12,901 bases of DNA from Deinococcales bacterium (lineage in GTDB: Bacteria > Deinococcota > Deinococci > Deinococcales > JAAFIG01), in NCBI GenBank assembly GCA_043778225.1, contig JAYWGM010000096.1, forward strand, positions 1 to 12,901. The letters are read 5' to 3'. Shown piece after piece: positions 1 through 12,901 of the stretch. The translations under genes and the position numbers were made by a program. The notes under the pieces were generated by a model. It ran no database searches, was not told where the DNA came from, and saw only the letters and a list, made by a program, of their open reading frames with translations. The stretch's first letter is position 1; the number at the start of each line of letters is the position of its first letter.

Positions 1-72
1 ATGAGGTATGTTCAAGAATTACTTTTAAGACTTATGCGACAAGCTCGAGATATTTTAGGGAGGTGCGCATGA
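1..72 (+). CDS. Probable 3' end of an upstream gene of unknown function (partial)
   Basis: Frame 1 is open from base 1 (MRYVQELLLRLMRQARDILGRCA*). Its TGA (70-72) overlaps the cas3 ATG at 69 in an ATGA arrangement like other junctions in this operon. Only 23 codons are visible, so it could be chance. Confidence 0.4.
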   Translation: MRYVQELLLRLMRQARDILGRCA

Positions 73-2264
73 AACCAGAATACGCGGCGCACACACCAAC
101 GGAAGCCAAAGACCCAACAGCACCTTGGCACGAACTGCTCGAGCATTTAGAGGCTGTGGCAAAAGATGCTGCTCTTTTTGCCAACAAATTTGGGGCTGCC
201 GAGCTTGCACATTGGGCTGGAATGCTGCACGACACGGGCAAATTCAGCAGTGCTTTCCAAAATTACCTGTGGCAAGCCCATGTTGCCGACCGCGATGGCA
301 CAAGCCCACCCGAAAAAGGCAAAGTAGACCACTCGAGCACCGGCGCGGTGATTGCTCGAGTCTTAGTCAGCACCACACCTAATGCCGCTGGTCTCGAGTT
401 GCCTTGGGTGATTGCTGGGCATCATGCTGGGTTAGTATCGCGATTAGCCTTAGAAACAAGATTGCACGAAAAATCTAACGATACCGTTCTGCTTGATGGC
501 GCAGCCAAAGCCCTTGCATGGCAAAAATTAGATTTTTTAGAAACCCAACCTCTGCCACTGCCAGAATTTGCTACACCACTCGAGCGCGAATTCTTTGTGC
601 GGATGCTTTTAAGTTGCCTTGTGGATGCCGACCACTTAGACACCGAAGCCTTTGGTAGCCCCCATAAAACCGTGCTTCGCAACCAAACCCAAACCAGCCT
701 GGAGATATTGCTTGAACGCCTAAAAGCCTCACAAATCCAAATTATGCAGCACGCCAAACCGACAGCCGTCAACCAAGCTCGAGCCAAAGTGTACCAAGCT
801 GCCTTGGACGCAGCAGATAAGCCAACAGGATTTTTTAGATTGAGTGTACCGACAGGCGGCGGCAAAACCAGAAGTTCTTTGGCTTTTGCTTTACAGCACG
901 CCATCAAGCACGGACTCGAGCGAGTGATTTATATCGTGCCATTTTTAAGCATCACCACCCAAATCGCCGAAGAATTTTGTAAAATACTGGGCAGCGAGAA
1001 TGTACTCGAGCATCATAGCGCGGTTAAAACCGATTCGGAAGAAGGTTTAACCAGAGCCAAACTTGCCACCGAAAACTGGGATGCCCCAATCATCATTACC
1101 ACCGGCGTTCAATTTTTAGAGAGTCTATTTGCCAATAAAACCAGTAAGCTCCGCAAATTACACCGAATTTCTAAAGCTGTACTGATTTTTGATGAAGCCC
1201 AAACACTGCCAGCCCCGTTACTGACCCCAATTTTAGAACTATTCCATCAACTGGTGGGGCGGTACCACTCGAGCATCGTTTTATGTACCGCCACCCAACC
1301 CGCACTAGATGCAAAAAGTGGCTTCCCAGACCTCAACGCTTTTGAAATTGCGCCCAATGTGCCAGATCTTTACAGCACCTTAAAACGAGTGACCTACAGC
1401 TTCCCAACCGAATTATGGGATTACACAAAAGTTGCCAAAGAAATAAAAAATCATCCCCAAGCGCTGTGCATTGTCAATACCCGAGCCGCCGCTCGAGAAA
1501 TTTGGCAAGCCCTAAACGACGACAACGCCATTCATCTCAGCACCCATTTGTGCGGCGCACACCGCTTGGAGAAAATTCGTGAACTCAAACAACGACTGCT
1601 CGAGCGGCAAGACTGTCGAGTTGTCAGCACCCAACTGATAGAGGCTGGCGTGGATGTCGATTTTCCAGTGGTACTGCGTGCTTTAGCCCCTCTGGATAGC
1701 CTCGTTCAAGCGGCTGGACGCTGCAACCGCAACATGAAGCTCGAGCGTGGACAGGTGATTATTTTTAAGCCACAAATTCCGACCATGCCCAAAGGCAATT
1801 ATGCGGTTGCCACCCTCAAAACCCAGAATCTGTTGCAATCTGGGGTAGACCTCGATAACCCAGAAACCTTTCTCGAGTATTTTAGGCAATTGCACCTGAC
1901 CCAAATAGATACCGATGCCAAGAATATCCAAGATCTGCGTCAGCGCTTTGACTACCCAGAAGTCTACAAAGCCTTTGGGGTGATTGAAAAAGACACCACC
2001 CCAATCCTGATTCGGCACTATGCCCCCGAGGTCGTTGCCAAAATACTAGAAGCAGGCGTGAACCGTGTAACCATGCGCCGCTTGCAACCGTACTTGATTA
2101 ACGTCTATACCCACAAACTTGTGCAACTCGACCGCGCCGCCCTGATACGCCCCTGCAAAGAATTATCGGGCTATGAAAAATTTGAACTGCTCGAATGGGC
2201 AGGCAAATACCACCCTCAACTTGGCATTCTCGAGGAGGTGGATGTGACAGAATTTGTGTGTTGA
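69..2264 (+). CDS. cas3: Cas3 HD nuclease-helicase, type I-C
   Basis: N-terminal HD domain (EHLEAV, LHDTGK, HHAGL, LVDADHLDT) fused to an SF2 helicase (PTGGGKT, DEAQ, CTATQP, STQLIEAGVDVDF, QAAGRCNR). ATG at 69 is preferred over GTG at 63 because GGGAGG lies at 58-63. Confidence 0.97.
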   Translation: MKPEYAAHTPTEAKDPTAPWHELLEHLEAVAKDAALFANKFGAAELAHWAGMLHDTGKFSSAFQNYLWQAHVADRDGTSPPEKGKVDHSSTGAVIARVLVSTTPNAAGLELPWVIAGHHAGLVSRLALETRLHEKSNDTVLLDGAAKALAWQKLDFLETQPLPLPEFATPLEREFFVRMLLSCLVDADHLDTEAFGSPHKTVLRNQTQTSLEILLERLKASQIQIMQHAKPTAVNQARAKVYQAALDAADKPTGFFRLSVPTGGGKTRSSLAFALQHAIKHGLERVIYIVPFLSITTQIAEEFCKILGSENVLEHHSAVKTDSEEGLTRAKLATENWDAPIIITTGVQFLESLFANKTSKLRKLHRISKAVLIFDEAQTLPAPLLTPILELFHQLVGRYHSSIVLCTATQPALDAKSGFPDLNAFEIAPNVPDLYSTLKRVTYSFPTELWDYTKVAKEIKNHPQALCIVNTRAAAREIWQALNDDNAIHLSTHLCGAHRLEKIRELKQRLLERQDCRVVSTQLIEAGVDVDFPVVLRALAPLDSLVQAAGRCNRNMKLERGQVIIFKPQIPTMPKGNYAVATLKTQNLLQSGVDLDNPETFLEYFRQLHLTQIDTDAKNIQDLRQRFDYPEVYKAFGVIEKDTTPILIRHYAPEVVAKILEAGVNRVTMRRLQPYLINVYTHKLVQLDRAALIRPCKELSGYEKFELLEWAGKYHPQLGILEEVDVTEFVC

Positions 2265-2281
2265 AGATATGAGTGCATCAA

Positions 2282-2289
2282 AAGGAGGT
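2282..2289 (+). promoter_or_regulatory. Shine-Dalgarno site for cas5c
   Basis: AAGGAGGT, 7 nt upstream of the in-frame TTG at 2297. Confidence 0.7.
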
Positions 2290-2296
2290 TATTACC

Positions 2297-2983
2297 TTGG
2301 TTAGCCTAAAAATCTGGAGTGACTTTGCGTGTTTTACCCGACCGGAAAACAAAGTCGAGCGTGTCAGTTACGATGTCATGACCCCAAGTGCAGCGCGGGG
2401 TGTTTTGGAGAGTATATTTTGGAAACCCGAAATGCGTTTTTTAATCAGAGAAATCTGGGTTCTAAACCCAATCAAACGCTTTAGTCTGGTTCGTAACGAA
2501 GTCAAAAGCGTTGCCTTGAGCCGAGCTGCTAAATCATGGAGCGAACACGGTGGCGGGTACTTAGCCGATGAGGACCGCACCCAACGCCACGCACTGATTC
2601 TGCGCGACGTGGCTTATGTGGTCAAAGCCGAGATTGAACTGACCAAACGTGCGACCGACCCGTTACAAAAGTACACAGAAATTTTTAATCGGCGGGTCGA
2701 AAAAGGACAAGCCCACCGAATGCCGTACCTTGGCAACCGCGAATTCACCGCCAATTTTAGCCCTGTAGATGGCACAGAAACCCCGATTCTCGAGACCAAC
2801 GAACTGGGACGAATGCTGTTTGACCTTGAATTTCAAGTTCAGAAAAAAGGCGGGATTCAATTTAGGCAACACAGCCAAAACGGTAGTGTGGTCGTCGACG
2901 GAACAGCTACCCCAAAGTTTTTTCGTGCCAAACTCGAGCGTGGCATCCTAAAAATACCATCTGAACTTTATGGAGGTGCTTAG
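2297..2983 (+). CDS. cas5c: Cas5c (Cas5d), type I-C Cascade subunit and pre-crRNA processing endoribonuclease
   Basis: Signature N-terminus ACFTRPENKVERVSYDVMTPSAARG, plus IFWKP, RNEV, LRDVAY and PYLGNREF. TTG at 2297 is chosen over GTG at 2273 because of the strong RBS. Confidence 0.96.
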   Translation: MVSLKIWSDFACFTRPENKVERVSYDVMTPSAARGVLESIFWKPEMRFLIREIWVLNPIKRFSLVRNEVKSVALSRAAKSWSEHGGGYLADEDRTQRHALILRDVAYVVKAEIELTKRATDPLQKYTEIFNRRVEKGQAHRMPYLGNREFTANFSPVDGTETPILETNELGRMLFDLEFQVQKKGGIQFRQHSQNGSVVVDGTATPKFFRAKLERGILKIPSELYGGA

Positions 2984-4747
2984 ATGCTGCTCGAGCAACT
3001 GGTGCAGTATGCGGGCAAACTCGAGCGACAAGGCAAAACCTTGCCGTTTATGTACCAAGAAGCCCCGGTAAAATGGCTGATTTACCTGAATCAAGACGGA
3101 GTTTTTGAGCGTTTAGAAATGACCTCGAATGGTTTAGAAGGCAAGAAAAACACTGGCAAAGTGCTGCAAATCCCGCATTTATCGCGCCAAGGTGCTAAAG
3201 CCAAATTGCTCTGCGATGACGCGCCTTATGTGCTAAAGATGGCTCGAGAAAAAGACGACGAGAGCAAAGTGCCTTTTAAGCACGAACTTTTTAAGCAAGA
3301 ACTGCAAGAATGCTATGCCGCCACCGAACTACCCGAAATAAAAGCAATTCTGGCATTCCTCGAGACCCTGCCAATAGAATTGCCCGAAGGTTTTAATGCC
3401 AGCGATAGCCTGACATTTGTGGTCAACGGCATCATGCCAATCCATAAGACTGCCATTAAAGAATACTGGGCTGGTAAATTTTCGGTCGCCGAGACCGACA
3501 GTAAAGATAAGCCCACTTTTGCCGAATGCCTGATTTCTGGTGAATACGGCGCGGTGATGCGAATTGAGCCACTCAAAATAAAAGGTGGTGGTATACCCAA
3601 CGGTCAAACCAGTGGCATGAACATCGTTTCTACCGACAAAGACGCATTTGGCAGCTACGGCTTAAAAAGTCTCTCGAGCGCCCCGATTCGCTTACCGTTG
3701 GCGGTCAAATACGCCAACGCCTTAAATACCTTGCTGCGCGACCCAATCACCCATTTGCGGGTCGGACCAGCCGTTTATGCGTTCTGGACAAAAGAGCAAG
3801 ACACACCACCGGTGGTTGAAATCCTCAAAAATCCAAGTGCCTTATTTGCCAAACTCAAAGCCGGGCAAAGCATCCAAGAAGACCTGACCATAACCGCCAG
3901 CAGCGAACAGGTCAAAAAGTTAGTCGGCAGCATCTTTAGTGGGCAAACCCCGACAAAACTCGAGCCAGACCAATTCTATGCCGCTTGTTTCTCGGCCTCG
4001 GGCAGCCGTGTGGTCCTGCGAAGCTACCTAGCCAGTACAGTTCAGGAGGTTGGCGAACACTTGGCTCGTTATTTTTTAACCCAAGAATTGATTGATACCG
4101 AACCAATGGGCGTTTTTGAACTGAGCGCCAGCCTGTACCGCGATGCCAACAAAGAACTGACCACACCAATCATCAGCGCCTTACTCGAGAATGCACTCAA
4201 AGGCACACCTTTACCGCACAGCTACCTGATTCGCTTAGCCAACCGCAACCGCGCCGAACAGCGTATTACCAAACCTCGAGCGGTATTAACCCGCATGACC
4301 CTAATTTCAATTCGGAGGATTCGTATGGATGAACTGACCGCTTTACAACCCGACCACCCCAGTGTTGGGTATCAACTTGGGCGCTTAATGGCAGCCTTGG
4401 AGAGTTTGCAATACGCCGCTCTGGGCAAACTCAACAGCACCGTTGTGGACAGATTTTACGGCGCACTGAGCAGCACTCCGATTGTAGCCTACAGCCGCCT
4501 GATGGCAGGAGCGCGAAATCATGTCAGCAAGCTGGGCAAAGAAAGCGCTGGGGCGGCGGTGCGCGAAGAACAGCGCCTGCAACAAATCCATAGCCGAATC
4601 TCGAGTATTCCCACCCGTTTAGACCTCGAGGAACAAGCGATGTTCAGCCTTGGCTACTACCACGAAAAAGCCGATAGATTCGCCCAAATCCAAGCCGCCA
4701 AAGACCTCAAAGCCAACCCTCAAAACGCCACAGGAGGCAACCCATGA
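2984..4747 (+). CDS. cas8c: Cas8c (Csd1), type I-C large subunit
   Basis: 587 aa between cas5c and cas7c. Motifs CLISG, AFGSYG, YANALNTLL, GYQLGRLMAALESLQ, VVDRFYG and EEQAMFSLGYYHE. GGAGG RBS at 2972-2976. Confidence 0.95.
   Translation: MLLEQLVQYAGKLERQGKTLPFMYQEAPVKWLIYLNQDGVFERLEMTSNGLEGKKNTGKVLQIPHLSRQGAKAKLLCDDAPYVLKMAREKDDESKVPFKHELFKQELQECYAATELPEIKAILAFLETLPIELPEGFNASDSLTFVVNGIMPIHKTAIKEYWAGKFSVAETDSKDKPTFAECLISGEYGAVMRIEPLKIKGGGIPNGQTSGMNIVSTDKDAFGSYGLKSLSSAPIRLPLAVKYANALNTLLRDPITHLRVGPAVYAFWTKEQDTPPVVEILKNPSALFAKLKAGQSIQEDLTITASSEQVKKLVGSIFSGQTPTKLEPDQFYAACFSASGSRVVLRSYLASTVQEVGEHLARYFLTQELIDTEPMGVFELSASLYRDANKELTTPIISALLENALKGTPLPHSYLIRLANRNRAEQRITKPRAVLTRMTLISIRRIRMDELTALQPDHPSVGYQLGRLMAALESLQYAALGKLNSTVVDRFYGALSSTPIVAYSRLMAGARNHVSKLGKESAGAAVREEQRLQQIHSRISSIPTRLDLEEQAMFSLGYYHEKADRFAQIQAAKDLKANPQNATGGNP
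4314..4318 (+). promoter_or_regulatory. Internal Shine-Dalgarno site inside cas8c
   Basis: GGAGG 6 nt upstream of the in-frame ATG at 4325 (cGGAGGattcgtATG). Confidence 0.7.
4325..4747 (+). CDS. cas11c: Cas11c small subunit, translated from an internal in-frame start in cas8c (140 aa)
   Basis: In-frame ATG (offset 1341 nt from the cas8c start) with a GGAGG RBS, placed just before the C-terminal helical domain (MDELTALQPDHPSVGYQLGRL...). Internal Cas11 translation is established for type I-C. Confidence 0.78.
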   Translation: MDELTALQPDHPSVGYQLGRLMAALESLQYAALGKLNSTVVDRFYGALSSTPIVAYSRLMAGARNHVSKLGKESAGAAVREEQRLQQIHSRISSIPTRLDLEEQAMFSLGYYHEKADRFAQIQAAKDLKANPQNATGGNP

Positions 4748-5631
4748 AACACCTCGACTCGACTAAACGCCACGATTTTATGATTCTTTTTGATGTCACC
4801 GATGGCAACCCCAACGGCGACCCAGACGCAGGCAATTTACCGCGTGTAGACCCAGAAACCGGACAAGGCTTTGTGACCGATGTTGCCCTAAAACGCAAAA
4901 TTCGCAATTATGTAGACGCACTGCGCGGCAAAGAAGACCGCTTTAAGATTTATATTCAACAAGGCGCAGTCTTAAATGAACGCAATTTGCGCGCCTATAC
5001 TGCCCTAAAAAAAGATGCCAAAAAAGCCAACAGCAAGGATGTTTCCGAGACTCGAGCTTGGATGTGCGAAAACTTTTTTGATGTCCGCACCTTTGGCGCA
5101 GTCATGAGTACTGAAATCAACTGCGGACAAGTCCGCGGACCTGTGCAACTGACCTTTGCCCGAAGCGTAGACCGCATTTTGCCAATGGATGCCGCCATCA
5201 CTCGAGTTGCCCTGACCAAAGCCGATGAGAAAGCCAGCCGCGATGGCGAGACAGGCGAAAGCACCGCCTCGAGCGGCACAATCGGGCGTAAAGCCTTTAT
5301 TCCATACGGTTTATACGTCGGTTATGGTTTTTTTGTACCGAGTTACGCCGCCGATACAAAATTTGATAACACCGACTTAGAACTGGTCTGGCAAGCCCTG
5401 ATGAATATGTGGGACTTAGACCGCAGCGCCAGCCGTGGGCGCACCGCCTGCCGTGGCTTGTACGTTTTTAGCCACGATAGCGCCCTTGGCAACGCCCCCA
5501 GCCACAAACTTTTTAAGCGCATCCAAATTCCAAGCGTTGGGGTAACTCGAGCCTTTGAAGAGTACACCGTCCAAATTGATGATACTGACTTGCCTACTGG
5601 CGTGACCCTGACACGTTTACTCGAGGGTTAA
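4744..5631 (+). CDS. cas7c: Cas7c (Csd2), type I-C backbone subunit
   Basis: GNPNGDPDAGNLPR, VTDVALKRKIRNY, FFDVRTFGAV, GQVRGPVQ and DRSASRG motifs. AGGAGG RBS and ATGA overlap with cas8c. Confidence 0.97.
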   Translation: MKHLDSTKRHDFMILFDVTDGNPNGDPDAGNLPRVDPETGQGFVTDVALKRKIRNYVDALRGKEDRFKIYIQQGAVLNERNLRAYTALKKDAKKANSKDVSETRAWMCENFFDVRTFGAVMSTEINCGQVRGPVQLTFARSVDRILPMDAAITRVALTKADEKASRDGETGESTASSGTIGRKAFIPYGLYVGYGFFVPSYAADTKFDNTDLELVWQALMNMWDLDRSASRGRTACRGLYVFSHDSALGNAPSHKLFKRIQIPSVGVTRAFEEYTVQIDDTDLPTGVTLTRLLEG

Positions 5632-5632
5632 A

Positions 5633-6841
5633 ATGCGAAAAATTCTTGAGACCGTTCCAACCCTCGAGACTCCCAAGCTAACCACTTGGGAACTTACCCT
5701 AAAAACAATCACCCCAATGTTTGGCGGCAGTGCCAAAACCCGCGAAATAAACGCACAAAACCCGATTCGTCCAGCCAGCATACGCGGGCATTTGCGCTTC
5801 TGGTGGCGAGCCACAGCAGGAGCAGCCTTCTCGAGCAGTCAGGAATTATTTGAGGCAGAAAAAGCCATTTGGGGCAGTGGAGAAAAATATGGTTTGGTCA
5901 GCCTGCGGGTGCAGACACTCGATAACGGTGTGGAGATCGAACCATCTGAAATTGTCCCAGATAGAGGCACAGCCCAAAGTGGACCAATGGAAAGATTTTT
6001 TTTACATCCTTTCAACGAAAATCGTACCGAGAGACTTGCCGAAGCCGTTGGACGAAAAGAAATCAAGTTTCAATGCAGTTTGACCTTTCAAAAACCAACA
6101 ACACCAGCCCAGCAACTCGAAGTGAAAACAGCCATTCGTGCGTGGCTCGCATTCGGAGGGATTGGCGCTCGCACTCGGCGCGGTTGCGGAGCGCTCGAAG
6201 TAACTCAAGAGCGCTCCGAATGGCTACCCGAAAATCTCGAGCAACTAAAGACTTGGTTTTCGGGTGTGCCAGACCGAGCAATTGAGCGGACTTCTTTATT
6301 TGGCGGACACTTGCAATTTGGTGAAATCTGTACAGGTAGGCGCGACCAACCACCAGCTTTTGCGGCATGGCGCGAGCTTGGGCAATTCTGGACACGGTTT
6401 CGCAAAGGGCATTTCACCGAAAAACATCCGACTTTCAGTGCCATGAGCGGCGCTTCTTGGCATGACCACCGAGAATTGCAAAGTTTAGCTCCAACTGCCC
6501 AAGAAATCGAGTTGTCCAAACCATTTTATGGTTTACCACTGATTTATCAAAAATTTCGTGATGCTTTTAGTGGCGAAATAGAAGCAGTTCACCCACATGG
6601 ACGGCGTATGGCATCACCAATTATTTTGAAACCCATCGGTTTTGCCAATGGCAATGTACGGCCTTTGGTGCTGGTTTTACGCGCCCCCAGCCCAAAACGT
6701 ATCAAGATAAAGCGCCAAGAGGTTGACTTAAAACCGCCTCATTTTGATCGTGTTCTCGATGCCTTAAAAGCTCAAGACCCGCTCGATGCTATCTACAAAG
6801 CCGCCATCAAACACGGATTTGACAATGAGGTGCGCCTATGA
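5633..6841 (+). CDS. cmr1: Cmr1, type III-B RAMP subunit
   Basis: TITPMFGG, IRPASIRGHLRFWWRA, EKAIWG, G-loop FGGIGARTRRGCG, FYGLP and RRMASPIILKP. Confidence 0.95.
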   Translation: MRKILETVPTLETPKLTTWELTLKTITPMFGGSAKTREINAQNPIRPASIRGHLRFWWRATAGAAFSSSQELFEAEKAIWGSGEKYGLVSLRVQTLDNGVEIEPSEIVPDRGTAQSGPMERFFLHPFNENRTERLAEAVGRKEIKFQCSLTFQKPTTPAQQLEVKTAIRAWLAFGGIGARTRRGCGALEVTQERSEWLPENLEQLKTWFSGVPDRAIERTSLFGGHLQFGEICTGRRDQPPAFAAWRELGQFWTRFRKGHFTEKHPTFSAMSGASWHDHRELQSLAPTAQEIELSKPFYGLPLIYQKFRDAFSGEIEAVHPHGRRMASPIILKPIGFANGNVRPLVLVLRAPSPKRIKIKRQEVDLKPPHFDRVLDALKAQDPLDAIYKAAIKHGFDNEVRL

Positions 6842-8301
6842 GCTACCTGCTCGCTATTGCCATCGGACCAGTTCAAGATTTTATCGCTGCTGCACGGCGT
6901 ACCGCCGACCTTTATGCAGGTTCAGAGCTTTTAATGGAAGTCACTAAAAAAATTGCTTTGGATCTACAATCCAAAAATGCAAAGCTGATTTTCCCAAGCG
7001 AACCTGAGCAGGGCGGCGCAAATAAAATCCTTGCCGAAGTCTCGAGCGACCCGACTGAACTTGTCAAAGCCCTTAAAGCCTTGAGCCGAGATTTTTTACA
7101 AAAGGAATGGAGCAAAGCCTACTCGAGTTTTTCGGATAAAAACGCCGTACATGAGGCTCGAGCCACAGCCCAAATAGAGAATTTTCTCGAGATTTACGCT
7201 GCGTGGGTGGAGTTAGACGATTACAAAAATTCGCGTTTGCAAGTCGAGCGCTTACTGGCTGGACGCAAAGCCTTACGTGATTTTACGCAAACGCTGGGCA
7301 ATAATGCAGGCATCCCTAAAAGCCCACTTGATGCTTCTCGAGCCAGTGTTTTGAGCAATCCAGCATTGCTTGCGGATGCCACTGCCAGCTATAAGCCTCT
7401 GCGCCTAAAAGCCACCGAACATTTGGACGCAATTTCTTTGCTGAAACGTATTTATGGCGTAAGCACAACCAAAACTGTGATTGATACCCGAACAATGGCG
7501 AGACGCGCAAAAAATCCTGCGGTCGTACCCAGTGAGCGCCAAGAAGACGATGATACGACCACCGAAGCCCAACCGTATTATGCAATTTTGCACGCTGACG
7601 GCGACAAAATGGGTGACTTGATTGGGAAATTAGGAACACCAAAGGCACATCAGGAATTCTCGAGTACCCTAGCGGGGTTTGCTTCGGGTGTGGAAGCCAT
7701 CGTTAAACGGCATTACGGTTTTAAGATTTATAGCGGCGGCGATGATGTGCTGGCGTTTTTGCCGGTCAATACTGCCATTGCTTGCGCTCGAGAACTGGCA
7801 ACGGATTTTGCGAACAAACTGCCCGAGGCTTCTTTATCGGTGGGCATTGCCATAGTCCATTACCGCGAGCCGCTTTCGATGGGTCTTGATTATGCTCGAG
7901 ATGCCGAAAAAGCCGCTAAAAATAAATCTGATACAGACCCAGACAATCACGGCAATCGTTTAGCAGTGGCGCTCCATACACGCGGCGGCGCTCCTATGAC
8001 CGTGGTTGAACCTTGGAATAAGCCAGCCTTAGAAAAATTACTTGGGCATTATCAAACACAAACGGTCTCGAGGGGATTGGCTTACGAATTAAAACAATTG
8101 GCTCGAGAATGGGATAAAACTGCTTTACCAATGATTGCTCTACAAGCCGAAGCCAAACGTATCGCAGCCCGAAAAGAAGGTGAGACGCTCGAGATTCCAC
8201 CACTCGAGTCAGTCAAAGACCTTGAAGCTTTTGCCAAAAAACTTGTGTTGGTGAGATTTTTAAGTGGATTAGGAGGCGAAGATGCCAAGCAAGATATTTG
8301 A
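6838..8301 (+). CDS. cas10: Cas10/Cmr2, type III-B large subunit, compact HD-less form with intact GGDD cyclase motif
   Basis: IGPVQDFIAAARRTADLYAGSELL at the very N-terminus, YYAILHADGDKMG, IYSGGDDVLAF (GGDD at 7735-7746), SLSVGIAIVHYREPL and AEKAAK. Confidence 0.96.
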   Translation: MSYLLAIAIGPVQDFIAAARRTADLYAGSELLMEVTKKIALDLQSKNAKLIFPSEPEQGGANKILAEVSSDPTELVKALKALSRDFLQKEWSKAYSSFSDKNAVHEARATAQIENFLEIYAAWVELDDYKNSRLQVERLLAGRKALRDFTQTLGNNAGIPKSPLDASRASVLSNPALLADATASYKPLRLKATEHLDAISLLKRIYGVSTTKTVIDTRTMARRAKNPAVVPSERQEDDDTTTEAQPYYAILHADGDKMGDLIGKLGTPKAHQEFSSTLAGFASGVEAIVKRHYGFKIYSGGDDVLAFLPVNTAIACARELATDFANKLPEASLSVGIAIVHYREPLSMGLDYARDAEKAAKNKSDTDPDNHGNRLAVALHTRGGAPMTVVEPWNKPALEKLLGHYQTQTVSRGLAYELKQLAREWDKTALPMIALQAEAKRIAARKEGETLEIPPLESVKDLEAFAKKLVLVRFLSGLGGEDAKQDI

Positions 8302-9403
8302 TATTCACGCTCCAAGCCCACTGCTTTTTCGGGATGGAAAACCCTTTGGTGCAGCTGGCGGAACAGAAACCAGCGCTCGGTCTTTGGCTGTGCCATTGCC
8401 CAGCACTTTGGCGGGTTTTATTCGGACTCAGATTGGAGTAAAAAGCAGTTGGAATTGGAGTGATGGCGATACCCTAAAAAATGCACACACCATCTGTGTA
8501 TCTGGATTACTGACCAGAGACCAAAAAATTGTTTTGCCCGCCCCTCGAGATGCGGTGATTTATAAAGACAAAGCCCAAATCCTACGAATGATGTGCTTAA
8601 AACCGCTCGAGTTACCAAACAATGCTGGCACAGACGCGCCTGAAAGTATAAATCCACTGGCAATTACGCAAGATGTCAAAGCCGAAACAGGGTACGCATT
8701 TTGGACAAAAGAAGACATGACGACGTGGTTATTAAACGACACACCAAATGCCGAAAAACTCGAGAAAATAGCGGGTTTGCCACTCGAGACTCGGGTTCAT
8801 GTGGCAATCAATAAAGATTCTAAAGTTGGCGAAGAGGGGCAATTATTCAGTGTTGGCTATCGCAGTTTTGAATCTAAATCAGAAGCTGGACACCATAGAT
8901 GGAGCATCCGCACTCGGGTTAAACTGCCCGATAAAACAGCTATTTCTAAACTTGGGCATTTGGGCGGAGAACGCCGTGCAGTGACACTCGAGGAACAAGA
9001 TATTGGCAACTGGTGGGATTGCCCGACTGAACTCAAAACGGCGATTCGCAACAGTAAGTACCTAAAACTTGTGCTTGCTACTCCCGCTATTTTTACCCAC
9101 GGTTGGAAACCCGCTTGGCTCGAGGCTACAGACAGCGCCAATATGCCCAAAGGCTTACATGGCCTGAAACTTAAACTGATTTCGGCAGCCATCGGCAGAC
9201 GCGAGCCGGTATCTGGTTGGAATATCCGCGAGAACAGCGCCAAAGCTGTGCGTTATATGGTTCCGGCAGGTAGTGTTTACTTTTTTGAATTGCTGGAAGG
9301 CAACCAAGAAAAAATTCTCGAGAACTGGCTCAAACCAGTTTCTGACAACGAACAAGACCGCAAAGACGGTTTTGGCTTAGCCCTTTGGGGAGTGTGGAAA
9401 TAA
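8282..9403 (+). CDS. cmr3: Cmr3, type III-B Cas5-family subunit
   Basis: PLLFRDGKPF, PLPSTLAGFIRT, LGGERR, LVLATPAIF, VSGWN, VPAGSVYFF and DGFGL. 20-nt overlap with cas10, with AGGAGG upstream. Confidence 0.95.
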   Translation: MPSKIFDIHAPSPLLFRDGKPFGAAGGTETSARSLAVPLPSTLAGFIRTQIGVKSSWNWSDGDTLKNAHTICVSGLLTRDQKIVLPAPRDAVIYKDKAQILRMMCLKPLELPNNAGTDAPESINPLAITQDVKAETGYAFWTKEDMTTWLLNDTPNAEKLEKIAGLPLETRVHVAINKDSKVGEEGQLFSVGYRSFESKSEAGHHRWSIRTRVKLPDKTAISKLGHLGGERRAVTLEEQDIGNWWDCPTELKTAIRNSKYLKLVLATPAIFTHGWKPAWLEATDSANMPKGLHGLKLKLISAAIGRREPVSGWNIRENSAKAVRYMVPAGSVYFFELLEGNQEKILENWLKPVSDNEQDRKDGFGLALWGVWK

Positions 9404-10248
9404 TGAACGTAAAAACTATTTTGTGGCAAGCAATTACACCGATTCATACCGGAGTCGGACAAACCTCGGCTGGAGTGATTGACTTACCAATTGCTCGAGA
9501 AACCGCCACCAATTACCCGATTATTCCAGCCAGCAGTATTAAAGGCGTTATTCGCGACGGGCGTGAAGGACTCGAGGCATATGGATTTGTGAACAAAGAA
9601 ATCGATGAACTTGACGAAAAAGGCAAAAAGAAAAAAATTAGTAAAGCCGCTGACCTCAGTTTTACCGACGCTCGAGTCTTGTGCTTGCCTGTGCGTTCAT
9701 ATAAAGGCACTTACGCACTTTTGACTTGCCCGTTGGTGCTGCAACGATTCGTTCGGGATTTAAGACTATTTGAGCAACAACCAAACTTTTTAAGCATTCC
9801 AAACCCAAAAGAAACCGAAGCATTGGTTTGTGGAGAGACCCTCAGCTTTGAGCAAAAAATCATTCTCGAGGACATAGACCTAGACTCGAGCCAATCTGCG
9901 GAAGCTGAAAGCATTGGCTTACATTTTGCCCAGCAATTATTTACTGACCAAACCGAGCAAAAGATTTTTCGTGAAAGGTTCGCAATAGTCCACAACGATA
10001 TTTTTGCCTTTTTTAGTGAAACCGCCATGGAAGTCAGCGCCCATATTGCACTTGAACCCGAGACAAAAACCGTCAATAAGAAAAAGGGCGCTCTTTGGTA
10101 CGAAGAAGCCATTCCAGCCGAAGCCATCTTCTCGAGCTTTGCGACTTCTACCACGGGTAATTTTAGTGAACTCGAGCAGCAAAACCAAGTGCAAATAGGT
10201 GGAAAAGCCAGTGTCGGACGTGGCTTACTGCGAATGGTGGTGCGCTAA
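9403..10248 (+). CDS. cmr4: Cmr4, type III-B backbone endoribonuclease
   Basis: TPIHTGVG, GVIDLPIARE (catalytic Asp position retained), IPASSIKG, DARVLCLPVRS, LWYEEAIP and QIGGKASVGRG. ATG at 9403 overlaps the cmr3 stop (TAATG). Confidence 0.96.
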   Translation: MNVKTILWQAITPIHTGVGQTSAGVIDLPIARETATNYPIIPASSIKGVIRDGREGLEAYGFVNKEIDELDEKGKKKKISKAADLSFTDARVLCLPVRSYKGTYALLTCPLVLQRFVRDLRLFEQQPNFLSIPNPKETEALVCGETLSFEQKIILEDIDLDSSQSAEAESIGLHFAQQLFTDQTEQKIFRERFAIVHNDIFAFFSETAMEVSAHIALEPETKTVNKKKGALWYEEAIPAEAIFSSFATSTTGNFSELEQQNQVQIGGKASVGRGLLRMVVR

Positions 10249-10634
10249 TGCAAACCAGAGCGCAAAAAGATTTGCAAATGGCTTATGAACTGGTCTCGAG
10301 GGTACAAGAACAATACCCGGACGCTAAAAACGAAACAAAAAGTATTCACTCGCAACTCTGCAAGCAATTCCCAATTATGGTTTTACAAAGTGGTCTGTGT
10401 CAAACACTGGCTTTCCATGCTGACAAAGCCAAAAAAGATGATGCTCGAGCCAAAGCGCATCAAATTATTTTGCAGCACATCGCTCAAATAATGAACGTCG
10501 AAACAGCCTTAACAAGCGTACAAACCTGCGGTGTACTCAAATACATATATTTCACACGCCGAATTCTCGAGGCTTGGGTGTTCTTTAAGCGCTTTGCCGT
10601 CAGTGCGCTCAAGCTTGAAAAAGAGGTGACGTGA
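10248..10634 (+). CDS. cmr5: Cmr5, type III-B small subunit
   Basis: 128 aa helical protein between cmr4 and cmr6, with MQTRAQ, FPIMVLQSGLCQTLAF and WVFFKRFA motifs. Confidence 0.92.
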   Translation: MQTRAQKDLQMAYELVSRVQEQYPDAKNETKSIHSQLCKQFPIMVLQSGLCQTLAFHADKAKKDDARAKAHQIILQHIAQIMNVETALTSVQTCGVLKYIYFTRRILEAWVFFKRFAVSALKLEKEVT

Positions 10635-11608
10635 TGCTTGCACGACGTAAGGATTTACAACAATACGGCTACGGCGACCATGCAGGCTTAGCGCTACAAA
10701 AATTATTAAAACAGCACGACGAAAAAAGCGAATCCGCCAAAGAACTCCTGAATGCCATTGGTCAATTAACCTCGAGTGATGCGTACAAAGCCGCTTTTGA
10801 ACGCTGGAAACTCAACTTGCCTCGGTCTCGGCTCTTGTTGCCTGCCACAACCAACAGCGCCCTAGCGATTGGACTTGGCAATGCCAGCCCAATCGAAGTT
10901 GGCTTAACGATTCATCGGATTTACGGCACACCATACTTGCCCGGCAGTGCGATCAAAGGCTTACTGACTCGAGCCGCCGATGCCCATGGTTTAAGCCCTA
11001 AAGACATAGAAATTTTGTTTGGTACAACCGAAAGCGCCGCGCACATTGTCTACTGGGATGCGATGCTCGAGCCAAGCAGTACAAACCCATACCAGCAAGA
11101 CGTGATAACAGTACATCACCAAAAGTATTACGGTTCGAGCGGCCAAGATGGCTACCCAACAGATTTTGACGACCCAATTCCTGTGGCGTTTTTAAGTGTC
11201 AGACCAAACACCAAATTCTGTGTTGCCCTCTCGAGCAACAGCCAAGGGGCTGAGCCGTGGTTATGGCTGGCAGCCGAATTATTACAATATGCCCTCGAGA
11301 AGATGGGCTTAGGCGGCAAGACCAATTCGGGATATGGGTATTTTGATATGCGCTTGCCCGAAAAGCTAAAAAGTAACACCGAACTTGCCGTTGAGCTTTT
11401 TGACGCAAAAAAAGTCTTGATTTTGCAGATAGATTCTGCCCAAGCCCTGACCAAAGCCGACCCTATTATTGCCGAACTCGAGCGTATTGATCCAAAAATT
11501 CGCCGTTCAACAGTCGAGACTTTGCAAAAGCAACTACAAAGTATAAAGCAATGGAATCTCGAGAAATCTCGGTGTCAGAAAATAGCCGCCATGCTGGAGG
11601 AATTATGA
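10634..11608 (+). CDS. cmr6: Cmr6, type III-B RAMP subunit
   Basis: LAIGLGNASPIEVGLTIHRIYGTPYLPGSAIKG, DVITVHH, PTDFDDPIPVAFL and G-loop GLGGKTNSGYGYF. Start is ATG 10634 (TGATG overlap) or GTG 10631. Confidence 0.95.
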   Translation: MLARRKDLQQYGYGDHAGLALQKLLKQHDEKSESAKELLNAIGQLTSSDAYKAAFERWKLNLPRSRLLLPATTNSALAIGLGNASPIEVGLTIHRIYGTPYLPGSAIKGLLTRAADAHGLSPKDIEILFGTTESAAHIVYWDAMLEPSSTNPYQQDVITVHHQKYYGSSGQDGYPTDFDDPIPVAFLSVRPNTKFCVALSSNSQGAEPWLWLAAELLQYALEKMGLGGKTNSGYGYFDMRLPEKLKSNTELAVELFDAKKVLILQIDSAQALTKADPIIAELERIDPKIRRSTVETLQKQLQSIKQWNLEKSRCQKIAAMLEEL

Positions 11609-12636
11609 GACTGATTATCAACACCGTCGGTACAAGCCTGCTCGGCAACGCCAAACGCCATAACCTCGAGACCGACACAGGAATTCTTGCGTACCTAAAT
11701 CGTGAACCTCGAGCCGCTAGTGCCGAAACCAATGCACTTGACCGTTTGCTTGCACCAAACGACCGTGCCGTGCTGCTTTATAGTCAAACCGTTGAAGGGC
11801 AACGCTGTGCTCAGTTAATTCAAGCTCATGTTCAAAAAACGCATCGCTGCGAAATCGAAGAAGTAAAGGGTTTGAGTTATGCCGAAAAAGGCTTTGTGCA
11901 ACACGGACTTAAAAACTTTGTGCAGATGCTGGCAAAGCATATCCGCGATGCAAAACGCGCCCATCTAGAGCCAATTATCAACGCCACCGGCGGATTCAAA
12001 GCCGAAATTGCTTACGCGACCGCCGTTGGCTTGGTGTTTAAGACTCCGGTTTGTTATATCCACGAAAAGTTTGGCGATATTGTGACCCTACCAGTTACGC
12101 CTTTTGGCTGGGACTCGAGTATTTTTGCACTGCATCAAGATTTTTTTGATTGGATAGATTCCGAGCCGCGCTCGAGCCAAGACGTACAAACTAGGACGGC
12201 AGGCTTGCCCGAAGAAATCAAGATGCTACTCGAGGCTGCCCAAGATGGAACAACCACGCTCTCACCGCTTGGCGAAGCCTACCTGAGTGCTTTTAGGCTT
12301 GAAAAAGAGACAAGCACTATAGAGATTTTGGTCTCGAGAAAAGCACGCCGTGATTGGGATGGTTTTGACCCGAGTACCCAAATAAAATATGCCAATGTTC
12401 TTGAAGCTTTGCGCTTAAAGAATCGCTCTGGTCGGTCTGAAAAGAAAAGCGGTGGCGGAGACGCGTATGGGTATCCGACAGGACATACCGACGAACGTAT
12501 CTTCTATGCCTTTGAAAACAAGGCACTCTACATTTTTGAATTTACCAAACACGGGCGTGACTACGACCAGTTTTGTAGCAATGGCTTACGCTGGCTCGAG
12601 TATCCACGCCAAGAATTTACAAGGTTTGAGCCATGA
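11605..12636 (+). CDS. cami1: CARF-domain (APE2256-type) effector with C-terminal RelE-like ribonuclease domain; Cami1-like
   Basis: CARF motifs INTVGTSLL, ASAETNAL, INATGGFKAE and CYIHEKF. A linker ending in TLSPLGEAY is followed by about 100 aa with a RelE/ParE-like pattern (ILVSRKARRDW...DERIFYAFENKALYIFEFTKHGRDY). Start ATG 11605 has GGAGG at 11596-11600 and an ATGA overlap with cmr6. The CARF call is secure; the RelE call is by eye. Confidence 0.78.
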   Translation: MRLIINTVGTSLLGNAKRHNLETDTGILAYLNREPRAASAETNALDRLLAPNDRAVLLYSQTVEGQRCAQLIQAHVQKTHRCEIEEVKGLSYAEKGFVQHGLKNFVQMLAKHIRDAKRAHLEPIINATGGFKAEIAYATAVGLVFKTPVCYIHEKFGDIVTLPVTPFGWDSSIFALHQDFFDWIDSEPRSSQDVQTRTAGLPEEIKMLLEAAQDGTTTLSPLGEAYLSAFRLEKETSTIEILVSRKARRDWDGFDPSTQIKYANVLEALRLKNRSGRSEKKSGGGDAYGYPTGHTDERIFYAFENKALYIFEFTKHGRDYDQFCSNGLRWLEYPRQEFTRFEP

Positions 12637-12901
12637 ACGAACCCTCTCAGATTCCGCTCTCGAGCCTGATGCACTACGCTTACTGCCCGCGCCGTTGTGC
12701 TTTGATTCACCTCGAGAACATCTGGGAGGACAACGAATACACCGCCAAAGGTACACGCAACCACACGAAAGCCGATGAACCCACGGTCGAACTGCTCGAG
12801 GGCGTCCGCATCGAACGGGCATTGCCACTCTTTAGCGATGCGCTCGAGTTAAGCGGTCGTGCCGATGTGGTCGAGTTTCTGCCCGACGGCACACCGTTTC
12901 C
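12633..12901 (+). CDS. cas4: Cas4, type I-C adaptation nuclease (5' part; truncated by window end)
   Basis: Absent from the ORF track; translated manually from ATG 12633: MNEPSQIPLSSLMHYAYCPRRCALIHLENIWEDNEYTAKG...ERALPLFSDALELSGRADVVEF. Has the first Fe-S Cys (YCPR) and the RecB motif G-x-A-D-V-V-E. ATGA overlap with the upstream gene. Confidence 0.95.
   Translation, partial: MNEPSQIPLSSLMHYAYCPRRCALIHLENIWEDNEYTAKGTRNHTKADEPTVELLEGVRIERALPLFSDALELSGRADVVEFLPDGTPF

Follow-up and report, generated by a model that had tools for sequence, protein, structure and literature searches.

Type III complexes normally require crRNA made by Cas6, and type III systems without adaptation and processing genes of their own can borrow these from type I neighbours; to our knowledge, all such cases involve Cas6-family nucleases and separate loci. 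In Marinomonas mediterranea, a III-B system with neither a processing enzyme nor a matching array reportedly uses type I-F crRNAs (work attributed to Silas and colleagues, eLife, 2017), and is said in the same study to act as a PAM-independent back-up against phages escaping type I. The I-F and III-B systems of this organism occupy separate loci and share the nuclease Cas6f, with an 8-nt handle. The III-Bv system of Synechocystis is said to be Cas6-independent, its crRNA being matured by RNase E (attributed to Behler and colleagues, 2018), and is thus a precedent for III-B with a non-Cas6 nuclease, although the enzyme is a housekeeping RNase of the host rather than a type I Cas5c, and the system is not embedded in a type I operon. 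Prophage-borne putative III-B/I-F hybrids of Vibrio cholerae and V. metoecus combine Cmr and type I components in one locus, and they keep only cas6f and a type I (I-F) array, without Cascade, Cas3 or adaptation genes (PMC6360697). Thermus thermophilus HB27 carries a I-C repeat (GTTGCACCGGCCCGAAAGGGCCGGTGAGGATTGAAAC) nearly the same as that of the loci described below, which belong to the same phylum. Work on this strain shows guides to be unshared between types: arrays with I-C-type repeats did not sustain interference by type III, Cas5c worked for I-C alone, type III depended on Cas6-2, whose gene lies elsewhere in the genome, and repeat specificity was strict, with Cas6 enzymes leaving the I-C repeat uncut (PMC12102369). 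Finally, Cami1 of Allochromatium vinosum, in which CARF7 is joined to a RelE-like domain, is encoded beside a III-B operon that starts with cmr1, in a stand-alone locus outside any type I operon; its cA4-activated, ribosome-dependent cleavage of mRNA is described in PMC11229360.

The window analysed here is the entire 12,901-bp contig JAYWGM010000096.1 of the Deinococcales bacterium MAG GCA_043778225.1 (genome G000, 89% complete). HMM searches recovered the twelve-gene order on the forward strand given in the original prediction, cas3-cas5c-cas8c-cas7c-cmr1-cas10-cmr3-cmr4-cmr5-cmr6-CARF/RelE-cas4, and 12/12 genes match curated family models above cut-offs (NCBIfam, Pfam, PADLOC):

69..2264, + strand, cas3 of type I-C, fused HD nuclease and helicase (TIGR01587 2e-38; TIGR01596 5e-25; PADLOC Cas3c 2.8e-201)
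2273..2983, + strand, cas5c, pre-crRNA endoribonuclease and Cascade subunit of type I-C (TIGR01876 6e-44; PDB Cas5d/Cas5c chains 1e-43)
2984..4747, + strand, cas8c (Csd1), I-C signature large subunit (TIGR01863 2.4e-89; PF09709 4e-104)
4744..5631, + strand, cas7c (Csd2), Cascade backbone (TIGR02589 8e-97)
5633..6841, + strand, cmr1 (TIGR01894 3e-21)
6838..8301, + strand, cas10/cmr2, 487 aa (TIGR02577 2e-50; PF22335 9.5e-33)
8282..9403, + strand, cmr3 (PF09700 1.5e-79; placed in the I-C-linked Cmr3 clade)
9385..10248, + strand, cmr4, target-RNA slicer subunit by family (TIGR02580 1.2e-55)
10248..10634, + strand, cmr5, small subunit (PF09701 3e-22)
10631..11608, + strand, cmr6 (TIGR01898 4.5e-37)
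11605..12636, + strand, predicted CARF7-RelE effector, Cami1-like (PADLOC PDLC01937 1.3e-140)
12633..12901, + strand, cas4 of I-C type, N-terminal 89 codons, the contig ending inside the gene (Cas4c 3.7e-31)

The locus is type I-C by its Cas8c (TIGR01863, 300.5 bits against a cut-off of 218.65), by Cas5c (TIGR01876, 150.6 against 85) and Cas7c (TIGR02589, 324 against 182) without a Cas6 in the locus, and by its HD-helicase Cas3, a single 733-aa ORF starting at ATG 69 or GTG 63 after AGGGAGG, in which both TIGR01596 and TIGR01587 score above cut-off. The type III-B set is complete, with Cas10/Cmr2, Cmr1, Cmr3, Cmr4, Cmr5 and Cmr6 all above NCBIfam cut-offs, and 7/7 cassette genes have full-length ORFs, as they do in most relatives; the cmr1 gene falls in one of two deep Cmr1 allele classes. 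The window stops within cas4, upstream of any cas1, cas2 or I-C array, and no I-C cas1, cas2 or array was found in the G000 assembly, where the sole array detected is I-E. Relatives with the same order continue through cas4 into Cas1c (1.6e-142), Cas2c and an array with 37-nt repeats. With effector genes of two types in one uninterrupted cas operon, the locus fits the sense in which CCTyper uses 'hybrid', a generic class in such tools according to PMC11229360.

Unlike in Marinomonas, Cmr lies here inside the type I operon, the sole crRNA nuclease encoded in the locus is Cas5c (11-nt handle), and the sharing of guides is a proposal. The window resembles the Vibrio hybrids in joining Cmr to type I components, but a full I-C system encloses its cassette. 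Its Cas5c is 50% identical to that of T. thermophilus HB27, with the stretch IFWKPE common to both, whereas HB27 has separate I-C and III-B loci and a Cmr of another clade with the order cas10-cmr3-cmr1.

The junctions between the two systems are tight. The cas7c stop (TAA, 5629-5631) is followed by a single base (5632) and the cmr1 ATG (5633-5635), with GAGGG 6-10 nt upstream of that ATG, and the effector stop (TGA, 12634-12636) overlaps the cas4 ATG (12633-12635); the 1-bp gap and the overlap, both part of the original prediction, were read directly from the sequence. The start of the effector at 11551, the beginning of the longest ORF, was corrected to ATG 11605 as most likely, because this ATG follows GGAGG, an ATGA overlap ties it to the stop of cmr6 (11606-11608) and the profiles align from residue 19 onward. 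Throughout the window, neighbouring genes overlap or lie no more than 8 bp apart, and neither promoter-like sites (12 against 12.4 expected) nor terminator-like sites (17 against 20.6) are in excess, which bears out the earlier description of a single packed unit with no intergenic space. The twelve genes would form one translationally coupled operon. Likewise, the gap between the end of cas7c and the start of cmr1 measures -8 to +4 nt in 24/28 genome loci, across four families, and in 16 metagenome loci.

The nested layout is present in 28 of 364 Deinococcota species genomes, in G185 with its locus split over two contigs, and in 17 of 80 metagenome loci. Cultured carriers include Meiothermus luteus KCTC 52599 and Allomeiothermus silvanus DSM 9946, the layout being annotated in RefSeq on the A. 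silvanus plasmid pMESIL01 (NC_014213.1). The canonical order cas7c-cas4-cas1-cas2 was found in 39 loci of the same phylum, confirming the standard I-C order on which the original prediction relied. Whether the arrangement is new had been left open by the original prediction; it is common in Deinococcota and is already annotated in RefSeq, but our literature search found no paper describing or studying I-C/III-B nesting.

Phylogenetic trees were built as quick searches, with SH-aLRT as the only measure of support. All 31 I-C-linked Cmr3 sequences group in a single clade (SH-aLRT 99) that excludes the phylum's 35 other III-B Cmr3, whose loci carry a different gene order. In the Cas7c tree, nested loci occupy two deep clades interleaved with canonical loci, with at least six changes of state, and the canonical locus G145:C40 shares 92% identity with the window in Cas7c and 80% in Cas4. 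A single Cmr3 clade set against two interleaved Cas7c clades indicates that the cassette acts as a plug-in at the seam between interference and adaptation modules, being acquired, lost or swapped among divergent I-C backbones at one site. That the anatomy is genuine, the layout conserved and the plug-in behaviour real, taken jointly, we regard as close to certain. The motif CTCGAG occurs 82 times, about once per 157 bp, alike in the I-C and Cmr parts, and no G+C break between these parts was found along the window, which together point to long residence of the cassette.

An N-terminal HD nuclease domain is present in the Cas10 of many III-B systems, but not all. In the 487-aa Cas10 of the window, no HD domain was matched in NCBIfam or Pfam, the Cmr2_N match (PF12469) starting at residue 4, while the cyclase GGDD is present (the alignment to 9arw_A reads ysGGDDvlaf; PF22335 9.5e-33). 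Judged from these domains, the Cmr of the window is predicted to be an HD-less, signalling-only III-B variant; the Cas10 of the Vibrio hybrids also lacks HD, according to the abstract of the VmeCmr preprint. Residues 19-360 of the effector align with positions 2-344 of the 344-position PADLOC profile CARF7--CARF_RelE (PDLC01937, 1.3e-140), with a further match to PF09651 (2e-30). In phmmer searches it matched PDB 8phb (1.2e-15) over the CARF part only, and its sequence similarity to the A. vinosum effector is low. It is called Cami1-like for its CARF7 and RelE architecture, and its activity is a prediction.

We propose that these loci are inherited hybrids with shared guides and signalling, an account that as a whole we hold to be slightly better than an even bet. 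The Cmr cassette lies where the interference module (cas3-cas5c-cas8c-cas7c) meets the adaptation module (cas4-cas1-cas2-array). Lacking adaptation genes, an array and a Cas6 itself, Cmr would draw on the I-C machinery. Cas4-Cas1-Cas2 would acquire spacers into the I-C array and Cas5c would cut the pre-crRNA, leaving a 5' handle of 11 nt, of which the last 8 nt (ATTGAAAC in relatives) resemble a type III tag. Cascade and Cas3 would then destroy PAM-flanked DNA, and Cmr would bind transcripts of the same invaders independently of a PAM, Cmr4 cutting the RNA and Cas10 making cyclic oligoadenylate, probably cA4. This messenger would activate CARF-RelE, so that ribosome-bound mRNA is cleaved and translation arrested, and this second layer could catch phages escaping the type I layer.

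The absence of Cas6 from the window, where 12/12 ORFs were assigned and none is a Cas6, is the key mechanistic gap, one that the original prediction did not raise, since type III normally needs Cas6-made crRNA, which in type III-B carries an 8-nt 5' tag. Neither Cas6 (three models) nor a second Cas10 was found in G184, G053 and G099 (98-99% complete) or in G000, although these genomes are drafts or MAGs and the Cas6 family is diverse. Four genomes with nested Cmr as the sole type III system and Cas6 undetected suggest that Cas5c-made I-C crRNAs may feed Cmr. Arrays adjoining nested loci are of I-C type, with 37-nt repeats ending GAGGATTGAAAC; a type I-C array is expected to have stem-loop repeats that end in ATTGAAAC. 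Counting against guide sharing, Cas5c leaves an 11-nt rather than an 8-nt handle and remains bound as a Cascade subunit (PMC8524198). The loading of Cmr with Cas5c-made I-C guides is for us a tentative step, with chances somewhat below even. The fuller proposition is possible though a shade more doubtful again: that I-C-linked Cmr is a Cas6-independent type III system loaded with Cas5c-processed I-C crRNAs bearing 11-nt handles. A single set of adaptation genes, array and nuclease, encoded in one operon, would then arm both a Cascade that targets DNA and a Cmr that senses RNA and signals by cOA, and the cassette would spread among I-C loci as a plug-in, by recombination through cas7c and cas4.

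In these loci the borrowing system is embedded in the operon it borrows from, and Cas5c, which is also retained in Cascade, is the sole nuclease available to it. If Cmr takes Cas5c-made guides, the rules of type III crRNA recognition would have to admit a longer 5' handle, there would be an explanation of why Cas6-less III-B modules persist, and the locus would be a compact natural design in which one array serves both DNA and RNA immunity. If it does not, the locus is still a clear case of modular exchange at the interference/adaptation seam.

Nesting might instead reflect co-regulation or hitch-hiking only, with Cmr loaded in trans by crRNAs that Cas6 has processed from type III-style arrays at other sites, much as guides are shared by III-A and III-B in Thermus, and making no use of I-C guides or Cas5c; we consider this unlikely, if far from negligible. 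Cas6 matches occur in 21/29 nested genomes, none of them within the nested locus, and in 4/5 complete nested genomes Cas6 lies in a III-A locus; it is about 4 kb from a Csm1 gene in G183, G193, G190 and G170. Six of the eight Cas6 regions fetched have arrays ending ATTGCAAC within about 10 kb, with repeats such as GTCGCAAAACAAAAGCCCCGTAAGGGGATTGCAAC, and these could supply nested Cmr in trans. The strict repeat specificity described for HB27, with the I-C repeat uncut by Cas6, favours the same reading. However, G184 and G053 have intact cassettes with no Cas6 or other Cas10 found, as do G000 and the MAGs G141 and G142, except that cmr3 is in two pieces in G141. Furthermore, Cmr of the I-C-linked clade occurs away from I-C in just 1/31 cases, and the theme returns in a different lineage, where L143, a I-C variant not related to these loci, hosts Cas6-less III-B and III-F modules.

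Guide sharing also competes with a neutral origin, in which the position is a by-product of recombination at a module boundary and the cassette a passenger, selfish or in decay, that is functionally unconnected to I-C in G000. The recurrent gains or losses seen in the Cas7c tree are compatible with this, as are reduced nested loci without cmr1 and cmr4-6 (G099, whose cassette may be decaying, and L141), the two-piece cmr3 of G141, an IS3 element interrupting the series of cassette genes in A. silvanus, and nested loci without any effector gene (G203, G176). Given the full-length cassette ORFs of the window and most relatives, the constrained cas7c-cmr1 spacing across four families and a cassette CTCGAG density equal to that of the host, we judge a neutral passenger to be quite improbable.

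A chimeric assembly, fusing two separate metagenome loci in one contig, might be suspected in a short contig from a MAG with both ends overlapping deeper contigs (109x and 115x against 32x), but its probability is negligible given bridging contigs with no differences, one of them from a second sample, and the occurrence of the same gene order in isolates as well as in complete genomes. In run X1, possibly the source sample of the window and hence not independent, Logan contigs cover 70-10321 and 10685-12833 with 0 differences, and a 671-nt contig from the second sample, X2, covers 5276-5946, also with 0 differences; contiguity at the junctions, for which the original prediction had asked for a check, is thereby upheld.

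The type III-B (Cmr) cassette and the type I-C operon that encloses it occupy all of contig C96, one of 107 contigs of an uncultured Deinococcales genome (4.03 Mb, 89% complete; G000). Twelve open reading frames, all on the + strand and identified with curated profiles, fill the 12,901 bp in the following order:

+ strand: cas3
+ strand: cas5c
+ strand: cas8c
+ strand, TAA stop at 5629-5631: cas7c
+ strand, 5633-6841: cmr1
+ strand: cas10/cmr2
+ strand: cmr3
+ strand: cmr4
+ strand: cmr5
+ strand: cmr6
+ strand, ATG 11605 the likeliest start: CARF7-RelE effector
+ strand, overlapping the effector in ATGA 12633-12636: cas4, first 89 codons

Every pair of neighbouring genes overlaps or lies no more than 8 bp apart. 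Both junctions of the cassette are exactly where they were first described, with a single base between the cas7c stop and the cmr1 ATG on the left and the effector/cas4 overlap on the right; an effector start at 11551 is improbable, as ATG 11605 is preceded by GGAGG and overlaps the cmr6 stop. Neither junction shows a step in G+C. Promoter-like sites (12 versus 12.4 expected from shuffles) and terminator-like sites (17 versus 20.6) are not in excess over the window, and none was found at the junctions, in weak scans that are not proof of absence.

An assembly artefact was ruled out by Logan contigs bridging the window. Those of sequencing run X1, which may be the source sample, cover 70-10321 and 10685-12833 with 0 differences, and a 671-nt contig from a second sample, X2 (5276-5946, 0 differences), crosses the cas7c/cmr1 junction. 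The window ends (1-99 and 12804-12901) overlap other X1 contigs at 109x and 115x, about three-fold the 32x of the window, which suggests that cas4 and the 5' end of cas3 are common to another, more abundant locus or strain. The assembly probably broke inside cas4 because both ends overlap these higher-depth contigs.

The nested layout is widespread in the phylum. Of 364 Deinococcota species genomes, 84 have a Cas7c match that passes the cut-off (TIGR02589) and 64 have Cmr3 (PF09700), the latter tally also counting the unpublished G327. In 28 genomes including G000, cmr3 is on the same strand as cas7c and 1.8-3.1 kb further downstream; three of these genomes belong to the window's own family, two to family f2, 22 to f4 and one to f5. 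All 27 other fetched loci run cas3-cas5c-cas8c-cas7c and then into Cmr genes, followed, where the contig reaches, by zero to two CARF effectors (Csx1, CARF-PD-DExK, CARF-RelE) and cas4-cas1c-cas2. From stop to start, cas7c and cmr1 are separated by -8 to +4 nt in 24 of the 28 loci. A scan of the same 28, the window included, found an array near 17, and most arrays at nested loci are built of 37-nt repeats that end in GAGGATTGAAAC, such as GTTGCACTCGGGCGAAAGCTCGAGTGAGGATTGAAAC. One nested locus is divided between two contigs (G185), and G195 carries a second copy. The nested order also appears in the PGAP annotation of Allomeiothermus silvanus DSM 9946 plasmid pMESIL01 (NC_014213.1, 181-203 kb), the only one of 16 plasmid records matching Cmr3 to have it, and in Meiothermus luteus KCTC 52599. 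Among 80 metagenome loci recovered by a Cmr3 profile search, 17 have cas7c directly before cmr1 or cas10; all 16 informative loci whose Cmr3 is 47% or more identical were nested, and relatives at most 44% identical, with enough flank, were stand-alone.

Every component of the locus belongs to a known family, and there are precedents both for cooperation between types I and III and for 'hybrid' loci (PMC6360697 and PMC11229360). Full-text searches brought up no description of a Cmr cassette nested in an I-C operon, although the main classification reviews and their supplements may include composite loci of this sort. I-C and III-B are both present in Moraxella bovoculi, for which the text of PMC12827968 gives no locus layout, and PMC5529391 only lists Thermus cas genes. 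The nested layout is already in public annotation and apparently unstudied.

Gene order departs from the nested pattern in two of the 28 genome loci (G099 and G053) and one metagenome locus (L141). The loci of G099 (L009) and L141 are reduced, with cas7c followed by a 315-nt gap, cas10, cmr3, Csx1, CARF-RelE and an array; cmr1, cmr4, cmr5, cmr6, cas4 and cas1 were not detected in either. The slot between cmr6 and cas4 varies between loci: in G053 a 16-repeat array separates CARF-RelE from cas4 (L029, 14850-15953), in the A. silvanus cassette csx1 is separated from CARF-RelE by an IS3-family transposase (L125, NC_014213.1 186927-188050), and in the loci of G203 and G176 the effector gene is missing altogether. 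A more distant lineage is represented by a triple hybrid on a metagenome contig (L143, 355-19985) in the order cas5c-cas8c-cas7c-cas3-cas4-[cmr1..cmr6 + CARF-RelE]-[III-F cas10f-cas5f-cas11f-cas7f]-cas1c-cas2c, so that cas4 and cas1 of this I-C variant flank two Cas6-less type III modules (III-B and III-F). The I-C-linked Cmr clade also has members in other settings: in G213:C43 (L073/L111) the cassette follows cas2 of a complete I-C locus, and in G073:C2 (L091) it stands by itself with Csx1 and CARF-RelE, at a distance of 1.7 Mb from the genome's I-C locus.

The cassette belongs to a single old lineage that has been retained where the interference module meets the adaptation module, and that has moved, been lost or been re-paired with different I-C backbones. 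In a quick Cmr3 tree search (66 rows), one clade (SH-aLRT 99) holds all 31 I-C-linked proteins, comprising 27 nested, two split, the G213 case and the stand-alone G073 case; the remaining 35 fall outside it and have the gene order cas10-cmr3-cmr1-cmr4-cmr5-cmr6. A similarly quick Cas7c tree (78 rows) divides the nested loci between two deep clades, where they are intermingled with canonical loci, requiring at least six state changes. Of another 50 Cas7c loci from the phylum, 39 are canonical cas7c-cas4-cas1-cas2, and the other 11 comprise one nested, one with Cmr after cas2 (G213), four at a contig edge and five with other downstream genes. The window and G142 are sisters by Cmr3 (79% identity) and 46% identical in Cas7c, and the canonical locus G145:C40 shares 92% identity in Cas7c and 80% in Cas4 with the window. 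Cmr1, the left-junction gene (the window and L009-L035), forms two deep allele classes (9 versus 21 rows; SH-aLRT 100 for both). Several families are represented in each class, and the split is not mirrored in the Cmr3 tree. The window Cmr1 shares 47-57% identity with most copies in f4, against only 36-39% with copies from its own family; the window Cas10 is 68-70% identical within that family. We infer recombination through flanking cas genes as the simplest route of cassette exchange. CTCGAG occurs 82 times in the window versus 1.9 expected, about once per 157 bp in the I-C and Cmr parts alike, which speaks for a long stay in this lineage; the motif also lies within the stem of I-C repeats in relatives (L010, L014 and others). 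The longest CTCGAG-free stretch (6242-7040, which takes in the 3' half of cmr1) was rejected as a sign of import, as an estimated 0.5 such gaps are expected by chance.

The window Cas10 (487 aa) begins with the Cmr2 N-terminal domain and keeps GGDD, while a profile search gave no match to an HD domain. The expected output is thus RNA cleavage, by Cmr4, and cyclic-oligoadenylate signalling, by a Cas10 that would act without an HD DNase. The effector covers the whole of the CARF7-RelE profile, and its CARF part matched PDB 8phb (1.2e-15). According to PMC11229360, proteins of the Cami1 type are RelE nucleases that cA4 activates to cleave mRNA in the A site of the ribosome, and they are frequently paired with Csx1; Csx1 and CARF-RelE occur together in many nested loci of relatives.

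The significance of the locus rests on a testable question of guide sharing, namely whether guides made by Cas5c load Cmr or Cas6-made guides are supplied in trans. The full-text searches likewise brought up no type III system supplied by Cas5c. The window Cas5c is 50% identical to the enzyme of Thermus thermophilus HB27, reported as experimentally active in PMC12102369, and the W of the (F/H)WKP stretch is present in the window, HB27 and D. vulgaris proteins. No nested locus contains cas6, and eight of 29 nested genomes gave no Cas6 match (the search of G179 using TIGR01877 only). By TIGR01877, PF10040 and PF01881, Cas6 was absent from G184, G053 and G099 (98-99% complete) and G000, none of which has another Cas10, from G141 and G142, and from G205, where a III-A Csm1 is present. 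Shared I-C guides are further favoured by the I-C repeat end ATTGAAAC, which resembles a type III tag, and by the Cas6-less III-B and III-F modules of L143 in a distant I-C variant. Against them, Cas5c leaves an 11-nt handle (PMC8524198), and in HB27, according to PMC12102369, I-C arrays are not used by type III, Cas5c works for I-C only, and the I-C repeat is cut by neither of the two Cas6 enzymes. The presence of Cas6 in most nested genomes, detailed below, also weighs against them. On balance, Cmr fed by Cas5c-made guides is a tentative reading to which we give somewhat less than an even chance.

Supply of Cmr guides in trans by Cas6 is, in our estimate, slightly less likely than that. Cas6 matches occur in 21 of 29 nested genomes, and arrays ending ATTGCAAC lie near Cas6 in six of eight fetched regions. 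None of the matches in these 21 genomes lies inside the nested locus. In four of five complete nested genomes Cas6 is part of a III-A locus; because these Cas6 have their own III-A arrays, service in trans is neither proven nor excluded, and an 'orphan' Cas6 dedicated to the nested Cmr in complete genomes was rejected.

Meiothermus-type Cas5c (L017 and L125) carries a 7-residue insertion (DFDPQ..) at the W site of the (F/H)WKP stretch. A search of the G000 assembly for I-C cas1 and an array recovered only the cas1 of a type I-E system on C80, and a five-copy repeat on C103 was rejected as a CRISPR array, being a coding low-complexity repeat. The I-E system (G000:C80:17-8700) comprises a 44-repeat array with a 29-nt I-E-like repeat, the sole CRISPR array assembled in G000, followed by cas2, cas1 and further genes.

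Follow-up and report, generated by a model that had tools for sequence, protein, structure and literature searches.

We report that a complete type III-B cassette whose Cas10 has no HD domain has been inserted into a type I-C operon, where it separates cas7c from cas4, in the stretch of DNA analysed here, a window of 12,901 nucleotides that makes up an entire contig (G000:C96). We lean towards the reading that the Cmr complex takes up crRNAs that Cas5c cuts out of the I-C array, and then signals to CARF effectors. This reading is favoured by the tight coupling of cas7c to cmr1 and of the CARF gene to cas4, by empty sites, by the co-occurrence of the cassette with cas7c and by the structure of the repeats, and it is weakened by a cas6e gene with a I-E array in the source genome (G000) and by stand-alone Cas6 in most relatives.

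A type III-B cassette within a type I-C operon

All 12 genes of the window, identified with Pfam, NCBIfam and PADLOC, lie on the + strand in the order cas3-cas5c-cas8c-cas7c-(cmr1-6, CARF-RelE)-cas4, with tightly overlapping junctions. Membership of type I-C follows from the presence of cas3, cas5c, cas8c and cas7c and the absence of cas6 from the window. The cas3 gene (63..2264; TIGR01587, TIGR01596, PADLOC Cas3c) encodes an HD nuclease and helicase of the I-C type, 733 amino acids long. The predicted pre-crRNA endonuclease gene cas5c (2297..2983) encodes 228 amino acids from a TTG start at 2297 with a ribosome-binding motif upstream, an alternative GTG start lying at 2273; its product scores above the TIGR01876 cut-off and matches the solved Cas5c structures 3KG4, 3VZI and 8DEX with E about 1e-43. 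Within cas8c (2984..4747; 587 amino acids; TIGR01863), an ATG behind GGAGG is a likely internal start of a 140-residue + strand frame (4325..4747), which from I-C biology we presume to be cas11c. On its left side the inserted cassette meets the operon at the stop of cas7c (4744..5631; 295 amino acids; TIGR02589).

The cassette itself is assigned to type III-B because all six Cmr proteins score above NCBIfam cut-offs: cmr1 (5633..6841; 402 amino acids; TIGR01894), cmr2/cas10 (6838..8301; 487 amino acids; TIGR02577), cmr3, whose product is the subunit binding the 5' handle (8282..9403; 373 amino acids; TIGR01888 and PDB matches), cmr4 (9403..10248; TIGR02580), which is open from 9385 and has an ATG with a ribosome-binding motif at 9403, cmr5 (10248..10634; 128 amino acids; TIGR01881) and cmr6 (10631..11608, its stop ending at 11608; 325 amino acids; TIGR01898). 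The final cassette gene (11605..12636; 343 amino acids) encodes a Cami1-like CARF7-RelE effector that matches the PADLOC model CARF7-CARF_RelE with E 1e-140 and 8PHB, which we take to be Cami1, with E 1e-15. Its fusion of CARF to a RelE-like domain agrees with the definition of Cami1 (PMC11229360). Beyond it lies an I-C type cas4 (12633..12901; PADLOC Cas4c), truncated by the contig end. All seven cassette genes are intact. Motif inspection of Cmr2 finds GGDD at residue 300 and no HD domain, and in alignment the protein is about 70 residues shorter than 9ARW_A between the palm domains; Cmr4 retains the conserved Asp in IDLP.

None of the Cas6 models of Pfam, NCBIfam or PADLOC matches any of the 12 genes, and since the successive intergenic gaps (32, 0, -4, 1, -4, -20, -1, -1, -4, -4 and -4 nt) never exceed 32 nt, there is no space for a cas6 between them. 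The observations from which an earlier note on this DNA had set out, namely that the window holds no Cas6-like open reading frame and that neither end of the cmr cassette is cut off, are therefore confirmed, the cas7c-cmr1 and CARF-cas4 junctions both lying inside it. We did not find cas1c, cas2c or an I-C array in the G000 assembly, which is 89% complete; the array is missing because the contig breaks inside cas4. In run X1 a 2,007-nt unitig takes the sequence on from position 12804 as far as 2,178 nt past the cas4 start, which agrees with the cas4-to-array distance of 2,149-2,159 nt in four close relatives and, judged by length only, leaves no space for a downstream cas6. The same run assembled 1,964 nt upstream of the window, the gene content of both flanks being read from length alone. 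Scans for promoters and terminators gave results at chance level.

Conservation of the nested arrangement in relatives

I-C cas7c is present in 28 of the 29 sampled Deinococcales genomes with the short HD-less Cmr2, but in only 4 of 16 with ordinary Cmr2 alone. When three more relatives are added to the 29, the cassette lies immediately 3' of cas7c in 28 of 32 genomes, and in 31 it is found together with genes or repeats of the I-C type, while Cas6 and I-E are variable; as the cassette loci are related, these genome counts are non-independent. The nested cassette is usually followed by cas4-1-2 and then the I-C array, and cas4-cas1-cas2 with a 37-nt hairpin array is present in loci L076, L077 and other relatives. 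In G068 the cassette instead sits after the I-C array, and in G042 it lies beside its own array, with a repeat identical to that of the genome's separate I-C locus. Two distinct I-C effector sets partner the cassette (cas8c at 86% in L077 versus 26% in L076). Empty sites are found in L260 and in the plain I-C locus L261, whose cas7c is 92% identical and adjoins cas4. The nested cassette spans several Deinococcales families, its carriers including cultured species of Meiothermus, Calidithermus, Thermus and Deinococcus, and a metagenome scan returned no close relative. No cas6 was found in any cassette locus of those relatives that show the nested or I-C-associated arrangement. Locus L094, which falls inside the Cmr3 clade but is equipped with a cas6, an RT-cas1 and an array of its own, speaks against supply by Cas5c.

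Cas6 in the source genome and in relatives

The earlier note proposed that this Cmr either accepts Cas5c-processed or host-trimmed crRNAs from an I-C array or borrows a Cas6 encoded elsewhere. This alternative was correctly framed, and comparative genomics favours Cas5c as the candidate supplier. The genome-wide HMM search that the note suggested has two sides, in that it yields no stand-alone Cas6 in G000 and does yield cas6e, which on contig C80 belongs to a complete type I-E locus whose array has 44 repeats. Searches with PF10040, TIGR01877, PF01881, PF09618, PF09609, local profiles of 9 and 19 sequences, tblastn and a G-loop motif scan together returned cas6e only; PF09559 had no match anywhere, so this profile says nothing on G000. 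Neither a stand-alone Cas6 nor an array belonging to the III-B system itself was found in the 89% complete assembly, and many III-B systems are missing a stand-alone Cas6 or an array of their own.

In the relatives Cas6 is common. Stand-alone Cas6 occurs in 25 of 31, mostly with type III arrays, and cas6e in 21 of 31; all seven near-closed relatives (≤4 contigs) encode Cas6 elsewhere, and in only G015 and G252 among the 32 genomes was neither Cas6 nor Cas6e found. A cas6 with a cognate array elsewhere, which the earlier note had named as evidence against its proposal if Cmr-bound crRNAs came only from it, therefore does exist. Neither PF10040 nor a local Cas6 profile detects a stand-alone Cas6 in G000, G083, G110, G251 and G252, each of which has one clear Cas10. 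We rejected genome-level absence of Cas6 as an argument for Cas5c supply because it failed the control with ordinary Cmr genomes (5 of 29 carriers versus 2 of 16, p = 1.0). G015 was also dropped as a clean Cas6-free case, since it has a III-A locus and type III arrays; its weak Csb2 match proved to be antisense within an unrelated long gene.

These results bear on the strongest rival explanation, which is that the cassette is merely lodged in the I-C operon, for its promoter or through co-transfer, and receives 8-nt-handle crRNAs from elsewhere, the processing enzyme being Cas6e in G000 and, in most relatives, a Cas6 of type III or I-B. We regard this as a real but doubtful possibility. It draws on the Cas6 genes and the I-E array just described, on L094, and on two known systems: the Marinomonas III-B system employs Cas6f-cut I-F crRNAs (PMC5576922), and in Thermus thermophilus HB27, as far as the available portion of that study reports, III-A and III-B with an ordinary Cmr give no interference with the I-C repeat (PMC12102369). 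However, it leaves unexplained why the association of the cassette with I-C genes or repeats persists when Cas6 and I-E are gained and lost, and why G042 retains an I-C-repeat array next to the cassette. Moreover, the I-E handle mismatches the I-C 8-mer at 6 of 8 positions, and outside the Thermaceae-like family stand-alone Cas6 occurs in 2 of 7 carriers. In a post hoc comparison this differs from the ordinary Cmr genomes, of which 14 of 16 have one (p = 0.011), but gives p = 0.24 when only the 5 ordinary Cmr genomes outside that family are used.

Repeats, handles and Cmr3

Folding gives an 11-nt tail in 9 of 14 distinct cassette-adjacent repeats, as in plain I-C repeats. The tail ends in a type III-like 8-mer, and these bacteria also have several repeats cut by Cas6 whose type III tag is this 8-mer. 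Homology, repeat folds and the literature support the prediction that Cas5c cuts the I-C repeat and leaves an 11-nt handle; in HB27, according to the part of the report at hand, the two Cas6 enzymes leave the I-C repeat uncut and Cas5c cuts it (PMC12102369). Cmr3 has 17 clade-specific columns, including a two-residue insertion (E29, T30), a pattern indistinguishable from shared ancestry. We suggest only tentatively that this Deinococcales Cmr clade is specialised for partnership with I-C and that its Cmr3 may accept the untrimmed 11-nt Cas5c handle, the insertion in the N-terminal loop being a conceivable adaptation. Spacer strands in shared arrays give at most a weak signal of mRNA targeting (53.0% versus 46.5%), the gap ranging from 0.5 to 6.9 points across nine model variants and reversing in the cmr-side array of G042; an amino-acid model of spacer strand failed its positive control, and the spacers of one array had no match in a phage collection.

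A second explanation accepts use of the I-C array but credits the making or finishing of the 5' end to a Cmr subunit or an RNase of the host instead of Cas5c. Its model is the Synechocystis III-B variant, in whose crRNA maturation RNase E reportedly has a role. That variant resembles the case proposed here in a handle longer than 8 nt, a 13-nt tag made without Cas6 (PMC5965381), and RNase J is present in G000. It differs in having its own array and reportedly using host RNase E. We nevertheless consider this explanation improbable, since RNase E/G (PF10150) was not found in G000, nor in Thermus and Deinococcus controls, and since the operon itself encodes Cas5c, the enzyme known to cut repeats of this type. 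That the G000 cassette is a silent or decaying passenger with no crRNA supply is very unlikely: damaged cassettes do occur in two of seven Cas6-lacking genomes versus none seen in 25 (cmr1, 4, 5 and 6 lost in G072, cmr3 frameshifted in L077) and G000 shows no I-C array, but its seven genes are intact, GGDD and the Cmr4 Asp are kept, and the contig break accounts for the missing array.

Discussion

If Cas5c does feed Cmr, a single transcript would yield both the I-C and the Cmr complexes, and the shared array would be filled by the I-C Cas4-Cas1-Cas2. Cas5c would cleave at the base of the repeat hairpin to give the 11-nt 5' handle, of which Cmr3 is predicted to bind the last 8 nt, and the three extra nucleotides may protrude or be trimmed, RNase J being an available 5' exonuclease. 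From what is known of these families, target RNA would then activate the Cas10 cyclase, and cA4 would turn on the CARF-RelE mRNA interferase, or in relatives Csx1 or a CARF-nuclease. Such Cmr signalling may serve as a PAM-independent backup for I-C DNA interference.

Several known systems share part of this arrangement. HB27 belongs to the same phylum, processes its I-C crRNAs by Cas5c only and has an I-C repeat identical to that of G068, but its I-C and type III loci are separate, its type III systems depend on Cas6-2, and the short nested Cmr does not appear in the portion of that study available (PMC12102369). In Marinomonas mediterranea, with III-B use of I-F crRNAs and chimeric III-B/Cas6f loci, a type I enzyme and array feed a III-B effector (PMC5576922), and VmeCmr of Vibrio metoecus likewise has an HD-less Cas10 and signals to an effector (10.1101/2021.09.13.460032). 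In both, however, the enzyme is Cas6f with an 8-nt handle, whereas the partner in the window is I-C Cas5c with a predicted 11 nt, and the cassette described here, unlike theirs, is enclosed by a whole I-C operon. Composite type I and type III loci also combine one cas1-cas2-cas4 set and one type I repeat with two interference modules, but in the accessible parts of the surveys most of them pair type III with I-B or I-A, subtypes that do have Cas6 (PMC7145637; PMC8482600), I-C/III making up 3 of the 85 shared-array cases given there (PMC8482600). Moraxella bovoculi has a I-C and III-B pair for which the sections available report no cas6 (PMC12827968); this pair and the three I-C/III genomes count in favour of the Cas5c reading.

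The earlier note called the cross-type route unusual. This does not hold in general, as III-B is already known to use crRNAs of types I-F, I-A and I-B; a Cas5c, non-Cas6 version would be new. In the literature searched we found no experiment on Cas5c-cut crRNAs feeding Cmr, and all experimentally shown cases of type III use of type I crRNAs that we found involve an 8-nt handle produced with an enzyme of the Cas6 family. Supply of Cmr by Cas5c, if true, would break this rule and would either measure the tolerance of the handle pocket or bring to light trimming at the 5' end, a question that is directly testable because cultured species carry the cassette. The very small cyclase-only Cas10 (487 amino acids) may also be of use in cOA-based diagnostics. 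If the clade is indeed such a dedicated I-C partner, a single operon without Cas6 would supply two complexes from one crRNA pool, a Cascade that cuts DNA and a Cmr that senses RNA and signals through cA4.

Results

Gene content and limits of the window

Twelve genes lie on the forward strand of the window, in the order cas3, cas5c, cas8c, cas7c, cmr1-cmr6, CARF7-RelE and the start of cas4. The successive intergenic gaps are 32, 0, -4, 1, -4, -20, -1, -1, -4, -4 and -4 nt, which leaves no space for a cas6 between them, and none of the 12 genes matches a Cas6 model; the earlier note's reading that the window has no Cas6-like ORF is thus borne out. No CRISPR array lies within the window either. 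Cmr4 retains its Asp motif, and Cmr2 (487 aa, 6838-8301) retains GGDD and lacks the HD domain. Between the palm domains, Cmr2 proteins of this clade (480-505 aa) are about 70 aa shorter than 9ARW_A, which also lacks HD, and have no cysteine cluster; by sequence they appear to be a minimal cyclase Cas10. An internal start at 4325, inside cas8c, likely belongs to cas11c.

The window is an entire contig of an assembly that is 89.4% complete and whose sole cas1 and sole array are both type I-E, so the end of the I-C locus is absent from the assembly. In sequencing run X1, a possible source of the window, each end of the window connects to a unitig about 3.5 times as deep as the locus core, which suggests several locus variants with common flanks in one community. 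The downstream unitig stops 2,178 nt past the cas4 start, and the cas4-to-array distance in four relatives is 2,149-2,159 nt; judged by length, the sole basis here, this flank fits cas4-cas1-cas2-leader with no additional gene. Upstream, 1,964 nt are assembled, a position at which WYL and TPR genes occur in relatives.

The cassette is an insertion in type I-C operons

The nearest Cmr2 proteins are from Deinococcales. The short Cmr2 occurs in 29 of 251 genomes of the phylum, this one included, and 16 carry only the ordinary longer form; cas7c is present in 28 of the 29 but in 4 of the 16. In the exception, G248, the cassette lies on a contig that stops just beyond cmr1. When G251-G253 are added to the 29, the cassette lies immediately 3' of cas7c in 28 of 32 genomes. 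Besides G248, the others are G009 (cmr1 and cas7c each at contig ends), G068 (cassette after the I-C array) and G042 (cassette with its own array, its repeat identical to that of a separate I-C locus). Typically one or two CARF genes, cas4, cas1c, cas2c and a 37-nt-repeat array follow the cmr genes, and cluster representatives of the remaining ORFs of these loci include no Cas6; in more distant Cmr loci, 9 of 113 scanned neighbour ORFs are Cas6. Two loci of the same family, L261 and L260, are empty sites with cas4 directly after cas7c, which identifies the cassette as an insertion. The Cas8c proteins of relatives' loci L077 and L076 are 86% and 26% identical to that of the window, Cmr2 being 68-70% identical in both, and on these sequences the cassette is associated with two distinct I-C effector sets. 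Since carriers are related, counts across genomes are not independent events.

In the Cmr3 tree, the 30 I-C-linked proteins form one clade (support 0.997), which also includes L094 (7497-21491). This locus, in an actinobacterial MAG, has a divergent cas6, an RT-cas1 and its own different array, and its Cmr was probably acquired by horizontal transfer. In two Armatimonadota-type loci (L092, L107) an I-C-type array adjoins cmr1.

Other loci vary in detail. The slot between cmr6 and cas4 (L076, L077, L083) holds CARF-RelE alone or together with Csx1 or a CARF-PD-D/ExK nuclease. Many relatives have, upstream of cas5c and behind a TPR gene, a Cas3 frame of about 1,080 aa (L079, L081, L083) that is apparently WYL-fused; in closer relatives WYL and cas3 are separate genes. 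The hybrid locus of G083 (C37) has no adjoining cas3, which is split across two contig ends (C11/C86); its array precedes cas4, and its Cmr3 has a 15-aa N-terminal duplication. In G193, of the same genus, two ordinary Cmr loci adjoin reverse transcriptase genes; the fetched stretches (L271, L272) contain no cas6, and a Cas6 lies on another contig.

Repeats and handle

Nine of 14 distinct cassette-adjacent repeats have a predicted hairpin with an 11-nt tail, AGGATTGAAAC, and the other five have tails of 6, 8 or 10 nt owing to extra weak pairs; plain I-C repeats fold in the same way. This agrees with the 11-nt handle that the accessible parts of two papers report for Cas5c (PMC5965381, PMC5965380), as the earlier note had stated. 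The final 8 nt of the tail also terminate several type III repeats that are linked to Cas6 in the same bacteria. The palindrome CTCGAG, which recurs in the hairpin stems of I-C repeats from many relatives, is highly iterated: the genome has 24,878 copies, where base composition predicts about 931, and the window has 82.

Discussion

The most economical account, which we favour with modest confidence, is that the two systems share operon and array. Gene order, the insertion and the fold of the repeats are observations, and loading of crRNA, the length of the handle and signalling are inferences. Cas5c would cut the array transcripts, Cascade and Cmr would be supplied from one crRNA pool, and Cmr3 would recognise the last 8 nt of the handle; the three surplus nucleotides may protrude or be removed by RNase J, which the genome encodes (RNase E/G was not found in it), and Cas10 would signal to the CARF effectors. 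Cami1, by definition a CARF-RelE protein, is cA4-activated, according to the part consulted of PMC11229360.

The main rival, which we hold possible though rather doubtful, is that Cmr borrows crRNAs cut by Cas6 or Cas6e, the other route that the earlier note had offered beside Cas5c-cut or host-trimmed I-C crRNAs. For a stand-alone Cas6, the genome gave no match to PF10040, TIGR01877, PF01881, PF09618, PF09609, two local profiles or tblastn (PF09559 matched nothing anywhere, even controls). PF08798, however, finds cas6e (E 3.5e-42) on another contig, C80, in a complete I-E locus of 44 repeats, so a Cas6-type enzyme with a cognate array elsewhere, the first of two findings that the earlier note had counted jointly against Cas5c supply, does exist. 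Compared with the final 8 nt of the I-C repeat, the predicted 8-nt I-E handle is mismatched at 6 of its 8 positions.

Among 31 relatives, 25 have a PF10040 Cas6, including all seven with four or fewer contigs, and 21 have cas6e; a local Cas6 profile that matched two controls also found none in the six negatives. In the 20 stretches fetched around relatives' Cas6 genes, each Cas6 belongs to another CRISPR locus, most of these with their own arrays, and G110, one of the six negatives, has four exact copies of a type III repeat. G015 was discarded as a Cas6-free case, as a second Cas10 and type III arrays are present and some of its bases are withheld. Apart from it, G252 alone has neither enzyme, and that genome is a draft whose cmr3 is frameshifted, so genome content is compatible with borrowing. 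Of the 16 genomes with ordinary Cmr, 2 lack a Cas6 match, and in both of these the cassette sits on short contigs; of the 29 with the short Cmr2, 5 lack one (p = 1.0). In a post hoc split, Cas6 is present in 2 of 7 carriers outside the Thermaceae-like family against 14 of 16 ordinary-Cmr genomes (p = 0.011), or against 4 of 5 ordinary ones likewise outside that family (p = 0.24). Damaged cassettes occur in 2 of 7 Cas6-lacking cases (G072, L077) and in 0 of 25 others, three of which end at contig ends (p = 0.04).

If Cmr uses the I-C array, an excess of spacers antisense to mRNA is expected. By a codon-phase model with 72% accuracy on host genes, 53.0% of 702 spacers are antisense-like in 20 carriers, which are mostly from other families than the plain I-C controls. 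The corresponding share is 46.5% of 1,105 spacers for the 28 plain I-C arrays, and for type III arrays it is 63.8% of 210. This model gives p = 0.011 per spacer and 0.006 per genome, but across nine variants the gap between carriers and plain arrays is 0.5-6.9 points, with Fisher p < 0.05 in two. The cmr-side array of G042 runs in the opposite direction (29-43% of 35 spacers), and plain I-C arrays of thermophiles give 48-57% of 122. An amino-acid model gives 56.4% against 49.6%, but its positive control failed.

Several known systems bear comparison, as far as the accessible parts of the papers go. In T. thermophilus HB27 the I-C repeat is cut by Cas5c and by neither Cas6, and repeats are not observed to be cross-used (PMC12102369). 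M. bovoculi has the same subtype pair, I-C and III-B, without cas6 (PMC12827968). I-C with type III accounts for 3 of 85 genomes with shared repeats in Vink et al., and Deinococcales are not named in the five of its supplements searched as text (PMC8482600). Most composite type I/III loci involve I-B (PMC7145637, PMC12814883). Use of I-F crRNAs by III-B has been demonstrated (PMC5576922; 10.1101/2021.09.13.460032), but the processing enzyme there is Cas6f, whereas Cas5c is proposed here. A search largely confined to openly accessible literature found no paper on a Cas5c-fed Cmr or on this locus, including Meiothermus I-C with III-B. The arrangement proposed here would be a new variant of the known sharing of crRNAs by systems of types I and III, its novelty lying in non-Cas6 processing. 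The locus is worth testing because, if this account is true, the processing enzyme would not be Cas6.
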